A stretch of 64,000 nucleotides of DNA from Amphiscolops sp. MND2022 (taxonomy: Eukaryota), in NCBI GenBank assembly GCA_964187785.1, contig OZ076410.1:19530001-19594000 (forward strand), read 5' to 3'. A model generated the notes under the pieces. The model was not told the DNA's origin. It made no database searches and was given only the letters and a program-made list of their open reading frames with translations. A program made the position numbers and the translations under genes. Shown here in pieces: positions 1-64,000 of this stretch (position 1 is its first letter; each line of letters begins with the position of its first letter).

Positions 1-294
1 GATAGCAGATTCAAAAAACGCCGAATTCTTGCGAAAAGGACTGCTAGTCTTACCAAAACGAACTGCAAAAAAAAACATGCTTGTTTTCTTTAGCTTGATG
101 CTACCTACCAATTGTAGTAATTGCTTGAAATGAGACGCTCTGCTCAATTAGGCCTACGGTGCTTGTCGTCCTCTATTAATTGCAGTAAAATGTCAATATT
201 GCTGTGATGTGTCGTACTTTCTTCATGCATTAGCTCGTGAGCTACTATTTCGCAATGTCCGGTGATCTGGAAGACTTTGCCACCATCTTCGTTT

Positions 295-530
295 TCAGCA
301 GCTGCCTAAACGTTGATTTTGAAGAAGAAATACAACGTTACTGACAGCAATTACAGACTGGAACAGGTCGGCAAGTACTCCTGAGAGGCGTGATCTCCTC
401 CTAACGGGACATGTTTTACCTTTGGGTCCAAAATTTGGACTTGTGACTATGGGCGCCTGTCCCGGACACGTACCCATGTCACAGGTTCCTCCATCTTCAC
501 AGACGGAGAAGCGACGGCGATTGCTTGTAA
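295..530 (-). CDS. Possible host coding exon(s), product unknown
   Basis: More GC-rich than flanks. Open frame SNRRRFSVCEDGGTCDMGTCPGQAPIVTSPNFGPK...GSC*; a second open frame (AAENEDGGKVF...RRPN*) follows at about 310-150. Splice sites are ambiguous and no family is recognised. Confidence 0.25.
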
Positions 531-1777
531 TATAGAAAGATTATTCTCTCAGCGAGTGGTTCATTCAAGTTGGAAATTAATTCGAAGTGATATAATTTCA
601 CTCAATGTGGAAATTTTGAATGGCGCTATGGTTAGGATACGACTCAATTTTATTGGTCTATTCATTCGATTTGTAAGATGCTTCATTTAAAGTAAAACTG
701 CTGTAATATTGTTGTTAAATGAACTCTGAAGCGAAAAGGAAGGCAACGAGGCTCTACAATTTCAGTTCAAATGGAATTAATTCCAATTTGAATGAATAAA
801 TTGCCGAGAATATCTTCTTTCTGCAGGCAGCGAGAACTAAACTTTGAACACTCATGAATGAGCCTTTTGCGATAAACAACAGCTACTTTTGTTCACATTG
901 TCCAATTTTAAATCAGAATGATTTTGTATTCATTTGAATTATAGATAGAGTGGAACAAACTTTCAGTTAGTTCCCAAAATTTTGCTACTCTTATAGTTTA
1001 CCTTGAAATTTAATTTGCTCAACTTAAGGGAATAAAATTCCTCTTGTTCACATACGATTTTGAGTGACTGTCAACGCCGTTTTGGTATTCAACTAAACTG
1101 GAATGCTTTTCATTTAAATAAAAATCGGTGTAAAACTGTCAGTTTTAGTAGACTGATTTGTAACTCTAATGTTGACATTATGGCTGCATAAAATTGAAAG
1201 CTTCCTGTCGTTCTTGACTTCTTTTTTAGCAGGTTGTTACTAACAGCGTAACATTTCCGACGATCCCTTCCTCACGCAGTGCTATGTGTCGTATGAACTA
1301 ATTTCAGGAAAATGCAGCACTGACAATTCAACACATAGACAAATACAGAAAACTCAAAACAAAGTGTTAACTTGATCACTTTCTCTTGTCGTTTTTTGAG
1401 GCATTTTAAGAGTTCGTAGCTGCCATGACAATCCAAAATTTCCCCTACTTTTTGTCGGAGAACTTGTCCCAGAAATGAACCTCGAAGTTGATGAGTTTAC
1501 GGTGTCTTTTACATTAAAAAACGAACCCTAAACATCAACCCCTGTCAAAAAAGCCGATTTATGTGGGATTTTTTTTTGAAAAATAGCATAAATTAGTGAG
1601 TAGTTGCTTACATGAAAGCATGTGAAGTCATCAGAATAGAGTGATTCAGAGAGATATTGCAACTGTTAAGAAGTAATTGTACTGAAATCTACTGCTAAAA
1701 AGTTAGTTATTTTACCAGGTGGTGGGGCGGGGTCTTGTGGTATGCTGAAAATAAGCAGATTATCTGAAAAAATATGC

Positions 1778-1937
1778 TTAGCTTTTTCTTGTATGTCGCA
1801 ATAATTCCTGCCTGATTGCGCGCTCCCTGAGACTCTTGTAGGACAGCAGGTACAGGGTGACCATGATGACTAGGATCAACACCAGAACTGTGACGTAGGT
1901 GACCATGGCTCCCCAGTTGAAGTGAGTCACTGTTATG
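1778..1937 (-). CDS. Probable terminal exon of a membrane protein (one TM helix plus basic tail)
   Basis: After acceptor tgcatgcag|c the frame reads ITVTHFNWGAMVTYVTVLVLILVIMVTLYLLSYKSLRERAIRQELLRHTRKS-TAA: about 22 hydrophobic residues then a K/R-rich segment. This frame is not in the ORF track. Confidence 0.55.
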
Positions 1938-3410
1938 CTGCATGCATGCAAAAATCAGGGATGTCCATCGATGCATTATCGATGCACATGTAAAATTTAT
2001 CTTAGAGTAAGAATTCATAAAAAATCGTTTCTTCCTGAAAACTGTTCCAGCTCGAAAGAACGCCACTTGGAATGAGTTTTTCGCATTTGTTTAAAAACTT
2101 CGGTCATTAGCTGTGGTGTTTTAAATTTGGCCTAGTGAGTTTGAGCTACAAAAACTTCATACAATTTCTGAAATACAGTTGAAACTTAAAAACCAACCAG
2201 TCTAGATAACTAGATATTCAAGGTTTACCGCTGTAGAACAAAATTTGAACAAAACAGGCGTTTGAAAACATTTCAGAAGGCCACCAAGAAATACAATTGA
2301 AGTACTCTGAAATTGTAGTTTTCAAAATGTGATCCAAATGTTATTCTATTCTTTTCATAGTTGTATATTCATGAATACTGGAACTGATACTCTAGGGTAA
2401 AACAATGAGAATACATGCATTTTGCTTAGCAATTTATTCATGATTGCATTGAAAAACGATGACATCGCACTGAATTTGCCTAAAAATCACAAAAATATGT
2501 ATCATTTAAAGATTTTTTTTGCAATAAAAAACTGTGGGCTGGATTGGATTGACGAAAAGTGTTTCGTGCCAACCATGAACGAGATAAATTGTGCGAGCGA
2601 CGTTTGTTGATAAAAACATTCCAAAAAACAATAAGTAGAAGTAACCTACTCAAAAATTATAGTATCCGACACTTTTCATGAGTAACAACCTTCGATTTAT
2701 TTTTTGGTTCATTTTTTGAAAAAATTTTATTGTCGATTGGTCATCCCTGCATACTATGGAGGCTATCCAGTTAAACACACAAGCGCAAATGGCGTCTCGA
2801 AAGGTGAAATCTTTCACGCCAACCAGACAGATCAGAACGTACCTGAAACGAAAACAAAAGTTAACCTATCTGGAACATTTAACTATACGTATTGATAGAC
2901 AGCTTTTAAAATGAAACAGAAACGTCGATCATTACGATACATATGCCGCAAAAGTGGACTTTATCATCAAGTGTAAAGTGTATTTTCCGTAAAATGAGAG
3001 CGAACCGTATTCTAGTCAAACAGTGCATCGTGTTCATCGCGGATTGTGATGCACTGTGTAATCAGAAATTGCGGATTGTGGTCACTCAGAATTTACTCCT
3101 ACAAATATGAGACGGTGGTTGTAGAACAGAGGACTCCCAGGAAAATTTTAAAGGGATATAAAAACGCAAAACTTGGAGCAAAGTAAGTGACCAAATTTTC
3201 AAAAGTTTCATCACAACTGATTGAGTTCCGCTGCTATTTTCCGTCTTCTTAACTGAATGGTCAACTCTAGTTTTGGTGTGGTTCTCTTTACTTTCTTTCC
3301 GAGAAAATTCAACCGGAAAATTGTAAGCAAGTATTGAACCTAGTTGCTACTTGCATTGTGAGTGGTATGGCAACAGGGGTAAGAGGATTCGAGTTGAACT
3401 ACACCAATAC

Positions 3411-4701
3411 TGTCACAAGCTGCCTCTTGTGATGACAACTAATTGATACCAAATTAGGACGCAAGAAGACAGTACTTCCCCCTCCAGGGGTTTTACCTAT
3501 TTAGACGAAACAGACCTAGCGTCAATTTGACAAGAGTAAAATTGTCGAGAAAACTCATCTTGAAGTCATGAATACTTTATATTTACACGTTTTTATGTTT
3601 TTTTTTTGTTATGAATACCTATCAGTGTTCAAATGCATAAACGAAGACTATACGTTGCAAAGCTAGTCAATGTTGAAGTAATTACAGCAGTTTAGAAGGT
3701 TAACAGTGCTACTTTGAGCTGAAAAGGAAACGCGTTCAACTGGTATTCTGCTCTAGTCGGATTGACGCGTTGTTCGTAATATATTCAGTCAATCAGTTTA
3801 CCAGAAGCAATTCATTAATACTTGCGGTGTAGTCGCAGAAGCTTTCTTTTTTACGTCCACTTTCTGAATACCATGATGAATCTTTGGTTAATATTGGTTT
3901 AGAGCATGTAAACTCATAGTCATGTAATCATTTTTTATTACTCTGTGTGTTTCAATCATGAACCTAATGCCGTTGCTATTTTTAGATCACTCTATTTTCA
4001 TATGTTTTGAGATCCACGATACCCTAATTTAGTCCTGTCATGGTCAATTGGGTATAAATAGCGCCAACTCATCATCGCGATTCATTCAATCATAATACAA
4101 TTCTCACACTTTTTTTACCACAACTAGTTCCTTACTTTGGATTTGGCTAATTCAGTCTTGAATTTCTTTCGTTTTTGTGATATGGATGTTTAAAATATGG
4201 ATGTTATGCTAGAAAAGTTCCCCGATAATGACTTTGCAAATCACCCAGTTGATTGTGAAAGAAAGTGACACAGGGTCAGCTGGACTACAGGAAAATACTG
4301 ATACTTTAGGAGAAGATTTCAGGTGACTACTAAACAGCAGTAGCCATGGGAATAGTGATATAGATGTAAAAAGAGTACGAGTGATTATTGAAGAGCTGAT
4401 TTCCCAGTTCACAAGGAAATTATAGGAAATCAAAAATGGTCTAAACTCTCAGATTTTAGCAGCATTAAACACTGCACTAACGGAGAAGGTGATTCCGGAG
4501 TTACAAGGTAGCATTGGCGTTCTAGGGAACGTGTTAAATACAAATTTTGACCTTCAGTTCGCAGGACTACACACAAATACCGAAGGTATATTGACTAGTG
4601 AGAACACTTCAAGACAGCTCAAAAGGGATGGAAACAGGTAAGCTTAGAGAGCATTAGAGAGGATTCTTTAGACTCAAACACAAGTGATAGAGATTACGAC
4701 A
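3411..4701 (+). mobile_element. Solo LTR (copy 3), old, of the ORF-bearing LTR family
   Basis: Starts TGTCACAAG-CTGCCT-CTTGTGATG and ends ...TTACGACA. Flanks AATAC/AATGC (5-bp TSD, 1 mismatch). Contains AGGAAACGCGTTCAA (3725-3739) and a decayed homolog of the LTR ORF. Confidence 0.8.
4179..4701 (+). pseudogene. Decayed LTR-encoded ORF (gag N-terminal extension)
   Basis: DMDV*NMDVML...GEDFR*LLNSSSHGNSDIDVKRVRVIIEELISQFTRKL*EIKNGLNSQILAALNTALTEKVIPELQGSI aligns by eye with the ORF at 21675-22316; internal stops and a frameshift. Confidence 0.75.
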
Positions 4702-5570
4702 AATGCATGTTTGAAAAAAAGTATAGAACGAAATACTACATCGAAAATTTGACATAAAGTTATGTTGAAGAATTATAGTTTGTCTTGCCAGAAAGAGTCT
4801 GGCGATTCGAATCTAGCCCGTGTCGTTCGTACAGGACTCTTCGAAATTTTGTTGAAAGGTGCTTTTAGTAAACGCGGTATTCCTTTAGAATAAGTTGACG
4901 GTCAAGGCAGACAAGTGTCCACCGAAGTTTTTCATTGTTAGTTGTCTCGGTCACTATGAGATTCAGTTCGGTTGGGAAAACCGTTTTCATGTTGCATACG
5001 GTTTGTTCTGAATCCTAGTTATTGCTTTTGGCAGCCACCACCTTTGGAGCGTGTCTAATTCTGATGAAACGAACAAACTTGCAGCAATCATTTATACCAG
5101 TTCTGTGCGGGTACTTCTACGTCCGACAAACTTTTTTGCTAGGTGCTACCGACATTTAGCTTGCTTCCAGTGATGTCTTTCACTTGTAGGCGCCGCTCGG
5201 TCCCCACTTTGTTGGTGTTGCATTCCCAGTTGTTTCAATTCAATATTCCGATGCTGCGTCTTAGTTTAGATTTCTCCGGTGTCTGTTTGTGGTGTATGGC
5301 AGCTCGGATTGGTCTCAATATAGCGTTTTTCATGGCGAATGAAGCGGGGTTCACGGATCCATTCCACCTGCGCTGGGACAGGTAGTATATCCCGCTTTCA
5401 CGATGTCTTTCCAACGCTGTATTAGGTCTTGAGTCTCGCTCGGGTCTGAGATCCACCAATTACAGGGGGCTCTCTCAGAAGCTTTTATATATTTTTTATT
5501 TCCTTGAACTTATTGTCGATGGTCATCGACGAATGAGAAGTTAATTTCCCCATTACCGCGGGGTGGACAA

Positions 5571-6403
5571 CCCAGGTTTTCGATCTTTGCGATTCTGTGC
5601 AGATCTGCAGAATTTTTGCAGATCTTCGCAGATATGTGCAGATTCGAAGAACATTGATCTAGTTAGAAACACAATAGAAACCCCACAGCAATGTCAAACG
5701 AATAATAAAAAAGTTTAAAACCCGAGAGAAATCTCATTTATGTCAAAATGATGAAACATTTTTCTGCAGCAATCTGTACAGATCTGTAGAGTTTTGCAGA
5801 TCTTTACAGATCTTTGCAGATCCAAACAATAACCAGTATATTACTATAACGTATTCCGAGTTACCAGAAATTATTAAAATTACTTCAACAAACTATGTTC
5901 CCGAAATATTACAACCACAACACTTTATCAACACATCTACCAACCCAGAAGGTTGCCACATGTCAAATTTCATCCGTCAAAACGAAATCAATATGGCAAA
6001 CGAGCCTCTCAAAGTTCAACAATTACTTCTGGAACGTTCGAGTGGAAAGATAAAATACGGTGATTAACCAATACCACGCATTCTCCCGTCACCAAAATTA
6101 CCGTGATGGGGACAAATTTTCCTTCTCGTGAATTTCGCGTGATAGATAGTTTCTCTGATTGAGCCATGGTCAGCTAAAATACTTGCCAAGGTAGTTAAAG
6201 AAGTCCAAAAATGCAGTATATTGGTTCCTTAGAAGCTGCAGAAAAACATATTTCTGCAAAAATCTTAAAAGAAAATCTGCACACTTCTGTAAAGATCTTG
6301 AAGATCTGTATGGATCTTCAAGATTCAGTGCACCGATCTTTGCAGAACCCTGCAGAAAAAATCCTGCAGATCTGCACAGATTCGCAAAGATCGAAAACCT
6401 GGG
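5571..6403 (+). mobile_element. MITE family A, copy 1 (CCC...GGG ends, 2-bp TSD; CACTA/EnSpm-like by inference)
   Basis: About 40-bp TIR CCCAGGTTTTCGATCTTTGCGA.TCTGTGCAGATCTGCAG; flanks AA/AA; many subterminal CAGATCT palindromes. Confidence 0.85.
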
Positions 6404-6976
6404 AAGTCAACAAAACCCAACGTTTATGCAGATTCACATTATTCGACATGACAATTTTCTGTTGGCAAGGTATAAAAACTGATTGAAGAGTACTTATTCT
6501 GTATATTTAGGGATGCACTGATTATACTGTTACATGAATTGCAAAACTGTCGCGAACAACGGCGTCAGGACATCCTCGAGCTGTATAATTACCCAACCCG
6601 GATCAATGACCGCTGTTTCCAGCAGTAATAAGACTGCTGAAACAGGCTCAAAGAAAGCTGGATATTTGAATTTACAAAAATTGTGGGATTTGTGATTGTT
6701 CGCTGTGTAACTTTCCGATAGTGGTTCCGGACGTTTGAGAGCATTTCCCTCCATCTCTGGATTCGACAGGAGTGATAACTTACAAGTTTTCAAAAACCTT
6801 TAACATGGACTTTCATTCCGTACATTTGCACTTCTCAGTCTTAAACAGGTGATAGGTTTTTAGGATTCTCGTCTGAATTTCGGAAACCAGAATACGTTAT
6901 CGTAGTTTTTCGCACATTTCTGCATGGAAATTTATTTCAGCGGGTTGAAGCATTTTGATTATGAAAACGAATAGAA

Positions 6977-7015
<39 letters not shown>

Positions 7016-7234
7016 GGGTGAAATGAGCCTTTAGGTTGAGTACCGAAGGTATAGTGTTTTTTATAATCTTAGAATTGTGTCCATTGTCATAAGATACGAT
7101 CTTAGAATAATGTATTATCTTAGTAAGATCTCAATAAGAATCTTGTCGTGGGTTCCATGGTTGCCAAGATGTGGTAAGAATTTGGTAAGATCTTGCCAAG
7201 ACAGCCAATATGCTAGTAAGGAGATCAACCCGGG
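6404..7234 (+). mobile_element. MITE family B, copy 1, left end missing
   Basis: Colinear with 10280-11087; ends ...GAGATCAACCCGGG; right arm rich in AAGATCTT palindromes. Confidence 0.8.
6978..7016. repeat. (TTG)n microsatellite inside MITE B1
   Basis: About 13 TTG units; the homologous site in B2 (about 10847-10856) has 3. Confidence 0.95.
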
Positions 7235-8538
7235 TTTGCTGATTGTGTGATTTTCTTTGAGACTGCAATAATCTCCATCCGCACGGGATGGCTTTTTTCT
7301 TTGAATTGGTTGATGGAACGCTTGTGTTTGATCAGCGGCATACTCAAGTGTAATGATCAACCTCTCATTTATTTCATTTATTTCCGGGCTCAGAGGACAA
7401 TTCGGTGCGGTTTGACTGATATGTCGCTTTTTATTAGATTCATAACCACGAATCGATTTGCCGATCAGCGACCGAACCTAATATCCCATTAAGCAATTTA
7501 AAGTCCTTTTCCACCTCAAGGATTCTTCCATTCATCCTCTTCAGAGTCGTCGGGCCCCTCTTTGAATGCCGAAGAAACTTATCGGTAAGAACGGTAAACG
7601 TTCAATTACAGGTTAGAGGTAATTAAACAGAATTCAACTACCAAGAAGTTAAGAAGTTAGGATCGTAGTATGTCATTGATGAAATGCTTGAACGGTTCTA
7701 ATGTAAGATTTCCATTCAAAAATTGCTAAATTGCTGAACGTTAGGGATGGTGTTCCCTTCATTTCATGAATGTTTACAGTTATAAATAACTAGAATTCAA
7801 AGACAGTACAATTAGCATCCTAACTTACTTCTTCATAGATTTAATTAACGTTTTTTGTATAGAAAGTGACCAGAAATAACCAAAAAGACACATATTTCAT
7901 CATATTCCACATTTTTGCAAGTTTGTGCACTCGATGCTTGACCTCTAAATTTATCTTGTCGCAAAAATAATTGCATGCCAAAAATTGCTGGTTCTCTGCG
8001 GGATGCTTGTTACTCAATTAGCAACAAGTTTATTGTTCCAATCATCAGCTGTTTCAATCATTGATTGCCTAACAACCGATCTTTTTTTGACCGGACCGGA
8101 CTGCTTTTTCAATTACCATGTACAGCAGATTCCCTCCTTTCGGGTTGAGTGAATTACGTCACAGCATACGTCATAAGAGGTTTTTCTGTTGTAGTTGGCA
8201 TGTAACTCGACCATGTGAATTCGCTTCCCTTTTCATATAACCTTGTATGGTTGCTTTGTTCAAAAACAAAGCTCATATTTTTAGCCTTTACTTGAGTATC
8301 TGAAAGCGTGAAAAGTTAGAGTTGGGGTCTTGGCTGTTAAAGCCCCCCTCCAAAGTAAGTGCGGACAATTTATTTCCGAACTACCCTCCCCGTTGACACA
8401 ATCGATTCGAGATGCAGTTAAGAGTTGAAAATACTGAAATCTGATTGGTTGTTTGACCAATTCAATGATAATTTCACTTGACCGCTTAACTGGGGGGATT
8501 GAATTGGTGGGGGAAATTAACAGAAAAGATACATGTAC

Positions 8539-8602
8539 CAGAGTTGCTTGCTGATACATTCAATGGATATTCGATCAGTGACCTTTTCATCTTTTGTTCT
8601 AT
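8539..8602 (-). CDS. Candidate 64-bp internal exon
   Basis: tttgcag|AT AGA...CTC TG|gtacat. The phase-2 end joins in frame to the 1937 exon (..ISIECISKQL-C-ITVTHF..). Short, with a non-optimal donor. Confidence 0.3.
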
Positions 8603-8985
8603 CTGCAAATTTTCAGTCCGTTCAGTCACACATTAGACCGCTCGCTTGAGTGAATGTTAAATTTCAAATGTTAAACGAATGTGTTTTTTTATTCCCTTCT
8701 CTAGAGCGAAATTGAGAAACTGATTTCCGCAGATTTGCGAAAAAAACTCAAATCAGTCAGAACTAGGAAAATTATGTTAAAACTTGAAAATTTGATTCGA
8801 GTCAGGTGATAGTATTAAGGGAGAAATTTCATCCATTGAATAAATATTTTAAAATGCTGCGAAACTTTAGACTTGATCTTTGTTTTGCTTCGTCCGTAAT
8901 CACAGAGGTTACTGAGACAAGTTAAGAGTACCATTTACCCAACCGGCTGTTTCATCCCTGAACAATCTTTCCCGTTTGATATTAT

Positions 8986-9260
8986 GGTTACATGTCAGAA
9001 TATCCTAAGTCATAATAACCAATGCCATAATAGCCAATGCCAAAATATCCAAGGTGACAAAATAGCCAATGCCAAAATAGCCAACGTGACATAATAGCCA
9101 ATGTTATAGTGTCACTTTGGCTGTTTTGGTATTGTCTTATTTCGCATTGGCTATTTTGTCATTGGCTATTTTGGCATTGGCTATTTTGGCATATTGGATA
9201 TTATGGCATTGGCTATTTTGACCTTGGCTATTTTGACTTTGGTTATTTTGTCCTGCCACC
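8986..9260. mobile_element. Foldback MITE with 15-bp periodic arms (Mutator/Foldback-like by inference)
   Basis: Left arm AATAGCCAATGCCAA-type repeats, right arm TTGGCTATTTTGGCA-type repeats; ends GGTTACA...TGCCACC; flanks TGATATTAT/TGATTTTAT (9 bp, 1 mismatch). Confidence 0.8.
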
Positions 9261-9450
9261 TGATTTTATATGCCAGTCGAATCCACATATCAAAGTTGAA
9301 TAGCCATTTTCATTGGAAATTTCTCATAAAAATGGCCATGCATTCAACTTTGGTATGTGGATTCTAGTTACATTAATGTAACTACTAGTGCGAATTCAAA
9401 CAGGAATTATGGATTCAACATGTATATAATACTTCTTTTACATATACAAC

Positions 9451-10082
9451 CCCATGTTGAGCTTTCCTTGAGAATCTGTACAGATCTGTGAGCCTTTTTT
9501 CCTTGAGGATCTGTAAAGATCGTTCCACTGCTACGTAAGGACAACTGCAGATCTGCAAGGATCTTCACAGATGTTCAAAGATTTTCGGCACAGATTTTTC
9601 AGGAAAAGTTTTTGGGAAACAATGTATTGCATTTTTGGGCTTCTTCAACAAGTATTTTTGCTGACCAAGGCTCAGTCAGTTGAACGTCTCCATCACTCAA
9701 AATTCTTGAGTAGGAAAGTTTGTCCCCATTACAGTAATTATGGTGTCTGGGAAATTTGCACGGTAGTTTATCCATTTCACTTGAACTTTCCAGAAGTGGT
9801 TGTTCAACTTTGAGATGCTCGTCTGTCATATTGACTTCGATTTGGCGGACGTAATCAGACATGTGACCACTGTCTGAGTTGGTAGAGGTGTTGATAAATT
9901 GATGTGGTTGTAGTTTTTCGGGACCATGGTTTGCTGGAGTAGTTTTAGTAATTGCTGGAAACTTGGATTACGTTATAGTAATTTATTTGTAATTTTTGAA
10001 TGGTTAATTTTTGACAAACCCTGGAGTTTCTGTCAGGATCTGTACAGATCTGTACAGATTCGCAGGGAGTGCTCAACATGGG
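9451..10082 (-). mobile_element. MITE family A, copy 2
   Basis: TIR CCCATGTTGAGC...GCTCAACATGGG; reverse complement of 14812-15631; flanks AAC/AAC; CAGATCTG arrays. Confidence 0.85.
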
Positions 10083-10084
10083 AA

Positions 10085-11087
10085 CTCGGGTCGACCCTCC
10101 ATGGATATCTTAGTAAGATCTTGGCAAGATCTTGCCAAGATCTTGGAAAAACCTTAGCTAAGATCTTGTCAAGATATTGGCAAGAATTGCAAGATGTCAT
10201 AGTAAGATCTTATCAAGAGAGCCATGTTCCCAAAAAAACTTTTATTGTAAAATCCTATTTGGAAAAAAAATATGAAAGGAAGCCTACAAAAATCAACATT
10301 TCTGCAGATTTATATTGTTAGACATTAAAACTTCTGTTAGAAATGTATAAAATTTGATTGAAGAGAAATTTATTTAGGAAGACTCGTTAAATTGTTCTTT
10401 CAATTGCAAAACTGTCGCCAACAACGGCGTCAGAGAAGCCTTGAGCTGAATCATTACCCAAATTAGAGCAAAGACCGCCGTTTTTAGCAGTAATAAGGCT
10501 GCTGAAACAGGCTCAAAGAAAGCTGGAATTATGATTTTTACAAAAATTTCCGGACTTTAAGGTCTTTCCTTTGTAACTTTCCGATAGTGGGTCTGGACGT
10601 CTGAGAGCATATTTCTCCGTCTCTGAAATCGACAAGACTGATAAATTACAAGTTTTGGAAAGCCCTTGAAATGACGTTTCATTTGGCACATTCACATTTC
10701 TCAGTGTTAAACAGGTGAGCAGTTATTAGGATTCTTGTCAAAATTTCGGAAACCAGAATACGTTATCGTAATTTTTTACGCATTTTTGCATTCAAAATTT
10801 TTTCAGCAGGTTTAAGCATTTTGATGATGAAAACGAGTAGAAATACTTGTTGTTGGGTGAGATGAGCCTTTAGATTGAGCCTCGGCTGCTTGTACCGAAG
10901 GTATAGTGTTTTTTTTATCATCTTAAAATTTTGTCCATCGTGATAAGATACGATCTTGGAATATGTATTAGCTTAGCAAGATCTTTATAAGAATCTTGCC
11001 ATGGTATCCATGGTTGCCAAGATGTAGTAAGAAGTTGGCAAGATCTTGCCAAGACAGCCAAGATGCTAGTAAGAGGGTCAACCCGGG
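10085..11087 (+). mobile_element. MITE family B, copy 2 (complete)
   Basis: Ends CTCGGGTCGACCCTC / GAGGGTCAACCCGGG; flanks AA/AA; both arms are arrays of CAAGATCTTG palindromes. Confidence 0.85.
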
Positions 11088-11504
11088 AAAACTATTATTT
11101 TACAATCACTTGCCAAAAAATGCTCGCATTGTGCAAAACTGTTTTGACCCAATTAAAAATATTCACTGTCACTGAGTCCTATGTTGTCGCTAAAATACTT
11201 CAGGGCAGAAAGTACCGCGGTGCTTAGTGGGCGCCTTGGCCGCTGTATGATCATTCGCATGTGCTTCTCTCAATCGAAAATCTAAATTGTTAGCCATTAT
11301 GCAGCAAAAAGTTAATACTAATTGAGAAGGTTTTTTGAACCAGCGTGATATTCTCAGTTTCAATGCTAACTGGAAATGAGAAAAGGCGGAACAAAAGACG
11401 AGTTTTTTGTTCACATCCGAATTGATCAGAGTCAATTTTCCCCCGCTGATAAGAAACTATAGAGGAAACTGTATATACACTTATATATAAAACTTATATA
11501 TAAT

Positions 11505-11660
11505 GGTACCATAAATTCCTTGCCAAGATCGTGGTTAACCAGTTACCCTTTGCACGATCTTCTATGGTCATGGATTCCTTACCAAGATCATGGCAAGATC
11601 TTGTTAAGGATTGCTATTAACTTGTCATGGATCACGGCAGTCATGGCTTCGAACACTGGG
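11505..11660 (+). mobile_element. Right-end fragment of MITE family C
   Basis: Ends CATGGCTTCGAACACTGGG as at 19823-19842; CAAGATC motifs. Confidence 0.7.
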
Positions 11661-12369
11661 TGAACAAATTGATCTAACTGTAACAAGTTGTTTGCCTTGT
11701 AGCATTTTCGCGTTTCTGAAATTTCAAAATTAATGTCTTCTTTTATCCTTGTGCGATGAAAGCTGTCTCTTTGTAACCGTTGGATTAAATTATCATTATG
11801 CATTAATGTTACATCTAGAAAAACATTGTTATGTTTTCATAGAGTCACATACAGGGAACACCATGGCTCCATGCGAATCCTGCACAGAAACTGGATGAAT
11901 TTATTCCATGGAACCGTTTGTCTCCACGCAATGAAGTGCATGGAATTGGATCCGGGTAAAAACTGTCATCAATGGGGTGCAAATGTTTATCATGAAAATG
12001 CGGAGATTCAAGATCATTTGTGTAACTTTTTTCGAAAGCAAAAACAAAGAAAAATTGTCGTGAAAGAGCGATTAAAGTTTTACTCACCTGATAATACAAT
12101 CATGGCTCTCAATAATTTTTTTTACAAATTTTTGAAAAAAATCAATCTTACAACCAAAATGAGAAATGAAGTTTCGTTAAACAGTTGAAGCTCAATTCCA
12201 GAAGGCTCCTTTGGGGTACCTACGAATTGGTGTTAATTGAAATCCAATTAACCGCCAGCGATGATCTATCAATGTCCATTGCAAAAAGCTGAGGTTTCGA
12301 TAGATCCATTGGAGTCTCGCTACGTGCAGTATTCATCAAGGGCATCAAGCGATAGATACTTCAAGCGCG

Positions 12370-12490
12370 CCCTTGTTGAAACTGCTTGAATTCTTTACAA
12401 GTGTTTGTAAGTTGTCAAGCACATTCTTCATGATGATCCTATGAAATCAACTTACAAACACTTGTAAATTATTCCAGCACTTTCAACCGA
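12370..12490. mobile_element. Miniature hairpin element related to family D
   Basis: Perfect 21-bp inverted repeat 12394-12414 / 12448-12468; left end CCCTTGTTGAAACTGCTTGAA resembles the family D terminus. Confidence 0.6.
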
Positions 12491-13179
12491 CGCGAGTTCA
12501 ATCTCTCACGGAAACTTGCATGCTTCAAAAAATCGCTGTTTCATTTGACTCTTAACAAGCTACCTAAGATGTATCCTAAATTTCGCGGCATTTTGGAGAC
12601 ATGCAGTTTTACCAGTTTTAGTATGCCCCAGTTCGATTTTTGGAAGTAACAAACTCTTTCCAACTTTACACCTAGTGAAAAATGGACGAATAGATTGCCG
12701 GAAAAAACTGTCGTGAAAATTGCTGTTACTCATAATGTAGAAAAGAGTGCTCTAAAAGCGTACCGTGGTTTTTGCTTCAAAGCTGATCTTTCCCCATGCA
12801 ATGCGCTCTGAACTTGGTCAAAAATAGTTGTGAATCTTTGACATCCCAACTTGATGTGCTGATGAAACAAAACTCTTGCCGGATGAAATTCTGGATAAAG
12901 TTCCTGACTAGACCTAAATTTAGAATGATGTAATGTAGACATTTGCAACTTCTCACCGATTGCGGAAGTTTAACAAAATTGAGACATGACATTGTCCTAT
13001 TTCAGCTTGATTACCAAAAAGACTTTACACTATACACAGATCTCTCTCTTTTACCTAACTAAGCTACATACTTATAAGATTGTACTTATAAGATTCATGT
13101 TTTTAAATATATTTTTGTTTGCTCGTATGCGTAATCTAAGTCACTTTTCGAAATTATTATATTTTTGTTCGGTCTTTGG

Positions 13180-14760
13180 TTATTTCTATCGATATTAATA
13201 TTTCATTCAAATTTGGCATGTGTGGCATGGCAGCTATTATTCGGTGTTTGGGAATCCAGAGCAGTCTTTACCGGTTCTTCGTTCTTAATTGTTTTGTTTA
13301 CAGGGAATACAAATATTCTCGATTAATGTGCTTTTCCAGTTCCGAGTGCCTAGATTGAACTAGTTTTTGCAATTCCTTTGCGATTTCTTGAAGGTGTAGC
13401 TGTATCGGTTTGGCCTTTTGCTTTATTGGGTAATATTTCGGTTTTAATTGAATATTGGTTTCGCTGTCTTCCTTTGTGTTGTTTTACTTATTCTTTTTTT
13501 TTCAGGTCGGTTGCTTTCGTCCAATCGGACGCTTCCCATTGTTAATTGAATGGTTAACGTGTCCATTCCGAGTAGTTCTATCGATTCTTTCCGTGATCAG
13601 GTGTCGCTGTTTCTATTTGTTGTTTTCGTAATCAATGCTTACCGGTGTTTACCCGAAACTTTATGTCATTCTTGTTCACATCTCAGTATAGGTTGTTTAC
13701 TATATGTATTTCCCTTTCTCTCATGATATTTTCAGCTGCCGGGATAATTCAAGTGAGTGATCCGGAGTCTATCGTAAATTATTTTTGTTGATGTAGTTTA
13801 TTTTAACTCTCGCTGTTAAATCCTTGTTTTTTCCACTAGTCGAGTGCTCTTCTCAAGTCTGTAAATAGTTGGTTCTGATTCTTTCGTTTCTTCCGGTTTC
13901 TCTGGTTCTCGGTTACATTTTGTATTATCGGTTTGTATGTTTCGTTTTGGTTACCTACTGTTGCGAAATGCCCCTTCTTGCCGGATCTGTTTCATGTTTG
14001 ATCTATTTCAAGGGATTTGTCTGTTGAATTCTAGGTTTAGTTTGCCGAATAGGAACATTTGCATGAATTTGATTTTTGTGTCTGTTTTGATCCGAAGCTT
14101 TTTACTTTGTGAATGGCTTCCTCTTCTATATTCTTCTCTTTGTTTGAGAATTATGTTTCATGTATTGTGTTTTTGTTGTTCCTCTTTCGTATGTGTTTTG
14201 TTGTATCATTTCCACGATCGTGTTCATCTCCGTCCATTTTTCCCATCCATTGATTTGTCTCCGATTTTCGTGTCCGCAATTGAGGTCATGAATTTTGAGA
14301 GTAAAAAGTTTTGGCTCTGATGCTTTCGAAGTTACCTTCTTTTCTTTTTCTGTCAATATCCGACAAAAGTACTCTGGTGTTTCCGATTCAGCCTGCTCAG
14401 TCCAGAAGATTTTTCAACAATTATGATTTTTTGGTACGAATGAATCATTGAATTGTCGGATCAAATCTTTGATCGTTATTTGGTCCTGCTCTGTTTTATA
14501 TTCTGTGCGTGTCTTTTGCTACAGGGCTTCCGGACCAATACCCCAAATGAACTCCCCCTGGAATTTCCATTCCTTTCCGTCCAAACCGTTTTGAGTCATT
14601 TCATTTCCTTTTATTTTTTTTCAAATATTTCTACTTTGTATTTTCCTTTGCGTACTGTGTAGACCTCTCCAGCCCTTGTTTTGGGGAAAACATCATTTTG
14701 CCTTCGTTGGCTGTTGTTTCAAAGTTTGGTACTTCGATCTTTTATTCTCGTGCCATCTGA
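13180..14760 (-). mobile_element. Degenerate Ty3/Gypsy gag-protease-RT(start) fragment
   Basis: Minus-strand relic frames: gag-like FIWGIGPEAL...IKDLIRQFNDSFVPK (about 14550); retropepsin IDSGS (13759-13773); RT N-terminal KELQKLVQS...PHMPNLNEIL (about 13200-13390). Many stops and frameshifts. Confidence 0.7.
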
Positions 14761-14811
14761 GGTTTTTTCTTGTGTTTGTTCCGATATAACAAAATTTTGT
14801 TCGGTAATCTT

Positions 14812-15631
14812 CCCATATTGAGCACTCCCTGTGAATCTGTACAGATCATCTGTACAGATCCTGACAGATATTCCAGGATTGTTTGAAAATTGAATAGTCA
14901 TAAATTCAGTTTTTGAAAATGGAATTAGTTGTTTAAAAAGTGCTCTACGAAAGAAATACGCCCCTTATTTGAAATTTTTAAAAACAATTTCTGTGCGAGT
15001 CTGTACAGATCTGTACAGATCCTTGCAGATATTCCAGGATTTGTTAAAAATTAACCATATGAAAATGACCATTAAATTACTATAACGTATTCCGAGTTTC
15101 CAGTAACTACCAAAACTACTCCAGCAAACCATGTTCCCGAAAAATTACAACCACAGCACTTTATCAACACCTCTACCAACCCAGACGGTTGACACATGTC
15201 AAAATTCATCCGCCAAAACGAAGTCAATATGGCAAACGAGCCTCTCAAAGTTGAAAAACCACTTCTGGAAAATTCAAGTGAAATTGATAAATTACCGTGT
15301 ATAACCAACACCGAACATTCCCCATACACCAAAATGACCGTGATGGGACAAAATTTTCTGCTCAAAAATATTGAGTGATGGAGAGTTTCAACTGACTGAG
15401 CCTAGTCAGCCAAAATATTTACTGAAGTAGCCCCAAAATTAAATGCATAGGTTCACTATAAGATCCGGAAACAGTTTTCCTGAAAAATCTGTTCAGAAAA
15501 TCTTTGAACATCTGTAAAGATCCTTGCAGATCTGCTGTTGTCCTTACGTAGCAGTGGCACGATCTTTACAGATCGTCAAGGAAAATTGGCTCACAGATCT
15601 TTACAGATTCTCAAGGAAAGCTCAACATGGG
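14812..15631 (+). mobile_element. MITE family A, copy 3
   Basis: CCCATATTGAGC...GCTCAACATGGG; flanks TT/TT; left arm partly duplicated (about 14826-14900 vs 14998-15070). Confidence 0.85.
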
Positions 15632-16663
15632 TTGTCATGTTTGATTGCAGCTTGTTCACTGAAAAGAGGTCTATTTCAACCAACTGAGCGATAGTATCAA
15701 ATTTGTACTAAAATGATTCAGTTGCGAACTAATCTATTCGAAGTAAGTTTTGACAACATGTTTATAAATATAATCAATTAAATGTAGCTGGTACAGTCTT
15801 CAGTTTTTCTATTTGACATGAACCGACATGGTATGACACCGTATGACAGACATATTTTTACAGCTCCAATATATTCACTGGTCGGTCACTAAATAATTAA
15901 TTAGTTGGTTAATTTGGTTTAGTTAATTAATTTAGTTGGTTAATTCGACAGAAAATGATGTTGAAAAAAAAACTGGACGAGGCGTGAATAATTAATTATT
16001 GATCAGTTCTGTGATTTAATCTCAAAAATCAAATAAACGCTGCTGTGCTATCACCAGTTATAAAGAAGAGTTTGTGAAAACTACCCGAGCCGAAAATTAG
16101 ACAGACAAGATAATATGTAAGATTCTGCGGGTTAACTAAAGCGAAATAATTGATTGAAAATTTCTCTTGTCAAACCGGGGATGCTTCTGGCATCGAAATG
16201 AATAATGTGGTTCAAATGGCATGAATAGGACACCCGTCGGTGATAAACGTATTAGGTACATTTAGCGAAGAGATTACAGAAAAAGGAAAAAGATTTTGCT
16301 GTGAACTGTTTCGTGAAAACATTTCCTTGATCATTTTCTAAACAGTAAAGAACGCACGCCTACCGTAATTGTCTTTCATTTGTCCTACGGTTCATAAAAC
16401 TTGGGACGGGGTCTTTTGATTGTTGACCAATTATTCTCTATCTACCGGCTACATTTTTCCACTATAGAATTTCTGTTGGTTTCACTGCTGGTTGAAAAAA
16501 AATATTCGGCTCTCAACTTTGTCTCCCGAAGATCTGAAACACGGGCGGCGTGAAAATTGGCGGCAAATCGGGAAAAGCTACGCTGAACCGTTTTGTTTTC
16601 AAATGTAAATATTTAAAAAATCTTTTCCAATTCACTGACGTGTACGAGTGAACTGAGTATATG

Positions 16664-17199
16664 TTTTTAGTCGGCGCCTTTTCCCTTAAGGAAAAAAGCC
16701 CGACTATTACACTGGGTAGTTTTTTTTTCAGCCTACAATCTCACTCTGAATGGTCCACTTTTGTTTCATCAATTTGTTCATCTGTTCTGTTGTTCATCTT
16801 CGACTAAATTTCTGAAGCCGGAGAGCGGGGGTTCGATTCTCGCACTAAACCATAATATTTTTATGCTTCCAAAAGTACAGCAGGTGAGACCAAAGGGTCT
16901 CCCCTTTGTGTTTTTTCGGCACTATGCGACTTTTTTTTCGAAAATTTTCGGATTCTATCAAAGGGTAACCCCTTGCATTTTTTTGAAGTTTTCGGTTTGT
17001 AAAAACGTTTAATGAGCCTGAATGGCCTCTTTTTGAGTTTTTCGGCATTGTGCGACTTTCTAAAAAAATACTTTTTTCCGAAAAAAAAATTTCAAATTTT
17101 TTTTTGAAAAAAAATAAATTTTCCAAATGTTTCCAATAGTTGTTCTTTGAATATTTTTGAGCCTTAGATATGGCGCCGACTTGAGACCATCCCGTCTTG
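16664..17199 (+). mobile_element. HINE/DINE-1-like non-autonomous Helentron (H1)
   Basis: 5' TTTTT-AGTCGGCGC, an inner hairpin, then GCCCGACT; 3' GCGCCGACT plus hairpin GAGAC-catccc-GTCTT plus T run; internal GGGACCC/GGGTCTCCC-type repeats. Confidence 0.75.
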
Positions 17200-17371
17200 T
17201 TTTCTACTGTGCTTGATTTTTTTAGTTATTAATTAGAAATATTTTTTAATAAGAAATATTAATTCGAAATTTGGTTGTTTCGCAATTTTTTCATCAGACG
17301 ATTTTTAGCATAGTGCGCAGCGAGCGGGCGTTTTGGTTTTAGTTGGTGCTTCTTGAAATTGGGTTCTTTAA

Positions 17372-17425
17372 CCTACTGGTTAGCACTTTGGCATGTGAAA
17401 CCGATTGCAACGTGTTCAAATCCTG
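17372..17425 (+). pseudogene. tRNA-derived (SINE-head-like) relic
   Basis: TGGTTAGCAC (D-arm-like) and GTGTTCAAATCC (B-box-like); stems do not close. Confidence 0.35.
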
Positions 17426-18437
17426 CTCAGGGCCAAAATGAGACCATAGAATTAACTTTTTTTTCCGATATCACGTCTTTAACATGATATAATTTGGAAA
17501 GCTGGATAAAACGTGACAAGTGAGGCATAGCAACTTTTCTTTGCATTTTGCCAGGCTTAAAGTGGGGGTTGAATCTAGTTTTTCATTTGTTCAAAATGAT
17601 TCCATCAAATAGAATTTTCTGATATAACGCATCTGAATTTTATTATTTGCAATATAACTTATGCAACCCATTTCCTAGAAGGCATCTAGAGAGATCCTGT
17701 CTTGGACACCTGAATTATTAATTTTTTTACGGAACGACAAGTCAAACCTTTCGGACTTACGAGATTTTCCCTTAACTTTTGGTTCAAGAGAAAAACTTCA
17801 TTATCATATTTCGTCTAGAATTTTGGCTAAAAATGTATAGATGTCGATAACAAATGGAGGGAAAAGATACTCAAAAAATATTAAAGTTTAAGCCCCGACT
17901 GTCAAAAGAATGATTAGTTATCAATTATATTAATAAACAATAATAAACATATACAAACAAATACCAACAAGTCTTTTTTATGCATTTTTCAACGTTATTC
18001 AGCGTTCAATTGTGGTACAAACATGAAATATTTTGAACACTTCTTAGAATGCTTCGATATTTTGCGATCATGTGAAAAAAAAACAAATGCTTTTACTTTT
18101 CGGCACAGACTCTTGAAATTTCTCAGAGACATGCCCTTAGCAGATTTGCCCTCAGCAAAAAACTATACGCTTTTCGAGCCTTATACTGTGCTTGTTTCAA
18201 AAGATTGTCGAACTAACGGTTCAACTTGTGGAGCTAAAGTCAACCACAACTTTTGGCGGTATCACAGAAATGAAAAATTTGGAATACTTTGGGCCGCTTG
18301 TGGTTTTTAATGATTTCTCAACGAGTTGCAAGAAAAATAAAAACCTACATTCTAGAAATAAACTTAGGTTGCCAGTCTGACTAAAATAAGTAAATTCTTT
18401 TGCAGATGTTTTTTGAGGCAGACAATTAGTACATGTA

Positions 18438-19971
18438 CAGTGGTGTGAAGAAAGAATGCGACTTAGTTGCTCAGAATGCAAAGATTTCTCTAATCTGATT
18501 GGTTCACAAAGCCTCGCTGATCAAATCTCATTGGTTTAAGCCTCGATCGGTCGCAAAAATCAGTATTTTCAATATTTTACTGTCTTTCGGCGATGATTTT
18601 AGCATGAACATTAAACCAAAAAATTTCTCTGATTTTTCCCGAATCCTTTGATAGTTTTTGTTTGTGAAAATCATCAAGAAAACAAAAATGTGAGCACTTT
18701 TTCGTTCAGTAAAATAAGAAATACATGTATTAAGATAGGAATTTCAGACTTACACTTGGTAAAACTCCCACCAATATACATTTTCCGAATATATCCAAAA
18801 TCAAATTTCATCTTCGTTTTGAGAGATTTGAGTGTATCTGCAAGGCAAACTTTATCAAAAAAATTAATTGGATCACTGATATTTTCTCAAAAATTAGCAA
18901 TTTTAAATATTTTCCTCCCAAAATCACATGTTTCTAACTTCGGAAACAATGATGTTTGAAATTTCCAACAAAAACCATTGTATCCAGTGTTCGAAACCAT
19001 GGTACCCTTGCCAAAATCCATGGCAAGTTCCTTGCTAGCCTTGCCAAGATCTTGGCAAGATCTTGGAAAGGATACCATGGCCATGCAAGATCGTGGAAAG
19101 GCTAACCATGATTAACCATCTTGGCAAGGGTTTCATGGTACCATTAGCGAAACTTTTGGAAAATTCAAAGCTCTTATTTTCAAATTGTAACTAGTATCTA
19201 GAAATTTACTCGGACCAAAAAACAGACATGCATAGGGTTACACAGAAGAAAAAGTAATACTCAAGACATTAAAGGAAAATTGTTTCTGCTCCGACCATTA
19301 TAAGTTTTTACTGCATTCTCGAACTTCAGTTATTAGAACCCGCTACCTCAATAGATAAGGTAATAGTATGATTTGCATAATTGTAAACAAACTATAGCTA
19401 GAAAAATTGGTTTTCACACCGATATTGCAAACCCGCAAGTTGCAATAACTTGATTCGGAGATTGCTTTGTATGATAATTTATGATAGTAGTAACAAAAGT
19501 AACACAACTCGGTCAATAGGCGCAGCAATTTATTGAGCAAGTTTTGGAAAATTTTCAATTAAAAACTATTTTCGATCAATAAATGTCATGTCCGAAGTTA
19601 TTACAATGGCTAATTCAGAAATTGCAGACGACAAGGAATTTTTGCGAAAAGAATAAATTATGCACAATTAATACCAGCTTACATTTCTTACCATGGTTAT
19701 CTTGTCAAGATCTTGCCATGATCTTGACAAGCGTTCCATGTATCATGATTTGCCATGATCTTGACAAGGGTACCGTGGTTAACCATTATTCAGCAAGATT
19801 TACCATGATCATGGTAAGGGTTCCATGGCTTCGAACACTGGGTAATCATAGCAAAAATTCAAGAAACTTTTGTTTTTACCAAATTGAACCATTTCGAATA
19901 GTTTTGGAGATATGAGACTGCAAATTTAGCCTTTTTGAGCAGCTAAGTCGCATTGTTTCTTCACACCACTG
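18438..19971. mobile_element. Tc1/mariner-type MITE carrying a nested family C element
   Basis: About 36-bp TIR CAGTGGTGTGAAGAAA(G/C)AATGCGACTTAG(T/C)TGCTCA; TA on both sides. Confidence 0.85.
18983..19842. mobile_element. MITE family C (complete)
   Basis: About 31-bp TIR (T/C)CCAGTGTTCGAA(A/G)CCATGG(T/A)ACCCTT(G/A)CCA; TSD TA/TA; CAAGATCTTG and CCATGG palindrome arrays. Confidence 0.85.
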
Positions 19972-20669
19972 TAGTTGCATAAATATTGCATGAATTGATA
20001 GAACTCTTTTTATAACTTTTGACCTTTTATAACTTTGCTAACTTGGAGAAAATCTGCAAGTTTTGAATCAATTAGCTACCGTCGTAGTGAAAACCGTCGT
20101 AATTTGAAACAATACGACCGCCGAGTTCCGGTATAATTCACGCCTGACTTACTTTTGCAACGACGTAACTTGAACAGCTCGAGCTTAATGACTAAATGTA
20201 TACCAGCAACAACCTTCGCAACTTGTAGATGCCGGCCCAAGCTCCGACACTGTATTTCCACAGCAAAGTATGGCACCATTTTTGCAGCCAAGCGGTGAAA
20301 CAATGGTCGACTTTCAAAGAGACTTGCTCAAGGTCACAAATGTCTGACTGCTGTCCAATGTTCGTTAGGTTTCTACGCAAAATGTTTAGTGCATCCTAGT
20401 ATGCTTTCAGTTTGGACATTTTTTTCAAAATTTTCAGTATAGTGCTCAGTATTAGTGCTAGATCAAGCGAGAACTAAAATTTGAAAGGTCTCAAATCAGC
20501 ATTTTTAGCATTTTTTTCGAAATTTAAAAATTTCCTTAAAATTGCCTGGATTTTTTCCAAACATTTTCTAGACTGCAGCCAAATTTTTTCAAATGTGCAT
20601 GGATCTGCTCAGAGGATTTTGCAGGTTGCATGGAAATTTTTCAAAATTTTTCCATGCATGATTTCAGTT

Positions 20670-22316
20670 GTCACAGGCTGCCGCCTGTGACGGGAATTAT
20701 TATCAAATTCCCCAAGAATATGTAGAATCCAACCCCCCACCCGGAGTATTGCCAATCTGAAAGACTTACGGTAAAACAATTCAAAACTATGTTTAATCTT
20801 ATCCCAATAGTGCTATTTCATATTTTTACCGTGGCGGACCTGTGGTCCACACGGCTACATCTTAGTTTTCATTTTTACCTTACGGGAATATACTTAATTG
20901 ATGAGTCCTGTGCCTGTTTGATTGATTGAATGAATTTGTAATATAGTCAATTGAATGTAAAATAATACGAACAATGCTTGCTGAATACTAGGAAACGTGT
21001 TCAAATGAACGCTTGTTGACCCCCAGCGTACGTACCGGCCTTATTTAAATAAACCAATCAGAGTGCTGTACATTCTTATCATTATTGCTGTAGCCACGTG
21101 GACCGAAGGTCTACCGCGGTGTTATTAGCTGCCAATTAGTCGATGCTATTATGTTTACTGTAGCCGTGCGTACTGTCAGTCCGCGACGGTTACTACTATT
21201 TAGAGCTGCAATTTAAATATGCTGATGTAGTTACTCGAACCTTAAGTCTATTAGTACAGTAATAATGGACGATTTGTTTGTTATGATACTTGTCAGACAT
21301 GAAATATTAAAGTAAACATGTAACTGTTTAAAGCAAAATGTGCTTATTTTAGAACTAATATCACATTTACAGACCATTGGTCAATCCCTCCATTTCACCC
21401 TGATGCTATATTTAGCTGCAATTTGATGTAGTAATATTGACGTCATGTATCAAAATATAACCCGGGAGCTATTATTAGTAACATGACCAGCATAATTTTG
21501 CGGGTCATGCAGTGTGAAGTATATATAGCGGGGACCCGTAGGCACCAGGATGATTCTTTCTGATTTTATGAAACTATCAACTATATACACTGCTGATTCA
21601 ATTTGTTACGTTGCGAGACTTATTTGAATAATAGACCGTTTGTCAATTCATTATTAATCTCCAAAGTTTGTTCAATGCCATCAACAAGGAGACAGAAAGC
21701 CAAAGAGAGACGCTCTAGGCAATTGGACATAATGTCTGATGTAGAAAATGTTGATATAATGCTTGGAAGTTACTCTAGATGTGATGAAGAGAATAACATT
21801 AGCGAAAATGAAGGGAATTTGGATTCAGGGTCTAGTAGACCACAACAAAGTTCAAACGTTATAGGAGAAGATTTCGATCTTTACTTAATACTAATAGTAG
21901 GGAAAACAGCGAAATCACAATTGAGACCACTAAGTTGATTAATGAGGAAATTTCAAATCAAATGTCTAGAAAACTCAATGAGGTCAAAACTAGCTTAAGT
22001 TCTCAAGTCCAGGAAGCTATCACAGCTGCAATAACAAATACAGTGCTTCCGGCTATTCAAAATACACTAGAAACGCAGGGGAGACTCGATTTCACCATGG
22101 TGGACCGAGGGTCCAACGGGCCACATCTAAGCCCAAGGCCGACCGATTTCACCATAAGGGACCGAAGGTCCAGTGGGCTACAACGGAACGCCGAAGTTGG
22201 AAATGCTCAGAAATCGTGGGAAAATCGTCCCAGAACTTGCTTTACACAGGAAAATACTAGACTGAGGTCTAGAGAGAGTTCAACAGACTCTAATAATAGT
22301 GAACAAATTCACGACA
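20670..22316 (+). mobile_element. Solo LTR (copy 1), 1647 bp
   Basis: TGTCAC...ACGACA with perfect 5-bp TSD TCAGT (20665-20669 / 22317-22321). Terminal hairpin, AGGAAACGTGTTCAA (20990-21004), CCAATC, TATA-like at about 21520. Confidence 0.9.
21675..22316 (+). pseudogene. LTR-encoded ORF of about 214 codons with a single 1-nt frameshift
   Basis: MPSTRRQKAKERRSRQLDIMSDVENVDIMLGSY...GEDF(shift at about 21876)RSLLNTNSRENSEITIETTKLINEEISNQMSRKLNEVKTSLSSQVQEAITAAITNTVLPAIQNTL...SEQIHD; joins track ORFs 21603 and 21935. Confidence 0.8.
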
Positions 22317-23497
22317 TCAGTATTTTTTTATGTTTTTCAAAAATTTAGAATGTACGCATAGATGCAACATGGAAAATTTTCCGGCACGTTCGACTAGGGT
22401 ATGCTCTTTCTCTGTCTTTTTTAGAGGCTAAACTGTATCAGTGTTTATATTTATGTTTATACTTTTGATATTTGCATCTAAAGAAATAAACTTTTCGTTC
22501 TTTAGAAAAGCAGAAGTTCTTATTCGGCGCCTACCCAGCGGAATTGTGGAACTAAACTTTTTTGTTCGCTGGCAATGAATCGGTATTCAATATTTACACT
22601 GCAAATCACTTCGCCTTGATTCTAACTTGTACCCAAAATGACTGGTTTTGTTGGGGGGGGGGTCATTCTTTACAAGGTCAGGTCTTCAGGGAAAAAGAGT
22701 CAAGATTGGGGAGGGTTTCTATCCTTATTGTGTTCATGCCGTTTCATCAGAAAACTAAACTTTCTTGAGTTTAGTTTTCTTCAACTTCCCCAAAAAGTTA
22801 AAATTCTTCCGCTTTTTGATTTCGTTCATTGTTTCTCAATTCTTTGTCACTCAAGTCACGTTGTACCAAACCAAATTGAAATCTGAACCGTATTTCTCAT
22901 TTTCAAGCGAGTCAAATTCCACGGCTTTTCCATTTCTGTGCAAAAAAGTTTGCAAATTCTTTTTTTGGCGGGCTGACAATTTTGTCAACTTTATTTATAC
23001 ATCAGCAGATGATGTTTGTCCTTATTTATGCCCCAAATTTGTGCTATTCATCTATTTTCATCTAGCACTTTTTGGAAAAGAGTGACGATTTTTTCGCGTT
23101 TTTGTTATCTTTTGTGGCGTCCCTTTTTCTGTTCAATTTGTTCCTTTTAATGATATCTATAAAAGACTATGTAAAGGCATCTAAAAGTAACTTTTTCGGG
23201 TTGAAAATGGCTTCTTATTAGCTCTTTTCTCATTTTATGATATTGCGCTTTCCACACCGTTAATTGCTACTTTCAACACGATAATCCCAGTGAAATTTCC
23301 CCTGTTACGTAAGTTAATCACATGGCTAGCACTAACTATTTTTCTTGTTTAAAGGGTCATAAAATCCATCAGGTTTGTATTGGGCAGATTGGAATGCGGA
23401 TCTATTGAATTAGAAAGTTTTGGAGACCTTTGCCACCTTTGAAGTTATTTTGATGAAGATGCAAAAAGAGAATTATTACAAGAGTAGTATTTACTTT

Positions 23498-23499
23498 CT

Positions 23500-23540
<41 letters not shown>
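23498..23540. repeat. (CT)n microsatellite
   Basis: Directly visible. Confidence 0.95.
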
Positions 23541-24386
23541 TCATCCACAGGCCTAAAACCGCCTGCAATCGAAATTCATCGATGCATGCATTCATGTACA
23601 TACAAAATGCATTTATGTACATGCAAAATTTAAAATTTTCAAGATTCAATGAAACCGAATGATCGGAACAATCGAATTTGCAGTTAAAGAATAGAAGTAT
23701 TTATTTTTAGAAAAGTTACAAGGGCTTCAGAGCCTAATGTGAAAATTTTAACTGAATCGTAGACTTGGGAAATCAAATGTGACATTTATTTAGAAGAAAA
23801 CAAATGCAATAAAAGTAATAAACTTCTGTGACACAAAATGTCAGAACGGGAGATTTGCCCTAATTTCTTTTACCGAACAGCGGAAACTGCGGTAGACATG
23901 CAATCTTCATCTTTCGTCAGAAACATCATGAAGTTGATCAGTTTTTGTCAGCTGTTTATTTCACCAATAAGTTTTGTGCCGTGCGATGTCACTTCTGTTT
24001 AGAACGCAGATTACAAAGCTTTCCGAATTTATGTCTGAGTTCAAATTCATTTAGTGGATACAGGGAAAACGATTACAGCAACGCATTCCCAAATCGGCGT
24101 CTTCTAATTGCAGTTTCAATAGGAATGAGAAAAGTAACTGAGTCAACCTCGTTATCATCTTTTTATAAATTTTTGAACAATAAACAAGTCAGGAAAGAAC
24201 CAAATGCGCACCATAGGGAATCAAGTCTCAAAAAACTCAAAGAAACACTCTTAAAGAGAGTCAAAGTCTACAAAAAATTTTTTAGACAGGAAACAAACAG
24301 TAAATTTTTACAACAATAAAATATTACGAAACACAGAAACCATAGAGGAAAACAAAAACTTTGTTATCGACAATCTATTGGACTAA

Positions 24387-24898
24387 TTTGGGTGAGTTAT
24401 TATTTATGTCAATATTGTTTTTTCCGAGCCCCGGTAAAAAAAATAACTGGAAAGAAATGAAATACTGCAAAAAATACAAATAAAAAAATTGCCTGCAAAT
24501 AATATTCGAGGAGAAATGGGGCTTCGAAAAAATTTTGCCAAATTTTGTCAACTTTTTGACTTCTTGGTGTACCGTCTAGGTTAAAAACCATTGGTCGAGA
24601 AAAAAGTTTATTCGCGTGAGATTCGAACTCATGACCTCATACTTTGGGTGAGTTATTATTTATGTCAATATTGTTTTTTCCGAGCCCCGGTAAAAAAAAA
24701 AAGGAAAGAAATGAAATACTGCAAAAAATACAAATAAAAAAATTGCCTGCAAATAATATTCGAGGAGAAATGGGGCTTCGAAAAAATTTTGCCAAATTTT
24801 GTCAACTTTTTGACTTCTTGGTGTACCGTCTAGGTTAAAAACCATTGGTCGAGAAAAAAGTTTATTCGCGTGAGATTCGAACTCATGACCTCATACTT
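24387..24898. repeat. Tandem duplication of a roughly 256-bp unit
   Basis: 24387-24642 and 24643-24898 are near-identical, differing around an A run. Each unit ends in a minus-strand T-arm/B-box (TGAG-TTCGAAT-CTCA). Confidence 0.95.
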
Positions 24899-25387
24899 GC
24901 AAAAATAGCATCCCAGGTACATCAAGTGGCCGGATTTTACCCCCGAAAGTATATGTTGAAAAATTATTCAATCAATGAGTGTGAGTTTTACGGTCTGACG
25001 AAAAAGGACAAAACTAGTCACCGTAGACTGCATCTTTCAGGCAAAATGAAGCAGCATTAAAACTGACAAAATAATTTACAGTAAACTATTGCTTTTTTAG
25101 AAGATAAAGTTAGATAAAGTTGGAAGATAAAGTTTTACTTTAGATAAAGTTATCTTTTATCAAGTCATCATTCAACAATTGAAGTCGAGAGAGTTTTCAT
25201 GCCATTTTTGTTGTGAACCATCAAAATACAAAAAAGTTTCCGAACTTGGAGAACCAAAGCCAAACAAAGCGGAGAACAATCCACTCAGGTGACGGGAACA
25301 ACAAACAAAAGACAACTACTATCCAACGAAACAATGACGAGAACAGGAGACCGTATTTGCACGCAGAAATTAACAATTCCAACCCTA

Positions 25388-25620
25388 GAACAAGCCGGGA
25401 ACGGCCCAAGTCGGCTTCATATCTAAGGCTCAAAAATATTCAAGGAACAACAATTGGAAAAACTTGGGAAAAATTTTTTTTCAAAAAAAAGTATTTGGTT
25501 AAACAAAAGTCGCACATCGCTTCAGGCTTATTAAACGTTTTTTACAAACCGAAAACTTCAAAAAATTCAAGGGGGTACTCTTTGACAGAATTCAAAAATT
25601 TTCGGAAACATGTCGCATAG
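25388..25620 (-). mobile_element. HINE 3' portion
   Basis: Reverse complement GAGCCTTAGATATGAAGCCGACTTGG-GCCG-ttcc-CGGC, plus internal sequence like 16960-17160. Confidence 0.7.
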
Positions 25621-25649
25621 AGGCCGGTGTTAGACTTTTACAAGATATA

Positions 25650-27180
25650 CTGATGGCAATGGAAGAACTACGATACCCTAAAGTTGAAAAAAATCTCAAA
25701 TCATACTTGGTGGTCGTACAGTACTGTCAAAAAGTATCGAAAATCTCTGTGCCCAAACAGACATTTGGAGACAGTTACTGGAAAATACAACGAAAGGCAG
25801 TGGTCAGAAGAACGCACGAAGGCATTCAGAAACCTAAAACGAAAGGTCACCGAAATCCATGTTTTGACCATCCCAATTCTATTTTCCAAAACGGATTTAC
25901 TACGGACGCAAGCAAGCAAAAGAGGATTCGGAGACACTTTATAGGCAGGAACAACCAACCGGTATTTTGGAACCAATCCGATTCATCTGCCGCTTCATTT
26001 CTGATACAGACGAAGAATTTGCAAAAGAAATGAGCTCGAATTGCTGGCAGTAGTTTGGGTATTGAAACGCTTCCGTCTCTACATTTACGGCAAACCGATA
26101 CAATTATTAACGGATCACCAGGCATTAAAAATTTTAATTAAACGAATCCGATCCAAGGCGCAACATAGAGCGGCGGTTAACATTATGGCTGGACCGATTA
26201 GCTCACTTTGCAATTAACGTAAACCATATAGCCGGTAAAAACTAAGCACTCCCGGATTATCTTAGCCAAAATTCGACCTCACCATCACAAGCGATGACAC
26301 ATACTACGAAGAGTATGTCATCAGCAACAACACTGCGCAGAACAGTCACGTCAATTTTATATCCAAAAATGAAACAGAATCTAGCATGGACGCTAGAACA
26401 ATCCACGACGTAGGAGTGCCGGGACTAACCGCAGCAAGACAGCAGTTAATAGAAAGATGGCGAGTAATCGTGAAACCCGGTTTAACGGTTATTTGGACGG
26501 CGATGAAAAGGCTACCACGAACCATCAAAGTTTCTTCGGAACGAAGCAGAGTCATTGAAGAAAAACTCCAGAAAAATTTTAGAACCCTCCGAAATCGAAA
26601 TGAACCAAGAGGTTACTAAATACAACAACAACCACAACACCTATGAAGGCGTTCAACCAACCAGAAACAAGGTGGTCCGGAAAATGTACGGTAGACCCGT
26701 TCGTGGAAATGAAGCGACCCACACCGGAACATCCACCCTAATACAGACCGGGCCCTTCATTGGCACCGATGTACATTTTTTCAGAATGAAGAAATACCGA
26801 TGGGGGATGTGGCTATTGAGTCGAAAACAGAGCAAGACCCCTCAGAGCTTATCTACTCGCTATACTGGGCCAAGTATGTGGGATTCAAAAATATGTGGGA
26901 GTCAAAAGTCAAACTGTGAAGCTTTTGAGAGAAGATTTTCAGTACATTCCAAAGCCCTAGACGGGTGCTGGTTTGACACCTTCTCGTCTTGGCAAAAAAT
27001 ATATTTTTAAGGAATTTTTTTATTTTGAGAAAGAAACTCATTATTATAGAACTTATGGCAAGAATACGCATTGTTCATTCGATTCTACCCATGCAGTCGA
27101 AAAAACTTTAAAAAATGAAAGAGAAATTATTGCAAAACTGCTTGAAGATGACCTAACAAATCCGGGGGGTCTAAAATTAC
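25650..27180 (+). mobile_element. Degenerate Ty3/Gypsy RT-connection / RNase H / start of integrase
   Basis: WSEERTKAFRNLK, TTDASK (25899), ELELLAVVW.LKRFRLYIYGK (26032), LLTDHQAL (26110), WLDRLAHF...HIAGKN...DYLS. The integrase part is much more decayed. Confidence 0.8.
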
Positions 27181-27759
27181 GTTAGAGTAAATTAGGAAGA
27201 CTTCTTTTTCTTGGAAAGCCAAGAAACAGAGCGGACGTAGCTATGATTTCAAAAACAGCTTTCTAGAGGCGGGATTAAATAAGGGCACTTCAAATCCCAT
27301 AAAGTGGAACCATTCATCAGAATTCGACTCCATTATCAAACAATGTTATGAGTTTTCCATGGCACTTCCAAAAATGACAGATTTTTGCCTATTTTTCTTT
27401 TTCCTCTGTCTTGAGACAAGTTGAAAAAAGATCAAATTCAGCATTTGATGAGAGACTTTGATCCTCAAACACTCACAAATTTTCACCAATATAAGGCTTT
27501 TCTTCAATTTACTGGAAGGTTTCATTTGAAACAGGGGAAGGGTTAAAATTATTTTTCGGCCCCGTTATATACGATATTTTTGAATGAAATAGCAAAAATC
27601 TATGGCTCAAATGCATTCGGAAAGTTTGAAACAAGATCTAGCTCAATTGAAGAACGCAATTTGAATATCATTTTTATCAAAATGACCACTTCACAGTTGA
27701 GTTTTGCTCAAAAAAGTTTTAGGAACGATATTTATTCTTTCTCTGACTCTTTCTGACCT

Positions 27760-28021
27760 TTTCCGAAATTGATTCTTTTTTCGGCGCTGTGAGACTTTTT
27801 TTCGAATTTTTTCTAGGTCTTCAAATGGTCCCCCGTTGATTTTATTGAAGTTGCCCCTCGTAAAATCTGGGGTTGAGCGCTATATCCGAACTTTTGACGT
27901 TATATCCGAACTACATTGCATTTTAGTAGGTAGGAGGCGGAGTTTCGAAAACAGTTTCTCAAAACGTCCAACTCATATTCCAAAAATTGCGCTTTTTGAG
28001 CCTTAGATATAGCGCCGACTT

Positions 28022-28022
<1 letters not shown>
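27760..28022 (+). mobile_element. HINE 3' portion ending in a (GA)n tract
   Basis: GAGCCTTAGATATAGCGCCGACTTT runs directly into (AG)n; internal part is colinear with the reverse complement of 55320-55480. Confidence 0.7.
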
Positions 28023-28065
<43 letters not shown>

Positions 28066-28080
28066 AAGAGGGAGAGAGAG
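28023..28080. repeat. (GA)n microsatellite
   Basis: Directly visible. Confidence 0.95.
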
Positions 28081-28394
28081 ATACGAAAAGGTTTTCAAAA
28101 AAGTCTCATAGTGCCAAAAAAATGAAAGGGGACCCATTAGTCTCTAAACTTAGAAAGCGCCGAAGATCCTCATTTATTGCTGTCTTCAATTGTTCAATTA
28201 GATGAAATAACTGGTAGATCAAAGGACACAGGCCCAAAAGTTGATGGAAGTTGTGTAGCCATTTTATCTGCAACTAAGCAAAAGAAAGAACTCAATGTGA
28301 TGAGCCTTGAAATGACCAAATCGGGGGAAGACGAGAAGACTCGAAGTCTTTGATTTTTGACGAATGTAAAACAGCTGACGTTTACTCTTATTTT

Positions 28395-28836
28395 GAACAC
28401 GCCGGAAATGGCATAAGTCGGTGCCTTATCCAAGGCTCAAACATAGCAAAAGAACTTCAAAGTGTCTTTTAAATACACAAAAAACCCGAAAGTGGACAGA
28501 ATTGGCGCGCCGAAAATGAGACTATTTGGGATGTTTCAACATTTCTGTCGCCGAACATCAAATAAAAATGAAGGTGGGACACTTTGGCGGGAACAAAACG
28601 TTCAAAAAAGTCTCGCAATGCCGAAAAACTGAAAGATAGACCCTTTGGTCTGGCCTCGTACTGTATGTTACGCGGCTAAACGGAGAACCCATTTTGGTTC
28701 AGTTCTCTAAGCCAAATGGTTCATTTTGACAACATAAAATTTGGAAGCACTTTTAAGAACTATTTTGGTCAGTTCTTGTGGATTGAAAAAAAATCACTGT
28801 AAAAGTCGCGTTTCACTTTAAGAAGCGCTGACAAAT
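28395..28836 (-). mobile_element. HINE, divergent subfamily
   Basis: 5' (rc) TTTGTCAGCGCTTCTTAAAGTGAAACGCGACT resembles 43298-43335; 3' (rc) GGCACCGACTTAT-GCC-atttcc-GGC. Confidence 0.6.
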
Positions 28837-29929
28837 AATTATCTGTTTCACTGGCAGTCATGTTGTTAGTGGACTCGACTGACAATTTTTATTGTTGATC
28901 TGTCAGTTTTGAAGAAGCACCCGACGACTGCGAGTCAGAACCAGTCAAGTTTTTCTTGAAGGTCAACAAAAAGAATCCGAAGAAAATTTTTCTAAAATTT
29001 GCAATTCTAAAACACAATCGAGTAATGACCTTCTGTTGATCGACAAGCATATCTGAAATGGAATGCTCCTGATATTCCATGTCTAGTAAAAATAACGTAC
29101 TTTGCTGACTCTCCAGTTTTGTAGTTGTTTGTGTTTCTCTATGTGAACATGGACACTTTCGGGCTATAATAAAATTATCTTGTTTGTTTTTGTTCCATTG
29201 CTGTCAGTCCAATTCTTATTTTATTCTCATTTGTTTTCTCTCAGCATCTTTTTTACGTCTCCTAGCAGCCAGCAGGACGTTTTGCCTTCTGAGTTTTGAC
29301 TGTGTAGTTGTTTTTTGAGAGCGTCGGCCTTCAAGTGAGAATTTGAAAGCTCATTACCACTCCTTGGTAGTACTTTCTTTTACCCCTGTGACAAAGCTTT
29401 TAGACCATTGTGAAAATTTGAAACTACTAAACTAATCAAAACAAAACTTTGAATTAAAAAAACTTGATAGATAACACCGGCCTTTTTGGAAAAGAGGATT
29501 GACAATATTTTCTGCCTTCACTCTTGATCTCATGTCGGAACTATTACGTTTCGCCGGTGGGTTCGAAGCTGAATATTGTCAAACTTTTAAAATTTCGGAG
29601 AAGCTGAAACGTTAAAGAATCGGCAAACGTCCTCTGACTGCAGACCTAAAGGTTGACCAATTTGGTTTGTTGGTCCTCTCCATATATTAGACATAATAGA
29701 GCTTTTATGTAGATCGTCTACAGTTGCCTTGACTGGTTGAAAGGAACCCTTTCCGAAGCCATTATAGTAGTCACGTAGATCTTCAACAAGGCGAATTACC
29801 AAGAAGTTCTCTTTTTTATGTTCTCGAGCGTTTGATATGAAATAATGAAATAGGCGGAAATCTTAACAGGTTCGCACTAGTATAGTGGGGAGCAAGTTTC
29901 TGAAACTTCAATTGGAATCTATACAAAGA

Positions 29930-32800
29930 AAAGCCTAAAATTATCCAATGTCAAACAAAGACAATCATGTTGAGGGTAGTGAAAGGGATGGAAGGAGAAA
30001 GATACTGCAAAGTTTCTGACAAAACACAAGTCAAGTTTGCATCCAGCTCGGTGCCTGTTCAAAAGGACCATTTGTTGAAAGCCCTTATGTTGTATCATCG
30101 AGATGACTTGTCTCGCATCTGGTGAAATAAAATTACCAATAACAATTGCGACATCACGATTCAGATTAGTGTTTCAAGATGGCATCTCTTTCAAAATCGC
30201 GTTTCTTTGCATTCAGGGACTGTATGTTAAGACAATGCCACGAATCCGTTAAACGACTGCTTGGACATCGGACTGAGTCACACTGTCTGATTTGTCAGTT
30301 ATGCGTTGGGCTTAGACCCTTCTGAACAAGAGATTGTTTTTCAACTGCTCTTTTGCTGTTGCACCGCAAAACGGTACATATTGTCAAACGCAAACCTCTG
30401 CCATCTGTATTCATAATCTTTTGGGTAAAGTCCTGCTGTATAGGTCCTTTTTTGACGTTTTGCTGAACGAGTATATTATCCCGATGGAAAGTAGCAAGGG
30501 GAAGGTTTGCACTCAAAGTTGTTATCAGCCAACCAGTTGATGGGAAGCTTCTTTTCTCCTGGTGCTACAGATACAGAGTCCGAATGCACCTTGGATTTCA
30601 TCGACCTGTTGGCTATCAACTCTTCAACAGGGTTTTAACACAAAAAACAGGTAACGAAAGGTTCAGTTTCGTCTGCAACTGATTCACAAGTCAATTCGCT
30701 TTCAACGTTGTTTGTAAATTCAGTTTTCAGAACAACGTCCCAATAAAGGACATTCTGCGGGTTTTTCAAGTACTGTAGCACTTTAATGATCACTAGTGAC
30801 TGAATTGAAGAATGCGCGAAAACATTCAGCAACTGCGTCGAGCGCTTCAGTTGTACATTGACAAAATACGCCTCAACCGAAAGCGCTGCCGATAATTTAC
30901 AGTTGCCTGCAGATCCGTAGCAGTCAAATGAACTTTTATTACCTTATCTCTGACGGCTGACATTCTTTTGGAAGCTAGAAAAACTTAGAAGTTTTGGAAG
31001 TGAAAAAAGTTCATGAAGTGTAGATTCTTGGCTACTAATTGTGTCTCAGATTTTGTTAGAACAAGTTCATGAGGGACAGCTTCCACGGAGAAACTTGACT
31101 AACACAAGAAAAACAAATTGAAATTGATGCCTGCAAGTAAAAATTCAAAACTAAATTGTTCAACAGAAACTGTTTAAACGCACCAGAAAAATTCTCGGGA
31201 AGGTACAAACCCCATCTCCGAAGCAAATACACTTGTAGGTCAAACCTTCTCGTGCTTTTCTGGAAAGTTCCCAAAGCTTTGTCGAAACTCAAAATTTTTT
31301 CATCCAGTATTTGTTATGCAAGGGCTCTTTCAAAACCTCGTCGTACTTCGCACGCAGGGGCTCCTTCAAAAATTTGACTTGCTTGTCACGCAAGGGCTGT
31401 TCCAAATAGTTGACGTATATCTCCTGCAAAGGTTGTCTAAATTTTGTCAAGTAGGTTTCATGCAAGTGTTCAATTTTGTCGAATTATCCTCGATCACAAA
31501 GATTCTTTCTTTTTTGTCACATACTTGTCAACAAAAGGCTCTTTTGAAATTAAAATTCAATATTCATTAACTGGTCTTTTCAGTTCGGTTTCGTATGTTA
31601 GTCGGTACGTCTCGGGAATTTTTTCCTCATTACTCAATCATAATGATTTTCGACAGTTTCCCACATGTTTCAACCGTAACGTCTCTTGCAGTTTTTCTAC
31701 GTTTTTCAATCGTATCGACTGTCAAAATTCTTCTTTTTTTCAACTGTTACTTTCTCTCGTAAAACATCCGTTTCAGGATTTTTCATCTTCCTCGCGGGCA
31801 ACTTCATATACTTTTTCTACAGCTTTTGACCTAAGAAATTTGCGTATCAAGTTCTCTTCTTTTCGTTGTATTCTCTTTATCGTATTCTCTTTGTTAATAG
31901 GTGACAAGACCTCTCTGTTAAAATCTTTTCGTTGAACGCGTGTTCTTCTATTATAGCGCTCGTTCTGGGCCATATTACACTTTCTACCATACCACTGGCA
32001 GTAGTGTTTTTTCTTCTCAAGTTTAATTTTTCGTACAAGAATTTTATATATGATTTGCAGGTACTTGAAAAATGTCACAGAGCGCGTTGTTCGTTTCTAA
32101 AGAAACTAAGTCATCCCACACAGGGAACCTTCATTAAGATTCGACAGTTAAGAAATTAGTATATCAAGGACGCTGTGTGAAGCTGCAGTGCCAGAACCAT
32201 GAATTGTTTGACACTTGGCTTGTTTGATGTGACGACTCAATTTGCGCGAATCGAAGGAAAATTTGCTGCACCCGGCACAATTGAACCGATTTAATTTAGT
32301 TTAGTTTTGCGTCCCTCGATTAAAGTGAAAGGTACATTATTGAACTCCACGGACGATCTCAACGAAGAGCAGTAACGTGTGCTGGAACATTCGTGGTGTT
32401 GATGAACAGGTGTTCTGCAAAACCGGCACTGCAATACACAAGCAAAACCAATATCAGGAAACACGATACAATCCGAGAATTCCTCGGAAAGTTTCAGGTC
32501 AAACAATTTTGTGTTTGAGAGTCGCTGGCACCAAGACGCACAGGAGTACCTGTCACATGAGTATGAACCGAACCGAGCACAAACCTGGCAGGACCTTCTC
32601 ACACCTTCTGTGAGAAGGTAGAGGTTTCGGAGCCATTGCTTAGGTGATCCTCACCGAACGCACCATCAGACCAATTGCCCCTGCTGGTTAACATTAGTTG
32701 AAGCAATCTGACAAAAATACCACAAATACATTCGTAGGAACAATAAAATTCTGAAAACGAACCTTGAAAATTACAGTAAAAATAGGGTTGTCCCAAATTT
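29930..32800 (-). pseudogene. Internally deleted Helentron RepHel-endonuclease gene relic
   Basis: In order: Zn-finger-like CAGC...LSRHIKQAKC (about 32270); 12-aa repeats (31310-31440); FQKSTR/EGLTYKCIC; TDLQATVN..VNVQLKR..KVLQYLKNPQNVLY (30760-30920); APGEKK..NFE..PCYFPSG..RFAFDNMYRFAVQ (30360-30565); then AP-endonuclease motifs LNIQSL (30214), IVIGNF (30130), GFQQMV..HRAG..LDLCFV, HD (29964). No HUH core or PIF1 helicase motifs seen. Confidence 0.7.
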
Positions 32801-32816
32801 GAGTAACTTGAAAATC

Positions 32817-33600
32817 AACAAGACGGGAACGTCTAAAGTCGGCGCTATATTTAAGGCTCAAAAAGCGCAAACAATTTTTCTTGAAAAAAACACTTGACGT
32901 TTTTGAATTTTTTCTTTCAGAAAATCTCGCACAGTGCCGAAAAACGTAATTAAAAGGGGGCGTTTTGGGCTTTATTAACATATATTCTGTTGCAAAATGT
33001 CAAACAACTCGAAAGGAGGACTCTTTTAAGACATTGAAAATTTTTCGAAAAAAGTCTCACAGCGCCGAAAAGAATCCAAAGGGAGGACCCTTTAGGCACG
33101 TCCGGTTCTGTAGGTTTCCTTGAAAAAGTAAAAGGGGGACTCTTTACACTCATCCGGTTTTGTAGGCTATGTTTAAATTGTAAAAATTCAGAGGGGGGAC
33201 TCTTTGGAGACAAAAAAAGGTTTCAAAAAAACGCACAATGCCGCAAAAAATGGATTGCGGACCCTTTAGTCTCGTCCGGTTTTGTAGGCTACGGTAAAAA
33301 GTAAAAAATGAAAGGGGGGACCCTTTGGCGACAAAACATTTTATCGAAAAAAAAGTCGCACAGTGCCGACGAAAAATCGAAAGGGAAGACTCTTCTAGTC
33401 TCGTCCAGTTTTGTAGGTACCTTGAAAAAGTAAAAAATGAAAGGGGGACCCTTTGCACTAAGTTTCGCTAGGCCCCTTGGCGGTTTCAGGTTTGTTTCTA
33501 CAAAGTGGATCGATCAGTGTGAGGGTTGTATTCTGAAGAAAAAAAGGTCACAGCTATAGTCGGGCATTTATCCTTGAAAGGATGAAGCGCCGACTGCAAA
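32817..33600 (-). mobile_element. HINE (H2) with central tandem repeats of roughly 130-140 bp
   Basis: 3' (rc) AGCGCCGACTTT-AGACG-ttcc-CGTCT; 5' (rc) AGTCGGCGC..TCCTTTCAAGGA..GCCCGACT; repeated GTCGCACAGTGCCG..GGACCCTTT..CGTCCGGTTTTGTAGG units at 33050-33460. Confidence 0.8.
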
Positions 33601-34329
33601 CGACGGTTGTTCTGAAACATTCAATTCAAGAAACCAGATTAGTGAACCTCTGACAACTGAAAAACTTTAACAACTGAGTAAAAACTGCAAAGATTGACAG
33701 CTTATTCTCGGTAAACTGGGGATTTGAGTTGTCTAACACCGAAAAACTGAAAAGGCTGCAATTTTTTAGGAAGAGTAAAACTGCGAAACTAAACAGAAAA
33801 TTGAAACTGGCGTTTGCAAAACATGATACTTCAGATCGAGAAAACGGAACGAGACTGCGAACATTGAAAGCTGATGATCGCAAGACTGGGAAATTGAAAT
33901 GACTAAAACCTAAATACAGTAAACTGCAAACATGACCACCTTGATTTAAAAGACAAGGTTGGATAAAACTTCAGAATGTATGGTGTTACTTCTTAGCAGT
34001 AAAAGCAAATCGTTGTATGAAAACAGAAATCTGAAAGGTTACAATACTGACGCTGATAGTGAACATTGGCAACAGTGACGTAGAAAGATCACGACGTAAT
34101 CAGTTTTTTCATCACTATCACTTGAGAATTTTATTAAAGAAAGTGAAGACCCTCTAGTAGTTCTAAGAGACCTACGTGCAGAACTATTTGTTTCCTACTG
34201 TTACTTTTTTAGTGACGCTACATTTTCAGCTTTCTTACCTGTATATCGAAATTCAGACTTCTCAAGTTTCAGTGAGCTAAATTTCTGTAATAGAGATTCC
34301 TTCTGTGGCGATACTGTTACACTGCCATG

Positions 34330-35230
34330 ATTCGGATCTCGATTAGACCAAGATTCCAGTTTAGGAGAATGGAGTTTTTTTCAACGAACACCGTGACTAC
34401 TTCTGGCATGAGATGCTCACATCTCTTCATTTCAACTTAAGCGATAGTCAGCAAATGAAAATCCGTTCAACAGGTGGGTTGTTACAGTGTCAGCCAATGG
34501 TTCAAAGTTGATGGACGGCTGAAACGAAGTAAAGAAATCCGGTTTCAAAATTTTAGAAAAATGCCCTCTCCATGGAGCAGGTTGATTCAAAGTTTTTGAA
34601 TTGTTATCCAGTCCAAGTGTAAGATGTGCTTTGCCGAGTTGCTTGAGGCTATGTCAGAGATGTTGGGAGCAGCGGGAAACTTTTAACGAAGCTTTTTCTG
34701 TGCCTTTTTTCTCGACTTTTTCTTTTTTCTTGGGAAACAACTGGTTGGGCAATGTCTACAGGCAGAGAATCTATAATTTCATGAATTTCATGCATAAAAC
34801 TTCCGAATGACGCCACCGATAAAAATTGTGGTGACTTCGTGGCATGGTGATCAATTCTTCTAGGATTTGATTCATTTGGTATGGGGACTAACAGCAAAGC
34901 CGTCTGGGTTGGAGGAGTCTCTTTGCTAATTGAAGTTGCAAAACTTGCGTGTAGTTATTTTTAGCAGGCTGATGTTTATTGCATATCGGGAAAACGAGTT
35001 TACTTGCAGCCACCCTTTTAACGGACTTTTCAGTGTGAGCAATTTTTTTGCTAAGTCAACTGCGGCCAGCAATAGTTTCTCACCGTAATACAGTTTAGGG
35101 TTGTCTTTCAGCTCATGTATTGTAGGGCGCTCCACTATACCTTTCCGAAATTGATTAGCTTCTGCAAGTAGTATGCAATGTATGGCTTCTACATCTTGAA
35201 CAAACTCGTTGCCGAGAATATTCATTTCAA
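34330..35230 (-). pseudogene. Possible hAT transposase C-terminal relic
   Basis: STCSMERAFSKIL (about 34550-34590) resembles the hAT dimerisation motif; the rest is not recognisable. Confidence 0.3.
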
Positions 35231-36909
35231 TGATCTTAAATGAAACATTTTTCGATAAAAAAATTCATAGGATATCGGGACTAAAGGAGTTATTCGCCAA
35301 ACCACGAAACAATGGCTGTTTTGCTGTGTCGAAATGAAATAAACCGAACTGGTTTTTTATATTCAAATCGAAGCTTTGTTGAAAATTTTAACATACACCT
35401 TAACGAATAGGGAACCAGGACTGGTGAGTTGTCTCTTAGCAAAAATAAACGAACAAGACCAACCGATGAAGTAAAACCCGCAAAACTGCTGGAAGTGAAA
35501 TGATCCGAAATGAAATCAACTGTCGGGGTTTAAAAAAGTGGAAATTTATGATATTCAGATGACAAGGATGTGAACTGAGGAAAGAAAAAACTCAAAGGGT
35601 TGGAAAGGAAACGTTCAAAAAATTGAAAATTTGAAACCATTCTTTAAGGTTACGACTATAGGAGAAATGAGGCAGTTTCCATTAAAAGAATGAAAGAGAA
35701 AAAAATCACCTTCAATTTGAACAGGTTATACTAAAGTTTAAAATGGTACTGTTCCTGGAATAACCAAAAGCTCAAGTTCAGGCCAATAAACAACCAGAGC
35801 ACACAAATCTCTGGGCATTTGTTCCGCTCAGAAGTATCTTCTTTTATGGGAGGCTCAAACGTCATTTGCCCAGCAAGCGTTCCTCCACGGGTAAGCGTTA
35901 GGTTAAGTTGTTGGAATTCGGGAAAACTTTTCAAGGGGAGATGACCGTTTTTTACTTTTTGAGGACACGAAAAAGCCTTCACTGCACCAAATGGATGCAG
36001 AGAGAGACGATCCTTGGCGTCCTTCAGCAGCGCATCCGTTCTGAGAAGAGGGCCCAAACGACAGCATCCTGAGTGGGCCTTCGTATCAATCTGCTACTGG
36101 ACAACACTTTCAGTGCTAGAATCAACCAAAGATTGCTGTAAGGTTTGTATTACACTTCAAATGTACTGATTATCCCAACAATGTTTTCTTTGTTTTTCAA
36201 TGTAAGTGTCCAAGCAGGAACAACTTTCCTTCACACCATTTGGTGGACCCCTTGCGTATAATATAGTGCAGCGAAACAATCCCACCAGATCTCAATTAAT
36301 CCTCAAGAGGACCAGACGTGCTTGTTCTAGGAATGACGTTGTTTCGAAGGGTAACGACTGCTACTCCTTGAAATGTTAACTGCGATTCCACGTCTTCACC
36401 ACCATCTTGCAAACTAACATCATGTTTTGTGAACAAATCAAGAAGAAAAATTGGTTTCCACTCCGGGAAGTCCACACCCCACGGGTCAAACTTATACCGC
36501 TGTGAAAAGTTTGCCTAAATCATTGCGACTCACCGAGTACCAAATAGTGAATCATACCTTCAATTAAATAAGTTTTTCCAAAATTCCAAGTTAATATTTA
36601 GCTTTATAATGAAATAAAGTCATACCGCGAAACGAATGCAAAGTTTTACTGTGATGAAGTTTTTATACAACATGACTGCAATGCTGAAAAAATTGTTAAA
36701 GCCATGTTATTCGTAGTACGATACGAAGGACGAATCGTGGTACGAGGTACGCGATTTATATGATCTTACTACGTTAGGTGAGGTTCAATCTCGTTGTACG
36801 TCAACTAGAAAAAGTAACATTAGTCCAAACAACTTTTTGAATATCCGTTTTCGATCGATTTGAAAGTTTTTAGGATCCTATTTCTACTTGATATTTGAGA
36901 CTAGTGGTG

Positions 36910-37382
36910 CTTTGAGCGAAACTGCTTGAACTTTTCTAAGTTGCCGGGCAATTTTCCATGACTTTTTAGAACTCTCGGAAACTTCCAATCAATAAAACCA
37001 CCGCTTTGATTGAAGTGTGTCGAGATGCCTAAGCGCTGCGTCCTATATACGGCAGCATTCCGGAGCCAGAAAATATTGAAAGCAAATCAACTTAGGTCAT
37101 TTTTCTAGTTCCGAAGTAGAGTGATCAATCTTCAGCGACAACTTGAATAACGGTGACAACAAAAGTTGAGAACTTGAGGAACTTAATTGTGAAAACAAAG
37201 TCATCGAGACTGCAAAGAAAAAGAAACAATTGTAATTTCGATTGAAATAGTGCATTCTGCATTGCAATCCAGCCAAGTTTTCCCAAGAGGGTTGCTCCCA
37301 GATTTTTCCATGTTTTTTTCTAAAAAATAGCATTGTATACATAAAAGTAGCATGAAAAACTTTCCAGCAATTTCAACTACAG
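36910..37382. mobile_element. Degenerate family D MITE
   Basis: GAAACTGCTTGAAC start and GCATGAAAAACTTTCCAGCAATTTCAACTA end match 46819-47366. Confidence 0.5.
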
Positions 37383-38419
37383 TTCAAGTTCTTCAGAATA
37401 AACTCCAAACCGAATTTTCATAACTGGTACATTGAATAAAGAGCTAATAGGAGCAATGATACTTTGTTTGAGATTTCTCTAAAATTGATGAAAAGCTGAA
37501 GAAAATATGAGACTGCATAGGTTTTGCTTCATCGACAGCCTGCGGACTACGTTTGAGGACTTTTGTTTTTTATTTCTGTCTTCCTTCTATTTGTGCTCTA
37601 CTTTTTTCAGTGCGTTTTACCAACCTTTATAATTCAGTTAGACAAAAAATGACCTTGAAAGCTAATTGAAGGAAGCCTTGAATTCAACTGAAAAAGTACC
37701 CTTGGAAATTCCGGCGAGTCGTCTCCTCATCATTTTTCGCAAGACGTTTCCTGGTTCGTAATTCCTGATAAATTATTTGGGGGGGGGGAGACAAGGAGAG
37801 ACTATAAAACACAGAATTAGAGTGATGCAAGGTTATAGCTCACCCTAATGCATTGCTTGGGTTCAACTGCTTGTGAAGTGTGACGTTCATTACTTAAATG
37901 GGGACTGCAATTGTATTGGGGCATTTTCCGTTCAGCTTTAACTGGAAGGTTCCACTCGATAAAGTCATGACTGGCTTTGAGACAGCGACGCGATAAATCA
38001 GACCATTTTACGTCAGCAACTCTTCCTAATACTAATTCTTTTGCTGATATAAACATTCATTTTTTATAAAATCGGATAAGCCGATAAGTTTCTTTTGATG
38101 AAGGATTTTTGTTATATTGAGCATCCATGATGTCTTGATGAAAATTCTCTTCGAGAGAAGAAATCAACAAGCCAAAGGAACAGCCTAACTGGGTGCACCG
38201 CTCAGAGCTCTAAAGACACAATTATTTAAAAAAACTTGAAAAATAACTGCGCGCTCAATAAAGATTTTCCAGCGCAAATTTTAAAATTTTCACAAGAAAA
38301 AGTGCAAGACTTTGGGAAAGTCAAGTGTCTTTCTCCAGCTATCACTGTCGTGGTCACGTTCTATAATTTTTTGAAGTTATCCCACAATTTGTAGGGTCTT
38401 AAATACTTCGAATGTAAAA

Positions 38420-38490
38420 CCAGATGGGTAAGTGGTTAAAGCATTTGCCCGATAAGCAGGAAGTCATAGGTTCGCATCCAGCGCAGGTTC
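38420..38490 (+). pseudogene. tRNA-derived (SINE-head-like) relic
   Basis: TGGGTAAGTGGTTAAAGC (A-box-like) and AGGTTCGCATCC (B-box-like); acceptor stem does not pair. Confidence 0.5.
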
Positions 38491-38569
38491 GAATATTTTA
38501 TTCAATATAGAAATAACGCTATATTGCGATATAATCAGGTTATAACGTCAAAAAAAACGTTTTTATCCC

Positions 38570-39004
38570 TTTTTAGTCGGCGCATTTTAGAAGAAAATGA
38601 GCCCGACTATTACAGTGGCAAGTTTTTTTTTCTTTTTTTTTCGTCAGACCACAGAATGTATGCGTAGTGGACACTTTTTACAGAACTACTAAAAGTACTG
38701 AACCGGCAAGCGGAATCACATCTGAGTTACTGCAAAGGGTCCCCCCTTTCGTGTACTCAATTTTTAACGTAAGATACAAAACCGGACGGGACTACAGGGT
38801 CCCCCCTTTGATTTTTTTTCGGCACTGTGCGACTTTTTTTCGAATTTTCTTTTGTCGCCAAACGGTCCCCCCTTCAAGTTTTTTGATATTTTGCAGCAAA
38901 CTGAAGTTTCAAAAAGCCCAAAGGGTCCCCCTTTTACAAGTTTAAAAACTTAGCGCTTTTTTGAGCCTTAGATATAGCGCCGACTTTAGACGTTCTCGTC
39001 TTGT
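38570..39004 (+). mobile_element. HINE (H3)
   Basis: 5' TTTTTAGTCGGCGC...GAGCCCGACT; 3' AGCGCCGACTTT-AGACG-ttct-CGTCT-TGTTT. Confidence 0.8.
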
Positions 39005-40021
39005 TTCCTTCGTACCAAGCGGAAAATAGTGTAGAATTTAGCTACGACGGAGATGTTCATCTATTTGAAATGAATGATGCTATTTGCAATCACTTTTTTC
39101 GGACGTAACAAATGAAAAACAAATAAAAACGACATTTAATTCGGGTTTAATAAAAACAGAGTTTAATTTAACAAGGTTCAGATTTTCAATTGGTGTTACA
39201 ATGTGGTATCCCTAGAAGATCTTTAGATGCTAGGATAAGACTGCTCAGAAACTTTGTGGCAAGATTCAAGTCAAAACAACCCACAGCGCCGAGAAAAAAA
39301 TCCTAAAGGGGACACTTTGGTCTATCAAACTTTGGGAACTTTAAAAAACAACTCAGCGACAGATCCGAACTCACGTACAACTGCTCGCCAGCTTCAGTAA
39401 CCACGCAAAAACACCGCGCTAACCTTTGGCCAAAATGGAAGTTACTTTTCAGCAGACGTATCTTGTTAGTTTTAGGCAGAAATTACTTGAAAAGAATTAA
39501 ACAAGGAAGCCCAATATCTCCAATGAGATACATTTTCCAGAAAACATACTTGTTTCGGCAAATCGAAGTTTCTCAATGACTCTTTCAAGACATCCAGTCA
39601 AGTTTGCTTTTCAAAACATTTTTCTTACCGACAAGGATTGAAAATGTAAAACAAGACACCAACCAAGCAGCGTGATAATTTTTGCCCCGGACTTTTCAAC
39701 AACGATGATTCAATAAGTCAATAAACTTACAAGAACTAAACGAATACAAGAGAAAACGTTGAAAGAATCGACACTTTTCTTCAAATTTTATATCTCCTTC
39801 TAAAAATTAAGAATTATATTCCTCTATACAACAAGATGCTTAGTACCTAAGCAATTTGCTGTTGAACACTGTGAAAATTCAAACCTGAAAGAAATATCCA
39901 AAATTGCAAATTTGACAATTAAAGGTCAATAAAAGTTTGACTACTTTTCGATCGTGTTACTCTGCCGTAAAAAACAGTGTTTCCTGAAACAAGCGTACGC
40001 TAATTTGCTGTTTGAGATCTG

Positions 40022-40465
40022 GGTTACAGGTCTTTAATACCAGAGGGCAAAATACCAGAGGTCGAAAGGCCAGAGGTCATAAAACCACAGAGTCAAATTA
40101 CCAGACGGTCAAAATACCAGTTAGAATCGAACGATTGCGTAATTTGAGGGCCCTGTTTGAATACGCGTCTTGGAATTGACTAGCGTCTTCACTTCAATTG
40201 GATTTGCTTGCAAACTTTCTTTGAAGGTTGCCGCTTTTGAAACAAAAGTACCAGTTGCATTAGTGATGTCAATTAGACTGTTGTTCGAAAGCGTCCTTTT
40301 ACAGACTAATCAACAATAGTTAAGTGTAAATCATACTTCGTTGTACATTACTTTGTTTCTTAATTCTCTAGTATTTTGACCGTCTGGTATTTTGACTCTG
40401 TGGTTTTATGACCTATGGTCTTTCGACCTCTGGTATTTTGACTTGCGGTATTTTGACCTGACACC
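40022..40465. mobile_element. Foldback MITE with roughly 100-bp TIRs built of 15-bp units
   Basis: Left GGTTACAGGTC..(GTCAAAATACCAGA)n, right (TCTGGTATTTTGAC)n..GACCTGACACC; flanks GAGATCTG/GAAATCTG (8 bp, 1 mismatch). Confidence 0.85.
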
Positions 40466-41424
40466 GAAATCTGCGAACGTTTTTCTCCACAAAGCACAAA
40501 AATTGTATCGAGCCAATTGCATAAAACAATATACAGTTAAAAAGGAACAAAAAGGTTTCATTTCCAATTTCCCTGGTGTGAAAGCCGGAAAAGTAGTTGT
40601 TTTCTTAAAACGGTGCTATTTCCAGATATTTACTCCCCGTAGAAAGGCAGAGTAGCATATTTGCAGACAAAAGGTCTTTTCTACAGGTTTGGCATTTTTC
40701 GGGCATCCTGTGGCACCAATAAAACTGAGGCGTTTTTCTGCATGAAAGAAATATTTGAAACATGACAATTTTCCTCGAGCTCAATGAAAGCTGCCGACGA
40801 GAAACCTAAAATTTAGAGAAAACTCCCCGAATCGAAATAAGAGAAACATTTGTTTTTTCCATAAATTCATGGATCCAACAAGAAACATCAACGTTCTCTT
40901 TCGAGTAAGTCACTTGACCTAAGTTTTCCATCTGAGGTTATTCTTACTTTCAAAACAATAGTAGGATGCGACTAAACGGCCAAAAGTTTGAGCTTTATGG
41001 TTTTGTTGTTTTTTGCGGTCCTTTTCAGTCACTTTACTAACACAGCAGAAAGAATCAGATTGTTCTCGTACAAAGCATCCCGAATAACTAGTTTTTTGTT
41101 TCACATTGTTGTGGATGATCCAAATCCTGGACTTGAAAACTTCCGAAAGCTGTTCGAAAGTTGTCAAAAAGGATCAAAATTGGTAAAATTTAAAACATTC
41201 AATTATTTTGGGATCATTTGTGAGGAATTGTAGAAAGATACTCCGAGTTGCTCTTTGCAAAAGCGTACAGGATAGCTAGTTGTTTTGTTCTTGAATTCTA
41301 TGGGCGTTTGAACCCTTAGAAACATTCGAGAAGGGTACAAAAAACCTAAAATGGTCGAAAAAAAGGATAGTTATTGATATTTCTCGTACTTTGGTTGCAC
41401 TGTTTTGAGCGGAAACTCGTTTTC

Positions 41425-41860
41425 CATCGTTGAAACTGCTTGGACTTTAAAGCTGCCAGCAACTTTTATTATGATTTTTCAAAGCTCTTACGAAAACTTT
41501 CATGCGAAAATATGCCTGTTGTATTTAACTTTTATCAAGCTGCTTGAAATATTCATGGAGGTTTTGGTGGCAATTTTAAGCCTTAAAGTTTAGCAGGTTT
41601 CATTAAACAGCAGCTATAATTATAAAAGCCAATAAGCTGTTACTAGTTTTACCGCTAATTTATCGCAACATTCAGTCGCGTAATAAACTGCAAAATAGCA
41701 TCATGTTTCCTGTGCTATTTGGGAAGCAGTGATCACTACGAATGGGTAGTTGAGAAAACAAAGAGCGAAGACAAGGTGATAGTGTCGGTAATGATGTGGA
41801 TTAAATTTTTCAAATTTAATTGCAGTAGTAGAAACTGCAGCGTAATTGTACATGACTTAC
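41425..41860. mobile_element. Truncated family D MITE
   Basis: Colinear with 46822-47260. Confidence 0.65.
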
Positions 41861-42129
41861 AACCCGAAGTTCACTGAATGTTCTATGTTTATAAAAAATG
41901 CATTATGTAAAAAGTTCAAACCTGTCAAACGAATGGTAATTTAGATGCCAAGTGGGTTCAAATGTTTGACAAACTAAACAAGAATAAAGAGTTTTTGAGA
42001 TTCTAACACTGCGACTGTTTTTGGAAAAAAAACGTTTTAGGAAAATTCGGCCATCTGTCGGCGCTGTGATCAATATGAGTTTTTTCAACAATTGTCTTTT
42101 TGGCAGCATTATTAAAAGACTTTTGGCAG

Positions 42130-42520
42130 CTTAGCGTTTTTGAGCCTTAAGCCGGTGCCGACTTGGACCGTTCCCGACTTCTTTTCATTTGATGCAACAT
42201 TCCTAAAAACCAAACACGACCCCCCGTATTTCTCGATAGACTTCAGTGAATCAAAAAAATTAAAACTTTTTCTTAATTGTAATGACACGAGTTCACTCTG
42301 CAAATCCACGGAAATCATTTTCTCAGTCTCTAGAGGAGGGAATGGAGAGAACACTTTCGTTTACATTTACAAAATTGAGATTTGATTAAGCAGTATATGT
42401 ATGACTGAACGGTTGAAACTTGAGAAACTGCAGGTAGGAAACTAGATGGAAAAAAAAACAAACCGGGAACGGCTCAAGCCAGGGCCCTGCTCAAGGCACA
42501 AAAGTGTACCCGGGGGACGT
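42130..42520. mobile_element. Two HINE 3' termini in opposite orientation
   Basis: Plus: TTTTTGAGCCTTAAGCCGGTGCCGACTTGGACCGTTCCCG (42137-42180). Minus: AAACCGGGAACGGCTCAAGCCAGGG..CAAGGCACAAAA (42460-42503). Confidence 0.55.
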
Positions 42521-43297
42521 AGTTTTGGTATCAAGATTTTCGAAAACCCAAAAATGTCTTATAGTACTAAAAACCTGATTCTGAAGCTTTACATTGGACC
42601 CAATTTATGTGAAAGTTTGAGGAAAAATAGATAAAGTTATAATAGGAAAAAAACGTTGAATCCGCACTTTGAAAACGTTACATCCGAACATTGAAAACTT
42701 TTTATCCGAATTTAAGTATGTGTTAGATGTTATATGAGAAACTTTTTACGTATCACTTTTACAGATTTGAAAAATTATCCAAGAAACATTATATCCGGTA
42801 TACGTTATATCCGGAATTCGCTATATACGGTTTAAGTTAAATCCGGTATAACCTTTTTGGTTCACATCATTTCAGTCCTAAAGTTCAGATATCAAAAGTC
42901 TTATGTGCGTCGATCGTACGTCACGATTGTTAAAATCATTTCCGTTCCACTTAAACGGCTGTAAAATCAAAGTCCACGCTGGGCGTGAACACCTGCTCTA
43001 TTCCCAACAAGGAAAATTGCGAAAATTGGAGCAAAAGTATGACAAGCAAAACTGACGAAACAATTGAAACTAGGGGGGAAAATTTTCAAAAATAATTACA
43101 AAAATGATGATGGGGAGGAAAAACATTGCTTGAATATCATTCTTCTGAATAATATAAAATCCTGATCATCGTATATCCATTTCTATCATGATTTCAACCC
43201 GAATCAATAGTTGTTACAACACAATATAAAACTCTCTTTACTGGGAATTTTTCAAACAAATCGCAACGAAGGTCTTACGACCGGAAAATTTCTATGT

Positions 43298-43412
43298 TTT
43301 TAGTCGGCGCTTCATGAAGTGAAACGCGACTATTATAGTGACTCTTTTTTTTGCTGAACATGTTGAAAACCTCTATGGGCGTACTTTTTTACTATCCTTA
43401 GACCAGTAGACA
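43298..43412 (+). mobile_element. HINE 5' fragment interrupted by a family C element
   Basis: TTTTTAGTCGGCGCTTCATGAAGTGAAACGCGACTATT. Confidence 0.6.
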
Positions 43413-43880
43413 CCCAGCGACCGAAGACGCGCTACGCTTTTCAAGATCCTAGTTAATCTTGCTAAATCATGGTTAACTATGGTGCCCTTGTCAAGATCAT
43501 GGCTAATCATGATACATGGAACGCTTGTCAAGATCATGGCAAGATCATAGCAAGATCTTGGCAAGATAACCATGGTAAGACATGTGAGCTTTTTTCAATT
43601 GTATAATTTACTCTTTCCATGAAAATTTCTTGTCGTCTCCAATTTCTGACTAAGCCAATTTGATAACTTCAGACATGAACTTTATTTATCGAGAAAAGTT
43701 TTTTAAACTGAAAAGTATGCAACAATTCTCAATAATTTGCTGCACCTATTGACCGAGTTTTGTTACTTGAGAGCACGGCATTGTTACTACTATCATAAAA
43801 TATCATACAAACCAAACCTCAAATGAAGTTATTACAACTTGCGGGTTTGCGATATCGGTGTGAAAACCAACTTTTAGCAG
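43413..43880 (-). mobile_element. Truncated MITE family C copy
   Basis: Reverse complement of about 19385-19842; starts CCCAGCGACCGAAG. Confidence 0.8.
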
Positions 43881-44501
43881 TGAACTGATCAGTCTCCCAG
43901 TGAAAAGCCGCTCGAATATTACGCCAACCTCAATTCATTGACTTGACTGCATATTCTTGACTTACAGAACTGCATATTCGGCATTGGGGAAAGGACTTTC
44001 TTCTTTCTTCAAGTTGAAACAAGCTGGGACAAAGCTCAATTTTTTTTAATATGCAAAGGACAATATTTTCAAACTTTACCAATTTCTTAGTGCCGAAAAA
44101 TAGCCCAAGTGATGCGCATAAGACTCGGAAACCACTTTTTCCCCAGATTGAGCTGTTAGTTCCATGAAGAAACAATTTCCAGTAAACAAAACTGTTTTTT
44201 GATGCAAACTATGGGCTACCATGGGATAAAGCAATGGCTAACAATTAAGTGAGACCGCTGTTTGTGTTTCCATTTTGATGCTTTCAAGGAAACATTTCTC
44301 CGTTGCCGAAGATCATCGTTTCGATTTTGTAAAAAAAGTACAAAAATCTTATAATCTCAAGGATGTAATCGTCAAGGGTTTAAAACAAAATTGGATTCTA
44401 ACAAAAACATTGACTCTGACTTATTTCTGAAACTTCCCGTCGCCATTGACGTGTCATCGTCGAGGAGAAGACCTTATGGTTCCATCGATGCTACTGATTT
44501 G

Positions 44502-45366
44502 CAGGGACCGTCAACAACTAATTGTATCAAAAATTAATTGCAATTAATTGTCAAAACAATTGATTTTTGATTGAGCACAATTGTGTTCATTGATTGTTCC
44601 ATAAAGCAATTAATTGCAATTAATTGTACAATTAATTGCCCGATACTGTGGTAACTCATTCTAGTTAAGAGAGACGAATTTTAGCGTATTTTCTAATTCA
44701 GCCTGTGTGCGATTGCCTCTTAGCCAATAGAAAATTAGTGTTTGCCTGCTAATGAACAGGACAAACACGACTGAAATTGAGGCCAAGGTGACTTCCAGGG
44801 CAGACGCCGCCGCACTAACCTTGCGGTAACTCTTTATTATTGGTTTGCGCATTTCAGAGAAGAGCATGGCCGCATAATTCCAGTTTTGAATCAGCACTAG
44901 TTAAAATTCAAGATAGAAAATTTGAAGCATTGACAGATGCAGAACAAAATGCTGCCAAGTGCCATAAAGTTCAGGACACTGTTCAAACGTCGACAGCCGA
45001 CGACGATCAGGAATACGGCGATTCGGTGGAACTTATGCTCAAAAAACGGAAAATGGAAAAATTTCAAAGATTCCAGATTTTTGTTACCAACTTCGAACAC
45101 TATCGAGCGATTTTTTAGCACAGCGGGTTATGCTTTTAACGACCATCGTCAGAACCTAACACCCATGAATCTTGAAATGCAGTTATTGTTGAGAATGAAT
45201 AAAGACTTTTGAGACCCCGAACTGGTAACTCAGATTTGCTGACAATTGCTGCAATTAATTGCAATCAATTGAATTAATTGATTGTTAAATTTTTGTAATT
45301 GCAATTAATTAATTGATCGCAAACAATTGATTTTTTCACTTTGCAATTAATTGTTGATAGGCCCTG
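44502..45366 (+). mobile_element. hAT deletion derivative
   Basis: TIR CAGGG(A)CC..TCAACAA(C/T)TAATTG; perfect 8-bp TSD CTGATTTG; subterminal CAATTAATTG arrays; transposase C-terminus SSFESALVKIQ... and LPTSNTIERFFSTAG...RQNLTPMNLEMQLLLRMN (45084-45210). Confidence 0.9.
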
Positions 45367-46818
45367 CTGATTTGTATTCATCGATTGGCGACAGAGCCTA
45401 TTTTCATCGGAACATTTGTCATTGTGCATTTGGATAGAATTCTCAAAAAGTTAGCCTTCAACTCTCCAAAACCTTTGTTTGCTATACACAACATCTGTTG
45501 ACAAGTTGTATTTTGTGCTTGTATTTTGTTTAAAAAGCCATTACAAGTTAAGTTCGAAAAAGTAATCAAGCCAATTTGCTGTAATCTAAAGATTTATCTA
45601 GCTTAGACGCTTATTTTTTTCACAACGCTCCGCTTGAGTGATAAATTTGCTTTTATCAGCGCTGCACATTAACGCAAATACGTGCTAGATATATTCTTCT
45701 TCTTCTTCTTGATATTTTTTACAATAGGAAAGGAAACAATATATACTGTCCAATCGATTAAACCTTTGAAAATGAATGTTCCAAGATAGAAGACGATATC
45801 CAAACCTAGTCCTGTAAACCAAACACTACGCTTCGTTTCAACAACCACCACCAAAATTTTTGAAAATACCTTTCCTTATGAACTTTAGACTAGCCTGATT
45901 AAAAGTAAAACAGGAAGTTAACTTCTATTAGAGTAGTTTTCCGCTTGAACAAAACCTTTTTTCACACATTTTGACAATAATTATATTGGTATTAAGTGTT
46001 TATTCATGACTCAAAACAGGAAGCTGTTGATTTCTTCATCAAAAAGGCGTAACTACATAGGGAAAAAGTGTGAACAAAGTTTGTATCTGAATCCTAAACT
46101 AGCACCCTGAGAATAAATTTAAAACTGAAGCTTTCTGGTTTGTATTCAAGTCTAATCAAAGAAAATTTGCACCAATTTTCTAAAAAAAAATGGTGGTGGG
46201 GGGGTACAGAAAAAAGCCGGGAATTCTAAGAAATAATGAAGTTGTTATTGTAATATGATGTTACCGGTTGCTGATTCTAGAGCCGAATTCCCTTTATTGA
46301 CCACGAAAAAGCTCAATATTTTCATTGATTCGGCATAACTTGTTTCAAACATAATACACTCAGAAATGAACAAGGGTCGTCGAATTGGCACCGTTTTGCT
46401 GATAAAAACTAACCCATTATATAAATTGGTGTTGTTGAATCTGAGTATTCTTTTAGCTGAGTGAGAATTAGCTGAATTTCACTTGTTATCAGCAATTACT
46501 TGATTGAAAGAATACACTCAAGGGGGCACGTGGCGAGAAGCAGTCTAGGAATGTGTAAGATTTGATGTACTGGAATCGATTCAAATGAATGCGAAAAAAA
46601 AACAAAAAAAAACAAAAATTACGATATCTGAAATACTCTATGTTTGACCGATTCATTCTGATTGAAAAACATTTTGTATTTTGTACCGCAAAAAGGTATG
46701 AAAATCCTTGAATCATAACAACTGCAAGAGAAGAAAACTTTTTTCTTTGTTCTGATTTTCTTCAATTTTAAAAAATCGAGAGGACCAGAATTCCGAAGAC
46801 CTTGGTATGTTTCTTCTA

Positions 46819-47366
46819 CCCTGGTTGAAACTGCTTGAACTTTTTGCAAGTTTTTGTAGGTTACCAAGCTAATTTTTCACGATTTTATAAAATTCTCAAG
46901 GAGACTTCCATGCATAAAAATTCACTGATTCAATTTAATTTTATCAAGCTGCCTTAAAGATACATCCTAAAATTGGCGGCAATTACCAGCCGCGACGTTT
47001 TGCAGGTTTCATCAAGCAGCGGCTCTAATTTTAAAAGCAGCTAAGACCTTCATCAATTTTACCGCGCTTTCAATGCAAACAAACTTCTGACACATTATAA
47101 GTTTCAAAGTAGCGTCATATTCAGCGTGCTATTTGACTAACAGTGATCACATAAAGTACTTACTTGAGAAACTTACGCGTGAAAACAAAATGATCGCGTC
47201 GGTGAAGAAGTGGAAATGTTTTCTGTTTTAATTGAAATAGTGGAAACTGCATTGTAATCCTATAAAATTTCTCCATGCGTGCTCTGAGTATTTTCTATGT
47301 GTATCAAAAATTTAGAAAGCTTGCATGGATGCAACATGGAAAACTTTCCGGCAGCTTCAACTAGGG
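46819..47366. mobile_element. MITE family D (complete)
   Basis: TIR CCCT(G/A)GTTGAA(A/G)CTGC; TSD TA/TA. Confidence 0.85.
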
Positions 47367-47369
47367 TAA

Positions 47370-47640
47370 TTTTGACGGATGTGGAACTTGTAAGAGAAGC
47401 TTGAGAAAACATCTTGTGGGAAGCTGTGACAAAAATGGCAGCTGCAAGAGAACTTGTCATTATGAAAACGGTAGTACAATACATACAATTGGCAAAAATT
47501 ATTTCAATAACACGGGAGCGCCGCCTTGGTGGTCCTGGCAACAACCAACCGTTCCAAAAATATCACGAGCGACGAACAGAGTCCTGTATTCCTGCATCTA
47601 TGACAAAAAAACCACTTATGGAAAGGGGGTAAGAGGTGAA
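47370..47640 (+). pseudogene. Possible Merlin/IS1595-type transposase relic
   Basis: AARELVIMKTVVQY...RLGGPG(gap)KYHERR resembles the xGGPG..(IDES)..KYxRGR region of Merlin transposases; the catalytic IDE motif is absent. Confidence 0.3.
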
Positions 47641-48964
47641 AAACATCACTCATCACCGATCTAATCAGATGGAACTTTCCATACCCCTAGAGAAAAGAAT
47701 CCTTAACAAAACTGGAGGGTAATTTGTTTTGGCTATAGACTTTAATATGACTTTTTACCATCTTTGCGTTATTTTGTTGCGTTTCATACGTCAGTTTTGT
47801 TTTTGTCGTCATAACTTTTTCCAGGACATCCTAGCGGTTTTTGTTGCTTTCACGTTGTGTTGCGCCATCCGAATATACGTCTGATGGGAAACTTTGTTAG
47901 CAATCGGATCATTACCCGAGATAGAGGGGTCCCTCTGTCCAATTTAACACCCCAAATTTAGGGAAACTGTCCATTTCGAACAAAAACCTGTGAGTTCAGC
48001 GTGCCCGGACTCTGTTGAAGTTTTTTCCGGCTTAATGAGGTAGATCTTATGACATGTGCGGTTCTCGACCCCACTTCAAAAACCATTTGTGACCTTTTTT
48101 GATTTTGTAAATCGAATTTAGATCACTTTCAACTCGAGTAAGTCGGACGCCACTACGTGAATGAAATGCTACATAACTGGGGAGTTGTAAGTGACACTAT
48201 CCTATACCGGAAGTAATTCTTGTGAAAGAAGTTGACCGCCCTGATCGGAAATGCTCCCAACATTAGTTGAAAACTTGTTTTTCACTGCCAATTTTTTGAA
48301 CGTTTGAAACCCATTGCAAGTTTAGTAACCTCTTCCGCTGATTTCTCAAAAAAGGCTCACCTTTATCACCCTCGATAGCCTTTCAAGTTGGTATTGTGTC
48401 AATCTTGAACGCTACCAATTCTTAAAACGAGAAACAAAACGGATGGTGTTATCGTTCTACTTGATGAATTTCTTTCGTATAATCATTCGGATGCAAGGTA
48501 CATTTGTTCAACTTATCCGCCTCAACTCGTTTCAGCGAGTATAGAAGCGCCCTTTAGTCCAAGTTCGTTTCAAAATTGTATTACACATATATAGGATGAT
48601 ATTTTGACGCCTGCACTTTCTAGATAAAACCTCGCACATTAATATTGTATGAATTCTCTGAAGCGTCCCAAACGATGAGTACTAAATCTAACGAAAAGCG
48701 TCGGAAGGCTTCTTAAATTCACCTGAGGACTCATGATTGTCACAGCCAATTTTTTCAGTCACCTTAGAAGTTTTCAACTTGTTTCATATTCAGCGTGGAC
48801 TTTAACTAAAGTGATTTCAATGTGTTAAGTAGATGAGAAACTTAATGGTGTGAACAAAAAATAATCGAGGTAATGACGAAAACACAAAAAGTCTGCAAAG
48901 TGTTTTTCAGCATGCAAATTAAACAAGACAGCCGCTAAGCACCGGGATATTTTCCACTAAAAAT

Positions 48965-49040
48965 GTAACGCATCAGCCCGGGTTCGAACCACGACCTCGT
49001 GTCTACCGAGCAGACGTACTACCAACTGCGCCATGGTTAC
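48965..49040 (-). ncRNA. tRNA-like Pol III unit or SINE head (not a canonical tRNA)
   Basis: A box TGGCGCAGTTGG, GTCT/AGAC anticodon-like stem, B box GGTTCGAACCC, GTAAC/GTTAC closing stem, then TTTTT. T stem and acceptor stem are imperfect. Confidence 0.55.
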
Positions 49041-50129
49041 TATGCAACTAGAATAGTCAAGTAATTAAAATAGTCAAGTAATTCTAGTGTTACTGCTCAG
49101 GTGAGGTGAAACAGGAAGGAGATTTGGCAGAATTTGGACAAAAATCGCAACACAGATCATGTGTGTCCTCCCCCATTGATGTTGGCGGAAAATAATAAAG
49201 GTGGTTCCACGGGGTTAAGTAGATCAGAAACTAAATGAGATGAAAACAAAATGATCGAGATAATGACAAAAAAGCAAAACCTTTAGGTTTGATTTCAAAA
49301 ATGGACGATGCATTGTGACTGTACAAAATTTTTCAAAGCAGGCAACTCGAATTATAGCCATGTATGCATCAGAATAGCATGAAAAATATCTGAGCAGATG
49401 ACATTACAACACGACAGAACTTTTGGCATTTCCGCACAGGCATGTTTTCCAGGCTCCAGCGTAGTCAAACACATGCCATCGGAAAAATTCGAAAGTACTA
49501 AAAGTTCGAAAGTCATATCTTTCGGCACTTTTCGAAATATCAGTTAGAAAACTTCAAAAATTTTGATTCCGTTTAAAAGAGCATGAAAAGGAGCATATTC
49601 TTTGATCGCTGAATTTGTACGATAGATGAGTCAACGGAAGTTTTCGTTTATTCTCAAAACTTCCTTGGAAGTATCAAGACGTAAAGAAGTCAAACAAGAA
49701 ACAGAGTGGCTTTGTTTTATTTTTTCATCTTCAGTTCCTATCTAATTGGCGAAAATGAATTCGGATTTTTTGAAAAATAACTGTCCCTACTCATCGTAAA
49801 ACTAAAACATACACTTTTCCATATGGAGTTCCGCACTGGTGATTCGAAAAAAAGTAATTGTAAAGTTTATTTGTTTCCACAGGTTCGTTTATAAATCGGA
49901 CAGAAAATTTTTATTTTGAATAAAGTGCCTTTTTACCAAATGTACAAACAAACAACAGCAGCAGTAAGAAAATCAAACTGTAGCCTTCAAAGTTCCAATG
50001 GTATTCGTGTCATTTTTTGGGACAAGTCACGAATACTAATTCCCCACCCACAGTAATAGTCAAGTTTGTCCATTTTTGGAAGAAAGATAGGATATGGGCA
50101 GGAAAATATTGGCTAAAAAAATTTCGGAA

Positions 50130-53100
50130 ACCCAGTTAACAAGAAGCCTGTTTTCATGCATGAGAGGCTGACAAAGAGGGACAGGGACTTATCAGATTAT
50201 GCAGCTGGATTAGGTCTCAATTTCTCCTCAAAAAACAGTGCTCCACTGGTGCTTCTGAAAGACGAACAGCACAAAACATCTCATTTTATTGTTGATAAAA
50301 CAGATGCAGACAAAAATCTTGCAAGTGACAAGGCTATAGTGAGAGCAATTGCCCCTCCTGAAACTCCACGCTAACCAAGAGCTAAAAGACCGCTCCCTAT
50401 GGATTCACCAAATACACTCCTAAACGTGGATATTACTGATGAACTGAAAGAATACAAGCAAGCTTCTGATGCAGAAAATAGTAAAATACAGGGATTTACA
50501 TTTTTCTACAACAAAAAAAGATGGGTATCAACAAAACAAGGTAATTTAGAAATTTTAAGATCAGAAAGAAAGCCTTCAATTATTGCACTCACTGAAACAT
50601 GGTTCAAGAGCGGAAGCAACGCAGAATTATTTTGTCTTGAAGGATACCACAGAACTTTTGCCAGCACTAGAACTAAAAACGAGATGGCGCTGTAGCAATT
50701 TTTGTAACACTAGATTTGGAAGGATTTGGAAGCAGAACTCCTGCACACAGATGAAAATATTGAGTCAATTAGTAGAAATTAGTGACTTCAAAAGGACAAG
50801 GAAAGTCATAGTTTCTTGTTTTTATTGCGAACCTTCCAGAAAAAAGTAAGAATTTAGATCACGTCGAAGACGTTCTTGAAATCAATGGTGGAGGGTTACA
50901 AATAACCTGTGGAGATTTCAATATTGATATGCTCAACGAAAATCTAGCAACACGAGTATCATTAGACATTTAATCTTTTCACAAGGTCTTGACTTGGTGA
51001 GTTTGAGAGAACGTACACGAGAAACAGCTCCATCTGGTACATGTATTGACTCTCTATACAGTACATCACTGTTCAAAGATCCCAGACAGAAAAAAAATCA
51101 CTTTCTTTGATCACTATAGTCTTAAGGTAGATCTAAACATTTACCATGGGGTAGTAGAAGAGATTTTTGAAATTAAATCTTTAAAAAAACTCGACGATCC
51201 ACTTCATGATTTAAAAGATTTTGTTTTTTCTCAGTCACTCTCTGGGTAAAAGTCCCGAACCAGATGCAAAAGCAGAAACATATCTCGATAATATTGAAAA
51301 AACCCTGGAAGGCAACAGAGAAATTTAGAGATAAATTCTACCAATTATGGATCAAAACAAAATCACCGGAGGTTTTCGATAGATACAAAGTGAAACGGAA
51401 TGAAGTTAACAAGGAAATAAATGCTGCTAAACGGAATGACGTTCAAAACAAAGTTGATCGGGATATTCAAAAAGAACTTTTCAAATCTAAAAAAAAAGAT
51501 CGAGGGGAGTAGAAACTCAGGTGAGAAAATCCATTGAATCGACTGTTGATCATCTCAATGATTATTTCATAATTGCTTGTGATCCAGAAAATGTTGCACC
51601 AGTGTCCAGCAAATGGACACGTCAACAAGGATATCAATCGCAATCTGTGTACTTCTTCCCAGTTACTAACGATGAAATTTATAACTCAAAAACATAATTT
51701 CGGTTGGATTAGATGGCGTGAACGTGAGCCTATTAAAAGCAGCGGCTCAAACTATCACTCCCCCTTTAAAAACAGCCTTTAAAAAATGTATATCCGAAGA
51801 CGTTTTCGTTAAAAGTATAAAAACTGCTAAAGTTGTTCCAATTTTTAAAGACGGAGAATAATATAACATCCAACTATAGACCGATTTCGATCTTGGGAAA
51901 ATCTATCAAAGATATTTGAGAAAATAATTCATAAAAGACTCATGGATCAATACAAGTATAGAAAAAAGAAAGATTGCTTACAAGCAGCTACGCTGTTATG
52001 GAAAAAATTCAAAGTAATTGGAAATCCAAAGTGAAAACAAACTATATTTTTGTTGATTTTAAAAAAGCGTATGACTCAGTTGACCACAAAATTTTAATAC
52101 AAAAGTTATACCATATCGGTAACAGAAGCATATCCTAAAACCTCTTGGAACATTTTTTGACAGATAAGAATCAGTTTGTCAAAATTGAAGATTAATGATC
52201 AACGATTAAATCTATAAAACTTGGAGTACCTCATGGATCAATATTCGGGCCTCTGTTATTTCTTGTTGATATAGAGGATCTTGGTACCGACCCAAATTGG
52301 CAGGGCGACTTTATACTCTATGCTGATGATACAGCTATGATTGATGAAATTAACTCTAAATCTGATGATACAAATCTATTGCAAAATTGGATGTCGATGA
52401 ACTGAGTTGCCTGTAATTCCAAAAAAACTTGTTGTTTTTGAGAAGAGATCTGTAAAGTATTCGAACATAAAAATTGGGGACAATATAATATCCTCTAGTG
52501 AGTGTTATAAATAATTGGGATTGTTTTTTGGTAAAAAAAGCTAAATTTTTGGGTACACTTCAGCAATGTCATTCAAAAACTTGCGCGACATAGTGGCATA
52601 CTTTATAAATTGAAGGAAACTTTAAATAAAAGATAATCAATACAGTACATTAGATCATATGTATCACAGCTTGTTCAACATGGTGTACTTCTCTACGGGT
52701 TAGGCCCTAAATATAGGCTGCAAAAAAATTTTTTGTTCCAGAAAAAATTAATCCGGGTAGTTCTGCGACTTCCTGCCTGGGCCAGTGTCTTCTCGGTTGT
52801 CGTGCAATGAAATAAACGAATGCGCTACGCAAATGGGGAGTATTGCCTCCTGATAAAAACATATGCGAAATGGATGGAAAGCAATATAAAAAGTTCTACC
52901 ACCAAATTGCAGATCTTTACATTTTTGCAAATGAAGAACTTATAAATATCATCTATAGTAAATATTGAAGAGTCTCTCACACTGCATGGTCCTCCACATA
53001 AGGACTTGCGAGGATGATTCTGCTGATACGATATTCGATCAGAAATAAGAATAAAACTTTAAAAAATATTTAAAAAAAACAGTCCTGTCCAGTTTCTTTG

Positions 53101-53310
53101 GAAATGCCTCTAACTTTTCACTACTTTATTTTCTTTTGGACATCATTACAAAAAGCTTTCTAATAGCTTACTTAATGCCCCTTCCTTGGCAATTTTGTAC
53201 AAATATTTTAATTTTTTACCAGTGCGTAGAAAAAGTATTTTGTGTTCAAATATGCCAGGATAAATTCATTATTCATTATTATTATTATTGTTATTATTAT
53301 TATTATCATT
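50130..53310 (+). mobile_element. Degenerate near full-length LINE, CR1/L2-type
   Basis: ORF1 end (VFMHERLT); APE motifs IIALTETW (50582-50602), GDFNID (50911), CID, FDH; RT motifs GLDG, AKVVPIFK, NYRPISIL, FVDFKKAYDSVDH, GVPHGSIFGPLLFL, YADD (52319-52330); (ATT)n tail at 53265-53310. Many frameshifts. Confidence 0.9.
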
Positions 53311-53549
53311 ATGATAGTCAAACCTCAGACTCAAAACGTAAAGTCGCAAAAACATGACGTCAAACGTTTGAAATCAGCGCGTTTTTAATCCTTAATACGT
53401 TGGTAGTTAAATGTAAATTTCATCGTTGTAATTGATAGAATGAAGAACTTCAAAATGGTCAGAGTCAAACATAACATTTTTCTGGCCATTTTTTAGTCAA
53501 ATTCGGTTCAAATTCAGGAATAGTTTGGATATAACGTCTTCAACTATGT

Positions 53550-54500
53550 CATAGCAGATTTCTCATTGAAAGAGGCCTTACATCAGAAAGTGGATCAAAT
53601 ACAATTGAATTCGAATAAAATTCCGTAGTTTGGCTGTGAATAATTAAAAATCCTGCCAATGTTAGGCACAACTTTTCACTTCTAGTCATAGATGGAGATC
53701 TTTCATTCCCCACAGTATCCCTGCCAACGTTGACTGCATTTCTCACTTTTCCGAAATCCTGGTTCTGATAAGGTTCGTTAGGACAGTGCTGATGACATAT
53801 TCTTTCAAAAACGACCTTCGAACTTCTAATAATGCCTTTAACTGGCTCTTAATAGGTCCGTTCAAGTCGCAAGCAATTTCTGGGCTAAATTCTTTTTCAT
53901 TACTTTGTCGGATAGTCTCAGGATTCTGTGGGGTTGCTGTACGGTCTTCCAGGATCAATTTTAAATGAAAATGAAAGCAGTCTTACAGAGCCCATGAAAC
54001 AAAAACAAAGCATTTGCTGTTGTGATTCATTATGCTTGCACGTATTGTTTTCAAAAAAGAAAAACAATTTGGCCTAAGTCAAGGTTTGAACGCCTTTCAA
54101 CAGCCTCTCAGCGGGTTTATCTTAGAGCCATTGAGTTTGAAATTGAGTAAATTTGTAATTGGCAATAGATCAAAAGTTTGTGCCATGTGCATTGTTGTCG
54201 TTCCATTTATCAAATATGGCCCTGAAAACTACTCGGATGAAAAACCATTATGTTCCGTATGTTCCCTGAATAGCCGCTACGAATTTGTTTTTCAACTGAA
54301 AAATCAACCCGAAACGCTTCAACCTCTTGTTTTAGCCGACAGAAAACGGCGGCGAAATCTTCAATTTCTCCAAATTATACTGTTTGGTCTGCTAGAATGT
54401 AATTGTACTCAATTTCTAAAAGAAGTCTATTTCGAAGAACGGATAGTGAAGCCATTTTGTTTGCTGTTATCTTCAGACGTACTTGAATTTGGCCAATCCG
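53550..54500 (-). pseudogene. Possible LTR-retrotransposon gag/protease relic
   Basis: EIEDFAAVFCRLKQEV (gag-like) followed by LNG..KALL..RSFL and VGRD (retropepsin-like); no intact DTG/DSG motif. Confidence 0.3.
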
Positions 54501-54952
54501 TAGACAAACAGCGCTTTTGCGCTGTCTGCAAAATGCCGATGACCTTACTTTAGTGTCCTTTTGTCGTATATAACTGATAACTACTAATATTTTTTTCATT
54601 TCCATGTGATCTGCTTTCTTTTTCATCAGAACAAGAAATCAAAATAAACAAGTTTACAAAAAACAGAGCAACTATTTGAATGAACATTCGAGATTCAAGA
54701 TAATCAAAGTATGCATAGAAGTAATCAAAAACAGGTAATTTTATGGGGCTCCTTTGCCTCTGATAAACAGATATCCAATTTGCAATAATCTCCAAGCTTG
54801 CAGGCAAAAACATATATTAGCGCGATGAAATATGGGCAAGCCAATGATGTTTTGCCCACGGTGATGGTACAACAGACAATACAAGATTGCTAGGATTTCT
54901 TGGAGCCAAATTGTATGGGAGTTATGATAAAGGAATTATTTCTTGCGTCATC

Positions 54953-55135
54953 AAAACTCCCATGCCGTTTTAGTCAGCACAATTGGCTGTCAATAGGATG
55001 AAAAAAGCTTTGCCGAAAATGGCACATGATTTCGATTGTAAAAGTTGATGGCAATTTGGCCCCTCCATAAAGTCTGGTTTGAGATAACATCGAAACTATA
55101 GTTTTTCGAACTATAGACACTCTCGTTTTGATAGC
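54953..55135 (+). repeat. Roughly 185-bp dispersed repeat, second copy at about 56378-56555
   Basis: AAAACTCCCAT(G/A)CCGTTTTAGTCA..GCTTTGCCGAA..AAAAGTTGATGGC..TTCCATAAAG is shared by both. Confidence 0.85.
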
Positions 55136-55285
55136 GAAATAACCAGGAAAACAACCTTATATAAACCTATACAATTTTTCTTCCGCTTGTTTCTAATTTT
55201 TAAAAGCATTGTCATCTGAAAAGGACATTTCCCAGAAAAAAAAACGAAATAAAACTAGAAAATAATCAGGTTCAAAAATAATAAA

Positions 55286-55941
55286 AAAGACGGGAACGTC
55301 TAAAGTCGGCGCTATATCTAAAGCTCAAAAAGCGCAGTTTTTAAAACATGCCTAGGACGTTGTCATGAAAAACTACTGTCTCAAAATCTCCGCCTCCTTA
55401 TTAGAACGCAATATTGTTTGGATATAACGTCAAAAATTCGGATATAGCGCTTCACTCTGGATATTACGTCAAAGTTTCGGATAGTATTGAAAAAAAATAT
55501 TTGCTGGTATATATTGAGAAAATCCAATTTCAGACTACGAAAGAGAATTTTGAATCAGACTCATAGAGCCGAAAAATGTAAAAGCGGAGACCATTTCGGC
55601 TTTTTGAAACTCCAGTTTGTTGCAAAATATCCAAAAAATTGAAGGGGACCATCTGGAGACAAGAAGAAAGTCTCATAGTGACGCAAAAAATTGAAACAGG
55701 GCACATTTCAGGCTCGCCTGGTTTTTCAAATGTACGAAAAAGGTTTTGGCTGAAGCATGGACTCGAACCTGCGACCGCTGGGTCCCCCTAAACCGAATAA
55801 AGTCTGTACTAAAAAGTCTGTACTAAAAAGTCTGTACTAAAAAGTGGTACATTCAGGGTGAGATCTGTGGTCTGACGAAAAAATATCTAGACACTAAATA
55901 GTCGGGCAGGCACTTTTCTTAAGAAAAGCGCCGACTAAAAA
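55286..55941 (-). mobile_element. HINE (H4)
   Basis: Both termini present. Contains (AAAAGTCTGTACTA)x3 at about 55799-55841 and a T-arm/B-box (rc GCAGG-TTCGAGT-CCATGC) at 55756-55773. Confidence 0.8.
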
Positions 55942-55976
55942 ACCCGGTTTTCTATGATAGTCAACGATGTCGATAC

Positions 55977-56345
55977 AAAGACGAAAACGTCTAAAGTCGG
56001 CGCAATATCTAAGGCTCAAAAAGCGCAAAACAATTTTTTCGAAAAAAATTGAAATTTTTGAAAATTTTTTCTTTCGGAAAATGTAGCATAGTGCCGAAAA
56101 ATGTAAAAGGGGGACATGAATTTATTAACATACACTCAGTTGCAAAATATCAAAAAACTCGAAGGGGGGACCGTTTTGAGACCTTAAAAATTTTCGGAAA
56201 AAAAGTCGCACAGCGACGAAAAAAATCGAAATGGGGGGACCCTTCAGGCTCGTCCGGTTTTGTAGGTTACGTTAAAAAAGTAAAAAATTAAAGGGGGGCC
56301 TTTGCACTAAGTTTGCCTTGGCCGGACTTGGCCTTAGTGGTTCCA
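55977..56345 (-). mobile_element. HINE (H5), 5' end missing
   Basis: 3' terminus (rc GCGCCGACTTTAGACGTTTTCGTCT); body colinear with 32821-33000 and 33340-33480. Confidence 0.75.
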
Positions 56346-57677
56346 GGAGTTTCTCTAAAAAGTGGCATTCCATATATAAAAACTCCCATACCGTTTTAGT
56401 CAAGCACTATTGGCTATCTATAGGATGAACAAGGCTTTGCCGAAGAATGGAAAACAATTTTGATGGTAAAAGTTGATGGCTATTTGGCACTTCCATAAAG
56501 CCTGGTTTTGGGACAACATCATTTTTCGAACAATAGATAATCTCGTTTTAATAGATATTTAATGAATCCATATAGAGGATTTTTCACAGGGTATTTTTTT
56601 CAAGCAAATCTTGATGACGAATAAAAGACAAATAAAACATAACGTTCGAAGATGATGATTTTTCATGGACCATTCAAAATTTTCCAACTTTCCTGCGACG
56701 ATATGCAATAAAGGATTTTTCTTACCTAAGCAAGCATTAGTGGAAGATTCAGGTTGACGCGCTTTGTTATATCATGTTACTTGCAACAAATGATATGAAA
56801 ACATGTTGATTGTATTCAATACAGTAATACAGTAAAGAGAAGGAAAATTCAATAAAAAGAGTTCAAATGAAATTGCTACGAATCTGAGATCATTGCATCA
56901 TAGCCAGATCCTTCCAGAAAGATTTTCGTTTCACGGGAGACTTCATACCAACGTAATTGTGTTAATTCCTACCCGCATATTCTCTGTAAATTACATAAAT
57001 CATTTTTAAATGAAAAAGTATATCATCGAGAAACTCATTGTTCTAATTGTAGATTCAATTGAAATAAAGAAACTGATTGTCAGTGAACACTCTATTCTCG
57101 TCTGCAGAAAGGTTTAAAGGTAACTGAATAGATCAACGTTTACAATGTTACTATATTTTCATAGACAGGTACTACGCTGCCAAAAGATCAAATGAATGTA
57201 TTGCGGTGGGATTGATTGACACATAGACATTTGCATGTCACATTTCCCCCGCAATCTGAACAGAAATTTATATAGTAACCAAACAAAACATTAATTTTTA
57301 TGAACTGTTTTAACAGTTTCACCGAATAAGCGAAGATGCCTAAAAACGGTTGTTGTGGAACACCGAATGAGCCAATTGTTTTTCTCGGGTTTTCTCCTAT
57401 GTTTTCCGTTCTTTTTCGTCTGAGGATTGTGACAGTTTCGCCCTGTCAAAAAACAAAAAAAAATGAATCTGAATTAGGATGATGATAAGCTAATAGTGCT
57501 TGGTAGCCTATAAAATCATGTAAAAGTTTCAAGCAGTTTCAACTAGGGTAGCTTACCGGTTAGCGGAAATCTTAACTGGTCCAGGCGCTAGTTCTAGAGC
57601 ATATCAACATATTGAATGTATTTTTAAACACAAAAGTTTAACATCCATGCATCTTTCATGTACATACATTCACATAC

Positions 57678-58111
57678 CTGTTGATTGCGATTGCAAGCAT
57701 GGATGTTGTTGATGCAACTTCCAAGAAAAACGTGAGAGCGAAAATGAAGTCGCTGTTGTTCTGATTGCATTTGATAGCCTCCGAAGGGAAAAGAAACGAA
57801 CAAGCTATGAGACAAATAAAGGTCAGATTCAGCATCAAAAGGTCAGTGGGCACTCGGATGACAGTTTCTCTCAACTTATTACATAACACCATGACCACCA
57901 TAAGGTTGGTGGCTGTGCCAATCAGAGAAGAGGTTGCGTAACAAAATGACATAACGGAGCACTCGCTTTCGTTGAAATCCAGAAAAGTTTCGAATGCACG
58001 AGGCACAGATGTTTTCGCACCTCTTGTCGATGGTGTGAAATTGAAGGAGGAGTTAACAAGGGTTGAATTTTGGTGGGAATCATTCATATTGAAGAAAAAA
58101 TCAGAATTCAT
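57678..58111 (-). CDS. First coding exon of a class A (rhodopsin-like) GPCR, TM1-TM3
   Basis: N-terminus with several N-X-S/T sites; TM1 LIGTATNLMVVMVL; TM2 LLMLNLTFICLIAC..FP; extracellular Cys; TM3 ASTTSMLAIAINR. A consensus donor AG|GTATGT splits the Arg codon of NRY. The exon end is inferred and downstream exons were not found. Confidence 0.85.
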
Positions 58112-58168
58112 TTAATTTGCAATTCAAAACAGAAAGTACAGTGAATAAAAATGAACGTTAAAAAGTTG

Positions 58169-58651
58169 GGACCATGTGATCTATTCCCCCCCCCAAAAAA
58201 AAAAAAAACTGCGGCGGGGGGGAAATAATACAGTAGGTTCAAATACTAGTTTTAAACGAATTAATTATGTCGACATAACATTTTAAATAGTCAAATACCA
58301 TTATGTCGACATCGTTGCGTTGAAATTTTAGTCCAATAAAATAATTGATGTCGACATAATCATATCTTTTACATTGATTGACAGTTAAAATCAATCATTA
58401 TTCTTTGAAATGTGCTTCCAAACGGACATACTTCCATATTTACAAAACTACGAACTTTGCATTCAGCATTTAAAAAACTTGGGTCTTTTGCCACGAAGTT
58501 TAAATTCACGCGTTTGTTAATATTTGTAAGCATATCAACTTGTTTTATTCATTCAATAATTAATATACTTGTGAAAAAGTGGTTTTCGTTTTGGGGGGAA
58601 ATTTCTAACAAGGTGTACCTGGGGGGGGGGGGGAAATAGATCACATGGTCC
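58169..58651. mobile_element. GG...CC MITE with 8-bp TSD (Merlin- or MULE-like by inference)
   Basis: TIR GGACCATGTGATCTATT(T)CCCCCC; perfect TSD AAAAGTTG; three internal ATGTCGACAT palindromes. Confidence 0.9.
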
Positions 58652-60089
58652 AAAAGTTGAATTATTCCATAATTGGAAATTTATAAAATTTTAGATGGCA
58701 ATTATGAGAATACGAATTGTTGTTAAAAGTTCTCAAAATAATCTTTTTTGCGAGCAAGACGTTTCCCAGTGGAATAGTTCTTCTTCCGTTAACAACAAAA
58801 GTATGTTCACACTGAGTAGCTTGATTTGAAAAATCTTTGACCATCAACCAATAGCAACGTAGCATTTTCCAGCTTAATTGCCCTTTGCAGTCACTAGATG
58901 GCGTACCTTTTTCGAATACCTCAGAAAGAAAGACGAATAGCATTGAGTATAATTTTCAGGGAAAATTTTAATGGAAAGGGATAAAAATATATACGCGTGG
59001 AATTTCAGGCGAAACAAAACTAATAGGAAAAAACCGAGAAAGCTTATGAAAAAACAAAGATAAAATTGACAAAAGTGTACTACTCAATCCTCGCTAACAA
59101 ACGAAATTCTAGTACCACCTTTTATGCACAGTCTAGTAAACTGTAAAATATTTCTAAATTACACGATGAAAATGCCATTAAGAAACCGAACATATGTATT
59201 GACAGGAAACCAAAAAAATGTAGTTTTTGAAAAATGATATATTGTTGTTTCTGAATAATAAAAAGATCCGGTTGCATCTTATTTCACTAGCCATAATGTA
59301 CTTGTCTAGGTCAAACCAAACAAAAAACATTATCCTTCAGGAACATTTGACCAGAGGTGGTTTTGAATGGATAAACAAGTCTTCCATTAAGCAACGGGGA
59401 TACTTCTGCTCTAATACGCTTTAGCCGTATTCATTCAAAAAAGAAGACACTGTTAACTAGGGAAATATGAAATTTCAACTACACAGAATTTTTGTATGGA
59501 AACATGCATGGAAACTTATGCAAAGCAGTGATGACATGGTTCTATGCATGGCATCGCCTGAAAGCCTTATGGATTACCATCAGGAGTTACACTCGACCCG
59601 AAAAAATTGATGGGACCCACGACACGAACGTGTCTTCGTTCGGGTCTGAAAAATACCAGGAAAAATGACCATTCCTCTGTAAAAATTATTTTGCCAATAC
59701 GTTCAAAGTGACTATACTTTAACTAGACGCTTTCAGTTTCGAATAAATTCACGGTAAATTCAACTTAGAGTTGAATAGGATATCAATTACAATCCCTTGT
59801 TGAATCTGCTGGGAAGTTTTCTATGGTGTTTCCATGCATGCAAAATTGTTTTTCAAACAGATGTAGAAATTTCTGGAGCCTGCTCAGAAAAAATTTGTCG
59901 GATGACAACAGCTTCAACTACTTTGATTGAACCGAAGAAAAATTCCATATTGGCACAGGCTTGATGGATTTGTTTCAACACTTTCCTGATCAGCCAATCA
60001 AAATAGTAAAAGTTATCCAAACTGTTAGTTGAATATGACGGTACTCTGAAAACTATGAAGAGACGGAAGTCGATTTGCATTAAGATAGC

Positions 60090-61814
60090 TGTCGCAGGTT
60101 GCCGCCTGTGACAAAACAAGGCTTACGACTACAGTGAGCAGACAGGATTTTGCCCCAGGCACATTACCGATCTACTAATACTGGGAACTGATGAACATTT
60201 AGTTACACAAATTTTCAAGTTATTTTAATATTTTGACACACTCATTTCCCATTTTATTAGTCTGTTAACTTTTGCTGGGTGATCAATTTTACTGTAAATG
60301 CAACGCAAAGATTGATGATTGTAAATTGAAAGTAGAATACTATGCAGTATAAAGGAAACGTGTTCAAAAACGCAAATGTCCTTTCACTGCCTCATATCTT
60401 ACTATGCAATGATCAACCAATCACAGCGCAGTATTTGTGGTATCATTTTAAAGTATCACTCCAAGATGCAGGTAACGGCAAATTGAGTCAATAAAGCTAC
60501 TATTTAGATGAAGCTAGTCAAACGGCCGGTTTCGGCCAATTCATCCTTTCATTAGATACGATGTGCTGTTTAGCTAATCATAGTACGCCTTTGACCACAG
60601 AGTATCTAAATTGACTCCTTTCATGCACTATTACGATTAAAAGACGTAGAATAATAGTTTGTTGTTTGTTGATGCTATTTGTAATAAACCAGTATTTGAA
60701 CAGATTCTAGCAAAGCCTTTATGGCCAACCTTGCGTATAGTGGCCAATTCAGGCCGTTTTAGTGCGAAGCCCAAAATATGTAAAATCCCAAACTAATGTT
60801 AATCAGATGTTCACCTGGTTACTTAAATTGGCACGTGCTTAGGAATAATGTCGCATACTTTAATTACCTTAGTTACAGTTGTTGCTTGGATCATTGTAAT
60901 TGTTTACCGTCGAGGAGCTTATTTTCTTCGAATAAGTTTGTAGAGCTTTGAGTTAAATTCCCTGAATGCTTTGATGTAGCTAATCAAGTGCAAAACCAAT
61001 GATGATATCTATTGTGTGCTATTGATGATACTCACAGGTAATCTTGGGATGTTAATATTTAGTGAAACTCTAAAAAGTGGATGTCTTTCTCAGCAATATA
61101 TATATATATCTGTACCTTTCCCGAAAGATACACAATTTGATATACCTTACTGACGTTCACAAACTTGGAAAATACTACTTTTCCGATATAATTCAAATAT
61201 TAATATTGGAGCTTCTTTATGCCTACTACAAGAAAGCAGAAAGCGCAAAGCTAGAATAGCAAGAGAGGTTGACATGTTATCGGACATTGAAAACCCAGAC
61301 ATAATGCTAGGCGGTAAAAATCTACAGAGAAAAGAAAGTGAAAACAGCAACTCTGTTCTTGGGCCTGAAAGTCCTAGTTATAATGCATTGGTAAACAACG
61401 ACGTGAAAACTCACTCTAACTCTAGAAAAGAAGAGATTAGGGGATATGCCGGAAACGATCAATACTCGAGAGACTCGAGTGACGTTGACTCTGGTAGTGA
61501 AATATAGATAAGTCAGGCTATTTTCAGAGGATTTGAACAAGAGGATCACTCAAGAATTGAATGATATAATGAGTAGCGTGAGCTCAAAATTTCAGAGAGC
61601 TAAAAGTGAGGCCAGAAACGAACAAGTCTTGCCGCAGATTCAAGCTACCCTAAGGTCCTGACAAGGACAAGCGCCTGATAGAGGATGAGAGGTCCCGGGC
61701 AGATCAACGGAAGGTAGATCTGAAGAAGCTCTAAACCAAAAAACAAGAAGTAATTCGAGAGATGAGCTTTCTAGAGACTTCAATAGAAACGAAGACTTAG
61801 AGAAACTCATTACA
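60090..61814 (+). mobile_element. 5' LTR (copy 2), 1725 bp
   Basis: TGTCGCAGG-TTGCCG-CCTGTGACA start; AGGAAACGTGTTCAA (60353-60367); CCAATC; decayed ORF from ATG 61219 (MPTTRKQKA..MLSDIENPDIMLG..VLPQIQATL); ends CATTACA before TGG. Confidence 0.8.
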
Positions 61815-62943
61815 TGGTAACAAGAGACAACGAATTTTCAAATCCTGTTCCCGAGTTTCTCACGGAACACATCCCACCTCGAACGGTACTTAATCAGTCC
61901 AACTGTGATCATAATGATGCCCTTGATACGACACTACCGGCTCCAGAACAAGACCCTCCATTGGCCGCACAAGACCCAATTCATAGACTAGCCGATGTAC
62001 TGCCTAGCCTGCAGAACGGACCTTCAGCCCAACAACAACTCAACATCCGCCCAGTCGATTCAAATGCAGAAACTCGCGCTAATCGAGAATTTTTTCCACA
62101 CGATGATCAAGATCCAACCAGAGATGGCGGAACAGATGAAGATCAACCATGTAAATTCTCTCCTCCGCAAGGCTGCGCTACAAACGTTCCGAAACATCAA
62201 TACAAGCAATAGACAAACTCTTGAGGACGTATTGGTAATCTTCCGACGAAAGTATGTCAAACCCGAATCCCAAGCGACTGCCAAACACAAATGGCACCCC
62301 CTGGTCTTTCACCACAATACGATGAAGATAGTGGATTTTCTCGAGGAGTTGAACCAAGGAGCAGAAAAAACATTCAGCGAGAATGCCCAAAGCATGATAG
62401 ACAGTCTCCTCTACGCGAAGTTATCCCCAAAACTCAAAAGAACAGTCAACATGGCCCGACTTGAGAGTGATTCCTATAAGGAAATTGTCGCCCATCTTGA
62501 GAGGAAATTGGAGCTTAACGCTCGCGAGGGATTGGACGACTTGCCAATGGCAACCTGGACTTCTTCAACATCTAAGCCCAAAAACCTTCTCTTCAATCGA
62601 CTACTCAATGATACCGTCTGCAAAGATTGCAGGTAAAAATGTCATTTGGTCAAAGACTGCGAGAAATTCAGAATGAAAAAGGAAAAGGATGCACAGAAGG
62701 GCAAACGAAATCAGCAGAAAATCTAACATGAGTGTGGAACTTGTGGCAAGAAAAATCACCCAGAAGAACGATGTTGGCAAGGAGCAGGTGCACATCTCAA
62801 GCCTTAACGTACCAGGCCTGAAGACACATCGAACAGCAATCCGGAATCCAAAGCACCGGAAGCTCACCATAACGCCACGTCGTCCAACGCCCAGTCCACA
62901 TCAAAAAGGACGATTAAACAAACTAATTTCGCCACGACTCTAA
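61814..62943 (+). pseudogene. gag: Frameshifted gag (capsid-like domain plus two CCHC knuckles)
   Basis: MVTRD..; FRRKYVKPESQATAKHKW...DFLEEL...LYAKL; CKDCR*KCHLVKDC (about 62618) and CGTCGKKNHPEERC (about 62732). Confidence 0.85.
61815..61826 (+). promoter_or_regulatory. Primer-binding-site-like sequence
   Basis: TGGTAACAAGAG immediately after the inferred LTR end; primer tRNA not assignable by eye. Confidence 0.6.
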
Positions 62944-63539
62944 CACCACCATCTAGTATCAGTCCGACAATATGTCAGATCTGATCCTGCAACTAAAATC
63001 ATTCACGAATACCAACAACACTTGATGGGGTATCCCTCTGTTGTCTGGCAGCAACAGATGGAAAAAGCAACTATTATCACGTATCATAACAGCCATTTGT
63101 ACCAAAAACCAAATCCCATTTGGGACCCTAACTACACCACAAACTTTACCACCCGATTCAGGACCACTCCCCTCATCGATGACTACAACCCGACATACAT
63201 CGATCCATACTATGGCAGAGACCCCCATGAAATCTACTACCAGGACTTGCTGCAATTCCAACACAACCTTGATGATATTGAAGTCTACCAGAGATCAGCG
63301 CACGAAAGACCTCCAACAACGCAAAACAAGAAAATGAGAGTACTTATCGAAAACTGGCAAATAATTGACGGGACAAGTCATTCCGTCTTCCCGAATCCTT
63401 AGGGAACTGAGAACAATGAGTCTACAGCAGACACCGTACCTCAGTCCCTATTAGATGAAAAACAATTTCAAAACAATCTCGTCAGCGAAGAAGGTGAACC
63501 TGACTGTATACCACTCCCTACCATTACCATTCTCAAATG

Positions 63540-63900
63540 CAAGATACGCATGCTGTACTCCCCAATGGACTTTGGGGAACTATCCATTGACGGCCTGATT
63601 GACACTGGTGCCTTGTCCAATGGCTACTTGCTCCACGATCAGTTATCCCAAAAGGTCCTCCTCCAATCTTCCAGATAATGGTCGCTAATGGACAATCAGA
63701 AACCCCTAAAAGTAACATTGAATTGAAATTCGAGGTTGGTGACATAGAGTTCCATGAACTCTTCAACATAATGGAGACTCTAAAGGTACAAACAATTGGA
63801 CTATTGTTTCTTCAGAGAAGTCATACAGTACTGGATATGGGACAAGGCATCTTGAATTTCCCATTCTTCTCGATGCAGCTCACACGGTTGACCATCTATA
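63540..63900 (+). pseudogene. pol: Retropepsin (start of pol), frameshifted; element continues beyond the window
   Basis: GLIDTGALS (63592-63618) and C-terminal IGLLFL..ILNF; style typical of Ty3/Gypsy proteases. Confidence 0.85.
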
Positions 63901-64000
63901 TTCCAATGTCCTTGAACCATTGCTCAATCCTACCGAAATAATCATTCCGCCGAATGACAGAGTCCTCGTGACAGAGTCCCAACAGTATCCTGAAAATCAT

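Follow-up and report, generated by a model that had tools for sequence, protein, structure and literature searches.

A predicted hairpin in the first bases of U3 in Ty3/Gypsy elements: pairing kept across families and a possible part in setting the plus-strand start

Why should a long terminal repeat (LTR) begin, from its very first base, with a sequence that folds back on itself? The question is raised by the window, the 64,000-nucleotide stretch of DNA from Amphiscolops sp. analysed here, in which the first-pass annotation described a covarying hairpin at the first base of three LTRs and proposed a selected structure next to the polypurine tract (PPT) and the integrase attachment (att) site. 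The three hairpin sequences are indeed present (a degenerate pattern of the motif hits no other site in the window apart from a reverse reading of copy 2, and 100 shuffles put the expected number of hits at 0), and each stands at the first base of an LTR, two of these being solo LTRs with target-site duplications (TSDs) and the third a 5' LTR followed by a primer-binding site (PBS). The features of the window are the following:

3411..3434, + strand: LTR-initial hairpin copy 1, with A:T at pair 8/17 and a 6-nt loop
3411..4701, + strand: old solo LTR, TG...CA, with a near-perfect 5-bp TSD, AATAC (3406-3410) and AATGC (4702-4706), and a decayed gag start within it
20669..20692, + strand: LTR-initial hairpin copy 2, 10 bp, loop TGCC
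20669..22316, + strand: solo LTR with a perfect TSD, TCAGT (20664-20668 and 22317-22321)
20671..20760, + strand: C-terminal tail of ORF3 within U3 of the 20669 LTR, SQAAACDG...PGVLPI and a stop, with homologous tails known
21675..22316, + strand: N-terminal gag fragment within the 20669 LTR, reading frame broken
60090..60113, + strand: LTR-initial hairpin copy 3, with G.T at 5/20 and 10/15 and A at 24
60090..61814, + strand: 5' LTR of a decayed Gypsy element, PBS directly after
60092..60178, + strand: ORF3 tail within U3 of the 60090 LTR, SQVAACDK...PGTLPIY and a stop
61815..61826, + strand: PBS TGGTAACAAGAG, with 2 mismatches against the family PBS complementary to tRNA-Leu(CAG)
61827..64000, + strand: gag in fragments and the start of pol, from the decayed element of the 60090 LTR

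Several details of the original description have to be amended. Copy 2 starts at 20669 rather than at 20670, the G-C to A-T change placed in copy 3 belongs to copy 1 (3411, pair 8/17), and the uniform 9-bp stem with a 6-nt loop becomes, upon RNA folding, a 10-bp stem with a 4-nt loop in copies 2 and 3 and an 8-bp stem with a 6-nt loop in copy 1 (z of -4.5, -2.6 and -2.1 for copies 2, 3 and 1, respectively). Nor is the loop nearly constant, since position 11 is a purine in 517 genome copies and sister families carry other loops. Rfam yields 0 matches at gathering score within the window, and none of the three LTRs there is a 3' LTR, so that the PPT is not visible in it. Support for a selected structure comes from data at the level of families, not from the three window copies themselves.

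The elements that bear the motif constitute a Ty3/Gypsy lineage of ~14 kb, primed by tRNA-Leu, in which the hairpin makes up the first 24 bases of the LTR. A degenerate 22-mer has 4185 matches in the 1.07-Gb genome (0 in the control), often paired on the same strand ~14 kb apart, and 6 such pairs turned out to delimit LTR retrotransposons whose repeats measure 1.15-1.8 kb and have TSD-type flanks. Membership of Ty3/Gypsy is indicated by the order of Pfam domains in pol (PR-RT-RH-IN) and by paired LTRs that are 95-100% identical, run from TG to CA and are bordered by 5-bp TSDs, and the use of a host tRNA by a PBS with 12 nt complementary to the 3' end of tRNA-Leu(CAG), CCA included; a PBS pattern for other tRNAs occurs at only 2 sites. 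While gag, pol, LTR ends, TSD and tRNA PBS are shared with Ty3/Gypsy elements of the Metaviridae type that have extra ORFs, the lineage described here differs from them in a gag that begins within the LTR, in antisense ORFs, in a sense accessory frame (ORF3) that ends ~86 nt into the 3' LTR, and in one large clade that has no PPT. Among the matches listed for reverse transcriptase (RT), all 120 homologues are unnamed ENA proteins. The 24-mer is also found in three metagenome contigs, two of which encode a divergent ORF3 and match the loci sampled from this genome over short DNA stretches only, and the arrangement of hairpin and ORF3 likely extends beyond this genome. As a separate observation, many of the 960 matches to the T-arm and acceptor end of tRNA-Leu lie in a tandem array with a period of ~236-296 nt (G000:C8:35587800-35636165 and beyond), and ARAGORN called no tRNA gene on a stretch of this tRNA-Leu-like array (L053).

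The covariation attributed to the stem holds in one respect and not in another: pairing is kept across families, but within the clade of the window copies, hereafter the main clade, covariation is weak. At pair 8/17 the copies comprise G:C in 4920, A:T in 364 (counted with a slightly looser search pattern than the other states), G.T in 203, A.C in 95 and a purine at position 17 in 161; T17 goes with A8 in 364 of 459 copies and with G8 in 203 of 5123. The gag tree, the sample for which was enriched for mismatch classes, calls for 9 changes to account for the A:T state, and independent contrasts for this pair on the same tree (3.5 the same way, 0.1 the opposite way, median p 0.25) are not significant. 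Young copies without the stem, which the first-pass annotation had named as evidence against selection, exist in part, as single broken pairs at 96-99.9% LTR identity, the rest of the stem being kept. Broken pairs present in both LTRs of young families include A.C at 8/17 (LTRs 99.9% identical), C.T at 5/20 (in a family with many paired LTRs), A.C or T.C at 9/16, and G.A and A.A at 8/17, while G.G at 6/19 (L155, L156) and A.C at 4/21 (L321, L323) recur in separate copies. The stem tolerates about one mismatch.

Sister families were sampled independently of the motif, by a genome search for an LTR end plus PBS that gave 7449 sites; 76 of the first 100 were taken, leaving out those already sampled by motif. 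LTR starts were set by 5'/3' alignment, by multi-copy boundaries or, for some main-clade copies, by the best motif match. The terminal stems of these families include TCGCATC/GATGCGA, TCATG/CATGA, TCATGAT/ATCATGA, TCATACC/GGTATGA, TCATGC/GCATGA, ACGACC/GGTCGT, CAGTCCG/CGGACTG and TCACAGC/GCTGTGA; the loops span 3-9 nt, and the RT of these families is 47-95% identical to the main-clade query. A sister clade with T:A at 8/17, C:G at 9/16 and the peptide LSHPSRCDG keeps the stem as well. Among ten Gypsy elements fetched before their LTR start was known, a TG start could be assigned to 6 (L310, L382, L387 and L405 remained without a settled start), of which 5 have a terminal fold. The comparisons use folding energy; a stem score anchored at base 3 without bulges misses bulged stems (L289, L391, L288, L377, L308). 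In 24 of 28 LTRs, the stability of the first 30 nt places them in the top 10% of windows, a figure not corrected for GC content. Against composition-preserving shuffles with TGTC fixed, p is at most 0.05 in 6 of 12 Gypsy groups (combined p 2e-7) and in 1 of 11 BEL/Pao LTR starts (combined p 0.04), both combined values being generous in that the groups share ancestry and independence is overstated; the two sets differ in a Mann-Whitney test (p 0.002). The BEL/Pao control drew on 20 loci; L482 and L485 were dropped as repeats rather than LTR starts, L483 as a duplicate family, and so were L478 and five loci that lack an LTR pair. In 19 chosen rows, bases are paired in 93% of cells and both partners have changed in 3 pairs, although the number of doubly changed pairs among these hand-picked rows is not above that in shuffles. 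Judged by predicted folding, many Gypsy families in this genome begin their LTR with a fold-back in which the letters differ and the predicted pairing is kept. On sequence grounds the hairpin is real, more widespread than the first-pass annotation could know, and less strictly covarying than it claimed.

At 3' LTRs, a canonical PPT abuts the hairpin in some families, whereas in 9 of the 26 main-clade families purine runs within the last 12 nt upstream of the LTR never exceed 2 nt. The paired LTRs of these PPT-less families still end exactly at TG and have 5-bp TSDs, and in all 7 such loci at least 51 nt separate the 3' LTR from the nearest upstream purine run of 8 or more. Other families have a short G-rich run, and distant ones range up to a canonical tract (L285, L404); families with a canonical PPT keep the stem too. 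The possibility that the hairpin is a graded compensation for a weak PPT was rejected, as its stability does not correlate with the purine content of the PPT (Spearman 0.18, p 0.55, 13 groups) and as BEL/Pao PPTs in the same genome also contain C (e.g. CAAGGCGGGCGGTA), with no strong stem there (L469-L488). A splice acceptor at the pyrimidine-rich junction was likewise discarded, several families ending in CTG and not CAG. Three further observations concern these regions. Pyrimidine-rich coding sequence occupies the 30 nt upstream of element-strand position 1501, before the 3' LTR, in one clade without a polypurine tract (L003, L006, L009, L016, L021, L024 and L260), whose LTRs nonetheless have exact TG ends and TSDs. 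In metagenome contigs L467 and L468 the 24-mer lies at the same place in the divergent ORF3, with short G-rich tracts just before it. Among the BEL/Pao loci L469-L488, one family carries a palindrome of 12 bp over LTR nt 6-17, and short TTCA/TGAA pairing occurs in several.

What, then, may the structure do? To our knowledge, only plus-strand initiation and integration depend, in the standard replication scheme, on where U3 begins; a structure locked to base 1-5 therefore most likely serves one of the two. Between them, a role at the primer junction is favoured because the variable sequence and length of the stem suit a fold better than a protein-bound dyad. The preferred reading, which we put somewhat below an even chance, is that the first 18-27 bases of U3 form a predicted, selected and mismatch-tolerant stem-loop, the 5' arm of which is the terminal integrase site of the LTR, and that this stem-loop would help to mark where the plus strand starts, at the junction of PPT and U3. 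In the wake of minus-strand synthesis, the U3 RNA immediately 3' of the primer, the minus-strand DNA, or both, would fold on themselves and leave the hybrid, and this would provide an RNase H cut and a free primer end at TG with no need for a canonical PPT sequence. As to the strand that folds, RNA energies favour neither (p 0.51) and those computed for DNA lean slightly towards the minus strand (p 0.03), and the clues from mismatches are mixed, in that G.U states are common but plus-strand A.C states also exist. A stronger proposal, and one that we regard as rather improbable, is that a highly successful Gypsy clade primes its plus-strand DNA without any polypurine tract, the terminal U3 hairpin providing the structural cue for where RNase H cuts and where the LTR ends, and the primer region having thereby been freed to become coding sequence of an accessory gene.

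The stem might instead act at the finished cDNA end, with integrase or an accessory protein encoded by the element (the ORF3 product or an antisense protein) binding it as a double-stranded dyad or a frayed-end hairpin. The att site and the 5' arm are one and the same stretch, the specificity of integrase is reported to sit in the terminal 8-15 bp (PMC3601003), the main-clade dyad runs through the loop, with some loop variants making it perfect (G11, which is common, and A14), and the folding energy shows no strand preference. Nevertheless, stem sequence and total length (~18-27 nt) vary by family, which is ill-suited to a single dimeric sequence-specific binder, and the U5 end, which is an att site as well, has shorter stems in 12 of 15 groups. 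A role at the cDNA end is held to be possible but unlikely.

To a similarly low degree, the hairpin may be an RNA-level element apart from plus-strand priming, either one that sequesters the U3 att sequence (the U5 end and the PBS core GTGACA are both complementary to it) or one engaged in packaging, dimerisation or strand transfer. Plus-strand states compatible with G.U pairing are common at 1/24, 2/23, 5/20, 7/18 and 8/17, and Ty3 employs 3'-end sequences and palindromes in tRNA bridging and dimerisation (PMC11381356). On the other hand, young families also contain plus-strand A.C states, and G.T at 5/20 and 2/23 could come from C-to-T decay at CpG. Complementarity to the primer tRNA, moreover, shows no excess at any of the 13 LTR starts tested: pairing with this tRNA, as in a bipartite PBS of Ty3 type, had been suggested by eye from a 7-nt identity and a 5-nt loop match, but the duplex energy of the first 30 nt of the LTR with the tRNA is no better than that of shuffles (13/13).

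The presence of ORF3 offers an explanation without any selected structure, in which integrase fixes the 5' arm, the Cys-Asp-Gly codons of ORF3 fix the 3' arm, and the palindrome is coincidental. The 24 nt of the hairpin double as the ORF3 codons (V)SQAAACD(G), the frame reading on into the 3' LTR, in a register in which third codon positions pair with third positions at 2/23, 5/20 and 8/17, and every tested pair can be broken singly. An ORF across PPT and U3 is reminiscent of HIV nef. ORF3 itself (429 representatives at E<=0.001) is exemplified by L034:4348-5148 (+), which has an acidic N-terminus, a CxxC and two helices, and which crosses the PPT site. With pN of 0.40 against pS of 0.81, and dN/dS of 0.18 and 0.26 in two unsaturated pairs, it looks like a real gene under purifying selection, and across 20 ORF3 families no column is invariant except V, S, Q, A and C of the motif. 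ORF3 has no Pfam family (best E 0.063) and no fold match in PDB; together with a hydrophobic stretch that is C-terminal and a low-confidence model (pLDDT 55), this led to the rejection of a signal-peptide or env protein. The motif is also constrained at the nucleotide level, because its synonymous divergence (0.45, in a sample partly chosen by motif patterns) is below that of the flanking ORF3 codons (0.81 and 0.76), a depletion that speaks against a coincidental palindrome. In L301 and L318 a stop follows right after Val-Ser, so that there is no read-through ORF and the stem, still present, is not explained by one; other stem-bearing families encode other peptides, and double changes keep the pairing (9/16 is G:C in 10 and C:G in 7 of the 19 chosen rows). 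Coincidence, to which we assign a small probability, appears largely refuted for the lineage as a whole and may still account for the stasis of the main-clade sequence. Separately, an apparent same-frame ORF runs through the LTR start at the 3' LTR junctions of L296/L317, L289, L313 and L291/L376, with unrelated peptides (e.g. VSCQHDG, LSQPHLSCE).

The least probable reading, and an improbable one, takes the palindrome for a by-product of mutation, left by template switching (quasi-palindrome correction) as the element is reverse transcribed. In its favour, one arm or half-loop is often found repeated in the other among variants. In the standard replication scheme, however, errors in the plus-strand strong-stop U3 end up in the 5' LTR, and the U3 of that LTR does not pass into progeny RNA by transcription; mismatches, moreover, persist through whole families, BEL/Pao starts give little signal, and the LTR terminus is an outlier in stability relative to internal U3 windows.

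The preferred reading, a fold that helps to define the plus-strand start, can be set beside three known systems. The inverted repeat of Sirevirus (Copia) elements (PMC2829016, PMC3601003) is likewise a predicted stem exactly at the PPT/U3 junction with a proposed role in reverse transcription, but its left arm lies upstream of the PPT and its loop holds the PPT and the att site. Here, both arms lie inside U3 nt 1-27, the 5' arm is the att site, the PPT is outside or often absent, and an ORF overlaps; a left arm upstream and a PPT in the loop are not found. The Conserved Hairpin Site of the fungal GalEa Copia elements shares with the Gypsy hairpin a short stem at an LTR boundary, the absence of a canonical priming signal and a function that is inferred only, but it follows the 5' LTR, replaces a missing PBS and concerns minus-strand priming (PMC5445492), while in the present lineage the PBS is intact and the stem stands at the start of U3, beside the plus-strand primer site. 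The retroviral U5-IR stem-loop of Rous sarcoma virus, as cited in PMC5445492 and PMC3601003, also overlaps the integrase attachment end beside a priming site; it belongs to the U5/PBS end and to minus-strand initiation, and the Gypsy hairpin occupies the mirror position at U3. By analogy, the Gypsy hairpin plausibly works like these three structures even though its geometry fits none of them. In the literature searched, the scope of which excluded most subscription papers and supplements, no hairpin wholly within the start of a Gypsy U3 is described; PMC3601003 asks that other LTR elements be searched systematically for such hairpins.

The choice of the plus-strand primer by RNase H is still called elusive in PMC3362945, and HIV-1 is crippled, with integration blocked, on loss of the G-tract of its PPT (PMC13332604). 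The families described here offer a comparative system for the selection of this primer, as they include recent, precisely ended copies with a pyrimidine-rich junction and form a series that runs from families with a canonical PPT to families with none, all of them with a terminal stem. Annotation is concerned as well: programs that require a PPT to call an LTR are expected to miss or downgrade such elements.

Other features of these LTRs and of the window were seen in passing. Main-clade LTRs have a conserved U3 motif, GGAAACRYGTTCAA, ~240-420 nt from their start, followed by CAATCA (window ~3727, 20991 and 60355), which is a possible promoter element. At 57656-58111 on the minus strand, an ORF resembles, as judged by eye, the N-terminal part of a seven-transmembrane receptor. 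Finally, several dispersed repeat families, with inverted arms (MITE-like) and tandem units of 11 and 15 nt, are found at 5563-15631, 17093-56300 and 8986-9260 / 40036-40452.
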